Assembly (NCBI GenBank): GCA_047495785.1 | Contig: JBLDXI010000054.1 | Location: 1,426,001 to 1,490,000 of the forward strand | DNA length: 64,000 bases | Reading direction: 5' to 3' | Source of the DNA: Lepidodermella squamata | Taxonomy: Eukaryota > Animalia > Gastrotricha | Shown here: positions 1-64,000 of the stretch, piece by piece | How the letters are laid out: every line of letters starts with the position of its first letter | Position numbering within the stretch: the stretch's first letter is position 1 | The notes under the pieces: model-generated | Databases searched by the model: none | What the model was told of the DNA's origin: nothing | Seen by the model: the letters and a program-made list of their open reading frames with translations, nothing else | Translations under genes and position numbers: made by a program

Positions 1-3000
1 GAGCCAAAGTTCGAAGTTGGATTGCGCAACTAAAAAATTAAAAAATTACCAATTTGAGTGAAACGGGAATTTTCAAGAAATAATAGATAGATAAATCCGT
101 TCAATTCGAAAAATACCTGGTATTACCCGAAAATACCGTAATTACCATTTTCGGTATTACCGGGTTTTTTAGTCTGATCGGTAAATTTTGGAAATTTGAG
201 TCATCGTTTTTGAATTATTTTTGGCCAGGCGAATATCAATAATTTTCTCGGGTTTTACCGGGAATTTTCGGTATTTCTTATTTTTCCTTACCTGGTTAAC
301 AGTCGAAGCGGAACCAGGGAACGAGTTGATGAGATTCGAAGCCGCCGATGACGAGAAAGCCGCCGCGTTGGCGAAGTTGGGGTAATTCTGGTAGAAATTC
401 GCCCCGCTCGAATTGCCAACACCGGAATTCGCGCCACCAAACGACGAGCCGAACATGTTAGTCGAAGGCTGGTTTTGCATCAACGAGCGGAACCCAGCCG
501 AGGCGGAACCGAGAGCCGGGTAGGCTTGGGGTTGGTGCCAGCCAGCAGCCAGGGCCGAGGCGCCGGCATCACCGGCCATAACGCCGGCGAGCAACAGGTT
601 GAGATCGCGGGGTTCGACGCCGAATTTCGCACCGCAGCCTAACGCAGCCTGGTGATGGGCGAGGTTAGCGAACATTCCTGGGGCGCCGCCTAACATTCCG
701 GCGGCTGAGCAGTCTTTCGGACGGATATTACGGCGATTTCTCGTCTGGATTGTTTCCTTCTTCAGCGTAATTGGCCGATTAACCTAAAAGAAAAAATTTC
801 AAATTAATTTTTTAAATTTCAAATTAATTTTTAAATCTCTAATTTTTAATTTCTAAATTTTTCTAAATTTTAATAAAGATTTTTGATATTTTTTTCACTG
901 AATCTTTCAACTTTAAAATTTTAAAATTCAAAATTTAATCAATTTTCAAATTTTCAAAATTTTCAGAATTTTTTTTCTTATGTTAAACTGTTTAGTTAGT
1001 AATTTACTAATTTGTTTCGCACAATTTTTCATGAATTAAAATTTCCGGTTCCGTGATTTCGGAATGTTACGCTGTATTCGCGTCTGGATAGTTGATCGCG
1101 CTAGTTGTTGATCGGCGTAATCGGCCTGTTAATAACCCGCTAATCATCACCATCATTATCATCATCGCCACTAGTTAACAAGTCGCGGCGACATAACTCG
1201 CATCATCAGTTCATCAACGCGCGCGCGACGCGGAATGACCCCGGTTTTATTGCCCCAACGAGCGCGACTTATTACTATTATTACCGACCCGACTACCTGA
1301 GAGAGTTTAATTGGCTCACAACACTTGGCGACGATGAAGTCACTTCATTATCTCGACCCCGCTCAGGTATGGCGGCGTGTATGCTAAATGACACGGTGAG
1401 ATAAGGCGATGCGTACAAAACGGCGCGTTTTTTCATCAAAAATAATAATCAACAACGTTAATCATATAACGTCACGCTTGGCCGCCACTTTACATACAAA
1501 TGCTGCAAAAAATTGAGCGCGAGACACTAGCATGAGGCGGGAAAGAAAGTAATTTGTTCACACACAGCGCTATCGAGTCGTCCATCGAAGATGGCAACAT
1601 GAAATATTTCGTGGCTTTTCAACATATCTACAGTCATTTAATACGCTTGAATAGCGATGAGATGGCGAGTTAAAATACGATAAAAAAAAATTGTGTATTA
1701 CGTTGTGCAGCTTCCAATAAAGACCGCAGGCATTGCAGATAGGATCGCCGTTTGTGTTGCGCCGCCACAGCGTTGTGTTGTTCGTTCCGCAGTTGATGCA
1801 GATGAGATTTTGTCGCCGGCTTGGAACCTGAGAAGAAGAGAAAACGAGATGGTGAAAAATTATTTCAATCAATCGATAATCTAGGGGGAAAAGCGCGTGC
1901 CGCTTGGGAATAGGTTATGAAATTTTTCAGATGCGACGCGTGATAGGACTGGTCTAGCCGGCTGGTGGCCATTTGGCGGTGTGCCGCCGCGCCTTTTTGA
2001 CGGAAGCGCGTAATTACACCTCATCATATCGAGTGGTGAGTGAGTGCGCACTAATTAAGGCAGCTTTTTGAAATCACGCGCGCGTGTGAGCGAACCCGCA
2101 ATATAACGGTAATAGCGCCGAGTAGATGCTGATCTCTTGAACAAATAGAGATTATTGAACAAACCTCCTTCCGCTTCGGTTTCACCAACGGCCGGTTCTG
2201 CCCGTTCACCTTGTGGTACAAGCCGCATGCGTTGCACAAATAACTAGAAAAATGAAAAATGCACAATATTAAATTTCAAAAAATTCAAAAAAATTAACAC
2301 AAATTAAATTCCACAAATGCGAAGAAACTCTCATTTAAATTAATGAAATTAAAAAATTAAATAGAAATATTCAAAGGGACAATTCAAGGTGAACTGAAAT
2401 TTTCTAATTTGTAATTCAAACAGGATGAAATTTTCGATTATTTTAAAATCCTAATAAATTAGGAATAAATTGCAAAACATATCTAAAAAGAGAAATATTC
2501 TCAAAAAGAGAAATTCGGGGCAAAATATTGAAAATCAGAGTTATTAAAAAAAAATAAAAATAAAATAAAAATTTTTTAAAATTCTCGAATTAATCCAAAA
2601 AAATGATTTGGTTGATTTTTTTGCGGAATTTCAATTTTATGCTGATAAAAAATTCGTTTCTCGCTCGAAAACTCACTTTCCCTTGCCGTCTCGGCGCCAT
2701 AGCGGGGTCGTGGTCACGCCGCAATTGACGCACTCGCGGTTGTCCGACTTCCTGCGCGCACTTGACGAGGCGTTGAGGCGCTGTTGCTTGGGCGAGGACG
2801 ACGATTGCGTCTCACGAGTCGTATCCGGGCTCATCGAAGCCGACAGCAAGCCCTCCGACGACCCGCCCGAAGTCCCGACAGTGATATTGCCGTTATTGCC
2901 AAGGTGACTCGAGTTCATCAGGAAACCATTCAACCCTGACGAAGGCCGGCGTTGGCGGTGGTAGCCGTCAGACGGGCTCGAAGACCGTTGACAAACCGCG

Positions 3001-3989
3001 GCAGCAGCTGCGGCGGCCAGTTCGGCCAGGTAAGGATTGACGATCGAACCGCGTTGTTGAACAGCCGGTTGGTTCGCGAAGAAAGAACTGGCGGCTTTCG
3101 ACGGGCCGAAAACATCGCTGAAGCGCAGCGTTTTCGCGAGAGACGGGCTTGTGACTGAGCAAGACGATTTTTGCTGCTTTTCGACCTCGCAATCCGAGGC
3201 GAAATTATTGCCAGATTGTTGCTGGTTCGGCGTCTGGTCGTCACCTGACGTTTGCGGAGAATCGTTTTTGCTGATTTTAGAGCTGAGATCAGCTGGAATT
3301 GGGCTCGAGGACTGCGGAATGCCGGAAAATTCACTCGAGCGTGACTTGTGAGCCTAGAGGAAAAAATAGGGAAAAATCAGAGAAAATTAGAAAAATACCG
3401 GAAAAATTAGAGAAGCTCAAAATTAGACTAAAATATTCATAATTAATTAAAATTGGAATTTTTAAAAATTATTTAAATTTCCCTAAAAATTTAGAAAATG
3501 AAATTTTACCTGAAAATTGGGTTGCAAATTTGATTTGCCACCGCTTTGCTGGACCAGGCAGTCGAGATAGTTGGCCATCAGCGAGTAGCCGGGTACAGTT
3601 TGAGCGTTTCCAGCGCTTGAAAACTGAGCAGCCGCTGCGGCGTTGAACTGCGAGACATTGCTTGTTGATGATTGCTGAAACTGGCCAGACTCGTTGGCCG
3701 ACCCTGGTTGTAGCCAGTTGCGGCCATTGCCTAGCAACGAACAGCTAGTCGGCTGATTGGCGCCCGAGGTTGAGCTGAAAATCGACGCGGAATTCGCGGC
3801 GGAAAAGTCGGGCTGTTGACTGCCGAGGGTGAGTTGCGAGTAGGAGGCGCCGAAAGTTGACCCCGGATCACCTACAGCACCCGTCCATGGGTGATACGCC
3901 CGGGTACCAGCGCTGGAACCGGCCGTGGAACCGCCGCCGCCGAGAATCGACGCCATCGACCCAGCCGAGATACCAGCGACATCAACCAT
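1..3989 (-). CDS. GATA123: GATA1/2/3-class dual zinc-finger transcription factor (multi-exon; 3' end lies outside the window)
   Basis: Exons 3989-3510, 3353-2677, 2243-2165, 1827-1702, 783-292 and 29-<1 have GT-AG introns and compatible phases. They give [79 protein letters not shown] and [17 protein letters not shown]. The GQNRPL, GDPxC and KLHN-VNRP signatures match GATA1/2/3 rather than GATA4/5/6. Confidence 0.93.
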
Positions 3990-6250
3990 TTTAACAACAA
4001 CAAATTCAAAAAATCACTATAGCGAAAATTTTAAGGCGGAATTTTTAAGAAAGATCCAAAATGGAACCGATGGGTAAGGAAGAGTTGGTTCCTGCTGAGA
4101 AGTGATGTTACAACTGATAGAAGGCGGCCGCGTTTCGCTTCTGTGTGGCGGCGTCTCGATTGAAGTCATTCGCGCTTTTAATCGCGCTTGCGCCCGCTCA
4201 CCCTCACTCACTCGAGTAGTAGGGTGACTCAAGCACCGTCAGTTGCTGTCCACACCCGGCGGCCTGTCCAGGCACCGTGGAAGATGCGTTTGATTGATAA
4301 AATAGTAGTCGCGGGATTGGCATGCGTGCGCGCGGAATTGAGCGCGTCACAGTCACTGGCAGTCACGCGATAATTTATTACAGGGTGATACAAAAATTCC
4401 GCGCGATATGGAAAATATCTGAGATCGTAACAGCAGCTACTATGAAAAATGAAAATAATAGTATCCGATGTAAAATTTATGATTAACTCACGACGATCAT
4501 CTATCATCTATCTAGAATTGAAAGTGCGCGCACGGTAGTAATAAAAGTAGTGCGCGCGCGCGGTGCTCAACGCTGATTGGCCGGCGCCGTCGACCAATAG
4601 AAACGCACGCTTATACACGCCACGCATAATTGCATTCACATAGTTGTTGTATCTTTTTATTACGACAAGCCGAGTTTAATGATGATGTTACCTGATGATG
4701 AGATGACAGCGCGGCGCCACTAGTACCATAATAGGTCTGGCGCACTGCGGACTACCTTCAATAGGGTGAATGCAACTGTACGGTGATTAAACTTTTTTAA
4801 CTAGCTTACACATCAAGCAAGCCTGTATTATCACTCGGCGTTGACAAGAAGATAAACAAGCCAAAGTCATATCATCATATATATTGAGTTAAATGCCTAC
4901 GACTGCCTATCAGTTAACCGTATCGGCCACGCGAACATTAACGTAACTGTATACTAGGTACTGTGTATAATAGGAATTTATTTGATTTTGTCAAAAAAGC
5001 TTGTCGGTCCCATATATATTCAAGTTGAGAGCGAGCGCGCGCGCGGCTTTAATAGCCATCGTTTTGTAACCATTAAGCCATTCTCGTAAAATGCGACGAA
5101 TAATAACAAAAACCACCTGTTGAGTAATAACTATCATTAGACTCACTTATAAAGAACAAGTTGCGCGTAAACTTTTGTAGTCACCTTATCAAGTCGACTC
5201 CACCTGATGGCGGCTATTAAAACCAGCAGCAGCGCGTCCTCGTCACATAATTAGAGGCCGCAGTAACTGTGTGACACACATGCGATGGTACAAAAGCCGC
5301 CGCCAATAAAAATATCTATAATTACAGGCAATAATGCCATAATTGCAGTGTCAATCATAGACGCGTCGCCGCTCGCTTTTCAATACAACTAAAAACAAAA
5401 CACGACACCAATTGTTACCAAATTTACAATATTTATTTTCAACATCGATTTACACGATATTTCAACGATCACAAATAGAACGGCTATGGAAAACAACCAA
5501 GGGCGATTTATTATTGTTCCACCTTAATCTGCCATTACTGAACGTTTTTTCACCTAAAGCGTCCTTGGTTACGCGGTAAAAATATCGCGTTGCTAGGGAA
5601 ATTATTGTCCTTAGCAACCGCGATATTTTACGTGGTAACCAAGGACGCTTTTGCAATTTTTAAATACTGTCAATTGTAGGCTTGCTGAGGCGTGTCTGAG
5701 AAAAGCGAACAGGAGGTGGGTGCGCGCGCAATTTTCTTCTCAGCGGCGCGCGCGCGCCTGCGTGACATATGGGCGCATTGATGATTGCGCAAGTTGTGCG
5801 CGCACTATCAGCGCGGTCGATCAAAAAACGCGCTCGCTCACAGTTGGTACCCAGCACCAGCAAATTTCTTCCACAAGACTGGGCGCGCGCGCGAAAATTG
5901 CCTGTATTTAGCGCAGTTAATAACGGTAATAATTAGCGCTATAAAATGTAACAACTCAGCGCCAACTAGCAACAGACGGGCGTCAGTCAAAAAGGCAACC
6001 TACCAGCTACTACTGGTGGTCTATTATGATGTTGATGTGTTGAGCAGGGCGCACCCTGCGCGACTTTATCGCCGGTTCGAATCTTTTTTGGCCTCGCTGC
6101 TTTTCGCGCGCAAAATCAGCCCTAAATTATTATTATTACTACAACGGGCCATGTGCGCGCGCACTAATGACGACGAGGCCTAATTTGCGCGTCTCGGCCA
6201 CGCACGACTCGACTAGACACACGGGTGAGACTATGTAATGGGCACCGTGA
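3990..6250 (-). promoter_or_regulatory. Putative 5'UTR/promoter/enhancer region of the GATA gene
   Basis: Non-coding and rich in CGCG, unlike the AT-rich introns. It has an inverted CCAAT pair (gattgg...ccaat, ~4575-4598), AGATAA at ~4849 and many TAAT motifs. Function is inferred from position only. Confidence 0.45.
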
Positions 6251-6404
6251 AAAGAGCCCGAAAAATGAAACCGTAAAATATCATCATGTTGTAGTATAAT
6301 ACTTATTTTTATTCAATTTTATCGCACAGCTAGATCACGACTGAAATGTTATTTTTATTTCAAGGCAGGCTGAGTCTCATTAGTTCATCGTTGCGTCGTC
6401 GCGT

Positions 6405-8045
6405 TTAGAAGGGAGTCTCCGGGCGCTTGGCCAGGTAAGCCTTGATGTGGGCGTTGTCCTCGACGGCCTTCTTGATGGCAATGAGGGTCGGGTATTTCGA
6501 CTCGATCGCCGTGAAGTCGATGCCCTTGGTGCGCGAGGCGCTGTCCAACAGCGAAGCCAGGTAAAGATCGGCGTAGGTGAACTTGAAAAAAATGAAACAG
6601 CAATAACATCAGCAAAACAGAATAAAAAAATATGATTACCGATTCACCGCCAGCAACGTTCTTGCCGCCATTAGCCAGAGCTTTCTTCTCAATGAAGGCC
6701 CTAGAAAAAACAAAAAATTGAAAAAATAAAATGGGTCTATTAAAATCGACTATAATGAGTTGCTAAATTTATGAAAAATCCACGAAATTTATGAATGAAA
6801 AAATATGATTGAAAATTGAATGAAATATGAAATCATCGATCGGTTTCGACTTGGGTAAAATAATTGCGGGATAGCGATAAATCGTACCTAAAATATGCTT
6901 CCGATTTTTCGAAGCCCAAAAATCGTAACAATTTTAAATTTTTTGGATATAGGAATAATGAGGATTAAATTATCAGAAATTGAAAGGTTTCTTGGTCTTT
7001 TAAATTCTATTAATATAAAATTTTAGAACACCCCAAATTACGGCCACGGCATTGATTTTTTTCCTCATTTGGGTTTTTTCGAGATTCTCGTTCTGCATTT
7101 TTTAAAGATGCCAACAATACATCTCCCGTGTTTTGCGCTATTTCCATCAGTTTACGAATTAAAGACTAATTGAAATCGATATCGATTTCTGCTATCGATT
7201 TTATAAATCAGTAATTGTTCCGATTCGGTAGAGGGCTGATTTGGGGCTGATTCGAAATGTCAAGTTTATACCTGAGGAGACTAGTTAGCTAAAATAGAAA
7301 ATCCCACGGTTACAGGTTGAATCATCATCAGGAAAAAGGGGATATCGTGTAAATCGGGACAATTCAGACCAAATTTTCATTTTTTGGTAATTTTTCATTT
7401 ATTTTTTTACTCAAAGCCTATGATACGATGATGCAAATGTTGAATTCAAATCTTCATTGATATGACATATAATTCCCAATTATTTTTTGTGAATTTTCCG
7501 CGATTTTTTAATTATTTTCAGATTTTTTCGAAAATTATTTTTGACGCAAATTCGAGAAAAATCTCTTACAAGTTGCGCGGGATGGTGTCGTTGTTCAACG
7601 TGGCGAAGAAGGTCTCCTTGCGGGCAGCATCCTGCTCCCAGACAGCCTTCGAGGTGGCATCATGGACGTCGCGCAGGCACTCGAACACCTCATCAGCATG
7701 GGCAGTCTCCGCCGGGGTCTTGCCGCCAAGGCCGAACCACTGGGCGGTCTGGCGGGCGATGGTCGCCGACTGGCAGACCTGGTGCACCTTGCCATCGGCA
7801 TCGGTGATTTCAAGAACCGGAACCTGACCAACAGGGGTCGTCGGCTTGACCTTGGGCCACTCAGCCTGGTCGAGACGGTGGTCTGCAATTTTTAAAAATT
7901 AATTTATCAAATTTTTAAGGAGGATTTTTTCTTAAATACCTTCGAACGGGATGCCGGCGAGAGCGAAGGTGTAGCGGATGGTTTCGGCCTTTCCGCGGCC
8001 GTTGAAGTAGATCAGCTTGTACTTCTTGTCAGCGCAGCAAGACAT
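6405..8045 (-). CDS. Glutathione S-transferase, sigma-class-like (copy 1, distinct gene structure), ~218 aa
   Basis: Exons 8045-7940, 7882-7570, 6700-6640, 6581-6405. Motifs KLIYFNGRGKAE, W, PVGQVPVLEI, CQS, FTYAD, YPTL and YLAKRPETPF. Confidence 0.93.
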
Positions 8046-8567
8046 GATTGGCGATGAGAAATTAATTCAATAAAATAACTGAAAATTAAAAAATAATCGC
8101 TGAATTCGAGTGATAAAATGAAAAAATTCTAGAAAAATCAAATAATATGAATGCGGTAGTGTTAGCGAGTGGTGTGGCTTATAAAGTGGGGCTGTAAACG
8201 TGGCCGAATGAATAACAATGAATAAGCCGGCACGCGCTTGCATAGGGCGCAGAAAAAAAAACTTGGCTGTATTACGCTTATTTGTGTGTGCGTGAAAACG
8301 ACAATAAAACCAGCTCGATTATTTATGGGCAATATAAAGCCTCAATTTGACCGACTTTCCAACAAATTCAGACAAACATTTGCGGCGACTGGTGAAATTG
8401 AGGTGAAAAACACGCCGACATGCTGGCTAAAATGAAAATTTAACAAAATTTGACCGACTTAAACCCGCGTGCAAACGAGTGAAAAAATGAATAGCATATT
8501 AATTAAGGAGGATTTTTATTAAAATTCGCTAAAATTTGTTTTCGTAAAAAGCAGCTGTGTCAATAAT

Positions 8568-9371
8568 TTAAAACGGTGTTTCTGGGCGATTGGCTAAATA
8601 AGCCTTGATATCCGGCGTCTGTTCAACGGCGTTCTTAATCGCAACCAACGTCGGATAGTTCTTTTCAATATCAGCCCAGTCGACGAAGGGCAGCCGCTTG
8701 CCGGAATCCAACAAACTCGCCAGGGCAAGGTCAACAAAAGTGAACTGAGGAAAATTAGTTGACATCAATAAATAATAATTTGCCGAATATTCTCTCTCAC
8801 ATTGTCACCGCCAGCCAAATGTTTACCGCCGTTAGCTACCGCCTGCTTCTCGAGAAATCCGAAATTTCGGGCAAAATATTCAGTTTTCAGCTTTCCCATA
8901 GCTTCGGTCTAATCAATTAAGTGTTAATTTTCAAAAAATCATCAGAAAATCTCACCCTTTTTTCTTCATTTTTTTCGTTAAATACCTTGCCCATACCATC
9001 CATAGTGTCATGGATACTAAAAATTAGGAATAAATTTATTGAGAAATTTCTGATTTTTCTTACATTTCAAAGGCTTCATCGGCTTTGGCCTGTTCCCACG
9101 CGGTTTTCCCAGCCAGCCCATGCCAGTTGGCCAAAACTCGGACGATCGTCCAGCTTTGGCTTAGCATTCGGCTGGTTCCGTTGGGTTCGGTTACTTCAAG
9201 AACCGGGCACTGCCCCAGTGGTGTTTTCGGCTTAATAACCGGCCACTCGTCGGCGGTTAGCCGGTGGTCATCGAAATCTACCTTGGCGTAGTGAAGAATG
9301 TAGCGGATAAATTCGGCCCGGCCGCGGGCGTTGAAGTAGATCAACTTGTATTTCTTCTGATTTGGAGACAT
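8568..9371 (-). CDS. GST sigma-class-like (copy 2), ~217 aa
   Basis: Exons 9371-9064, 9016-8956, 8908-8801, 8744-8568. Motifs MSPNQKKYKLIYFNARGRAE, PLGQCP, SQS and YLANRPETPF. Confidence 0.93.
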
Positions 9372-9890
9372 ATTTTTCTGCTTAAACTTGAAACGGCAGC
9401 GTATCAAGATGTTTTTAGTAGTATTTATAGTGTCACGAAAAAGATGTAATGGCTAACTCATGCTCAGGTAGTAAATTCATTCACCTGAAAAAAACAATGC
9501 ATCACGACAGCCTGAGGCGAAGGCAAAAACTCGAGCCGTTCGGACTTGACAACTGAAAAGTGGGGTTTTATGCTATTTCTAATTTTCGAAAATTTTCAAA
9601 CACTGCTAGCACGAAAAACCAATGGAAAATGAGTGAAATGTGTGAGGAAAAATCCAGCTTAACAAAAATGGATAAACATCGCACTTTCATAACGCGATCT
9701 TCAATGCGATTACCTATTCGAAAATTAAAAAAATCTGAATTTTTGCATTAAGGACATCTATCTTTATTTTTTTACTTTTTTTCACAACGTATTTTTATTT
9801 TTTTCACAACGATTCAAAAATTGCATTCGATAATAATTCCGGCGTCTCTTTTGCGCTGTTATTTAAATTAGGTCACCGCCTGACCTACTT

Positions 9891-10703
9891 TCACATGTTC
9901 GTAACAGGACGGCCAGCAAGATATGCCTTGATTTGCGGCCTTTCTTCGATGGCAGTCTTGATCTTAACCAGGGTAGGATAATTAGCCTCAATGTCGGCCC
10001 AATCGATGAAATCCAAAGTGTGGCAAAGGTCCAGAAACCCGGCCAAAGCAGCGTCGACAAAAGTGTACTAAAAATTTAGCAAATAAATTTAAATTTAAAT
10101 TAAATCAGAATTTCTCACATCATCGCCACCAGCGATATTTTTCCCGCCGTTTTTCACCGCCTGCTTCTCGAGGAAACCAAAGTAGAGAGGGAAAGTTTCG
10201 GCTTTGAGCTTTGCGACAGCTTCGGCCTGGAATTTTACCAAACTTGGGAGATCGATTTGCCGAATTTTAAAATCTTACCTTTTTAACTTCGTCTTTCATG
10301 TGCTCGAACACCTTGCCGACTCCATCCAGAATTTCGTGAATTCTACGAAAAAATTGTTGAAAAATTAGACGAAAAATGTATGTAAATTTCACATTTCATA
10401 AGCTTCATCTGCCTTGGCGAGTTCCCACGGGCTTTTGCCATTCAGCCCGTTCCAAGCCGCGATGACTCGAGGAATCGTGAAGCTCTGGCACAGCATTTTC
10501 GTACTGCCATCAGGCTCGGTAATTTCAAGAACTGGGCACTGCCCGAGGGGCATTTTTGCCTTCAGCGACTTCTGCCAGTCTTCGCGGTCGAAGCGGTAGT
10601 CCTCGAATTGGATGTTGGCAAAGTGGAGGACATAGCGAATAATCTCGGCTCTGCCTTTCAACGGAAAATAAATCAATTTATACTTTCTGCCGTCGCTCGA
10701 CAT
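9891..10703 (-). CDS. GST sigma-class-like (copy 3, MSSDGRK subtype)
   Basis: 4 exons with GT-AG introns. YFPLKGRAE, PLGQCP, CQS; ends RPVTNM-TGA. Confidence 0.92.
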
Positions 10704-11542
10704 ATCCGGCTATTTGCTAAATAATTTCGCAAAAATAAAGATGACTAAAATTGAATAAATTTTAATTATGAGCTTTTTTAAAAAGGTTCAAAATATCTAA
10801 TACAACAGAAAAGTCGAGATTCCAGCTTAGTATTTATTGATTTTTTTGCCACCTAGAATTTTTCTTCAATTGATCGATATTCTGATGCCCCACGCGATAA
10901 CCCTGATACGCTATTTATTTTATTTTTTTTTGTAACGCGTGGCAGGGTTGACAAAAACTGGACACGAGATTACAAAACGCGATGGAAGCCCTCAATCAAA
11001 AATGTTTCGTCATTTTTTTTTAAATATACGCGCATTCATATGAATTTTTAAACGAAAAAAATCTTGAAAAAAACCAGCTAACAAAGGTTGTTGTCAAGTA
11101 AATTCCAGGTGTTCATGAGCTGAAACTAGTATGTAATAACTTGTAATTCTGATGCTAATTTTGATTGAAAAATTAAGTGGATAAATTTGGAAGATTTCAT
11201 TCAATGTTTCAAGTAGGTACTTTAATGCATTCAAATTGGGCATGTGGTTGATACATGGAAATTTTCAGCTTTTGATCATAGGTCGCCTAGATTCAGGTGT
11301 TGGAAAGCATGAACGCATGAACAATGGGAAAAGTAAATAAAAGCAATGAAAAAACTGTAAAAAAATGCCAACACGAAAAACAACTCTTTATTGCGCCCAC
11401 AAGGTGACCAGGAAAATGACATACTATAATCACTGAGTTTCATCCTGTTACAGGAGTCATTGGTTATTACATAGTCACAAGTTACAATAAATTCTTCAAT
11501 GGCAGTTTTTTTCAAGTGATTTTTTTCGGCGTTATTTTCTGC

Positions 11543-13331
11543 TTAAATAGGAGTTTCAGGACGGCTGGCCAGGTAGGCCTTCATCTGCGGAGTTCCTTCA
11601 ACGGCGTTCTTGATAGCAACCAGCGTCGGGTATTTCGCCTCAACATCAGCCCAGTCGACGAACGGCATGTGTTTAGCAGAATCTAGCACAGAAGCAAGCG
11701 CAACATCGGCATACGTGTGCTGGAAACGAAAAAATTCGTGGTTAATAATGAAAGGGAAATTTTTGAAGTCTTACAGCATCTCCTCCGGCAACACTTTTAC
11801 CGCCATGGGCCAGGGCTTGTTTTTCCAAGAAGCCAAGATTGCGAGCAAAATGGTCATTTTTCAGCTTGGCAGCCGCTTCATCCTGAACAAAAAAGTGCCG
11901 AAATCTAGGTGAAGTTTTCTTAAACTTGGAATTTACCTTTTTGGCTGCGTCTTGCTCCTTGTAGACCGCGAAAATTGCATCCCAGACGTCGCGCAAGCTG
12001 GAAAAAGGTTCAGAACACATCGGCGATTTTTTTCCAAGACGGGAAACATTTTTTTTTGAAAATGTTTATATAATAAAATGTCCCCAAGCACAGCCTAATT
12101 CCGAATATTGCATGTCACACTACCAACGATATTTTCTGATTATTTTAGGATTTTTTATTTTTTTTTTAGGAATTATTGAAATAATTGAAGTTATAAATAA
12201 ATTAAATGGAGGAACTGTTAAAAAATTATGACGAGCCGGGGCAGATTCGGCTTTGCGTCAGCCAACCGTAATTTAAACATAATTTTGTTACACTAATTTT
12301 CCACTATCGCCATTTCAAAGTGTTCAGGACTAATTAAAAAATCCAGATAAATTGCCAACAGTAGATCCTAAATTTAGGGATCCGGCATATTATTTTTAGC
12401 TTTTCAATCTAATAGCCGTCAAACCAATAAATCGGTATCTCGTATATTTTTTAACCAGAGAGAGAGATACCGATTTATTGGTGGTCTACGTTACATAATT
12501 CTTAGTAACATTGCCTTTAAGACACAGAGATATGAATTAATTAACTTCAGTATAGTATTAACTTTAGTATAGTATTCAGTATTAACTTCACTATTTTACA
12601 GAGCTTCAATCGATTTCAATTATTGATGTCATAAATCAGTGATTTTTCCGATATCAACTGGTATAAATGCCAATTTTTTTAAAAATTTCCTATATACACA
12701 AGGCTATATTAATAAGCCAGGTGCATAAAATAAAGTTAATGGAATTATATGATTACATTGAGCGTCATTATAGATCGAAGAAAGGCGAAATTGAAATGGG
12801 AAAAATCGATACAAATTCTCCTTGATTGTAGGCGACGAAGACCGTAATTTTTATAAATTATTATTGTTATAAGGAACATTTCCTGACCTAAAAGGTTCCC
12901 GAACCTTCGATCGAACTTAATTATAATAGCGAGATGTTACTGATTTTGCCAGCAAATTTCAAGCGATGGGTACTTATGTATGTCCGAATAATAGCATCTA
13001 GTAAAATGTTCTGAAATTACATTTCGAAGGCCTCATCCGCCCTTGCTTCCTCCATCGGAGTTTTGCCGGTTAGCCCGGCCCATTTAGCCACCATACGAGC
13101 GATAGCAGCGCTTTGGCACACCACGTGGCTGGTTCCATCAGCATGCGTTATCTCGAGAGTCGGAAGCTGTCCGACAGGGGCCGTCGACTTCAGCGGCATC
13201 CACTCGTCCTTGGTTAGGCGGTTATCCTCGAAGGCAATCTTGGCATAGTGCAAAATGTAGCGCACAGTTTCGGCCTTGCCTCGAAAGGGGAAGTAGGACA
13301 GCTTCAACTTTTTATCACCACAAGCAGCCAT
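11543..13331 (-). CDS. GST sigma-class-like (copy 4, MAACGDK subtype)
   Basis: 4 exons with a ~1 kb first intron. YFPFRGKAE, PVGQLP, CQS, LRDVWDA; ends RPETPI-TAA. Confidence 0.92.
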
Positions 13332-14160
13332 GGCTTTGTATAATTAAATTATAATAAGATAACTTAAAAAGATGCAAATGCAATGAAACAAAAGTAGGGT
13401 AGATTGAGAGGAAGTCACACAAGTTTTACACATGCTTTTATCGATTGCTTTTTAGTGAAAGCTGCAACTACGGCTGTTCAAAAATAGAAGCGTGCTTAGT
13501 AATTTGCCTAAATTAAGCTCCGCAAAAAATTGGCCTACTTACGTGATTTTCGGACATTGTTTTCATTAATTTTTCAGGAGTGAGCGTTGAAAAAATGAGG
13601 TTTTTTGCATTATTTATTGCCCGTCTCGTGTCATCAGCACGCATTTGACAAAAATTATCGAGGAAATTGGGGCAAAAAATAGATTTTCAGAAAAAGCGGT
13701 GTAGTTATTTTCTGAAAATAATTCTCAGAAATTCTCTCTGAAAACGTAAAAATCGCAGGACATCCAGCTCCCCACTAAAAAAATCAGGTAAAAATTCGGA
13801 AATTTTCAAAATTTGCATGAAAATCAGGTCCACCGTTTTTTCGAATTTTTTTTGAGCGACGGTACATTGTTGCATTGCTGCTAGAAAATAAGAGTATTAT
13901 TTTATAGAAAACAAAGCTCTCGGCGATAGCTTTCTGAACCCTTTTCCGTCTACTTTCTTCGCTTGCGTTACTTATGGGACACTTATGGGACATTTTATCG
14001 AAGTAATCCAGGTCGATATAGCGCAGGGTTAAAACTTTTCTGGCATTTAATAGAGTATGTTTTTGCTTGTATTTCGTTAACAAGTCACGAGAAACTCAAC
14101 GCGTTTGCAAAACTGAAACGTAAAAAATTGCACGAAAAACAATCCTGGTTAAAAATATTG

Positions 14161-14233
14161 CGCCCTCCGGGGGACTCGAACCCCCGACCCTGTGATTAAA
14201 AGTCACATGCTCTACCGACTGAGCTAGGAAGGC
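14161..14233 (-). tRNA. tRNA-Lys(UUU): tRNA-Lys (anticodon UUU)
   Basis: Reverse complement GCCTTCCTAGCTCAGTCGGTAGAGCATGTGACTTTTAATCACAGGGTCGGGGGTTCGAGTCCCCCGGAGGGCG, 73 nt. It forms a full cloverleaf with anticodon loop CTTTTAA and has A and B boxes. Confidence 0.96.
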
Positions 14234-14816
14234 CCTTGCTGAATTAGCTGGCCAATGTTTGAATTAGCTGGCCGCCCTGTTACCAAGCTTTTGAAGCCTG
14301 CTACTGAAACCAAACGCAAGCAGCGAACGACGCTGATGGGACTCGAACCCACAATCGTCAAGATCGGTGCGCGAAAAGTGACGTGCGCGTGCGGTAATAA
14401 TAATATTAATCAAGCCTCCCGCCATACGCCTTGCGAGGAACTAGTAAGGAATAGTTAGGGGAGGTCGTGCTGAGTTGTCGTTGGCTGAAATGTCGCACTA
14501 CGGATTTCCCCCATTTGAAAAATCGTTAAAATTTCGAAAAAATAATCTATGTATTAATCGTTTCAAGAGCATCTTCTGGAACTGCCGGAAATTATTGATT
14601 GTGATTTACTGTTCAAGAATGATGAGCAGTCAAAAATACATATACTGATTTGTTTACTTTTCCAACCACGCGATCATAGATACGATACAGTTCAAGGTTT
14701 AACATGACATTTTCTAATTAATGCTGTATTTTATTTGTATTTTTGCTCATTCACAGCGATAAATCGATAATTGCAGGGCACTTAGCGTTGTTATATTCAG
14801 AGGTCAAATTCAAATT

Positions 14817-15636
14817 TTAAATTTTTGTAACAGGACGGCCAGCAAGATAGGCTTTGAGTTGCGGCCCTTCTTCAATGGCAGTCTTGATTTTAAGCAGGGT
14901 CGGATAATTAGCCTCGATGTCGCCCCAATCGATAAAATCCAAGGTGTGACAAAGGTCCAGAAACCCGGCCAAAGCAGCGTCGACAAAAGTGAACTAATAC
15001 AAAAATTGAATATAAAATAAAAGAACAGTTTTAATACTATTTCTTACATCATCGCCGCCAGCAAGATTTTTCCCGCCATTAATCGCGGCCTGTTTTTCGA
15101 GGAAACCAAGGTAGAGAGGAAAAATGTCGGCTTTGAGCTTTGCGACAGCTTCGGCCTGGAATTTTACGATATTCAAAGGATTTTCCGGGATTCAAGCTTA
15201 TACCTTTTTAACTTCGTCCTTCATGTGCTCGAATACCTTTCCGACGCCATCCAGAGCTTCGTGAATTCTATTCAAAAAAATTGCAAAATTAAACGAAGAA
15301 ATAAATCAAAATAGTTAGTAAGTACATTTCAAAAGCTTCTTCTGCCCTTGCGAGTTCCCACGGATTTTTGCCATTCAACCCGTGCCAAGCCGCGATGACT
15401 CGAACAATCGAGAAGCTCTGGCACAGCATTTTCGAACTCCCATCCGGCTCCGTAATTTCAAGAACTGGCACCTGTCCAAGGGGCATTTTCGCCTTCAATG
15501 ACTTCTGCCAGTCTTCGCGATCGAAGCGGTAGTCTTCGAATTGAATTTTGGCGAAGTGGAGGACATAGCGAATAATCTCGGCTCTGCCTTTCTGCGGGTA
15601 GTAGATCAATTTATACTTTCTGCCGTCGTTCGACAT
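14817..15636 (-). CDS. GST sigma-class-like (copy 5, MSNDGRK subtype)
   Basis: 4 exons. YYPQKGRAE, PLGQVP, CQS; ends RPVTKI-TAA. Confidence 0.92.
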
Positions 15637-17281
15637 CTGATTGCTAACAAGGTATATTATCAACTTCGCTAAAATTTAATGATTTTCGGCGCGTTTAAAG
15701 CCGTTAGTTCAAGTTAAAATGAAGGGTTCTAGTCTTTTTCTATCCTTGATTGATAATTATGTCGACCCATGACTATTGACCGTGGGAAAATTGGTAACCT
15801 AAGGTACATATGTAAAATAATTCAAAAATTGGTTGTCTCAACTGCCGATATTGGAAAAATCACTGATTTGTAAAATCAATACCGAAAATCGATATCAACT
15901 GTGACGGCTGGTAAACTGCCGTAATGCAGAGTTATCGGTTATGCAAGATAATAAAGAAGGATAAACAAATAGCTGGATATGTTCGGTGAGGTACTACTAG
16001 TTGAAGGTCACTTAAAGCAGAAAATTTGGAAATTTTAATCAAATTTTCTCGATTTAGAATGAAAACTCGGTAGAAAAAGCGATGACGGACCTCGAAAGAA
16101 TTGTTTATAGACTGCGCTATTGTAGATAATTTACGCCCATTCATCATAATTTCCTATAAATGAATCGCTAAAAACGCCAAGGGTTCTGTGACTGGCACGC
16201 GACTGAATTTTTCTCTGAAGGCGATCAAGTGAATACGGGTGTGAACTAAACGCGAGAACATGTTTAAAATTGAAACTGAAACTGAAAAACGACGTATAAC
16301 ATACATGTATCTTGAAAATGAGGCTATGCATTGAGGTTTTCCCAGAAATTCACTCATCAATTATGAAATTTCAATTAATCATGTCGTAAGGTGCAATCTG
16401 TAACTTGCTTAAAGGGTCAACAAGGGATATGGGTCAGTTTCAAAAATTGATTCTATCATTTATCGTCTCAGAGATTCAGTCATACCCGCGATTCCCGTCC
16501 GATCGGAGGTTTTCATAAAATATTTCATAAATAGGCAACTCGCGAGCGAAGCGAGCTTTAGCTGACGGTTTTTTCCCCCCGATTTCCCGAGTCCAGAATG
16601 GTCCAAAAATGCCTTGTTTCTTAGTGTGGATCTACCTTTTTGTTCCTTAGTGTGGATCTTTTTGTCCTTCTGTCCAAGGGAAGGAAGCGAAACTGGATTA
16701 AAGAACAATGGTCCTTATCCCACGCCTAGTTTCGGACATTTTTCAAAAAGTGTGTTCCTTTTTTTTGGGAAAACCCCAAATTGAACAACAGCCCCTGCAT
16801 ACTTACTTGCAAAAAGTTTTTTGGGGTAAACTCATCACCTATTCACTTTTCTTTGACGCTGAAAAAGGCATCGGAATCGGCTCGACGAGTAGAAGGCGTT
16901 AGGCTATTAAAATTTGAAAAATAATTATTTTTCGATTTTTAACGTAAATTCGAAAATTTTCTGCTCAAAACACTGTGTGACGTCATCGGGAGCAGAGTAC
17001 AAAATCTGATCGCCAGTGCTTTTTTTACTTGCGAAAAATTTGAAATTATTATGTGTCAAGGTCGAATTTAGGAAAAATAGCCTAACGCCATGATAATCAC
17101 CTGTATAGGTGAACTGGAGTCGGTCAAGCCACAGGTAATTAAGGTGTACGAGATTACCCAAAAAAACCAAGGGTGAAAATTGCTAAATTTTTCGGCACAT
17201 GATTTTGGCGTTTTTTGCTCAAAAGCTGAACAAAACAGATGGCGCACACGAACAATGAGCTTCCCTTCCTTCCCTTGCTTC

Positions 17282-18269
17282 CATAGACATAATTCAGTAG
17301 AGATCGCCCACTCGCGTGAAAAAGGGTGTACGCCATGGGCGCCAGATGGTCAGATGATTCATCAGAGGCTTGGAGGCCAAGTAAACAAAGTATTCGATTC
17401 TTTTTTTGTTGGTTCCGATCGAAGATTAAAAAATTCTCAATTTTTGTTGATGGTTCCAGATAGATGACATTACAAGGAACACGTTGGTTATTTTTCCGAA
17501 ATTTTAGGAGCAATATGAACCACTGAAATTGAAGAAATTGAATTTCGCTGATGCAATAAAAATATATTTACCCTCTTATTCAATCGAAATTGAAGCAGTT
17601 TTTTAGTGGTCTGTGTAGCCCAGATCGAGCTCTACAATTTGATACTTGGAGCAATCTTGGATGAATTTTCATCGATTTTCTGGACATTTTCGAAAATCGA
17701 ACGTGGATTCATCCATAATAAAAATCTGGACTTGGTGGAGGATTCAATTCAGAACCTTTGTTGACAGCACGTGCGCCGCATGCACATGTTGTGGTTGGAA
17801 AGAGTCCAAACCTTAATCACAAAAAGACAGTAATGTAAATTATGCTCTCGATTCCTTTAAAAAATTGCAGAAAATCAATAAAAATTCATCCAAGTTCGCT
17901 CCAAGTATCAAATTGTTGAGCTCGATCTGGACTACACGGACCACTAAAAAACTGCTTCAATTTCGATTCAATTAGAGGTGTAAATTCATTTTATTTCCAA
18001 TCGCAAAATCATTTTTCTTTGATTTGGTGGTCCATATTGAGTTAAAAAATCATGAAAAAATAACCAGCGTGTTCCTTGTAATGTCATCTATCTGGAACCA
18101 TCAACAAAAATTGAGAATTTTCTAAACTTCGATCGGAACCAACAAAAAAAGAATCGAATATTTTGTTTACTTGGCCTCCAAGCCTCTGATAAATCATCTG
18201 ACCATCTGGCGCCCATGGCGTACACCCTTTTTCACGCGAGTGGGCGATCTCTACTGAACTATATCTATG
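17282..18269. mobile_element. Non-autonomous foldback DNA transposon (CA...TG termini, ~400-bp TIRs, 8-bp TSD; P/hAT-like)
   Basis: The left arm 17282-~17682 is the reverse complement of ~17868-18269 (catagacataattcagtagagatcgccc... / ...gggcgatctctactgaactatatctatg). TSD CTTGCTTC at 17274-17281 and 18270-18277. Confidence 0.9.
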
Positions 18270-19099
18270 CTTGCTTCTGTCATTTCGAGGCCATAGGACA
18301 CCAGTGTCCTACAGGACACTTGAAAGTTGGCTTATTAGTACACGAGTTTCCTATAGGACACGGTTTGGGAAACGTTGCTGTAAATCACTTGTCAACATCA
18401 CAACATAAAAAATATGAACTGACACCGAATCGGTCTCAGATGTCGTGGAAACTTTTTTAACGGTAAAATTATTTGAAAAAATAAATGAACAAAATTTCCG
18501 AAAATTTTTGCGCTGAAACCTGCTAAAATGTATCCTCTTTTTTTAGGAATTTTCCGACGGCCAGCCGTCGCTGGTGTTCTGCGCTTCGAAGCCGCTGGTA
18601 ATGGCACAGCGGCGCTTTTTGGGCCTCTGCAAATCACCGGCGCACTGTTCTATATAACGACTTGATAGCAATAATCTTCCCTAATAACCGGATATCAAGT
18701 ATTACAGAGCGTTGATACTTGATGTTCACAATCTTGAGGCGTTTACTGCCCTGTCTTATTGCTTGCGATGTGTGTGGCAAAGAATGCCCCACTGTGAAGG
18801 GCCCCACACAAAGAATGCGCGGTATGAAAACACACAGGTCGAGGATGCACAAAGCCGGCTTAAATCAATTGATGTAGACCCGATGTTTGCTCCGATGAAA
18901 ACGGCTTCTTCTTCCAAGGTTGGAGTTAACGTTAACCATCCGAACGTGTGGCGTTTTTCGAACTCCATGCTCGAGTTGGAATCGCGAGTGATCGTATATC
19001 TAATTTTTAAATTTATTCCATCTTTTACCGAAGAAAACCCAGAAAACCCCGATGGTAGCTGGTTCGGTAATTTTCGGTATTTTACCCGGCTGGACCAAA

Positions 19100-19410
19100 T
19101 TGCTATTCGTACATAGTTTTTCCCGATTTTTCAGCAAGGTTAGCAAGGTTCTTGGCAAATTTTCGTTCAGGTCAACTGGGGTCGTCGCTTGACAAGGTCG
19201 CAGTATTTCAACGAAGTTAAGTCCCCGCGGAAAATGAATGATCGCACACAAAAATGGACGCATCGTATAAATTATTGGCGACCATTGTTGTTTTCCATAG
19301 CTCATACATCGGTCGTTGACTACCGGTTTCATCTTTTTCAGTTGGAGCATGTCGATAATGTGTTCTCTTGCAGTTTTCATAACAAGGAATGACGCTGACG
19401 AGTTTCAACG
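19100..19410 (-). pseudogene. Frameshifted THAP-like zinc-finger remnant (probably TE-derived)
   Basis: CYENC...HYRHAP...W...FVCDH. Removing one T from tgcgatcattcatttt restores VCDHHF (CxxHF) and continues into PRGLNFVEILRPCQATTP. Confidence 0.45.
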
Positions 19411-19970
19411 CTCCAGATCATATCTTCGCCCGAATCTAACATTATTCAATCATTGTTAAGGTCATGAACAGGTTTGCCTTTTCTTTGTTTTAATGACGGA
19501 TTTGATCGTTCTTATGGTTTTTCTAGCCCGGGCGTCTTCTTCATCCTCCGACAAGGTGTCCTCGCTCTCAGACAAGGCTTGGCGATGAATAATAATTAAA
19601 AATAACTCTCAGGCCAGCTGATTAATATTGTCCGTTTCGCGCCTTCAGTCAACACTTGAATGCTAATGCTCGTATAAAAAAATATATACTGACGTAAAAA
19701 ATTAAAAAAGATATTTTTAATATTAATATAATATAATAGAGTCGACTATATGCTCAAATTTAAATTTAGCTTGAACTTGTGATATATAATTATTAATTCT
19801 GCCCTTGCCACCGCGCTATTTTTGAATGGAAAGTATGCTCAGTTGCCATCGAGATAAAAATAACTCTGTCCCTAAACATCCTCGAGAAGCTCGACCGGCC
19901 GAAGTGTCATCTATTCATTCATCCGTTTTTCGTTTCAAATTCAACTTTCGGTTAAACCTTCTCTCTTAAG

Positions 19971-21740
19971 ATGACTTTTAGACTAGCTGTTCTTGCAGCG
20001 ACCTTGGGCATCGCCTACAGTCGTGAGTTACCGTCTCTTTCACGAATCATTTGGCTCATTTTGGGTGTATCTATTCAGAAAGTGTTGTCAGCTCAGCGAG
20101 ACCTGTCGAGTGCTCGAATGCAGTTCTCACTACCCCCTACCAGCCTGAATCCGGCAGTTTGTATGACTTCAGCAGTCATGGCATCCATTGCGCCACCGAC
20201 GCCAATTACCTCTCGGCTTGGAGGATTCAGAGGAGTGTAAAGGAGGCCAACGGTATGCAGTTTGCATACAAGTGCTGCAAGGCCCCGTCTGGTGCAAAGT
20301 GCAGACAGGTTGTCACTGGCTACACAGATGGCGGTAGCGGGAATGCCGTCTTTCTGGACAGACAGGATATCAAGTGCAACGACAATGAAGTTCTGAAAAA
20401 CTTCACCCAGAATACTATGACTGGACAGGTTCAATACTACTACACTTGCTGCGAGGTTAGTTTCAGCGTCCTCACGTCCAAATGTACTCTAGTGCTTGAG
20501 TGCCTCCAGTAGCAACTGATTCATGGGCAATGTTCCCCCATTTGGTGGGAATATTCTTGTGGCCAAATGGCCATGAAAACCTTCGAAGTTACAGGCTACA
20601 AGTTTCTCAGGGTTCCTGGTTTAGAAACCCCCGCAGACCATGTGGCAACCTGGTTAGAGGCTCTCATAAAAGCACATATTCTCATGCTAGGAGTTCGATT
20701 GTCAGGGATTATCGGAAGGTGCCTGGCAAATAGGAGCGCGCTCAGGGTGGGAACCAAGCAATGAATTTGCGACTGGTTCAGGGCACTCAGGATGGAAAAA
20801 TTATTTTATATCATGAAACTTTCTAAACTTATAATACCTTCTCATGCTTTCATATCTAGGTTCCAAGTAACATATTTGTTGTTAGCAAGGTGCTTGCCAC
20901 CAACTATAACGAGGAAAGTAGCAAAACGTGGTCCCTTGAACGTCACAATGTCGCCTGCGGGGACGGTGAGCTGATGCAGAGATGGCGCCTTCAACGCATT
21001 TCAGCCCAGGGCGTTTTACGCTTTGAATACAACTGTGCCATCTTAGGCATCTTGCCAGAACCTTGCAGTAAGTTGGAATACCTAAATTTACCATCGCACA
21101 ACACTTTTCCATGCAGCGACGCCCAAGTGGTACGAGAAGTGCCCCACTGCCAACCTGGTAACCGCGGAGACCAGTGACCTCAGCGGGAACATGTTCGGCC
21201 TCGTTCCTCACGAGGTCAAATGCCCCGTCAACAATTATCTAACTTCATTCGGACTGACCAGGCCCAGCGATACCACCATCCAATACTCGTACACTTGCTG
21301 CGCTGCCCCCACCGCTATGACATGCCGCGAAGTCGAGAACGCGTATACTGATAGCGGTAATGGCGACAGCAACTACCTGGACAGGCAGAATATCCAATGC
21401 AATGCTAACGAGCTCATGAGCAGATTCGTGTTACGAAAGAACCCTGCGAACGGCCAAGTTAGCTACGGCTATACGTGCTGCATAGTAAGAATTTCTGAAA
21501 TTGATCTACTAATTTTCAATGAGATTTTATCAATTTCAGATCGCAGGCAAAGTGACCACCTCAGCCCACGCGACCGAATACGCAGATGAAATAGGAATTA
21601 AAACCTACACACTCGTCGCCCATCGCCCGACCTGCAACGATGGCAAGTTGCTGCAACGGTTCCAAGTTAAGCGGAGTTCGGGCAAGACCCGAATCGACTA
21701 CACCTGTGCCAAGGTCGCGAACGAGGCTTGTGCCGCGTGA
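19971..21740 (+). CDS. Secreted cysteine-rich repeat protein, copy A (~401 aa, signal peptide + 6 repeats)
   Basis: Exons 19971-20022, 20079-20455, 20860-21067, 21117-21484, 21540-21740, all GT-AG, total 1206 nt in frame. Signal peptide MTFRLAVLAATLGIAYS. Repeats of the form T-x-Y...L(D/E)R(Q/H)x(I/V)xC...(F/W)xLxR...YxYxCC. AATAAA at ~21860. Confidence 0.88.
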
Positions 21741-23530
21741 ATGCGCGAATAGATACATTGTCGAGAGATTGAAAGCAGAATCGTTGTGAATGGTAATACC
21801 AATATTACCTAATAGTCGAGAGGGATGGAGTGAAATTCAGCTTGTAATGACAAAGGTGGAATAAATGAGCGAAAAGCTGATATAAATGGTGTCTTTCTGT
21901 TCTGAATCAAACTTTAAAATCTGAATTTCAAATATCACCTTCGATATGGTAAGAGCCGATACGTTAAAGAAACGGCTTGCACCTTGCACACACTTTCAAT
22001 CAAGAACAATGGGAATGCTGACATTCTCCAGAAGATAGACCCATCATCCATCATGTGTCGGGAAAAAGGGCTGGGGAGCGGAAGTGCGGCGCGGTAGGTT
22101 CAGGGGTTTTACGGACCTGAAAAACTTCCCGGCCTCCATCAAACCGATTAACGAAACTTCTCTTCAAAGTCTTTTTCCTTTATTCTGTGCTAGCAACATC
22201 TTAGCTGGTTCCCAGCTGGTCGAAATAGTGAATCATTCTGTTTCGTTCAAAATCGAAAATATTCTCAAGCGCCTTTTGCTGCCAAACGTTGAGTATCTCT
22301 GTTGTTTTGAATTGACCGCTGAAACTGACCATGTTTCCGACGTTACTACTGATTTAACGCAGTCGATTTTCCTGCATTCGATTGCCTGTGTCTGAGACAT
22401 CGCAAGAAGCGGGGCAATTCAATTGCACGTTCACCGAGTCGGCGTTCAAATTCTGGCACGTCACATGTAGACTCATCTTAAACAGCATGCTTAAACTGAA
22501 ATTTGCTTAAGGGCACATACTCCTTAATGACGGTCAGCGCAGAGGCAATCCCTCGAGTCAGCATGCTGTCACTGTTCAGGCCCGAGCCAGATTTTGGCCC
22601 GTCCGCTTTCGGGCCGGCCCGTATGCGACCGGGTAACAGGACGTTGCCACTCCGCGTTCAGGCCAGTCTATATAACATGCCCCAATGCGGGTAAGGTTAC
22701 CTTAATCTGCATAAAAAATATCCACTGTTTTCAAACGCTTAGTGAAGTTTTTATGCAGATTTATGGCACCTCCAGCGATTTTAAATGTTTGCCTTTTTTG
22801 ACTGTCAGCAACGATGGCTCCCTAACGGTGAGGAATTGGCTCATGAGATTTTGTGAGTTTACTCAAATGGGTTACGACTGTTTATGGTCACAATATGAGC
22901 CCGGAGAACCTCATGACAAGCGTTTAAAAGAGTGGAATTTTTTATGCAGATTTAGGTAATCTTACCCTAGTCTAGTTGCTGGTTCACTTTGTAAATTCGG
23001 AAGCGATTCAATTCGACAAGCTTTTTGCACGAGTAGCAGTTATTGTTGCGTCACCTTGACAAGCGCCTTATCATCGTTCTTTTGATTTTACTAGCCCTGA
23101 TCTCTGGGCGTCTTTTCATCCTCCGACAAGGTGTCCTCGCTCTCAGACAATGAATAATAATTAAAAATAACTCTCAGGCCAGCTGATTAATATTGTCCGT
23201 TTCGCGCCTTCAAAACTTGAATGCTAATGCTCGTATAAAAAAATATATACTGACGTAAAAAATTATAAAGATATTTTTAATATTAATATAATATAATAGA
23301 GTCGACTATATGCTCAAATTTAAATTTAGCTTGAACTTGTGATATATAATTATTAATTCTGCCCTTGCCACCGCGCTATTTTTGAATGGAAAGTATGCTC
23401 AGTTGCCATCGAGATGAAAATAACTCTGTCCCTAAACATCCTCGAGAAGCTCGACCGGCCGAAGTGTCATCTATTCATTCATCCGTTTTTCGTTTCAAAT
23501 TCAACTTTCGGTTAAACCTTCTCTCTTAAG

Positions 23531-25427
23531 ATGACTTTTAGACTAGCTGTTCTTGCAGCGACCTTGGGCATCGCCTACAGTCGTGAGTTACCGGCTCGTT
23601 CACCAATCATAAGCTCATGTTGGGTTCATTTTTTCAGAAATTGCAAAAGCTGTCGATTGCTCGAGTGCAGCTGTGACTACCGCCTACCAGCCTGAAACCG
23701 GCAGTTTGTACGATTTCAACACTCATGGCATCAACTGCGCCGACGGCAGCTACCTCTCTTCGTGGTTGATCCAGAGGAGTGTGAAGGAGGCTAGTAAAAT
23801 GCAGTTTGCATACAAGTGCTGCAAAGCCACGTCGGTCGGAAAGTGCAGACAGGTTGTTAGTGATAGGACAGATGCCGGCAGTGGGAATGCTGTCTTTCTG
23901 GACAGACAGGATATCAAGTGCAACGACAATGAGGTTCTGAAAGGCTTCAGCCAGAGTTCTATGAGCGGACAGATCCAATACACCTACACTTGCTGCGAGG
24001 TTAGTTTCGGCGTCCTGACGCCCAAATTTACTCTAGTGCTTGAATTCCTCCAGTGGACTCTGATTCGTGGGTGAGGTTCCCCCATTTGATGGGAATATTA
24101 TTGTGGCCAAATTGTCCTGGAAACCTTCAAAGTGCCAAGTTACAGGCTTCATGTTTCTCAGGCTCCTTGGTTTTGAAACCCCCGCGGACTATGAAGCAAC
24201 CTGGTTAGAGGCTCTCTTAAGAACCTAGTTTCCCATGGTAGGAGCCATCTGACAGAGATTATCAGAAGGTGCCTGGCTCTCATACTAATTAGCCGCAAAA
24301 ACTAAGCCCGAGTGTGAGCTTCCACTGGCCGGGGTTAAAGGACATGAATCTTTCCTCAGTTTCGAATACACCTGGCAGATAGGAGCGCGCTCAGGGTTTG
24401 AACTTTGTCCAGACAATAAATTTTCGACTGGTCCCGGGCATTCAGGATGATAAAATCCAACAGCCTTGTTTTTTAGGAATCCTCATCTCATGAAACTTTC
24501 TAAACTTTTAATACTTTCTCTTGCTTTCATATATCCAGGTTGGAAGTAGCGTTTATGTTATCAGCAGGCCGCTTGCGACCCCTTATAACGAGGAAAGTAG
24601 CAAAACGTGGTCTCTTGAACGTCACAATCCCGCATGCGCGGACGGTGAGCTGATGCAGAGATGGCGCCTTCAACGCAATGCAGTCCAGGGTGTTGTACGC
24701 TTTGAATACAACTGTGCCGTCTTCAGCGCCATGCCAGAAACTTGCGGTAAGTTAGAAATCCCCGGTTTACCATCAAACAACACTTTCTTCTTTGCAGCGG
24801 CCACTAAGTGGTACGAGTCGTGTTCCACTGCCAACCTGGTAACCGCGGAGACCAGTGACCTCAGTGGGAGCAGTTACGCCCTCGCTTCTCTCGACGTGAA
24901 ATGCCCCGCCAGCAATTATCTAACTTCATTCGGACTGACGAGGCCCAGCGAAACCACCATCCAATACTCGTACACTTGCTGCGCTGCCCCCACCGCTGTG
25001 GCATGCCGCGACATCGATACCGCGTATACAGATGGAGGCAGCGGCGACACCAACTACCTCGACAGGCAGAATATCCAATGCAATGCTAACGAGGTTATGA
25101 GCAGATTCATGCTACGAAAGATTCCTCCATACGGCCAAGTTACCTACAGCTACACGTGCTGCTTGGTGAGAATTTTCCTAAATCAAATGCTATCAACTTT
25201 ACAATGAGAGTTTATGATTTCAGATCGCAGGCACGGTGACTACCACAAACCACGAGACTGAATTCGCAGATGAAACAGGGACTAAAACCTACGCACTCGT
25301 CAGCCATCGCCCGACCTGCACCGATGGCAAGCTGCTGCAACGGTTCCAACTGAAGCGCAGCGGTACGGGCAAGAGCCGCATCGAGTACACCTGTGCTAAG
25401 GTCGCGAACGAGGCTTGTGCCGCGTGA
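23531..25427 (+). CDS. Secreted cysteine-rich repeat protein, copy B (tandem paralog of A)
   Basis: Exons 23531-23582, 23638-23999, 24539-24746, 24798-25165, 25224-25427. Same intron positions and Cys pattern as copy A. Confidence 0.88.
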
Positions 25428-25645
25428 ATGCGCGAATAGATACATTGTCGAGAGATTGAAAGCAGAATCGGTGTGAATGGGTAATACCATTATTACCTAA
25501 TAGTCGAGAGGGATGGAGTGAAATTCAGCTTGTAATGACAAAGGTGGAATAAATGAGCGAAAAGCTGATATAAATATATACATAAATGTCTTTCTGTTCT
25601 GTATCGAACTGTAAAATCTGAATCTCAAATATCACTTTCGATATA

Positions 25646-25761
25646 CAGGGCGTTCGCGTAATAATACTCTGGGTGAGCTCAAATTAGCTACAAAAAAGCT
25701 AAAATGAATGCAAAAAGTAGCAAAGCTATTATTAGAAGAGTATTATTACGCGAACGCCCTG
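25646..25761. mobile_element. Tc1/mariner-type MITE (25-bp TIR, TA TSD)
   Basis: CAGGGCGTTCGCGTAATAATACTCT ... AGAGTATTATTACGCGAACGCCCTG, flanked by TA. Absent from the paralogous site downstream of copy A (~21945). Confidence 0.88.
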
Positions 25762-26175
25762 TAGTTAGAGCCGAGATGTTAAAGCAGTGCGCGAGGTAGG
25801 ATTCTCGAACTACTCGGGTATTTTCGGGCCCAAATTTTATGACCAAAGGGTTCCCCCCCCCCCCCCCCCCCTCCCCTGTGGTTTTCTTGGGGATTTTACA
25901 CTTTGGCCTTGTGAACGGGGGGGGGGGCGATACCCCTCATAAACGGCTTGCATGTTTCATAAATTGTTAAGCTGGATCAAAGTCTTCACACCCCAAAACA
26001 CGGCTTGCTTCGACCGTACATTTACCATTGTTAATCAGAGTTGCCGGAACAATGTCGGCTTTAAGTGTTGGATTAGCAGCTCGAATTACGTTTATGCAGC
26101 TAGGACAGCTTCCAGACTGAAGATCTGGACGGATGATGGCGTAGACTTTTCGGAGCATTCTTACAGTTAACAATT

Positions 26176-26385
26176 CATACCGAACTTTCTTGTGTCAATT
26201 TTGCATATTGCTGAAAATGTGGTCTTAACAGGCCATAGAACACTACCATCGGAGTAGAAGTGACCTTAGAAAGACTAAAGACCAGGACTGTAGTAAGGGA
26301 TTTCGGAAAAATGAGGTTTCCTAACCTTTCAAAGGGTGCCCTGTAAACCCCATTCGGCTTTATAAGTTGTGGGTACCAAACAATC
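26176..26385 (-). pseudogene. Inverted partial copy of the adjacent Cys-loop receptor extracellular domain
   Basis: VWYPQLIKPNGVYRAPFERLGNLIFPKSLT...FSLSKVT matches 27025-27245 on the opposite strand. A ~10-nt deletion shifts the frame before YSDGSVLWPV. Confidence 0.85.
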
Positions 26386-26631
26386 TCTTGAATTCGGAGC
26401 TGGGATATCAAATTCTTCGGAATATCTGCGTCCATTCATGACTATTTCGGACTTGATCATTGATAGCATGGTAATAGCAATAAATGTTGACCCTGAATCG
26501 ATTTTCGCGTCGTCAGAGCACTTATGACACAAATTTGCTTTTTTGACAGGATCGTACACTTCAAAATAATCATATGTATATCAGCCTTTCGATACAGTGA
26601 GAGAATCACTAGTTTGACTGAAATCGCCAAA

Positions 26632-27892
26632 ATGCCAATTTTGCTGATTTTCTTATCTTTCAAGATACTGATCGTGATACATTGCGAGGAGTATAACAGT
26701 ACGATCTCCGAATTTCACGCCGAAGAAGCGGTTCTCGTCGAAACAGTTTTCAAAAACTGCGACTTGGCCGCTAAGGTCCGGCCGCTCGCTAAATTCAGCG
26801 AAAGAATGAACGTCTCAATCGAGATAATCCCAATTAGATTTCGCAGTTTGGTCGATAAAACTGAAACGTAAATAGCATTTCCACGTGTGCTTTCGATTGA
26901 TTTCTGCGTCGGTTTGACATAGGTTGTCGCTTAACATGGAAATAGACATTGGCTGGCGTCATCCTTGCACGAATTGGTCGAGTAATCCTCGATTCAATGT
27001 TGACTATTTTAAAGTCATGGCTGAGGATGTTTGGTACCCACAGCTCATCATGCCAAATGGGGTTGATATGGCACCCTTTGAAAGGTTAGAAAACGTAATT
27101 TTTCCGAAATCCTTGACTATGGTCCAGTTTTTTAGCCTTTCCAAGGTCACTCGAGTATACTTCTACTCCGATGGTAGTGTTCTCTGGCCTGTTATGACCA
27201 CATTTTCAGCAATATGCAAAATGGACATAAGAAAGTTCCCTATGGACCGACAACGCTGCAGTATTATCTTCGAATCATGGGAAAACAGCAATCGCATCAA
27301 TTTCATCCTCAAAAATACTGGATTGGCTATTAGAATGGATGAATTTGTGTCTGAGGGCGACATTTGGCGACTGCTGAACGCAACAGTTGTGAAGGAGAAG
27401 CACGTTTACCCAGAGAGTGACTGGGACTATCACCGAGTAGTCGTGACTTTCGATCTGGCACGGAAGTTTCAAGTTTACGTAACCACGATTTACATCCCAT
27501 GTTTGATTCTGCAAGCCATGGCTTTAGGGTCGGGTTGGATTCCGGCCCATTCCTCTGACAGGCCAGTCTTTTGCATCTCAGTTCTACTGTCATTTGTAGT
27601 TCTTCAAACCATAATAATTCAAGAAATTCCTAAATCGGCCCAAATTGCAAATATCGTCCTATTCCTCGCGATTCAGATGGGTCTTAGTTCTCTTCTCACA
27701 GGCTTTACAATGCTAACTTGCGACCTGTCTGAACGGCAATGGTTCAAGAAAGGCGAAATCGTTGCTATTGAGTCGAAATCCAAGATCGATAGACTTAAAT
27801 TGCTCGATGCAATCTTTTACTCGTTTATGGCTGTGTGTTTTGTGTTGACAGACTGCGGAATTTATCTTGCTAGCTCTATTTGGGAGTTATGA
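26632..27892 (+). CDS. Divergent pentameric ligand-gated (Cys-loop) ion channel subunit, nAChR/5-HT3-like, ~401 aa
   Basis: Exons 26632-26867 and 26923-27892 (55-nt intron). Signal peptide, VRP, WYPQL, Cys loop CKMDIRKFPMDRQRC (C-x13-C), FESW, four TM helices and a short M3-M4 loop. Confidence 0.9.
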
Positions 27893-28514
27893 ATAAATCG
27901 ATTAGATTCGAAGATAAATGGGACCAAGAAACACCAGGAAACACCTAAATCTCTAAAAGGATCTCTATAGGAGAAACAATTTGATTTTGCAGAAATTTTG
28001 GGACGATAGGTTCCCCCAGAGAGAAATTTTTCGGGTTTCCTTGCAAACCTCTCAAACGACACCCTCATTCATCGAACACTGCTTACATCGGGTCCACGAT
28101 TCCATCATGTGCAAGCCTTTTATTCCCCTGCTTTGCGCTATTCTTGAGGCCGTCCATCCCCATAATATCAACATTGAGCTATCAAACACGCGAGCGTCTT
28201 TGAGACGGAGGAGCAGACAAAATATACCAATCAAGATAATAATGTTAAGTGGACCTCGCCCACGATAATGCCGTGGAATATCGCAAAGAAGACATCGATC
28301 CGACAGTAGTAGCTACTTCTAAATAGAATTCACACCCTGTGAATTTAAATGATTAAAGTGAGCTTCTGCGTTTTATTTCGCAGTCCAATTAGACCTACTT
28401 TCATTAATCAGAGCGATTAAACGGCCAAAAATCGTGACATTATCTTTGATTGATGTCTAGTAAATCTAGGTTGACTAGTTTAGATATTACTGAAAAGCGC
28501 TTTTTCACTTCAAA

Positions 28515-30725
28515 ATGAGGTTTATAGCTCTAGCTCTGATAACTGCTGTAACTGCAATGAAGCAGAAAACTCTTCACATGCTCGTCAACTTTCAGTTCCC
28601 GAAAAATCCCGCGGTTGGTTTGATGACAGAATGTATGCAGGCAGCTCAAATCGCTCAACAAAACGCGAATAATCAGTACCAATTTCTGCCAGATTACAAC
28701 GTCGAGTTGGAATTCGGGGACACTCACCCTGCAGCTAGCCGGCCTGGCCAAAATGCTTTATTCAACTACACGAGATTCATTGAGGATAGACCTTGGCTCT
28801 TACCTTCCCCAATCGTGATAGGGCCGTTAAATGACGACGGTTGTAAAGCTCTAGGGCTGTTGGCCTACGCCATGAATATCACAGTAATTTCATTAGGCTG
28901 CCCAGCCGATTACCTTTATGATCGCCAGAGATTTCCGAACTACTTCCTTATGACCGAACCTACCGAAGCGCGTCATTGGGCATATTTGAAGTTCATTAGA
29001 GAGGTGGGCAACTGGACCAAGGTTGGGATAGTTTTCGACCCTGAAACGTTCAAATTCGCCAGGGAGGCTGATTTAATCCGGAAAAGAGCAGGCCCACAAG
29101 GTATCGAGGTTGTTTGGTTCGATGCCTTTCGCCGCTTCGATTTCGAAGTCATCAAATCAATGAAAAACTCAGATGTTCGAATCATTCTCGTCCTGCTATC
29201 AAACGTGCCTTTATTAACGAGTTTCTTATGCTACGCTTTCTCCGCTGGAATCACGGGCAATCGCTACTTTTTCCTGGCCTATGGCTCGGTTTTAGATCCT
29301 CTTACAATACCAAACCATGTTTTCGCCCCCGGCTGTAATCGCGATATAGTTATCGAACAGCTCCAGTACATGTTATGGCTATCAAATCTCGACGAACATA
29401 TTGACCAGACGCAGAATTCGTCGTTTGGGTATAATCGGGCAGAATTTGATGCGGATTTTGACCTGTTTACAAACAAATCACGTGGTACGTTATACGATTT
29501 GCGATATTTGTGCCACGATGGTGTCCTGCAGTCTGTCATAACGCTGGACATCGCGGAAAAGCGATTAAATTTGATTAATTCGTCGCTGGATCAATACCGA
29601 CACAGGCCACGCGATATCTCGCTCATTGTTAATCAAGCTGCTAAGGAGGTCGACTACCGAGGTCTGAGAGTTTCGAGGCTCCACTACGACGATAATGGGA
29701 TACTGCAGGGCCTACCGATTTTCCTTACTTACTGGACTCCAGAAAGGCGTTTCAGTCGTGTTTATGCGATCGAAAATCAGACCGAAATAAAGCGATCTGG
29801 CGACAGTATCTGGAAAACTGACAATGGCGAGCCACCTAGAGATGCTAGGCGATTTCTCAGCAGCGTTGCAGCTCCGACTGAAGGGGAATCGCTTGGGATA
29901 CAGTTCATCTCAGCAATGTCGATTATAGCTACAACAGTTATGATAGCTCTTTACTTCAGGTGGATGGATTCGATTGATACTGCTTTCCTAAAAATCGCGG
30001 CTTTAATTGGATGTGCCCTCCTTCAAATCTCTTCCATAGCTCACGTCACAGAGGGCTTATTCTCGCCTTTAACCCATTGGAACCTTAGAGTAAGCCTGTT
30101 CTTTGTTGGGCTGACCTTGGTCAACAGCAGCATTGTCTTAAGAATGGGACTTTTCTTTCACGTCTCCCTTCAAACTCGGCAGATCGCGAAACGACCTGAA
30201 GTTAGACGGCAGGTTGAGAAAGCCATTCTTGCCTCTGTTCAAGGAACCTTGTTTATGCTTTATGTCCTAATGCTCGTTATCAATTGTGCATTATTCGCCG
30301 CTTGGCAAGCTTCAGACCCCTCCCGATGTGATTTAACGGTTTCCAACATCTACTACGACTACGAAATGGACGTAACATTGGAGACGAAGCTTAACAAATG
30401 TATCTCGATAACAGAAAGCAGATCAGGTTGGGTTTGGACTATGGTATGCGTTCAATTTCTGCCTGTTCTACAAGCTTGCAACTGGGCGATCCATTTGCGG
30501 CAAGTTTCCCGCAAGCACATCGTTAAAAAATCCTTTCAAGTCGCGAAAATTGAGATAGCAATCGCTGTCAGTATTGAAGCAGCTGGGGTGCTGATATTCA
30601 TACTACTTTCTCACTATCCTATCAATCAGCAAGTAGCTGTTGCAGCACTCTGCCTTGCCTTAAGCCTCTTAATTGAACTTCTATGGATTTTCGCCGACTT
30701 CAGCCGACGAAGAAATTATGATTAG
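28515..30725 (+). CDS. Intronless class C GPCR, GABA-B-like (Venus flytrap/ANF-receptor domain + 7TM), 736 aa
   Basis: Signal peptide; FLPDYNVEL, IVIGP, RQRFPNYF, WTKVGIV and DVRIILV motifs of the Venus flytrap domain; no Cys-rich domain; seven hydrophobic segments including GLTL in TM3 and WQASDP after TM4. Confidence 0.85.
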   Translation: MRFIALALITAVTAMKQKTLHMLVNFQFPKNPAVGLMTECMQAAQIAQQNANNQYQFLPDYNVELEFGDTHPAASRPGQNALFNYTRFIEDRPWLLPSPIVIGPLNDDGCKALGLLAYAMNITVISLGCPADYLYDRQRFPNYFLMTEPTEARHWAYLKFIREVGNWTKVGIVFDPETFKFAREADLIRKRAGPQGIEVVWFDAFRRFDFEVIKSMKNSDVRIILVLLSNVPLLTSFLCYAFSAGITGNRYFFLAYGSVLDPLTIPNHVFAPGCNRDIVIEQLQYMLWLSNLDEHIDQTQNSSFGYNRAEFDADFDLFTNKSRGTLYDLRYLCHDGVLQSVITLDIAEKRLNLINSSLDQYRHRPRDISLIVNQAAKEVDYRGLRVSRLHYDDNGILQGLPIFLTYWTPERRFSRVYAIENQTEIKRSGDSIWKTDNGEPPRDARRFLSSVAAPTEGESLGIQFISAMSIIATTVMIALYFRWMDSIDTAFLKIAALIGCALLQISSIAHVTEGLFSPLTHWNLRVSLFFVGLTLVNSSIVLRMGLFFHVSLQTRQIAKRPEVRRQVEKAILASVQGTLFMLYVLMLVINCALFAAWQASDPSRCDLTVSNIYYDYEMDVTLETKLNKCISITESRSGWVWTMVCVQFLPVLQACNWAIHLRQVSRKHIVKKSFQVAKIEIAIAVSIEAAGVLIFILLSHYPINQQVAVAALCLALSLLIELLWIFADFSRRRNYD

Positions 30726-31165
30726 ATAGCTGTGATTATCTTCAACCGCCGCGAAATAAATATCAATACTAAAGCAAAAAAACTGGACTGAAATTTCGGA
30801 AAACAATCAAATGTTGGCACTTTTTTGGCTTGAAGCAGCCGCCCAACGAGCAACCTTCGGGCCGTTTGAACGCGATAAACGAATCCGCAACAACTTATTT
30901 AAAACTGTCAGGGTTGCAAAAACTGTCCGAGATAGCGAGCCTGTTGGCTCGGGCAGCTTTGAGAAGCTGAACCCACTTTTGTGGGCAGGCATAGTTGATG
31001 ACACAAAATACTTATGATTATATCCCCTGTTAGTATTCATTTTCGAAGTTTCATTTGGTCACGTAAATCATATACAAATATGACTAATATTGAGAACTAG
31101 ACACGCTCTTTTAGGTACCTTGTGTGGCAATGGGTAACCTAAGCTTCTGATCTTCTGGCCTAATT

Positions 31166-32004
31166 TCACATGTTCGTAACTGGACGGCTAGCAAGATAGG
31201 CCTTGAGATGCGGCCTTTCTTCGATGGCAGTCTTGATCTTAACCAGGGTCGGATAGTTGGCCTCTACGTCGCCCCAATCGATGAAATCCAAGGTGTGGCA
31301 GAAGTCAAGGAAACCAGCCAAAGCAGCGTCGACAAACGTGAACTAATTTCAAAAAAATTACATTTTCAACGCTTTAATACTATACACATTTCCTACATCA
31401 TCGCCACCAGCAAGATTTTTCCCGCCATTAATCGCGGCCTGCTTTTCGAGAAAACCAAGGCAGAGAGGAAAAATTTCGGTTTTCAGCTTTCCGGCAGCTT
31501 CAGCCTGAAATTTAACGATATTTAAAGGATTAGTCGGATTTTAAAATCATACCTTTTTAGCTTCGTCATTCATGTGTTCGAATACCTTGCCGATTCCAGC
31601 CTGAGCTTCGTGAATTCTTGGCGATAATGCCAGAAAGCAAAATAAAGCAAATAAAAGGAAAATGAATAAACAGAATTGTGGCGAACATTTTACATTTCGA
31701 AAGCTTCATCTGCCTTGGCGAGTTCCCACGGGCTTTTGCCATTCAACCCGTTCCAAGCCGCGATGACTCGAGGAATCGTGAAGCTTTGGCTCAACATTTT
31801 TACACTGCCATCAGGCTCGGTGATTTCGAGAACAGGGCACTGCCCTAGGGGCATTTTCGCCTTCAGCGACTTCTGCCAGTCTTCGCGGTCGAAGCGGTAG
31901 TCTTCGAATTGAATTTTGGCGAAGTGAAGCACATAGCGAATAATTTCGGCTCTTCCTTTCAACGGATAATAAATCAATTTAAACTTTCTGCCGTCGCTCG
32001 ACAT
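31166..32004 (-). CDS. GST sigma-class-like (copy 6, MSSDGRK subtype)
   Basis: 4 exons checked in frame. YYPLKGRAE, PLGQCP, SQS; ends RPVTNM-TGA. Confidence 0.92.
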
Positions 32005-32505
32005 CCGGCTATTTGCTAAATAAATTCACGAAAATAAAGGGTAACTAAAATAAATAAATCGAAACATCTGAAATACACTAAAATTGAAGTTCCTTGTCTA
32101 TATTTGCTGTTGAATGTTTATTTTGTTAGAACTGATACTCTCTTATATAGAAGAATTGTATATTTTGGTTTCCATCGCCACAGATATCGATTAATCATCG
32201 ATTTAATAAATCATTACTGAAAATCGATATCGGCTCTGTTGGCAAAAGTGAGACTCGAAAATTGTCCGGCAAAAAAACGTCATGTTGAGAATCTCGTCAC
32301 GCTAATCGAAAGGACCAAACTAAATACCCGAAAATCCATATAATGCAGGCCCTAAACTTGCCACCCTTTTTTGTAGAATTACTGATGTTGGAAATTGTAA
32401 ATAAAATGTAGCTGTGAGATGAGTATAACGTGCGGCATCAGGGTGGAAAAACTTGATCACGTGATTAGAAAACCTCAATCAATTTTTTTTAGGCTGCTAC
32501 TCTCA

Positions 32506-33764
32506 GGGGGTTGTGATCGAAAGGTGCATCAAATTTTTTCGAAATGTTCGAGCTTTGTTCCACTTTGTTTCACTTTTTCTGGAAATACATCTGAATTATT
32601 ACGGAATAGTTAGAATTTTGCCCAAAAATGAGGTGATCGAAGGGATTTTTTCAAAATTTTACGCGAATTTCACGTTTACTCTCAGAAGTAATTCGAAGTA
32701 TCTTATAGTATCTGTTTACTCACTGAAATAAGTGATGTTTCAGCTCAAATAATTGGAATATCGTAACAAATGTGAAACAAATTGACCCCCAGTCCGGACT
32801 GGGGGTCAAATTACCCCCAGAAATAGTAAAATCATGGTGCTTTTGATGGATGATTCACGCGAACAATAGAAACCTAATTAATTTCTCTTGAAACTCCTCG
32901 ATTGTGTCTAAACACCTGAAATTATCCGATCGCTAAAATGGCATACTACAATAGAACTAGGCTGCTTCCATACCGATGCTGTCCCATATTTTAGAAAATC
33001 GGTAGTAGTAGATAAGGTGAGAATTGATCACCATAAATACCGAATTATTAGACACTGTCCTCTACTTTTTGAAGGAAATTCCAAGAAAAAGAAACTGCTC
33101 ACCTGAGAGCAGAGATCGATGTAAAACAGGCATTACATTCTTAGGAGGGTCAAATGTCTAACCCAGCCTATTATTTGGGTACTGCCTTATGATTCGGTAT
33201 TTATGGTAGCAAATTTGAGGGCTAGCGAACTGATGAATGAATGTCTACTCTGCTTTTAGCCTATTGAATATCAGCCTCCATAGAAATGGTCAAGTCCTTT
33301 TTCGGCCGTGAGCCTTTTAAGCGGTGTACACTTGGGTGCATGAAACTAAGGTGAAATTAGCAACGACCTTTTGAATCTAAATCATTAATCAGGCCGAGAC
33401 GATCATGTAGACTCCTGCTTTAGATTTTGAACCGCTTTAGATTGATCGTGCGATTTTTCTAAATTATTTTTTTAAAGTGAGACTTTGCGCAATTTTTCAA
33501 ATTCGAGAGGATTTGAAGTGTTGACTCATCGTTATTCGCGAGCCCACAATGCTAAAAAATGAGTCTCTATGATCAGCCTCGGCATTGTTACGCCATTTAG
33601 CTCTATTGCGCAACAAGGCAGTGTGAACAGTTTTGCTTTTACCCTTGAAGAAAACATTCATTTTGCGCGGTGCAAATCTGAAACAAATTTGTTTCAAAAA
33701 GGTATAATTTGATCGAAAAAGGTAAAAAATGACCTAAATTATGCACTCTTCGATCACAACCCCC
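32506..33764. mobile_element. PIF/Harbinger-like non-autonomous element (TCA TSD)
   Basis: Termini GGGGGTTGTGATCGAAAGGTGCAT and ATGCACTCTTCGATCACAACCCCC, with 3-bp TSD TCA at 32503-32505 and 33765-33767. Confidence 0.8.
33031..33206. mobile_element. Nested Tc1/mariner-type MITE
   Basis: TIRs CCATAAATACCGAAT ... ATTCGGTATTTATGG. Followed by TA; the left flank reads CA. Confidence 0.65.
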
Positions 33765-34269
33765 TCATTCACTTTAATTTTTTATATAAACGAACCGCTA
33801 ATACAAACAAAGGGCGGAAACAAATTTTAGTAATAACAGAAGAATAATCAAATGATAGATATCGGAGTAAATGTCCGAGAGATTAGATACAGCAACAGAA
33901 TTGCCATTAGATAACAAAATACGGTATAGACGCGCGCTTGAAATGAGTCATCACCATTGTTTTGTTGTTAGGCCGCGCCAAAAATTACCCGAACGATTCT
34001 AAAATATCTAAAAATTTATATGCCGTGTGTCGAATAATTTTTTGCGGATCCCTCCGCCTCCTATACCTATGAGATGCAAAAAAATGAGACCGGAAAATTC
34101 CCGCAACCGAGTGTCGTCAAGGTCAAATTAAAAAAAAAGAACCCCAACAAATTAAACGAATATGGAAAAGTATCAAGTGAACCAAACATGGCAGCGGAAC
34201 CCTTCAGAAAGGTCAGATTATTGTTAGCAAAAAGTGTTCGACTATTCGCAGACCGTCAGACCGTCATAA

Positions 34270-34448
34270 CAGTAAATACCCAAAACAGCAAACGCGACAA
34301 AACAGCAACTTGTTTAACTTGCGACATAACAGCAGAAACACGATGCATCTTTTACGTAGTAAGTTTTCGCTGTTTTGTCGCGAAATAACAAGTTTGCTGT
34401 TTTGTCGCATTCGCTGTTTCGCGAAGTTGCTGTTTTGTCGCCGTACCC
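34270..34448. repeat. Inverted array of short subrepeats (acaaaacagcaa / ttgctgttttgtcg), MITE-like
   Basis: The left half repeats (cg)acaaaacagcaa and the right half repeats its reverse complement. Confidence 0.6.
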
Positions 34449-34864
34449 TGGAGCCCCGTCAAAGTACGAACTCAATTTTTATTTTATTTTATTCGGTCTT
34501 TACCGTCTTTAACGATGTTAAAAACGGAAGCAGCCCTTCTAAAAACTTCATTCGAATCTTCAAATCATTGTCATGCTTTGGAAATCGATCGATTTCTAGG
34601 TTGCCTGAGGTGCTGTGAAGCATGAATAATGAGTCTTTAGTTTCATGAAATAGGAAAAATGAACGCGAACAGTTAAATAGTGGAAAATGCCAACACGGTA
34701 ACAAAACTTTATTTCGCCAACTCAACAACTCAACAAACACCAGTGACGAGGAATATATTTTAATCAAGTCATCCCGTTACAGGAGTCATTCGAATAACAA
34801 CGAAACGTGAAATATTCGATTAATAGCAGTTTTCAAATTAATTTTTCGGCGTTGATTTCGGCTT

Positions 34865-36610
34865 TTAGATGGGACTTTCTGGACGACTGGCCAGGTAGGC
34901 CTTCATCTCCGGAGTTCCCTCAACCGCGTTCTTGATCGCAACCAGCGTCGGGTATTTAGCTTCAATATCGGCCCAGTCGACGAACGGCATGCGTTTACCA
35001 GAATCTAGCACAGAAGCAAGCGCAACATCGGCATACGTGTGCTGGAAACAAACCAAAAATCCATGAAAAAAAATTAGAAGAAATGTCTATCAAATCTTAC
35101 AGCATCGCCTCCGGCAACGCTTTTACCGCCATGGGCCAGGGCTTGTTTCTCCAAGAAGCCAAGATTGCGAGCAAAACCGTCAGTTTTCAGCTTGGCAGCC
35201 GCTTCATCCTGAACAAAACAAATTTTGCGACGAACATGAATGTCGTGTTGAAGTAGTCTTAAGCTTGGAATTTACCTTTTTGGCTGCGTCTTGCTCCCTG
35301 TAAACCGCGAAAACCGCATCCCAGACGTCGCGCAGGCTGGACAAAATGCATAGCACATCAGCTTATCTTACCAAGATCCGAAATATTTTTTAGGTACTTT
35401 TAGGTGCCTAATTCCGAATAGTTTCTGTCACTCTTTCAACACTATTTTCTGAATAATTTAGGATTTTACAGCGATGAACCAATAAATTTATTAAATTTGA
35501 TGAGGAGCCGGGTATTGAGAATTTAGATTCGGCTTTGCCTCAACCGGCCGAATTTCGAGCCAAATTTTGTTTGACTAATATTATGTTCAATACCGCCTTT
35601 TCGGAAATTGTAGGATTAACGCACACAGATAAATTCCCGAGGTTAGACCCTAAATTATGGGTTATTCAATTTTTTAATCTGATAGATCTCTGTATTTGAA
35701 CAATTTTCTATACTCAATCTCAATCTAGCTGTATCAAAGTTGCTGAAATCACGTTTGCCCGGTTTTAAGGTGCATCATTTATCGACCGAAAAAATATCGA
35801 AATCGCGGAAAATCGGACAATTTCTCCTCGATTTCGTACTTAAGCGGCTTTCAGGTTACGTAATATTCAAAATTCTTCAACCATACTATTCAGCTTTTAA
35901 AACTCAGTGAAAATCATTCTAGAAGACTGATATAACTTGGAATTGTCAAATTTGCTGGGAAAATAAAGAAATTGGGATTGGAAAGCTCAGGAAACCTATA
36001 GGTTCCCGAACCTTCGATCGAACTTTATAATAATAGGGAAATGTTACTGATTTTTCCAGCAAATTTCAAGCGATGGATACTTACCGTATTTTTTCCTATA
36101 ACAGCCCAGGCTACTAAAATTTCAACCTCGAAATTTTAAAAAATTTTAAAATTATTTTTCAGCGAATTGTTAATTTTTGTAATTTTCGAACCGACTTGAC
36201 CCCTCAACCCTGGGCTACTATTAGTGAATGGGCTATTATTGGAACAAATACGGTATTTATGTCCGAATAATAGTATCTAGAAAAATATTCTGAAATTACA
36301 CTTCAAACGCCTCATCTGCCCTAGCTTCTTCCATCGGAGTTTTGCCGAGGAGCCCGGCCGATTTAGCTAGCATGCGAGAGATAGCAGCGCTTTGGCACAC
36401 CACGTGGCTAGTTCCATCAGCATTCGTTATCTCCAGAATCGGAAGCTGTCCGACCGGCGTTTTCGGCTTCAGCGTCGGCCAGTCGTCCTTGGATAGGCGG
36501 TTATCCTCGAAGGCAATCTTGGCGTAGTGCAAAATGTAGCGCACAATTTCGGCCTTGCCTCGAATAGCGAAGTAGGTCAACTTGAACTTTTTATCACCGC
36601 AAGCAGCCAT
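34865..36610 (-). CDS. GST sigma-class-like (copy 7, MAACGDK subtype; closest to copy 4)
   Basis: 4 exons. YFAIRGKAE, PVGQLP, CQS; ends RPESPI-TAA. Intron 1 and upstream DNA align with copy 4. Confidence 0.92.
36084..36253. mobile_element. Tc1/mariner (pogo/Tc2-like) MITE in intron 1 of GST copy 7
   Basis: TA|CCGTATTTTTTCCTATAACAGCCCA ... TGGGCTATTATTGGAACAAATACGG|TA. The paralogous intron of copy 4 has an empty site (~12975). Confidence 0.82.
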
Positions 36611-37289
36611 GACGTTTTGAGTAATTATAATTTAAATAAGATAACTTGGAAAGATGCAAATGCGGTGAAATAAAAGGTTCGATGTGTTAGGTAGATATAG
36701 AGGAAGTCACTCAGCGAAAATATTGAAATTTAACACAAGGTTTTATCGATTGTTTTTTATTAGTGAAAGCTTCAATTACCGCTGTTCTCAAAATAGATGC
36801 TAACAAATTGCCTCACAAAAATTGGCCCTACTTACGTGATTTTTGGACACTATTTTCATTTATTTTTCAGGAGTGAACGTTGAAAAAATGAGGCTTTTTG
36901 CATTATTTATTGTCCGCTTCGTCTCATATGGGCGCATTTGACAAAAATAATCGAGGAAATTGGGGCAAAAAATAGATTTTCAGAAAAAGCTGCGTAGTTA
37001 TTTTAATGAAAATCGGCAAGGGTATTCTCTCTGAAAAAAGTAAAAAATCGCTGGACATCCAATTCCCCGCCAATAAAATCAGGTGAAAATTCGAAAATTT
37101 ACAAAATTTGCATGAAAATCAGGTCCAACAATTTTTTAAATTTCAGAACTTTTAGGAGCGACGGTAATAATATTTTTGTATCGCTGCGAGAAAATAAAAG
37201 TATGTAGGCAAAAAACTCGCGGCGATAGCCTGTCGTAGTATTATGAGACTCGGCTACGCCCACTGAGCTGGATTTTTTTTCAAGATAAA

Positions 37290-37969
37290 GGCCCTGGCCA
37301 TGCCTTTGAATGGCATTGGCGCCAGATGTTGACATAGCCGAGCAAAACGAGAGACGTAGGATAAAAAATCTAGAGAGATGTAGGCTAATTCAAAGCTATC
37401 TAAATGACCTATGCAACATTAACCTAATAAAAATAAATTGTTAAAACAAAAGCGAAAAAAGTTAGACACGTGGCGTTTTTGCCATCCGATATTGCTATAA
37501 TATGAAGTAATACAAAATAATTATTCACGTGGGCGATAAAAATAGGAAAAATGGGAAAAAATTGCAAAAAAACATATTTTAATTACTTTAATTTGGAAAA
37601 TTAACTAACCTAACGGCTGGAGATAATGAGTCGTGTGTGGAGGTAGGACCAGCATGTTGATGTCCTTTTCTGTCGAGTAGCAGAGCGCCTCGTAGCTGAT
37701 GTGAGATCCATGAACCGTCGAGGATCAACAGTATTGGGTTTCACGCCTCGAGTTGAGCCATTTTAAATATTCGAGAAATATTTCATCATTGACGTGTATG
37801 CAGACGTGAACTTGAGAGCCATCGGCGGGCAGATCAGCCGCCAAATGGGACGACTGCCGAGTTCCCTGGAATATCACGCCATCAGCTCGAGCGGTAGCCA
37901 TAACCGTGATAGTCGCACCTCGGGGCTGACCTTGATGTGTAGCGACTTGACCCATTTCTTCGCAAAAAC
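37290..37969 (-). pseudogene. Degenerate pogo/Fot1-like DDE transposase fragment
   Basis: With frameshifts it reads TITVMATARADG...IFQG...EIFLEYLKW...ILLILDG-HGSHISYE...INMLVLPPHTTHYLQPL. These are hallmark DDE_1 motifs. Confidence 0.8.
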
Positions 37970-38784
37970 CTTAGGAAAAATAATAATTTAGGAAAAAGTA
38001 CAACAAAACTACTCCCGAAAATTCATAATTTTCAATTGTTAGACAGAGAAGCTGCCATTCTTCTCGATCTCTTGCTGTTTTATTGATTTTTCTGATGCTA
38101 ATTTTATATTTAAAAAAATATTAAGTGAATAAGTTGGGAAAATTTTTCAATTTTAGGCAAAATGCCGAAATCGGTATTTTTATTTTTGAATTCCCAGCCC
38201 TCGCGAACCTACATTTTCTCGATGGCTTCGTATTCCGTATTCCAACGCGATTTCGCACCGTTTGGTTTAAAAATTATATAGGTTCGAGGATAGCGTGTAT
38301 CTGCAATTCGGACTCAAATTTTGTGGCTCGTAAAACTAAAAGGTTTTCAGCAAAATTTTTACATCTGCCTCAAACTCATCTCTCAAACTCGGTGTCACCG
38401 CCTGGTGACTCTGATAAGATTGCTGAGATTTCTCTCATTTTCTGGTCACTTTAAACAAAAATCTTCAGAAATAGCGTTAGCTTTATTCGAACGGAAAAAA
38501 GCTGTTGTGAAATTGCATTTTATTTCGTTTTAAATTGAAAAATGGAATTTCACAATAAAAAAATGAATTTTCCGCGAGCAGATGAAAGAGACCCGATATG
38601 TAAAAAGTGTATAAAAATATTGAAAAAAACTGCGAAAAATGCCAACATGAAAAACAACTCTTTATTTCGCCCACTCAATAAACTCATGGTGACCGAGTCT
38701 AATTCTGTTGTAGGAGTCATTGGTTATAATATTCTTTCAATGGCAGTTTGTTTTCAAATGACTTTTTTCAGCGTCGTTTTCTGA

Positions 38785-39953
38785 TTAAAAGGGAGTTTCC
38801 GGACGGCTGGCCAGGTAGGCCTTGATCTCCGGTGTTGCCTCAACCGCGTTCTTGATCGCAACCAGCGTGGGGTATTTAGCTTCAATGTCAGCCCAATCGA
38901 CGAACGGTTGGGCAGAATCTAGCGCAGTAGCTAGCGCAACATCGGCATAGGTGTACTGAGAATAAAACGAATTTAAAAAATTAGAGGAAATTTCAGTGAT
39001 GTCTTACAGCATCTCCTCCGGCAATGTTTTTACCGCCATGGGCCAGGGCTTGTTTTTCCAAGTAGCCAAGATTGCGAGGAATAATGTCAGTTTTCAGCTT
39101 GGCAGACGCTTCATCCTGAACAAAAAACGGCGCAGATTTCATTTTAAAAAGAAGCCTAGAAATTCGGGTTCTTGAATTTACCTTTTTAGCTGCGTCTTGA
39201 TCCCTGAACACCGCGTATAATGCATCCCAGACGTCGCGCAAGCTGAAAAACGTTTATAAAATGGTTTAGCGTATCTACGCGCTATACGCGACCGGAAAAC
39301 TGCAAGCTCGAAAATAATTCAAGTTCTCGGGAATTTTATGATTAATAAATAAAATCCAGATAAATAACCATAAAATTCCGCGAGGGTTCCGGCACTAACA
39401 TTTTTCTAAAGTATTGTTCACCGTGTTACCGATTTTACAATTTTGTGATTTTTTCTTCTTAAAACCTCGATATCAGAGGGCAACTGTCTGTAACCTCCTT
39501 TTTACAATATTCCGGCGGAATTTCATGATAATTTCGTTGTGAAAATCAATAAAATTAAATAAAAAAATACAATTTCGCTAAATTATGCAAAACCCTGTGC
39601 AATAATAATAATCCCATCTCTATGGAAAAATTCTAAAATTACATTTCAAACGCTTCATCTGCCCTCGCTTCTTCCATCGGAGTTTTGCCGATAAGCCCGG
39701 CCGATTTAGCTAGCATGCGAGTGATAGCTGCGCTTTGGCACACCACGTGGCTAGTTCCATCAGCATGCGTTATCTCGAGTATCGGAAGCTGCTCGACCGG
39801 CATTTTCGGCTTCATCGTCGGCCAGTCGTCCCTGTTTATACGGACATCTTCGAACGCTATCTTGGCGTAGTGCAAAATGTAGCGCATTGTTTCGGCCTTG
39901 CCGCGAGCGGCAAAGTATGTCAGCTTGAACTTTTTGTCACCGCAAGCAGCCAT
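38785..39953 (-). CDS. GST sigma-class-like (copy 8, MAACGDK subtype)
   Basis: 4 exons. YFAARGKAE, PVEQLP, CQS; ends RPETPF-TAA. Confidence 0.92.
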
Positions 39954-40900
39954 GGCTTTGTATAATTAGATTTAATTAAGACAACTTTAAAAGATGCAAA
40001 TGCCGTGAAATAAAAGGTTCGATACGTTAGGTAGATGGATAAATATTCTAATGAAAAATGAAATAAATATTCTAAAACCGATGTGAACAATTTTGGGCCG
40101 GAAGAAAGTGATAGACACGTGGCTAATTTTTGCCAGTCATTTTACGCATTCAAAATCGATTGCTATGACGAAGTGACCGTTGAAACAGAAAAAAATTATT
40201 TACGTGAGTGATAAAAATAGATTGCCAAATCTTGCGGGCAAAAACACGTAGGAAAATTCGTGAAACCAAGGCAAGAACGAGCTGAAACTAATGCATAATT
40301 ATTTGAACAATATTATTTAAAAATTTTTAAAGATAGTATGTGCAGAAATTTCAATTTTAAGCAGAACAGCGAAATCGGTTTTTTTTTAATTCGAAGTGCC
40401 TATTTGTACAGAATAAAGTGGCATATTTTAACTATTTGCACATAATATTATAATTGAACTTGGCGTTTCCACCAAGGGTTTCCTTTAGGGGTTTCAGGGT
40501 TAGTTTCAGGGTTCGGGTTCGGGTTAGTGTTCAATTAGTTAATTCCCAGCCCTCGTGAACCTACATTTTCTGGATGGCTTCGTATTCCAGCCGCGCAATT
40601 CGCAACGTTTGGTATATAATGGTATATAATGTTGTGACATTCCATTTTATCTTGCTTTAAATAAATAAATAAAAATTTCACAATAAATAATTAATTTTCT
40701 GCAGTGATTGAAAAATGCAAAAATCTGTACCTATAAAATTCCAACGTGAAAAACAACTATTTATTTCGAGCACACCTCGGGGTGACCAGGTCACGATCCT
40801 GTTACAGGTTACATTAGTTACAATATCGACACAAGTGAAATATTCTTTCAGTGGCAGTTTGTTTTTAAATGAATTATTTTCGGCAACATGGCCTGTCTTC

Positions 40901-43233
40901 TTAGATGGAGGATTCCGGACGGCTGGCCAGGTAGGCCTTGATCTCCGGAGTTGCCTCAACCGCGTTCTTGATAGCAACCAGCGTCGGGTATTTAGCCTCA
41001 ATATCAGCCCAGTCGACGGACGGTTTAGCCGAATCTAGCGTAGTAGCAACGGCAATATCAGCATAGGTGTACTATGAGTAAAAAACGATCATTCGATGGA
41101 TACAAATTTAGAGAAAATTTCTGTCAAGTCTTACAGCATCTCCTCCGGCAATGTTTTTACCGCCATGGGCCAGGGCTTGTTTTTCCAAGAAGCCAAGATT
41201 GCGAGGAAAATTGTCAGTTTTGAGCTTGGCAGCCGCTTCATCCTGAACAAAAACGGCGCAGAATCAAATTTTATAAAGTGTTGCCTAGAAATTCGGGTTA
41301 TTGGTGCTTTAAAGATACCTTTTTAGCTGCGTCTTGCTCCCTGTACACCGCGTAAACCGCATCCCAGACGTCGCGCAAGCTGAAAAAATTTCATAACAAA
41401 TTTTAGCTCACGTTCCAGCGACCGGAAAACGTTGTTTTCGCTTTTTTGAGAAAATTGTCGCGAGCCTCCGCTTAATTCCGAATGTTTACACTTCACCAAC
41501 AGTACTTTCAGATTTTCATTAATAGGGTAAATTTTTGAATATTAGAATTAAACGAAAAATCGCTTCCAAATTTTGAACAAAATTTCAGGTTAGAAAATCC
41601 AGGTAAATTATACAGAAAGGTTTGCCAGGGTTCCTGCATTAGATTTCTCTAAAATACTGCTTACGAAATTTTCGATTTTACGAATCTCTGATTCTTCCGG
41701 TAATATCGAGTTGGCTTAAAAGCCGAACTTGAATCTTTTTTTCTATACCTGTTATATTGATAGGAAGTGGCTATTCACAAAGTGACTATTTACACCCAGT
41801 GGGTGTTCTTAAGATGCTAAATACACCCTTTTCGGGTGTAAATAGCAAGATTAGAGCACCCACTGGGTGTAAATAGTCACCTTACGACACCCACCAGGTG
41901 GGTGCAGATAGCCTTGACCATATTGATAAAAGGTTTATAAGGTGCCTCATTGTTATCGATCAAACTGGAAAAAATCGCTTTATAACTCGATTTATAACCT
42001 CATATTCTATGGCAATATTCTATGGTCTATGTATAGATAGAGCCCTAGAGGAGGCCAGTTCCGAGAAACTAGCCGTATCGTGGGCTCTATTTTACATATT
42101 ACTCGGGAGGAAGCTGTTACCCTCTTCGTTTTACGTGGGTAAATACCCCTAAAAAATGCGGAAAATCACATAGGTAGAGCGATTTTGAAAGAATAAAAAA
42201 TCCACCTTAAAACTAAAAAGCTCAAATTTGCAATATGGTTCTTCTGAACCGCTTTGCGCGTCGCTAAAAGCCCAATTTTTCAGTGTTTCTCGCCCAGTTT
42301 CGGTGTCGGAAGCATTAAAAACGAGCGAATGTTTGAGAATCATTCGCTTTAAACTGATCTAAGCAGGGATTTCAATTATTTTTATGATTTTCAAAAATGC
42401 AATTTCTTTGCAATTCTGGAATAGAAATTGAGATGACTAGATGGCTTTTCTCGTGATCGCAAGGTGTTGACCTTTCAGTAAACATGATCAATCTAGCTTT
42501 GCTCCACCGAAATAATCTGATTCAGGTTTTCAATAGTTTTTCTCGCTCCGCTCGAAAAAATTCAAGTTCGATAGCACACTACCTTCTCGCTACGCTCGGC
42601 CCATCTCGCTTTGCTCGATCGAATACCTTGCCCCGTGATGCTCGCTTTTTGCTCGCGTTTCACGGCGGGGCAAGGTTTTCGGTCGCTGAAATGCATTGCT
42701 CGCTTCGCTCGCGTCTTTTAAAAAATCCAACTTGAAAGTGTTATTATGCAAAATTACTATGTTTACTATGTTTACTATGTAGCTTCCTCTAGAGTACTAT
42801 GGGAATTTTATGATAATCTAGTTAAGAAAATCAAAAATAATCTAAATCTCGCTAAATTATGCAAAATCCTGTACAATAATAATAATAAAAATAGCACCTC
42901 TATTGAAAAATTCTAAATTTACATTTCAAAGGCCTCATCCGCCCTCGCTTCTTCCATCGGATTTTTGCCCGACAGCCCAGTCGATTTCGCTAGCATGCGA
43001 GTGATAGCTGCGCTTTGGCACACCACGTGGCTAGTCCCATCAGCATGCGTTATCTCGAGTATCGGCAGCTGTCCAACTGGGGTTTTCGGCTTTAGCGGCG
43101 GCCAGTCGTCCTTGGTTATGCGGAAATCCTCGAAGGCAATCTTGGCGTAGTGCAAAATGTAGCGCGCTGCTTCGGCCTTGGTGCGAGCGTCGAAGTAGGT
43201 CAACTTGAATTTTTTACCACCGCACGCAGCCAT
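40901..43233 (-). CDS. GST sigma-class-like (copy 9)
   Basis: 4 exons with a ~1.5-kb repeat-containing intron 1. YFDARTKAE, PVGQLP; ends RPESSI-TAA. Confidence 0.9.
41782..41880. repeat. Palindromic element inside intron 1 of GST copy 9 (likely TE-derived)
   Basis: gtgactatttacacccagtgggtg ... cacccactgggtgtaaatagtcac. Confidence 0.6.
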
Positions 43234-43489
43234 GACGTAGTAAGCAGTTACAATTTAAATAAGATAACTTTAAAAGATGCGGTGCAATAAGGATAGACAA
43301 ATGGAGACAGATTGAGTCACACGGCGAAAATGTTGAAATTTACCGCAAGATTTTATCGATGTATTTTAGCTAAGTACGCAAGCCGGCTTACAAAAAGATT
43401 GACCAACTTTTACGTGATTATGGACTGTTTCAGTTTCATTTTTACTAATTGAGACAAAATTGGCAAAAGGATGAGCGTCATCTATCATC

Positions 43490-43817
43490 CACTCGCTTTC
43501 GGGCCTGCGGTCGACCAAGCCGCTAGAAATTGATACCGCTTTGCGGGTAATGGGCTGGAATGCTGCGAACACCTGGCCCCGGATCCAGCATGCATACCTC
43601 GGTATTGGTTAAGCGTCCGCTGTGCTTTCTCTGAAGGTCAGTGGTTCACATCCAAGTCACGGCGCTTGTCCATGTGTCACTGAGAGCAGAGCACTTGACC
43701 CCTACTGATCCGGCTGAGAGGCAGCAATACCCTCGGGCGTCGACCGTCGACCCTTCTCGTCTGAACTCAGTGTGCGACTTTCAGTGGGATTTTAGGGGGA
43801 TTTTAGGGGGATTTTAG
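43490..43817 (+). mobile_element. tRNA-derived SINE-like sequence
   Basis: A-box-like ggttaagcgtccg, B-box-like ggttcacatcc, a CORE-like segment gtgtcactgagagcagagcacttgaccc and a (ggggattttag)x3 tail. Confidence 0.5.
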
Positions 43818-44109
43818 TTTCAATTTTTAATTAGAAATGAATAAGCGCTCGAGCTTTTTGTGCTAAATGAAAAAAATGTATTGGCACGAGAAACTGAACA
43901 AGCGAAATTTAGCGGCGCCCTCGCCGCCGCCTTGTCGAGGGCATTTGTTTGCGAAGCGGCTAGATATTGTTATGTTCGCGCGAAACCAACAACACCGCCT
44001 CAGCCTGGGATCGCGACAGCTGGAATCATTCACGCCACGCAGCGCCACTAGCTCATTTCATCACTTTTCATTTTAATATTTCATTTAATAAAAATCTACA
44101 GGCCTTAAC

Positions 44110-44643
44110 ATGATGACTGTTTCTTTGATCGCAACGTCATTCTGTCTCGCTGTTGTTGCATGCAATCCCACGCCACCCGAGTTGCCGACAAGTAAAATTG
44201 ATACCAAAAAGGCCATTAGTTATCAATGATCGTTATCTTGAATTCGTATTCTTTGATAGCTTCCAGCAACAACTTGCCGCCGAAGATTCTGACAAGTAAG
44301 TTTATGCCAACTTCCAGGATGCCTTGTTAACTCCAATAATTTCTTCATAGCTCCTGAGCCTGTTACAATGGAAAATTTCCCGAAAAAAGGTAATTGCTGA
44401 TTCATGTCACTCTATCTTTTTTAATTGGCAATCATTATAGTTTGCATATCAAGGTTTTTTTTTTATACCGTATGCTACGACATCTCAGGGCCACACACCA
44501 AAGCCAATTTGGAAATCTACATGAAAGCTTTCAAGACATATTTTTTTGAGTACAAGGGAAATAATATGACTTTTTATGATTTTGTGAATATATACACTGC
44601 CACCTCGACAGCTGCACCCTCGTTGTCAACACACCCTCTTTAA
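44110..44643 (+). CDS. Small secreted peptide precursor encoded by a 4-exon micro-exon gene (119 aa)
   Basis: Exons 44110-44191, 44260-44295 (36 nt), 44351-44389 (39 nt) and 44441-44643. Introns of 68, 55 and 51 nt are all GT-AG and phase 1. Signal peptide MMTVSLIATSFCLAVVAC; AATAAA at 44831. Confidence 0.75.
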
Positions 44644-46190
44644 TTGAAACACTTTTTTGACTCTCAGCGGTCGCGTGGCACCATCTGTTCAATCTTTATT
44701 CTTATCGCTAAATTTATTTTCGGCGAACCATGCATGATCCATCTATACTCCAGCATTGCAATTGAATGTTGTGTAATCCTTAAATATAATATATTTCCTT
44801 TATTGATATTTCCTAAATGAATGTCCTCCAAATAAAATGTTTGAAGGTGGTGGTAAAATCTGTATTATCGGAACGTTGCTATTATACGTAAAATCTATTG
44901 ATACATTTATCCGCGCTCGGGCCAGTCTATAACGTGCTCGTATGCGACGTTTTGTCACGGAAACATAAAACAGTCAACTGCTACCCTTAATTATTTATTT
45001 ATTGAAATAAGGCTTATTTCCTTAAGCAGTTTAACTTTTTAAAATTTAAACACCAAAAAGGCTTGTTGCTAGCCCTGTACGCTTCTCCATACGAATCGAT
45101 AAGCCTAAGTTTAATAGCTGTTGCCCTTGAATATTTTTAGCTCTTTTGGAACTTAAATACGCAAAATTTTTGCTCGCTTCGCTCGCCTTCTTTCTAAAAT
45201 GACGAAGTTTAGGAAACTGATTCGCTTATCTGACTCTATACTTTATTCGATTGTTCGACTTCATAATCAGAGATAACTTCATTCTCCATGTTTACACAGG
45301 TGCTATGTGAGATCAAAGTTCACCATAAGCGCATAATTCAAAAGATATGTTCTCAATGCTTAATTTTTAGACCATTGTAACCAAAAAATCAGTAGAAATA
45401 TCGTTAGCTAAAGCTCGCTTCGCTCGCGGTTTACAATTTAACTATATCTTTATATGCAAATTCGCCGAGATGAACCATACGGTTTGTCAATCATTCATTA
45501 AGTGCAGCTTCCCATAACTTTCATCTTAGAGGCGTTTACAATAGCACTAACTACTACTAGCTTGTGCCGGAGATGCCCAACTTGTTATCCCCATAAAAAA
45601 GTAATGAAAAATGTGTTAATTACTGATTTAAACACCAAACAATTTGGGTTAAACACCATTCAAGGTCTTAAGGAAAACACTGGCAAAAATACCCTCTATT
45701 AAACGATTTTTCTAAGAAAGTAAAAATAAATTGTCAACAAGTCGGTAAAATATCAGGCACGTGGCTGATTTTTCATCTACGCATCCGCTAAAATGACGTA
45801 GTGAGCGCCATAACGAACAACAACTATAATCACGTAGATACGTGAGCGATAAAAATAGATTAGCGAATCAGTGATTGCGAAACATGATGGAAAAAAGTGG
45901 ATGAAATTGATGAAAATCCAGGAGAAAATGCCCGTATTAGAATTTTCCCGCGCGCTAAATTTCGAACTGGTCAATTCAAATAAAATAGCACAAGAAAACA
46001 AAAAAATCTACAGAAATTCGCCTCGATTTCAGAGGACGAATGCAGTACTCTTTTTATGAATTATTATTTATTGTTATTGGAGATTCTATGATAATCCCCC
46101 TGTTGAAACCCCCTCGAGATTAAATCAAATTTTTGCGAAATTGGAATGATTTCTTTCTGATTATACGATAATAGCAACACCTAGCAAATG

Positions 46191-46274
46191 CTAAAAAAGT
46201 TATTCTTCGCTTCACGAATGATGCCGTGAAAACTAAAAAAGTTATTCTTCGCTTCACGAATGATGCCGTGAAAA
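46191..46274 (+). repeat. 42-bp direct tandem duplication
   Basis: ctaaaaaagttattcttcgcttcacgaatgatgccgtgaaaa occurs twice. Confidence 0.9.
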
Positions 46275-46334
46275 CTGTTACTGTACGAGTTTCTGAGCGG
46301 CTAAATCCCCGAGTTGTGTGGCTTATTTAATCTA

Positions 46335-46600
46335 TTTTTATTTTTTATTTTTATTTTTATATTTTTATTCATATTTTCGGCACCACACTGATGTTAACAG
46401 TGTTGGCCTAGATCGTTCTTCTGGCCTTTAAAACAGTCTATGTCAACAACGTTAGGGAAGGCGTCTCTCGGGATGTTATTCCATTTTTCGATTATTTCCA
46501 GTATTTGCCTGTACGGCTTTGTGTCGCTGGTCGACGGCTTTTCACGCAGGGTGATTTGATGCCAGTGTTTCCTTGCATAACAGTAATGTTCGGCTATTTT
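46335..46600 (-). mobile_element. 3' remnant of a CR1/L2-like LINE
   Basis: Minus-strand IIEKWNNIPRDAFPNVVDIDCFK resembles the C-terminal WNxLP...FK motif of CR1/L2 ORF2, followed by an (AATAAA)n-like tail. Confidence 0.5.
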
Positions 46601-46800
46601 GTTCCTCGTTGGCTCGCTTGGGCAATTGGCAACCTAAGGCATTTACCAGGGGTTATGGTCACTTCAAAATCTTCAAAATTCTTCAGAAAAGCGTTAGCTT
46701 TATTCGATCGGAAAAAGCTGTTGTAAAATTCCATTTTATTTTGTTTTAAATTTAAAAAGAATTTCACGTCGGGAATTTTTTTCGGCGTCATTTTCTGCTT

Positions 46801-49800
46801 TTAGATGGCAGTTTCTGGACGGCTAGCTAGGTAGGCCTTCATCTCCGGAGTTGCCTCAACCGCGTTCTTGATCGCAACCAGCGTCGGGTATTTAGCTTCA
46901 ATGTCAGCCCAGTCGACTAACGTCTTAGCAGCATCTAACGTAGTAGCAAGCGCTATATCGGCATACGTGGGCTGGATAAATAATTTGTAATAAAAATAGA
47001 AGGAAATATCAATCTTACAGCATCTCCTCCGGCGACGCTTTTACCGCCATGGGTCGAGGCTTGTTTTTCCAAGTAGCTTAGATTGCGAGGAATATTGTCA
47101 GTTTTGAGCTTTGCAACCGCTTCATCCTGAAATTTCAATTCAATTTTCAAAAGAAACACTGTCGTGGTGCCCAGAAATTCAATTTTTCGTAATTGTTTAC
47201 CTTTTTAGCTGCGTCTGGCGCCTTGTACACCACGTACACGCCATCCCAGACGTCTCGCAAGCTGAAAAAGTTAATAACACATTTTACCCACGACCTGAAA
47301 AAGTTGTTTCGCTTTTTTCAAAAAAATTTTCGGTAACCTCCCGCGAATATTTTCACTTTTCACTACACCGGGTTAACCGGCGGTAATTTCCGGTTAACCC
47401 GGTCTGAACCTTGAATTTACGAGGACCGAACCGAACCGGACCGGAGGCTCTGAAATTAGGACCGGCACAGCTCTATTTTGAATAATGGAATTGAACTAAC
47501 AATTGCCTCCGCATTTCGAACAAAATTTTGAATCGATGATAAAAAAATCCAGGTACATTTTTGCCAGGGTTCCTGCACTAGATTTTTCTAAAATATTGTT
47601 TACCAATTTTGGATTTAAAAAATAAGTGATTTTTCGGAGATTTTATATTTCGCAATTTATTATAATAATAATATAATAATGTTTTTATTTATCCTCTTCG
47701 GGACTGAGCGTCGTGTACCGTTTCCGGTTTTGAAGAGGGCGAAGGCAGGCGAAGAATGATCCTCACCCACCCCCACAGTCGAGGATTCTGCTTTTTGTAT
47801 AGAATTCGTAATTTTCAATCGAGTTAACAACCATGCGCCATTCATCTTTTTCAAAAGAAACCGATTCCGCTAGTTGGACATCGGGAATAATTTTGATCTC
47901 AAAATCCTTTTCGCCGGGATTTTTTCTATTTTCTCGTTTCTTAGTGGCTTTATTTTTCTTATCCTTGACCTTATTGTTCTTATTGGTTTTCTTTTTCCGG
48001 CGAATTTCCTTAGTAAGACCTACTTTAATTAGGCTTCTATGCACTCCGTTGATCCATCTGGTTCGAGGTCTACCTCTGGGTGCAAACCACCCAAGCGGAG
48101 GCGTCCAAATATATATTTTGTGTATTAGTCCTTCTACGTCATAGTCACGTGACCTAATTATGTGCCCTAGATACCTTAGCCTTTGTTTTTCAACAATGCG
48201 GCTCACTTCAATGAGACCTCCGCATAACGCAAGTCGAATGTCTATATTTGGAATATAGTCCATTAGGTGGACACCTACTATAGATCGAAGCCATCGATAT
48301 TCTATAGTGTTTAGTCTATTTTCTTGGGCTATCGATATGTTCCACGATTCGCAGGCGTAAATGATGGTAGGTATTATAACACATGTCAGTACCTTAAGTT
48401 TTGTAGCTATGGAAACCTGACTTTTGTTGCACATGAATTTATTCATGGCGCCGAAAACACTGCCTGCCTTAGAAATTCTGTAGTTTAGTTCCTCATCGAT
48501 TTTGCCGTCACTGGTAATAATGCTCCCTAAATATTTAAATTTGGTCACTTTTTCAAGTTTTTTCCCGTTCAATTCCAATTCGTAATTTTGAGTGGCTGAC
48601 TCGTCTCTAGAAATAATCATATATTGAGTTTTTGCCGCGTTAATTTTCAGACCCAATTCGGTGCAAGCCAAATCGAAAATGTGAAGTAGTCGTGAAATTT
48701 CGTCGTGGTTCATGCCTAAAAGTGTTCCGTCGTCAGCAAACGCTAGTAAATTTAGGAAATCAGTCTCGCTCATAGCGGTCTCGCTGTTTGCGGTCTCGCT
48801 AATAGGAAAGCCTAATTTTTCAGCAGATATTTTTTCGCAAATTTTGTTGAAGGTCGCTATGAATAGCAAAGGAGACAACGGGCAACCCTGTCTTAGTCCC
48901 CTGGTAACATAGAAGAAATCTGAGAGCTCAGAATCGACTCTAACAGCAACTTTATTTACTTTATATAGACTTTGAATAGCTTCAATTAAGCTGGGTTCTA
49001 CACCCATATTTTGGAGGGCGGCCCATACTTTTTCCCTGTCCACCAGATCATAGGCTTTTTCGAGATCGATGAAGACTAGGTGAAGTTCCTTCTTAAAGAA
49101 TATAATTTTCTCAATAATTTGTCGGAGAACGTAAATGCAGTCTCTGGTGCATTTATTATATTTGAAAAAATTAAAAAATTAAAATTAAAATTAAATTGAA
49201 ATAAAGGTGAAATGTCAACTCATCCGCGACAAGTCATCCGGTTACAACTCATCCGCGACAACTCGTCCAGCGACAACTCATCCGAAATTAAATAAATATT
49301 TAAATAATTATTTTTAGTGACAACTCATCCGGTGACAACTGGTCCGGCCCGGCCGAGTTGTCGCGGATGAGTTGTCACTAAAATTAAATGATTAATTATT
49401 TTTCAATTATTATAATTCTCGGACAACTCGTCCACGGACAAGTCATCTGCGACAACTCATCCGAATTTACCAACAAATGTTATATTTCGAATTTCGGATG
49501 AGTTGTCCGCGGACGAGTTGTCTGAAAATTAAAAAAAAATTAATTATTTAATTTTAGTGACAACTCATCCGCGACAACTCGGCCGGGCCGGACCAGTTGT
49601 CACCGGATATGAGTTGTCACTAAAAATAATTATTTAAATATTTATTTAATTTCGGATGAGTTGTCGCTGGACGAGTTGTCGCGGATGACTTGTCGCGGAC
49701 GAGTTGACCGCGGATGAGTTGACGCCCCACGGAAATAAAAACTTTTTTAATTAAAAGCTAAAAAAAAATCATTTTTAAATTCAGCCTAATTTCGCTTATG

Positions 49801-50166
49801 CAAAAACCTCTACAATAACAATGATAATAGCACCCTTAAAAAATGCTGAAATTACATTTCAAACGCCTCATCCGCCCTCGCTTCTTCCATCGGACTTTTG
49901 CCCAAAAGCCCAGTCGATTTCGCTAGCATGCGAGTGATAGCTGCGCTTTGGCACACCACGTGGCTAGTTCCATCAGCATGCGTTATCTCGAGTATCGGAA
50001 GCTGTCCAACTGGCATTTTCGGCTTCGTCGTCGGCCAGTCGTCCCTGGTTAGGCGGACATCTTCGAACGCAATCTTGGCGTAGTGGAACATGTACCGCAT
50101 TGTTTCGGCCTTGCCGCGAATGGCGAAGTACGTCAACTTGAACTTGTTGTCACCGCAAGTTGCCAT
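46801..50166 (-). CDS. GST sigma-class-like (copy 10); intron 1 (~2.6 kb) carries a LINE and a foldback element
   Basis: 4 exons in frame. YFAIRGKAE, PVGQLP, LRDVWDG; ends RPETAI-TAA. Confidence 0.88.
47665..49150 (-). mobile_element. 5'-truncated non-LTR retrotransposon (RTE-like LINE) with an uninterrupted RT fragment
   Basis: Open frame ~49148-47763 with FIDLEKAYD, GLRQGCPLSPLLF, FADD, FKYLGS and RGRPRTRW. (TTA)n 3' tail; 10-bp TSD ATTTATTATA at 47655-47664 and 49151-49160. Confidence 0.93.
49206..49731. mobile_element. Foldback MITE built of gacaactcatccgc subrepeats, 8-bp TSD
   Basis: Near-palindrome with ends GGTGAAATGTCAACTCATCCGCG and CGCGGATGAGTTGACGCCCCACG. TSD GAAATAAA at 49198-49205 and 49732-49739. 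Confidence 0.8.
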
Positions 50167-51862
50167 GACGTTGTAAGTAATTAAAATTTAAATAAGATAA
50201 CTTGGAAAAATGCAAATGCGGTGAAATAAATGCTTGATAAGCCATAGGTAGATTGAGCGGCGAAAATGCTGAAATTTACCGCAAGATTTAACGATTTATT
50301 TTAGCGAAGTATATACAAGCCGGCTGTCAAGACAGATGATGCGTGCTCAAAGTTTGCCCTACCGCAAAAAATTGGCCTGATTCTGGACACACCAGTTTCA
50401 TTAATAATTTTTTGGCGCAGTGAAAGAAACGAGGTTTTTTGCATTACAAATCCTAAAATTCCTCAATCCGTCTTTTCTGCAGTTATTTGACCAAAAAATT
50501 CAAGGTTATGGAAGCAAAAATACCCTCTATGAATCCTCTTTCGTACTCAATGTGAAAATAAATTGTCGAAAATTCGGTAAAATCAGGCACGTGGCTGACT
50601 TTATTGGCCATCATACGCTAAAATGACGTAGTGAAAACGGACAACAACTAATCACGTAGATACGTGAGCGATAAAAATAGCTGGAAAAACATGAATGAAA
50701 ATCAATGAGAAGATGCTATTACGGGCGGTTCCCGTCTGCGCGACTCATTTTGATCCGGTCGAGTATTTTCAGCCATAAAGTTACAAGCTGCGTGAATGCC
50801 CCTTATAATATATTAGCATTTAAGATGAAAATAGGCAATAGGCAATAGGGTTTAATTTGTTAATTCCCAGTCCTCGCGAACCTACATTTTCTCGATGGAT
50901 ACGTATTCAAACGCAATTTCCCATTTTTTGGTTTAAAATAATATAGGTTCGAAGTTCGAGGTTCGTAACTGCAATTTGGTCTCAAATTTATGGCTCGTAA
51001 AGCTAAAAGGTTTTCAGGTAATTTTTACACCTGCCCCAGTGCTCCCTTCCACAGCATCGAACGTCGGCGAATTTATATAATAAAATTTTAGCCCAGAATG
51101 TTTTCGGAAAATGTTTATATTTTTGCTTCCCTATTGACACATGCTATTCTAATACAGAAAAATTCTGGGATTAAGAATCTGAAAACCGCATATTTTGATC
51201 ATCTACCGTTATTGAGATATTCCAGTGTCAAGTTGTCACGTGACCTTACATTTTGTCACACCTGGACGATTATCTCAAGAACGGTGATAGCTAGGAAGCC
51301 GCTCTCAAAGAAAAAGTTCATCAGCGCGATGAGATCTATCTAGAAATGCATTCCGCTGGGTCATAGGTGCGGAATCGATTTTGAGGACACTTTAGTGCAG
51401 CTTGGTGACAGTCCCAAAAAACGGCTCCTAGCTCATCACCAAGCCTACGAGACAATGGTCATTTATCCATTTTCCCCGAATTTATACGATTTCCCAGCGC
51501 GGAGATATGCCTTTTAGACACCCTGGCGTTGTAGTCACCCTACAGGATTTTTTTAAATATAGGGTGACAGGAAAAGATGCCGTTGGGCTTTAAAGGGTTT
51601 TAATTTGAAAAAATTGAATTTCACAATAAATAATGAATTTTCTGCGAGAAGATGAAAGTGATTGAAAAATGCAAAAATTCTGCATGAAATTCCAACGTGA
51701 AAAACACCTATTTATTTCGAGCACACCTCTAGGGTGACCAGGTCACGAGTCTAATCCTGTTACAGAAGTCATTGGTTACAATATCGTCACAAGTGAAATA
51801 AGTGAAATATCTTTCAGTGGCAGTTTGTTTTTAAATGAATTCTTTTCGGCGGCGTTGTCTTC

Positions 51863-53159
51863 TTAGATCGAAGTTTCAGGACGGCTGGCTAGGTAGGCCT
51901 TAATATCGGGAGTTGCCTCAACCGCGTTCTTGATCGCAACCAGCGTCGGGTATTTTGCCTCAATATCAGCCCAGTCGACTAACGTCTTAGCAGCATCTAA
52001 CGTAGTAGCAAGCGCAATGTCAGCATACGTGTACTGAAAAGAAAACGAACATTCGATGGATAACAAATGCGAGAAAATTTCCGTCAAGTCTTACAGCATC
52101 TCCTCCGGCAATGTTTTTACCGCCACGGGCCAGGGCTTGTTTTTCCAAGTAGCCAAGATTGCGTGGCAAACTGTCAGTTTTGAGCTTTGCAACGCCTTCA
52201 GCCTGAACGAAAAATGGCGCGGAGTTTAATTTAAAAAAAGTAACACCTGCCTATGGAAATTTCGGATTTTATCGTTGTGTTAAATTTACCTTTTTAGCTG
52301 CGTCTTGCTCCCTGTACACCGGGTAAACCGCATCCCAAACGTCGCGCAGGCTGAAAAGAGTTCATTAACATATTAGCTTATCAATCTATCGGCGACCGGC
52401 GACCGAAAACATTTATTTCGCACTTTGAGAATTTTCGGGAGCCAAGAAAATTGTGAATTTTTTAAAATTTTTAAAGATTATAATTAAACAAAAAATTGAA
52501 TATTTTATAAAGTGGCGGGTTTCGAGATTTCAGATTCGGCTTTGCTTCCGAATTTTGAAATTTATTAATGAATAAAATCCAGGTAAAAATTAGCATAAAA
52601 TTCCGGGACGAAATTTTTTCAAAAAATGTTTACCGTGTCTTCGATTTAAAAAATCTTTTAATATTGAAAAATTGAAAATTCTTCAAGGTGCATTGTTCTC
52701 GATAAAAAATGTAAAAAAAAAATCGCTATGGTTCTCTTTTGACCATCTCGCCATGGAAATAAAAATATTTAATTATTAAATTGTCCCAAGATCAAAACCT
52801 GTATAATAATGATAACTGATAACACCTGTATAATAATTTCAAAATTACATTTCATACGCCTCATCTGCCCTCGCTTCTTCCATCGGATTTTTGCCAATGA
52901 GCCCGGCCCATTTAGCCAGCATGCGAGTGATAGCCCCGCTTTGGCACACGACGTGGCTAGTTCCATCAGCATGCGTTATCTCGAGTATCGGAATCTGTCC
53001 AACTGGCATGTTCGGCTTGACCGCCGGCCAGTCGTCCCTGGATAGGCGGAAATCCTCGAAGGCAATCTTGGCGTAGTGCAAAATGTAGCGCGCTGTTTCG
53101 GCTTTTCCGCGCATGGCGAAATAGGTCAACTTGAACTTTTTATCGCCGCAAGTAGCCAT
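51863..53159 (-). CDS. GST sigma-class-like (copy 11)
   Basis: 4 exons. YFAMRGKAE, PVGQIP, CQS; ends RPETSI-TAA. Confidence 0.92.
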
Positions 53160-54093
53160 GACGTAGTGCGCAATTAAAATGTAACTAAGATAACTTTAAC
53201 AGATGCAAATGCGTTGAAATTAATGCTTGATAAGCTATATACAGGTAGATTGAAAGGACGTCACATGGCGAAAATGCTGAAATTTACCGCAAGATTTTAT
53301 CGATTTATTTTAGCAAGCCGCTTCCCGAAATAGATGTGTGCGCTCATAAGTTGTCCCACCGCAAAAAAATTGGCCTACTTACGGGATTCTGGACACATCA
53401 GTTTTATTAATTTACCTGGGGTAATGACGCTGAAAGAAATAAGGTTTTAATTGCAATAAATTATCCATTATTTCAACAGTTATTTGACAATAAAAATCGA
53501 GGTAATTATTGCAAAAATACCCTCTATCAAACCTATTAATCGTAACTTTATGAAACGATTTTTTTCTACGAATGTGAAAATAAATTGTCAAAAGGTCGGT
53601 AAAATATCCGGCACGTGGCTGAGATTTCGCCATCATCTACGCATCCGCTATAGAATATGACGCAACAACTAAAATCGATAAATCATGATTGGCGAATCAG
53701 TGATTTTTCAAAACATGATGAAAAAACATGAATGAAAATTAATGAGAAGATGCCCTTATATGCTACTACGCGGACGTGGAGTTTTCCCGCGCGCTGAATT
53801 TCGATTTGATTTCTGATCAATTCAAATTAAATAGCGCAACAAATAAAATTCTTCTCCCTTTGGATAGCGTAAGACGCCGCGAGTTATTCCGCTTGAAAAA
53901 AATAACTTTAATGAATATCACACCTAAATTTATTCCTCAAAAGTTCGCTGAAAATCAACTTAAATGAATTCTTTGAACCTGAATCATGAGCAAGCTATAT
54001 TTCAGATTTACCTAAAATAGAATAAATAGTGAGATTACAACGACCCTTCAAATGATTTTTTTGGCAGTTATTTCAAAAGTTTTTCGTCCAGAT

Positions 54094-54909
54094 TTAGTAC
54101 GGAGTTTCAGGACGGCTAGCCAGGTAGGTTTTGATTTGCGGCGTTTCTTCAATCGCATTCTTGATAGCAACCAACGTCGGATAGTTGGCTGCAATATCGG
54201 CCCAATCGATGAAGGGCTGGAGTTTTGCAGAATCCAAGGAACAAGCCAGGACAATATCAGCGTACGTGAACTAAAAAAATGAGAAATTCTGTGGAAATCG
54301 AAATTTTTAAGAAAATAATTTACATACCTTTTCACCGCCAGCAATTTTTCCGCCATTAGCCAGGGCTTGCTTTTCCAGGTAGCTGAGATTATGAGGCAGA
54401 ACATCACTCTTCAACTTGCCGACGAGTTCCTCCTGAAAAAAGTCGAGTTTGGAAATCATGGAAAAAATATTCACCTAGTCACCTTTTTAGCCTCGTCCTT
54501 TTCCATCATAACTTTAAAAATAGCTTCCATGACATCTCGGAGGCTGAGGATGAAATAGAATACTAATACTATATGGGGTGAGAATTTTCAAGTTTTACAT
54601 CTCGAAAGCTTCGTCAGCTCGAGCTTGTTCCATAGGCTTCGAACCAGCCAGTCCGTACCAACCGGCAATAAGCCGGGTGATGGTTGCGCTTTGGCATAGG
54701 GCTTGTTTCGTTCCATCAGCTTCGGTGATCTCCAGAACCGGGACTTGGCCGACAGGCGTCGTGGGTTTAACCAATGGCCATTCACCGGGTCCCATGCGGT
54801 GGTCCTCGAACGCAACTTTGGCGTAGTACAAAATATAGCGAACTATTTCGCCTCTTCCGCGGCCGTTCGAATAAATTAGCTTCAACTTCTTGTCACCGCA
54901 GCCCGACAT
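54094..54909 (-). CDS. GST sigma-class-like (copy 12, MSGC subtype)
   Basis: 4 exons. YSNGRGRGE, PVGQVP, CQS, LRDVMEA; ends RPETPY-TAA. Confidence 0.9.
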
Positions 54910-56132
54910 TGCTTGTGGATATGTTTTTAATGGTCCTATATAATAATTTAAGGATTAAAAAGACAGTAATTTATCGCAAGATTTTTGTGATCGTTTTTAG
55001 TAAAGGCTGCATTAAATCCTGAAATACTGCCCTATTCATATCACAAAAAATTGCCCTACTGTCCGAAAAAAATTGGCCTAGTCACGTGATTTTGGACACG
55101 CCGGTTTCATTAATTTTTCAGGGGGCGTGTTTTATTCACGGACAAAATAACGATTATCGATATTTCTCGATTGAATACGATTTTGAAAAGGGGCTTACTT
55201 TTAGCCTAAATAAATTCAAATAATTAGGTAAAAAAATTAATCAGAAATTAAATTTTAAATAAATAATAAATTTTAAATAATTAATTCGCCCTGGTTGAAC
55301 AGGTTAATCGATTTGACCTCGTTTCAGACAAACCTGTTTTTGACAGTTTCAAGCTGCGTGAATGCGTCCCTAATATCTTAGTACATATTTATGATGAAAA
55401 TAGGCAACTCACGAGAAGATGACGGAAGTCTGCATTAAATAAGGCTGTTAGCCATAGATAACGATAACCGTTATCTATGCTGTTAGCAAAACTGATGCGT
55501 GCTGACAATTCACCGCACTTAGAATCCGAAAAAATAGCCGAATTTCGTAATTCTTTAATTCCTCAGGGGTGTGTTACATCAACGGGCAAAAAAAATTATG
55601 GATATTTTTCAAATGAAATACGATTGGGAATTTTGAAATGGGTCTTCCCTACTTTTAGCGGAACGAAAATTTGAAAAATTAATTCGTCCAAAACTGCCTG
55701 AAAGTTCTGAAATTTCAAAAAATCCAAGTAAATGAAGTTAAATTTTCCGTGATTTTCTCTGTTCATGTCCCAACTTTCGGAACGCAACGCAGCCGTGAAC
55801 TAAAAAAATTATTCGAAATTGGCACTTTTTCACAATTTTGCTAATTGGTTGCGCTAAATTCCACTAAAAGATATTCTGTTTTGAAACAGGTCTAATGCTA
55901 TAGCTGCCTCGATATTGATTTCAGTGAACGTAGCGGGCGGAATAGAAGGAACCTGGTCGACCGTCACTTTAAGTGGCGAGAGGCCTGACGTAGCATCCAA
56001 ATTTGCATCTTAGGCTTACATTTTCGCTGGGTTCAAAATTTCGTTGAAAAGTGGGCTAACGAAAATTAGATTATAGATGGCGAATCGCCAAAAACGAAAA
56101 GAAGGTCACAACAAAAATTACGAAGTATACAG

Positions 56133-56481
56133 TAAGACAACTTGAAGATGCAAATGCGGTGAAATAAATGCTTGATAAGCTATAGGTAGATTGAGAGGAA
56201 GTCACGCGGCGAAAATGCTGAAATAAAACGCAAGCTTTTATCGATTTATTTTAGCATGCAAGCCGGTTCACAAAATACATGATGCGTGCTCAAATATTGC
56301 CCTACAGCAAAAAATTGGCCTACATACGTGATTATGGACACACCAGTTTCATAAATTATTTTTTTCAGGGGGTAATGCGGCGCAGTGAAAGAAATGAGTT
56401 TTTTTGCATTAAAAATTATCCGTCTTTTCTTTTGACAAAAAAATCAAGGTAATTGGGGCGAAAATACCCTCTATGAATCCT
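56133..56481 (-). pseudogene. Orphan GST promoter/5'UTR with no CDS
   Basis: Colinear with the upstream region of copies 10 and 11 (taagacaacttgaagatgcaaatgcggtgaaataaatgcttgataag...aaaaattggcctacatacgtgattatggacac...aaaataccctctatgaatcc). No GST exon lies downstream of it. Confidence 0.8.
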
Positions 56482-57013
56482 TTATCCTATATGACAATAA
56501 TTATCCAATTTCCTATAGGAATAATTTTCCTTATAGGATAAATTTCGAACAGATCAATTCAAATCCGCAAGTTATTCAGCTTGAAATATAATTTATACAG
56601 CATCTAGTTCAGGTAGTCCCTGTGTGCAAAATAATTAGCAGCCCCAAAAATTCACAGGTGAGCGTTTGGCAAGTCTGTCCCAAAACACCTTTCCCAGTGA
56701 TCGAGCTTGGGCGATTTTTCACAAATCGATAGTATATGAAAGTACTAGCAAACTTGGTACCGCTGGAATGCCCCAGAAGTGAGCTATTTTTCAGTAAAAT
56801 TTGCCAATTTTTATTGTTTGTGTTTGATATTCAAGGCCAAAGCTGAAGGTGTCCAAATTTTGCGTTAATTTTATTCCGTAATTTTGCAGAGAAATAAATG
56901 AATTCTTTGAACTTGAATCATGACTGAGCTCATTTACCAAAAGAAACAATAAAAATGTTCCATCATCCGAAGAATATGCCGGCAGTTATTTCCAAAAACA
57001 TTTTCGTCCAGAT

Positions 57014-57827
57014 TTAGTAAGGAGTTTCAGGACGGCTAGCTAGGTATGTCTTGATTTCTGGCGTTTCTTCAATTGCGTTCTTGATAGCTACCAACGTCGG
57101 ATAGTTAGCTGCAATATCGGCCCAATCAATCGAGGGCTGGCGTTTTAAAGCATCCAACAAACATGCGACGGCAATATCAGCGTATGTGTACTACAACAGA
57201 ATGAAGTGAGAAACCAAATTTTTCAGAAAAAATTTAAAGGATACCTTTTCACCGCCAGCAATTTTTTTGCCATTAGCCAGGGCTAACTTTTCCAGGTAGC
57301 CGAAATTACGGGGCAGAACATCAGTCTTCAACTTGCCCGCGAGCTCCGCCTGAAAATAGGTTTAGTTTAGAAAATATGAATACAAATGGAGAATTATAGT
57401 AACCTTTTTAGCCTCGTCCTTTTCCATGATAACCTTAGCAACAGATTCCATGACATCTCGAAGGCTGCGAATGAAATAGGATAGTAACATAATAATATGG
57501 GGTGGGGATTTTCAAGTTTTACATTTCAAAAGCTTCGTCAACTCGAGCTTGTTCCATAGGCTTAGAGCCGGTTAGTCCGTACCACGACGCAATGACTCGA
57601 GCGATGGTCGCGCTCTGGCAAAGGACTTGTTTCGTTCCATCGGCTTCGGTGATCTCCAAAACAGGGGCCTGGCCGACAGGGGTTGTAGGTTTAACCTTTG
57701 GCCATTCATCTTGCGCCAAGCGGTAGTCCTCGAACGAAACTTTGGCGTAGTGCAGAATATAGCGAGCTATTTCGGCTTTTCCACGGCCGCCGAAATAAAT
57801 TAGCTTGAACTTCTTGTCACCCGGCAT
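57014..57827 (-). CDS. GST sigma-class-like (copy 13)
   Basis: 4 exons checked in frame. YFGGRGKAE, PVGQAP; ends RPETPY-TAA. Confidence 0.92.
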
Positions 57828-58758
57828 TGCTTGCTTGCTTTTAAAATTTTAAAATGATCCTGTATAATAATAAAAAATGATTGAAACGATAGAAATTTAG
57901 CGCAAAATTTTAGCGATTGTTTGTAGTAATGGCTGCATTAAATGCCTTTTGCGTGCTGAAACGTGCCCTATTTATACACACCGTCCGCAAAAAATTGCCC
58001 CACTGTCCGAAAAAAATTGCCCCAGTCACGTGGTTTTGGACACGCCGGTTTCATTAATTTTTCAGGGGGCGTGTTTCATTCACCGGCTAAACAAGGATTA
58101 TAGATATTTCAAGTGTGAAATAGGATTTTGAAAAGGGTCCTAAATAAATAATTTGACCCAAATTTATATAATTAATTCGCCCACAACTTCCCCCATTTTG
58201 ATATAGACACCTTTTTCTGATTTCTCGCAACATTGAACATTTTCCCTCGGGTTTTTTTTCGCAAGAGCTCATTCGCGCCTATCCAATGAGCAGTTTGACT
58301 CTTCTCCCGTTTTACTCGTCCACCTGGCTGAACAGGTAAATGGATTTGACCTCGTTTCAGACAAATCGATTTTTGACAAGTTCTATATCTTTAATTTCCG
58401 ATTTTTCGATGCCATCTGATAGGCTGTAAAATTCTGAGTATGCCCCGTAAAAATGAGGTTTTCTTCGACAAAAAAAGCAAGGTGATTGAAGCAACCTGTG
58501 ATGAAGGCAAACAACCCACGAGACGATGCCGAGTTGACCCGCCTGAATTATCTAAAATATCTTTAGTGAATGCAATATCACACCAAATTTATTCCTCAAG
58601 TTCGTTGGAAATCAAATTAAATGAATTCTTTGAACCTGGATCATATTAGATTTCAGATATACCTTAAATAAAATAAATAGGTAACTAAGTAGTGAGGGTA
58701 CAACGACCCATTAAATGATTATGTTGGCAGTTATTTCGCAAGTTTTTTTCGTCCAGAT

Positions 58759-59579
58759 TCAGTACGGAGTATCGGGACGGCTAGCCAGGTAGGTCTTGAT
58801 CTCCGGCGTTTCTTCAATCGCGTTTTTGATAGCAACCAACGTCGGGTAATTGCCTTCAATATCGGCCCAATCAATTGCGGACTGGCGTTTCGCAGCATCC
58901 AACAAACAAGCCATGGCAATGTCAGCGTACGTGTACTGAGAAAATCCATAAATTATATGCGAATCGCTTTTTCAAGGAAAGTTTATATACCTGTTCACCG
59001 CCAGCAATTTTCCCGCCATTAGCCAAGGCTTGCTTTTCAAGAAAGCCAAAATTACGGGGCAGAACATCGCTCTTCAACTTGCCGGAGAGTTCCTCCTGAA
59101 AAAGGTTTGGTTTGAAAAGCATAGAAAACCACATGTACATGGATAGCAAGTCACCTTCTTCGCCTCGTCCTTTTCCATGACAACTTTAGCAATAGATTCC
59201 ATGACATCGCGAAGGCTGTTGATGAAAAAAGAAATGTCAATCGCAAAATGATAATTTCAAAGCTTCACATCTCGAAAGCTTCATCAGCTCGAGCTTGTTC
59301 CATAGGCTTTGAGCCGGTCAGTCCATGCCAAGAAGCAATAACTCGAGCGATGGTTGCACTTTGGCAAAGGACTTGTTTCGTTCCATCAGCATCGGTTATC
59401 TCCAAAATCGGGGCCTGGCCGACAGGCGTCGTAGGTTTAATAGATGGCCATTGATCGTGCGCCATGCGGTGGTCCTCGAATGCAACTTTAGCATAATGCA
59501 GAATGTAGCGAGCTATTTCGCCTTTTCCACGGCCGTTGAAATAAGTTAGCTTGAACTTCTTGTCACTGCAGCCCGACAT
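58759..59579 (-). CDS. GST sigma-class-like (copy 14)
   Basis: 4 exons. YFNGRGKGE, PVGQAP; ends RPDTPY-TGA. Confidence 0.92.
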
Positions 59580-60707
59580 TGCTTGTGGAGTCTATGTTAA
59601 TGATCCTATAATTTAAATGGTTAATAAGTATTGCTTCTTTAAGCTAAAAAAGAGAACATAGCATATAGGATTATCAAGCTATGAATATTAGTTGATAAAC
59701 TCGAATGCGGTTTGCTTACTAATAGCTTAAAATGCAGGAGCATCAGATTATATCGCTGTTATATCGATCGTTACTCGCCTTTACTGCGGATGATGACTCT
59801 CATCGCTCTTAATTACATAAAGCTTATAGGTGTTAAATTACTCCTCGAATCGATACCGCAGGTTTTGAGTGTTAAAAAATATTCCTTACGCGCCAATCAA
59901 TTTATTACGTGGCAGAGTTGAATTAGATGTCTCGCTTGCGGATGCGAGTTGACGCTATACGCGAAATTCACAAGCATCAAGAAACAGCTGATGAAATGAA
60001 ACTGGTTTATGTGGTCTGTTAAATTGGATGGATAAATGAGCAAAATCCATCCTCCCAAACTCGCTCATCAAGCTGTCCATTTAGGTTTAAGGCAGAAGAC
60101 GGTTTCGTTACAGAGAGGGTAGGATCGCCGAGAATAAGTGGCATTAGAGGCATGAGAATGAAGAATGAGTGGCCATTAGATCAATAAAGATCAGATCACC
60201 CGAACTGCCACGAGCCCCCTCCAACTCAAATCCGAAACTAAAATCCAAAATTTATAGCCTTTTTCATGCTAATAAAATGTATGCTTATTTATTTCAATAT
60301 TTATAAAATTTAATTATTTATTTGCGTTTTTATTGAAATTGTTAAGAAATCAAATTAATAAGCAACCTTGACATAACGCTACTTGGCGGGTAATATGATC
60401 GAATTTTATTGCGACACGAGCAAACGCGCGGATTCACAACCGCCTCGTCTGTTTTCGCTGTTTAGATTTCTGTTGCGACACCGCTAATTGCAGTTTTACG
60501 GTGTGTAGCGAGAAGCAGCACTGAGTAGCTCGCAAAGCCATACAGCGTTTGACTTTCAGAATTCCTGCTATTTGCTTGCGATTTTATATTTGATAGGATG
60601 GAATGTTCGTTTCTCGTTACATCTCATTGCTTGTCTTTACTCATACAACCGGTGTTCGGGACCTCGGCTCACTAGTTATCTTACATTCTTTAGGTGTTTA
60701 ATTAAAG

Positions 60708-62357
60708 ATGTATTCTCGTTATCGGCGCGAAAACCTCGTTGGCCCTCGCGTGATGAAGTTTGAAACGGCGGAAAGAATCCAGGAAATGTCAGCTTTCGCT
60801 GAGAGCATATACAATCCGTTGTACATGGACGACTTTGCCATCTCTCATTTGCCTGTAGTTGACATCAAAGCCGAAAACATGATCAAGATCGAAAAAATTC
60901 TGAAGCGCGGCACGGACGAAGCTCATCCCGGCAAATTCCTTCTGGCTCGTGTGATGGAAGTTCACTCGATAACTAAGGTTACCATCGGCTTCACGCTGGA
61001 CGATCCAGATGGTGTATACACCATTCCATTCTTGTTCGTCTCTCCTGGAGTAGCCTATCAGCGTGGCGAGTTTGTTACATTTGATCTTCATGATGCTCAA
61101 CATGAGTTCATGCACTCCATTCCCGTTGGTTCGATTGTAGCTGTGATGAATCCGTGGCTCACGATGTCTGGCAAACTGCAGAGTCGCAATTTAAACCACC
61201 TAGTCGTCCTCGGGAAACATCACCCGCTATTTGATGATGGTAAAATCAAGTTTCGTGCACCGGGACCTGGCCGAGCTAGTCTCAAATCTTTCGATAACAT
61301 GGAACCAAAAGATGCTGGTGTCAAATATTTCGCTGCTAAAAACTATTTAATGGCAAAGGAGTGTTTTTCCAAAGCGATTTTATCCGCCGACGATGATGAA
61401 GCTCGAGGAAAACAATACGCAAATCGAGCTATGGCCTATCTCTGCCTTTCAAAACCGAAAGAAGCGCTGATCGATGCGGACAAAGGGCTGGAATTCGACC
61501 CGAAAAACGTGAAATTGGTCTATCGAAAGGCGAAATCTCTCTTTATTTTGGCTCGCTACGAAGAATGCGTTGAATTTCTGCGAAAAATGAAGGATAAATT
61601 TGTCGATAACGAGTTGAAAGATTTACTGGCTCAAGCTCAAATTGCCGTTGTGGAGTGTGAAACTGGAAATTACGATATCGAAAAAATGCAAGAAGAATTG
61701 AAAAGTCATTCAAGTCTTGAGAATCACGCCGAATTTTTCAACGAACAGCACCTTGAAATTGTCAAGAAGAAAGAAAAATCTGAAATACGAGTGAAGGATG
61801 CAATCAAATCGGACTCGCTGCTAATGGCTTCGAAAGCTTTCGTGTTTTATCCCAAAGTGGAGAAATTTGAATGCAAAATGTGTGAAATGGACGGTAAACA
61901 CGACCATCTCAATGTCATGGTCGAACCTTGGAAGCAGATCGAAACGCTTTGCAGCGCTAAAATTTCGGCCGATTCTGCTGCTTTTGAAGATATCAAACAG
62001 CTGGGGGATTTTTCGGATTATTTCATGCCAACAAATTATCGGAATGAATACGTTTCAAGTGACGAAGATGATATGCCTGATGAGTATAAGAATGACGAGA
62101 GAAAAATGGCTGGCGAAGCCCGATTTGCTTATGGCGAACGGCATGTTATCGAGTCGATTTGCGAGAATGATTTGTTGACGTCGAAAAATCCGCACAGCAA
62201 CAAACAATTTGCTGGATTATGGATTCGCCCATCTATGATCAAGCGATCGAAGAAGCTAGCCGCTAATTGCTCGATGCAATTTTTGGGTAATTTTTGCTTC
62301 ATTCGCGCGACTCGAGATATCAAGTCAGGTGAAAAATTGGTTCTGCCTAAGATGTAG
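60708..62357 (+). CDS. TPR-repeat protein with a C-terminal degenerate SET domain, 549 aa, intronless CDS
   Basis: TPR segment (YANRAMAYLCL...ALIDADKGLEFDPKNVKLVYRKAKSLF), SET-N-like IRVKDAIKSDSLLMASKAF and SET-C-like GLWIRPSMI...FLGNFCFIRATRDIKSGEKL. In-frame stop just upstream of the ATG. Confidence 0.8.
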   Translation: MYSRYRRENLVGPRVMKFETAERIQEMSAFAESIYNPLYMDDFAISHLPVVDIKAENMIKIEKILKRGTDEAHPGKFLLARVMEVHSITKVTIGFTLDDPDGVYTIPFLFVSPGVAYQRGEFVTFDLHDAQHEFMHSIPVGSIVAVMNPWLTMSGKLQSRNLNHLVVLGKHHPLFDDGKIKFRAPGPGRASLKSFDNMEPKDAGVKYFAAKNYLMAKECFSKAILSADDDEARGKQYANRAMAYLCLSKPKEALIDADKGLEFDPKNVKLVYRKAKSLFILARYEECVEFLRKMKDKFVDNELKDLLAQAQIAVVECETGNYDIEKMQEELKSHSSLENHAEFFNEQHLEIVKKKEKSEIRVKDAIKSDSLLMASKAFVFYPKVEKFECKMCEMDGKHDHLNVMVEPWKQIETLCSAKISADSAAFEDIKQLGDFSDYFMPTNYRNEYVSSDEDDMPDEYKNDERKMAGEARFAYGERHVIESICENDLLTSKNPHSNKQFAGLWIRPSMIKRSKKLAANCSMQFLGNFCFIRATRDIKSGEKLVLPKM

Positions 62358-62786
62358 AAAAGCCCTGAAAAGGTAAACTTTGTGCAATGACCAATTATTT
62401 TGATTACCTCTACCTATTTCTACGTGATTATTATCAGTGCTTTTGCAATTTTGCATCACAATCATTTGCTCAACTTATATACCGAAAAATGTCTCATTTC
62501 TTGTTGAATTATCAAATGTATAAATTCAATAAATTCTTACCATGACTGTGTTTCTTCTTGCAGTTCAAGAACAAAAATTGTTTTCATTTGATCGATATGA
62601 TTCTGAATATATTTTAGCGGAGCCAAATTTGACGGAACCAAAATTAATTGTAGCGAAACTTCAGAAAAAGTGTCATTTTCGAATAATTTTCTATATCATG
62701 ATTGTCTCGTGTTCTGAAAATGTTGAACAGAATATTTAGAAAAGGCAATTTGGGCGAATTAATTAATTAAAATTCGGTTCCGCTTA

Positions 62787-64000
62787 GGGGGATGTGATCG
62801 AAGCAAAAAAATTTATTATCCGTCTGAATTTATTATAATTTACCCAAAATTATTAAATATTCGCTGTTTTCGGCCAAAATTAATTTGAAAATTTACTTTG
62901 GGGCAAATTTTAAATAAAAACCGAGCGAAATCAAATTGATTCTCCTGCTTTTTACTTTTTGACCTCATTCTTGACATTATTCTAATAAATTTGGCTAAAA
63001 ATAGCTTGAAATCGACGAAAAATACCATAAATCAAATAAAATCTATGTCTTGCTCGAGGCAGGACTTAGATTTTATTAAAATATGGCTGTTTATCGCAAA
63101 ATTAATCAAGTTTTTATCTGAAATCTCTTGCGCAACAATGAAAATGCTGATTCATCGCGTATTCAGGGATACGTTTTCAGCAGCACTTACGAGGACAGCA
63201 ATAGTGCCATAATTTTGTCATTGTAAGGTACTAGGAAAAGTAACCGAAATCTTCGGTTTTGCTGAGCGATGCTCGTACATGGATGCGAATTTTGTTGCTT
63301 CACAAATGGCGCAAATTTCGGCCGTAGGTATTTTAGTATTTCCGGACCCCGAAACCCTCTTGCCTAAAACCCTAACCCCTACCCTAACCTAAAACTGACC
63401 ATAAAATCAGGGCCGTATCAGCGAGCAGCAAAAATTGCGTGCATATCAGATTTATCGGCAGTCATTCTACATTGAATATCAGAAATTATTCATGAATTTC
63501 CAAATCGATAATCCAAATACATAGCTAGATGTTTAGGTTGATTGCCCCGCTGCCAATTTTCAAATCAGGCAAATTGCTGGAAAATTATAATCTTGGTGTC
63601 AGCCATGTGCTTGCATTATTCTCCCTTCTTTCAACCCACACGAATCAAAATTTCGAAACATATCGCAGCTGAAGCTTTTATGAATAATCCGGGCTGTAAT
63701 ATTGGTTTGATTTATACTATCAGCAATATAAAGAGAGCCTGTATTAAACTGAGAGAACAGCGCAACACTTTCGGGTCTGACTAGTCCCGTTAGAAATATT
63801 CTCATTCCAAGAAAATCCGATTCAGGCCTTGATTCAGGCTGCATTGGCCAAATTTCACGAAATAATAGTTCAAATTGAATGTTCGCTTTTGCCCATGTTG
63901 TAAGCAGATTCAGACAAATCAGAGTGCGATAAAAGCCACAAAAAGCTTAAAAATCCGAATTACTGCGCATGTGCTGAAGAGACAGTGTTATGCAACAATT
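62787..64000. mobile_element. Probable left end of a second Harbinger-like element (right end not seen)
   Basis: TTA|GGGGGATGTGATCGAAG resembles the terminus of the 32506-33764 element. The extent is uncertain. Confidence 0.35.

Follow-up and report, generated by a model that had tools for sequence, protein, structure and literature searches.

Tandem gastrotrich genes for secreted 22-Cys proteins are built from a doubled three-repeat module with a likely distant tie to dermatopontin

Two groups of described proteins are among the closest counterparts of the gene pair reported here. The first is the dermatopontin (DERM) family, which comprises vertebrate dermatopontin, the Limulus haemagglutinin/amebocyte aggregation factor, and relatives from molluscs and cnidarians. 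Dermatopontin carries three DR(E/Q)WxF/Y motifs and ten Cys residues that form five loops, and its ligands include collagen and decorin; its own structure and binding mode are poorly understood. The second group is the lectin-aerolysin chimeras, among them the natterins, Dln1, lamprey immune protein and CEL-III, in which an N-terminal binding-type domain (jacalin or ricin-B) is followed by an aerolysin-like pore module. The genes described below come from a gastrotrich, a member of a phylum with scarcely any molecular data, and lie within a 64-kb window (the whole stretch of DNA that was analyzed).

The two genes, g1 (19971-21740) and g2 (23531-25427), are arranged in tandem on the + strand, and each is divided into five exons in hand-built models that were checked by script. 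The g1 product is 401 residues long and that of g2 is 397; both contain an N-terminal signal peptide, 22 Cys residues and six repeats, three in each half. Neither reading frame is interrupted, and all introns have GT..AG borders, with phases of 1, 0, 1 and 0 in each gene. The features of the locus are as follows.

19521..19970, + strand: g1 upstream region, 98% identical to 23081-23530
19971..20022, + strand: g1 exon 1, start codon and signal peptide (MTFRLAVLAATLGIAYS|Q), intron phase 1 at its end
20079..20455, + strand: g1 exon 2, module 1 repeats 1 and 2 (8 Cys), YTCCE at its end, phase 0
20860..21067, + strand: g1 exon 3, module 1 repeat 3 (2 Cys) and the extra Cys212, phase 1 at its end
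21117..21484, + strand: g1 exon 4, module 2 repeats 4 and 5 (8 Cys), YTCCI at its end, phase 0, module-profile match
21540..21740, + strand: g1 exon 5, repeat 6, the extra Cys399 and the stop codon
23081..23530, + strand: g2 upstream region, the counterpart of 19521-19970 of g1
23531..23582, + strand: g2 exon 1, signal peptide identical to that of g1
23638..23999, + strand: g2 exon 2, repeats 1 and 2
24539..24746, + strand: g2 exon 3, repeat 3 and the extra Cys207
24798..25165, + strand: g2 exon 4, repeats 4 and 5
25224..25427, + strand: g2 exon 5, repeat 6, the extra Cys395 and the stop codon

Both genes are expressed. Sequencing run X1 is identified as a cDNA library by the SMART adapter visible in it, and its contigs contain six of the eight introns of g1 and g2 exactly as modeled, with coverage confined to exons. 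The GT..AG joints in these contigs are 20455|20860, 21067|21117 and 21484|21540 in g1 and 23999|24539, 24746|24798 and 25165|25224 in g2; a single contig joins 21383-21484 to 21540-21740 of g1. Intron 1 of either gene was not seen in the X1 cDNA contigs. The signal-peptide exon and the short intron that follows it are conserved in divergent paralogs, which supports this first intron.

The two halves of the g1 protein align with 37% identity across 180 residues (E of 9e-39). Alignments that are offset by one repeat are still significant (E of 6e-14 and 7e-7), and g1 is therefore composed of six related repeats. Each half contains 11 Cys residues in an identical order: four in each of repeats 1, 2, 4 and 5, fewer in repeats 3 and 6, from which C1 and C4 are missing as they are in paralog L021, and one gained Cys in each half beyond those of the repeats. 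All 22 Cys residues are conserved between g1 and g2. Introns 2 and 4 of g1 fall in the same aligned column, directly after YTCCE and YTCCI, and in a tree of the halves, the two first halves (from g1 and g2) form the sister group of the second halves. An earlier note on this DNA had described the six repeats in two halves, the 22 Cys residues and the doubled intron phases, and had read them as the record of an internal duplication of a phase 1-1 exon module. The observation is confirmed, with all four of the motifs quoted there present, and since the exon lengths, the phases, the aligned intron positions and the tree of halves all fit, derivation of g1 and g2 from a two-exon, phase 1-1 module of three repeats, by doubling, is supported.

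The odd Cys count of each half had also led to the guess that a bond connects the two domains, a proposal that gains support from the paralogs. Both extra Cys residues are present in six paralogs, both are absent from at least five paralog groups, and the pair is mismatched in two paralogs, a co-occurrence that is confounded by shared ancestry and broken by these last two. Such paired gain and loss suggests, at the level of sequence, a bond between the halves: in g1, Cys212 and Cys399 probably form a disulfide that fastens the C-terminal tail to the end of module 1. Paralogs retrieved from this genome terminate as g1 does and carry no lectin heads.

The module is widespread both within this genome and beyond it, a point that the earlier note did not make. 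The genome contains 122 exon-level module matches and about 35-40 related genes. In public data, 2,338 protein clusters (clustered at 50% identity) match the three-repeat module at E<=1e-3 and 391 do so at E<=1e-30, all of them unnamed; the sources include a dinoflagellate, the green alga Klebsormidium, giant viruses and animals. The canonical repeat, C...ND.G.GN.V(Y/F)LDR(H/Q).V.C...L..F.L.R....RY.YxCC, spans about 57 residues and contains four Cys residues, and the canonical module has 12, with C1, C2 after LDRH..x, and C3 and C4 as the CC pair. A profile built from six metagenomic, foreign-only modules (A6) matches g1 at residues 48-203 (2.9e-29) and 228-391 (3.1e-33), and g2 likewise.

These observations bear on whether g1 and g2 might be a chance pattern, mis-modeled open reading frames or functionless decaying duplicates. 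Such an account could draw on the first introns, which are without RNA confirmation, and on the broken state of some other family members, where stops lie within the matches at C19:3590114 and C18:147115 and in L030 and L033. It is refuted by the conservation of all 22 Cys residues between the copies, the six introns spliced in cDNA, a dN/dS of 0.53 between g1 and g2, which is below 1, and the very strong profile matches; together with the intact frames and the exon-only coverage, these make it scarcely credible.

The giant-virus and protist proteins, represented by A9YW57 of Ostreococcus tauri virus OtV5, an Edafosvirus protein and KFL_003890180 of Klebsormidium nitens, are true members of the family and are functionally uncharacterized. 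They share the three-repeat module with the g1/g2 family by both profile and shape (TM of 0.82-0.88, E of 8.5e-14). Most contain one module that has all 12 Cys residues and in which each repeat carries the canonical motif, whereas g1 and g2 contain two modules, lack two Cys residues in repeats 3 and 6, and retain the motif (here GxGN..(F/Y)LDRQ) only in repeats 2 and 5, with diverged versions in repeats 1, 3, 4 and 6. The module is without a Pfam model: Pfam searches with the g1 and g2 exon pieces and with three intronless paralogs gave nothing useful. Sequence searches of the PDB with one exon and with one profile found nothing, and literature searches on the motif, or on dermatopontin combined with structure or aerolysin, located no description of the module. 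A word-index protein search with the 231-residue frame at 24512-25204 gave no match and is uninformative, given its length window and the apparent absence of this genome's proteins.

Like the module, dermatopontin family proteins are secreted, rich in Cys and about 150-180 residues long, and they contain three internal repeats that end in aromatic-x-aromatic-x-C(C). The signatures differ: GxGN..YLDRH..C...RYxYxCC in the module and DR(E/Q)WxF/Y in dermatopontin, the latter being absent from g1 and g2. The Cys content is 12 per canonical module and 10-11 in the g1 and g2 modules, compared with 10 in dermatopontin, and the doubling of the module in g1 and g2 is unlike dermatopontin. The DERM HMM gave weak matches in 14 of 105 family members (best E of 6.3e-6), and language-model features of the module point to DERM clusters. 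This Pfam model (PF14704, cut-off of 28.3 bits) gave no match at E<=10 for the g1 and g2 exons or the paralogs and none at E<=1 for the whole genome, from which canonical dermatopontin is absent; ten canonical modules scanned singly also gave no DERM match. Matches to a second model, PF22609, were rejected as spurious: they cover an 11-residue motif only. That this model matches even more family members than DERM does counts against the weak DERM matches.

The fold was predicted with AlphaFold for a module of a paralog that is about 35-42% identical to the parts of g1 and g2 encoded by exons 2 and 4. The model has a pLDDT of 92.4 and a pTM of 0.88, and the same pattern of strands and helix occurs three times, giving three repeated beta units. 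By extension from this paralog, the three repeats of each g1 and g2 module are predicted to form three beta units that are pinned by disulfides and probably arranged about a pseudo-threefold axis. The paralog model superposes on giant-virus clusters with TM values of 0.87-0.88, on a plant MACPF protein with 0.65, and on a predicted DERM-cluster model with 0.60 (query) and 0.54 (target) over 146 residues at an rmsd of 3.9; no solved dermatopontin structure appeared among the structure-search matches. Further matches include Vip3 chains and the whole three-part C-terminal domain of PCSK9. The likeness to this Cys/His-rich PCSK9 domain, which is made of three resistin-like subdomains, is one of architecture only (about 10% identity, a weak E of 4e-3, rmsd of about 5 Å), with no sequence relation to the module. 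Middling structural scores were obtained for domains of pore formers: Vip3 (in Vip3Cb1 the matched residues make up the beta-prism domain III), the APC-beta domain found in perforin-like proteins of apicomplexans, and the C-terminal region of plant MACPF proteins. These beta-prism and accessory domains contain no 4-Cys repeat and have no sequence similarity to the module. A three-fold, disulfide-rich beta domain of beta-prism or dermatopontin-like type, as had been put forward from the letters of the DNA alone, is thus supported by the paralog model, the structural matches and the weak DERM HMM matches. The combined sequence and model comparisons indicate that the module family is likely tied, distantly, to dermatopontin in both sequence and shape.

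The domain partners of the module offer a lead to its function. At least eight genes in the same genome combine it with an aerolysin-like domain. Paralogs of this kind encode a signal peptide, the module and a C-terminal domain; models of the latter gave structural matches to CEL-III, Cry51, monalysin, epsilon toxin, lamprey immune protein, Dln1 and lysenin. These paralogs share the layout of the lectin-aerolysin chimeras, with the three-repeat module in place of the jacalin or ricin-B domain. The pore module with its amphipathic, Ser/Thr-rich insertion loop is seen in the paralogs (L022 and L024) only. Unlike the chimeras, g1 and g2 have no pore module, both proteins ending right after repeat 6. 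In other organisms, the module is joined to MACPF and trefoil domains, to ricin-B and LDLa, and to tectonin, TSP1 and LDLa. Because it occupies the receptor- or membrane-binding position in pore formers, aerolysin-like ones in this genome and a MACPF protein elsewhere, and is fused to lectin domains, the module would serve to hold the target, and its domain partners favor such a binding role among the lectin, adhesive and toxin options that the earlier note had raised. From its place ahead of the pore domain in the paralogs, and from its MACPF, ricin-B, tectonin and trefoil partners in other organisms, we lean, by analogy, towards reading g1 and g2 as soluble two-headed binders. Each would consist of a signal peptide and two modules of about 175 residues and three repeats, with one intact putative site per module at repeats 2 and 5, and would cross-link or coat a surface ligand, be it a glycan, a lipid or a matrix protein, in the manner of an agglutinin, an opsonin or a linker of the matrix.

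The distant likeness to dermatopontin raises another reading, in which g1 and g2 are structural components of a matrix, cuticle or adhesive that organize extracellular matrix (cuticle, basal lamina or adhesive-gland secretion) much as dermatopontin does in vertebrates. The proteins are secreted and disulfide-rich, their two modules could bridge matrix fibers, and collagen, TSP1 or LDLa domains occur in some relatives from other organisms. However, the clearest partners of the module, in this genome and elsewhere, are pore-forming and lectin domains, the genome yielded no canonical dermatopontin, and a large, fast-diverging tandem family (about 35-40 genes, with the dN/dS value given above) is more like one engaged in recognition or defense; a purely structural role is considered unlikely.

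The pore-forming paralogs suggest a further possibility. Here, g1 and g2 would be partners or regulators of these paralogs, acting as a decoy, self-protection factor or co-factor that competes for, masks or pre-clusters the target, or they would be non-lytic toxins or effectors against prey or microbes. Lectin-only relatives accompany several lectin-aerolysin toxin families, and g1 and g2 share the targeting module with the genes of this genome that also encode a pore domain. The g1 and g2 modules, however, share only about 25-35% identity with the modules of the pore-forming paralogs and branch apart from them, so the two groups need not have a ligand in common. Nor are the genes linked: a genome search with the pore domain of the paralogs gave no match in the 64-kb window. 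We regard such a partnership, or an effector role, as rather improbable.

The genes g1 and g2 may belong to a larger picture, which we offer tentatively and with a little less than even confidence. The three-repeat LDRH/YxCC module would represent an undescribed, ancient target-binding superfamily, sister to dermatopontin and common to giant viruses, algae, protists and animals. It would repeatedly have been taken up to aim two unrelated kinds of pore former, the aerolysin-like and the MACPF proteins, and would have been doubled independently at least five times into two-headed binders, g1 and g2 being an expressed animal case with a lineage-specific bond between modules.

The pair provides an expressed, cleanly modeled animal example of a common but nameless module (more than 2,300 clusters). 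To this module, the present analysis adds a confident predicted fold of a paralog, the likely tie to dermatopontin and a functional lead, namely that it stands where aerolysin-like and MACPF pore formers have their receptor-binding domain and that in other proteins it neighbors known lectin domains. The module is a candidate for a new protein-family entry, and its ligand, once found, would annotate thousands of proteins, including those of algal giant viruses. The approximately 35-40 secreted genes, some of them for pore formers, constitute a candidate gastrotrich defense or feeding system. Speaking against the binder reading, loss of the canonical motif from four of the six repeats leaves room for the module to serve another role in g1 and g2.

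Finally, the upstream regions of g1 and g2 are far more alike than the coding sequences, for which dS is 0.26. These regions probably represent a shared promoter and 5' UTR that have been kept alike through gene conversion or constraint.

The neighbouring genes g1 and g2, each encoding a secreted two-module protein in five exons, are not a one-off: by sequence comparison, they belong to an extensive family of genes in the same genome. On sequence and predicted structure, the family is built on a widespread, unnamed, dermatopontin-like module of about 175 residues with three repeats; what is new is the family of modules and the way it is used, rather than the kind of biology. The observation made in the earlier note and most of its interpretation hold. 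The genes are arranged head-to-tail, and their exons were deduced from reading frames and GT..AG sites and then script-checked:

19971-20022, 20079-20455, 20860-21067, 21117-21484, 21540-21740 (+): exons 1 to 5 of g1
23531-23582, 23638-23999, 24539-24746, 24798-25165, 25224-25427 (+): exons 1 to 5 of g2

The 1,206-nt spliced coding sequence of g1 specifies 401 residues and g2 encodes 397, each with 22 Cys residues. Judged by reading, the g1 N-terminus (MTFRLAVLAATLGIAYS followed by Q) looks like a signal peptide. All of the repeat motifs quoted in the earlier note are found in the checked translations, and the doubled intron pattern is borne out: both genes have intron phases 1,0,1,0, and introns 2 and 4 share an aligned position, after YTCCE and YTCCI, respectively. 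Exons 2 and 3 of g1 sum to 585 nt and thus form a symmetrical 1-1 unit. In agreement with the proposed internal duplication of this two-exon unit, intron positions match, and in a tree the first halves of the two genes form the sister group of their second halves (97/84). In every five-exon paralog compared (those whose two halves both lay within the stretch examined), the upstream half is closer to g1 half 1 and the downstream half to half 2; the doubling is therefore older than the spread of the five-exon subfamily.

Within g1, the halves are 37% identical across 180 residues (E 9e-39). Significance persists when the alignment is offset by one repeat (E 6e-14 and 7e-7), which shows that the six repeats are all related. 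Each half carries 11 Cys residues in identical order, as originally described. The canonical GxGN..LDRQ motif is retained only in repeats 2 and 5 of g1 and g2, where the motif stretches are identical or nearly so between the two proteins. A canonical repeat contains four Cys residues, of which the first and last are jointly missing from repeats 3 and 6 and likewise in L021, an intronless paralog; this suggests that disulfides within a repeat would pair C1 with C4 and C2 with C3. One additional Cys residue follows the third repeat of each half (Cys212 and Cys399 in g1). Both are present in six five-exon paralogs (g1, g2, L003, L005, L017 and L019) and both are missing from at least five groups (L006-L011, L012, L013/14, L015 and L020). 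In L012-L015 and L020, from the C18 and C106 contig clusters, the stop falls one to three codons ahead of a recognisable relic of the final '..AC..'; these genes also lack the terminal Cys residue of half 1, and both were therefore lost together. This joint gain and loss, the count of which is inflated by shared ancestry, supports a putative bond between the two extra residues and favours the bond between halves previously proposed from the odd Cys count, the exceptions being L016 and L018, which have the second residue alone.

As a stand-in for g1 and g2, the second module of L021 (35-42% identical to their exon-2 and exon-4 parts) was folded using a 105-row alignment. The model (pLDDT 92.4, pTM 0.88) repeats three times a pattern of short strands, a short helix, a strand and a long hairpin. 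No close solved structure was found for the module. In an ESM Atlas shape search, the model matches giant-virus clusters (TM 0.87-0.88), a plant MACPF protein (TM 0.65) and a chordate cluster in which Pfam PF14704, the dermatopontin model, accounts for 90% (TM 0.60); clusters carrying PF14704 also rank first by language-model features of L021. PF14704 itself weakly matches 14 of the 105 module sequences (best E 6.3e-6), fewer than a clearly spurious model, and has no match in the g1/g2 proteins, their paralogs or the whole genome. The dermatopontin repeat, ...NR....C......DRxWxFxC, has the same layout as the module repeat, and the dermatopontin-rich cluster model is similar in predicted shape. 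By sequence and model, the module is best classed as a separate family, probably a distant relative of dermatopontin. The three beta units of the L021 model, with this cluster match and the weak PF14704 matches, agree with the three-fold, beta-rich, dermatopontin-like domain anticipated earlier.

No Pfam model was found to cover the module. A nine-module profile run against 1.84 billion representative proteins matched 2,338 clusters with E<=1e-3, of which 391 reached E<=1e-30; with a profile built from foreign modules only, each half of g1 and g2 is matched at E values between 1e-28 and 1e-33. Few members are labelled, and every one is annotated as hypothetical or uncharacterised:

Dinoflagellate transcript
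Klebsormidium nitens
24 IMG/VR loci, many in giant-virus bins
Viral model matches, among them Ostreococcus tauri virus OtV5 A9YW57 (E 8.5e-14, TM 0.82)

Partner domains include tectonin, TSP1, LDLa and ricin-B (the last also in a Tupanvirus protein). The module is located behind a MACPF pore-forming domain in the public protein P0020 and accompanies seven trefoil domains and an ILEI domain in the 2,101-aa P0055. Two modules also make up proteins of about 390-400 aa from other lineages (public metagenome proteins P0014, P0026, P0042 and P0043); in a tree, the halves within each are each other's nearest relatives, and the doubling was therefore repeated across lineages. P0042 is almost Cys-free, so the module fold can form without disulfides.

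In a six-frame search of the source genome (G000), exon 4 gave 75 matches at exon level and the module profile gave 122; an estimated 25-30 five-exon two-module genes are present, several clustered on contigs C18, C106, C66 and C54. Intronless and pore-domain members are:

L021: intronless ORF, two modules
L023: intronless 299-aa ORF, different N-terminal part
L022:2609-3601 (C34); two genes in L024 at 1195-2232 and 3014-3976 (G000:C25:2284194-2286975; duplicate on C26); further loci on C4, C48, C55 and C34: intronless module + aerolysin-like subfamily with signal peptide, one module and a ~150-aa C-terminal domain

In-frame stops are observed in L030 (G000:C4:74206-77535), L033 (C48:1015635-1018967), G000:C19:3590114-3590521 and G000:C18:147115-147498, which are probably pseudogenes.

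The aerolysin-like subfamily comprises at least 8 genes, with a Ser/Thr-rich loop in the C-terminal domain; Pfam recognises neither its module nor its pore domain. In the model of the 346-aa L024 paralog (pLDDT 86.6), the structural matches of the C-terminal domain (residues 196-346) are almost all aerolysin-type pore formers, including lamprey immune protein and Dln1 (Foldseek E 2.5e-4 to 7.6e-4) and lysenin (prob 1.0), and feature searches of two paralogs agree. The subfamily is likely a pore-forming toxin family of this animal. In Dln1, lamprey immune protein, natterins and CEL-III, the domain ahead of the pore module is a target-finding lectin, which stands where L024 carries the module; in perforin-like proteins, a membrane-binding domain lies behind MACPF, the place of the module in P0020. 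By analogy with these positions, the module is most likely a binding domain, and the g1 and g2 proteins, which carry two modules and lack a pore part, would most likely be soluble two-headed binders.

Reads of sequencing run X1 cover the exons of g1 and g2, and the introns and spacer are empty. With this exon-limited coverage X1 behaves as cDNA, and a SMART adapter visible in one contig shows it to be a cDNA library. For introns 2, 3 and 4 of g1 and of g2, X1 contigs show GT..AG joints at the exact modelled positions (5,601 nt aligned); the intron 1 joint was not seen in these contigs. The layout of a signal-peptide exon and short intron is also present in divergent paralogs. In one X1 contig, the reverse complement of the SMART IIA cDNA adapter immediately precedes position 23540, and this edge is probably a chimeric contig end rather than a true 5' end.

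The g1 and g2 proteins are about 75% identical (297 identical residues), with dN 0.138, dS 0.258 and dN/dS 0.53. The signal-peptide exon is 100% identical and the 450 bp upstream (19521-19970 versus 23081-23530) are 98% identical, compared with a dS of 0.26 in the remaining coding sequence, which suggests gene conversion or strong constraint at the 5' ends. The spacer holds a MITE-like element (22689-22967) with 31-nt, 94% complementary terminal inverted repeats; the depth of DNA run X2 over it reaches about 2,500 versus about 40-80, and it is therefore a high-copy repeat. Just downstream of g2, a second small element (25644-25763) has perfect 27-nt terminal inverted repeats with 66 nt between them, and beside this element is an imperfect inverted pair made up of a poly-C run at 25847-25867 and a poly-G run at 25917-25937. 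The other long open frames are named from reading their translations only:

26924-27892: Cys-loop ligand-gated channel-like exon
28515-30725: 736-aa single-exon class C GPCR-like ORF
47763-49043 (-): LINE-like reverse-transcriptase fragment
60708-62357: 549-aa TPR/SET-like ORF
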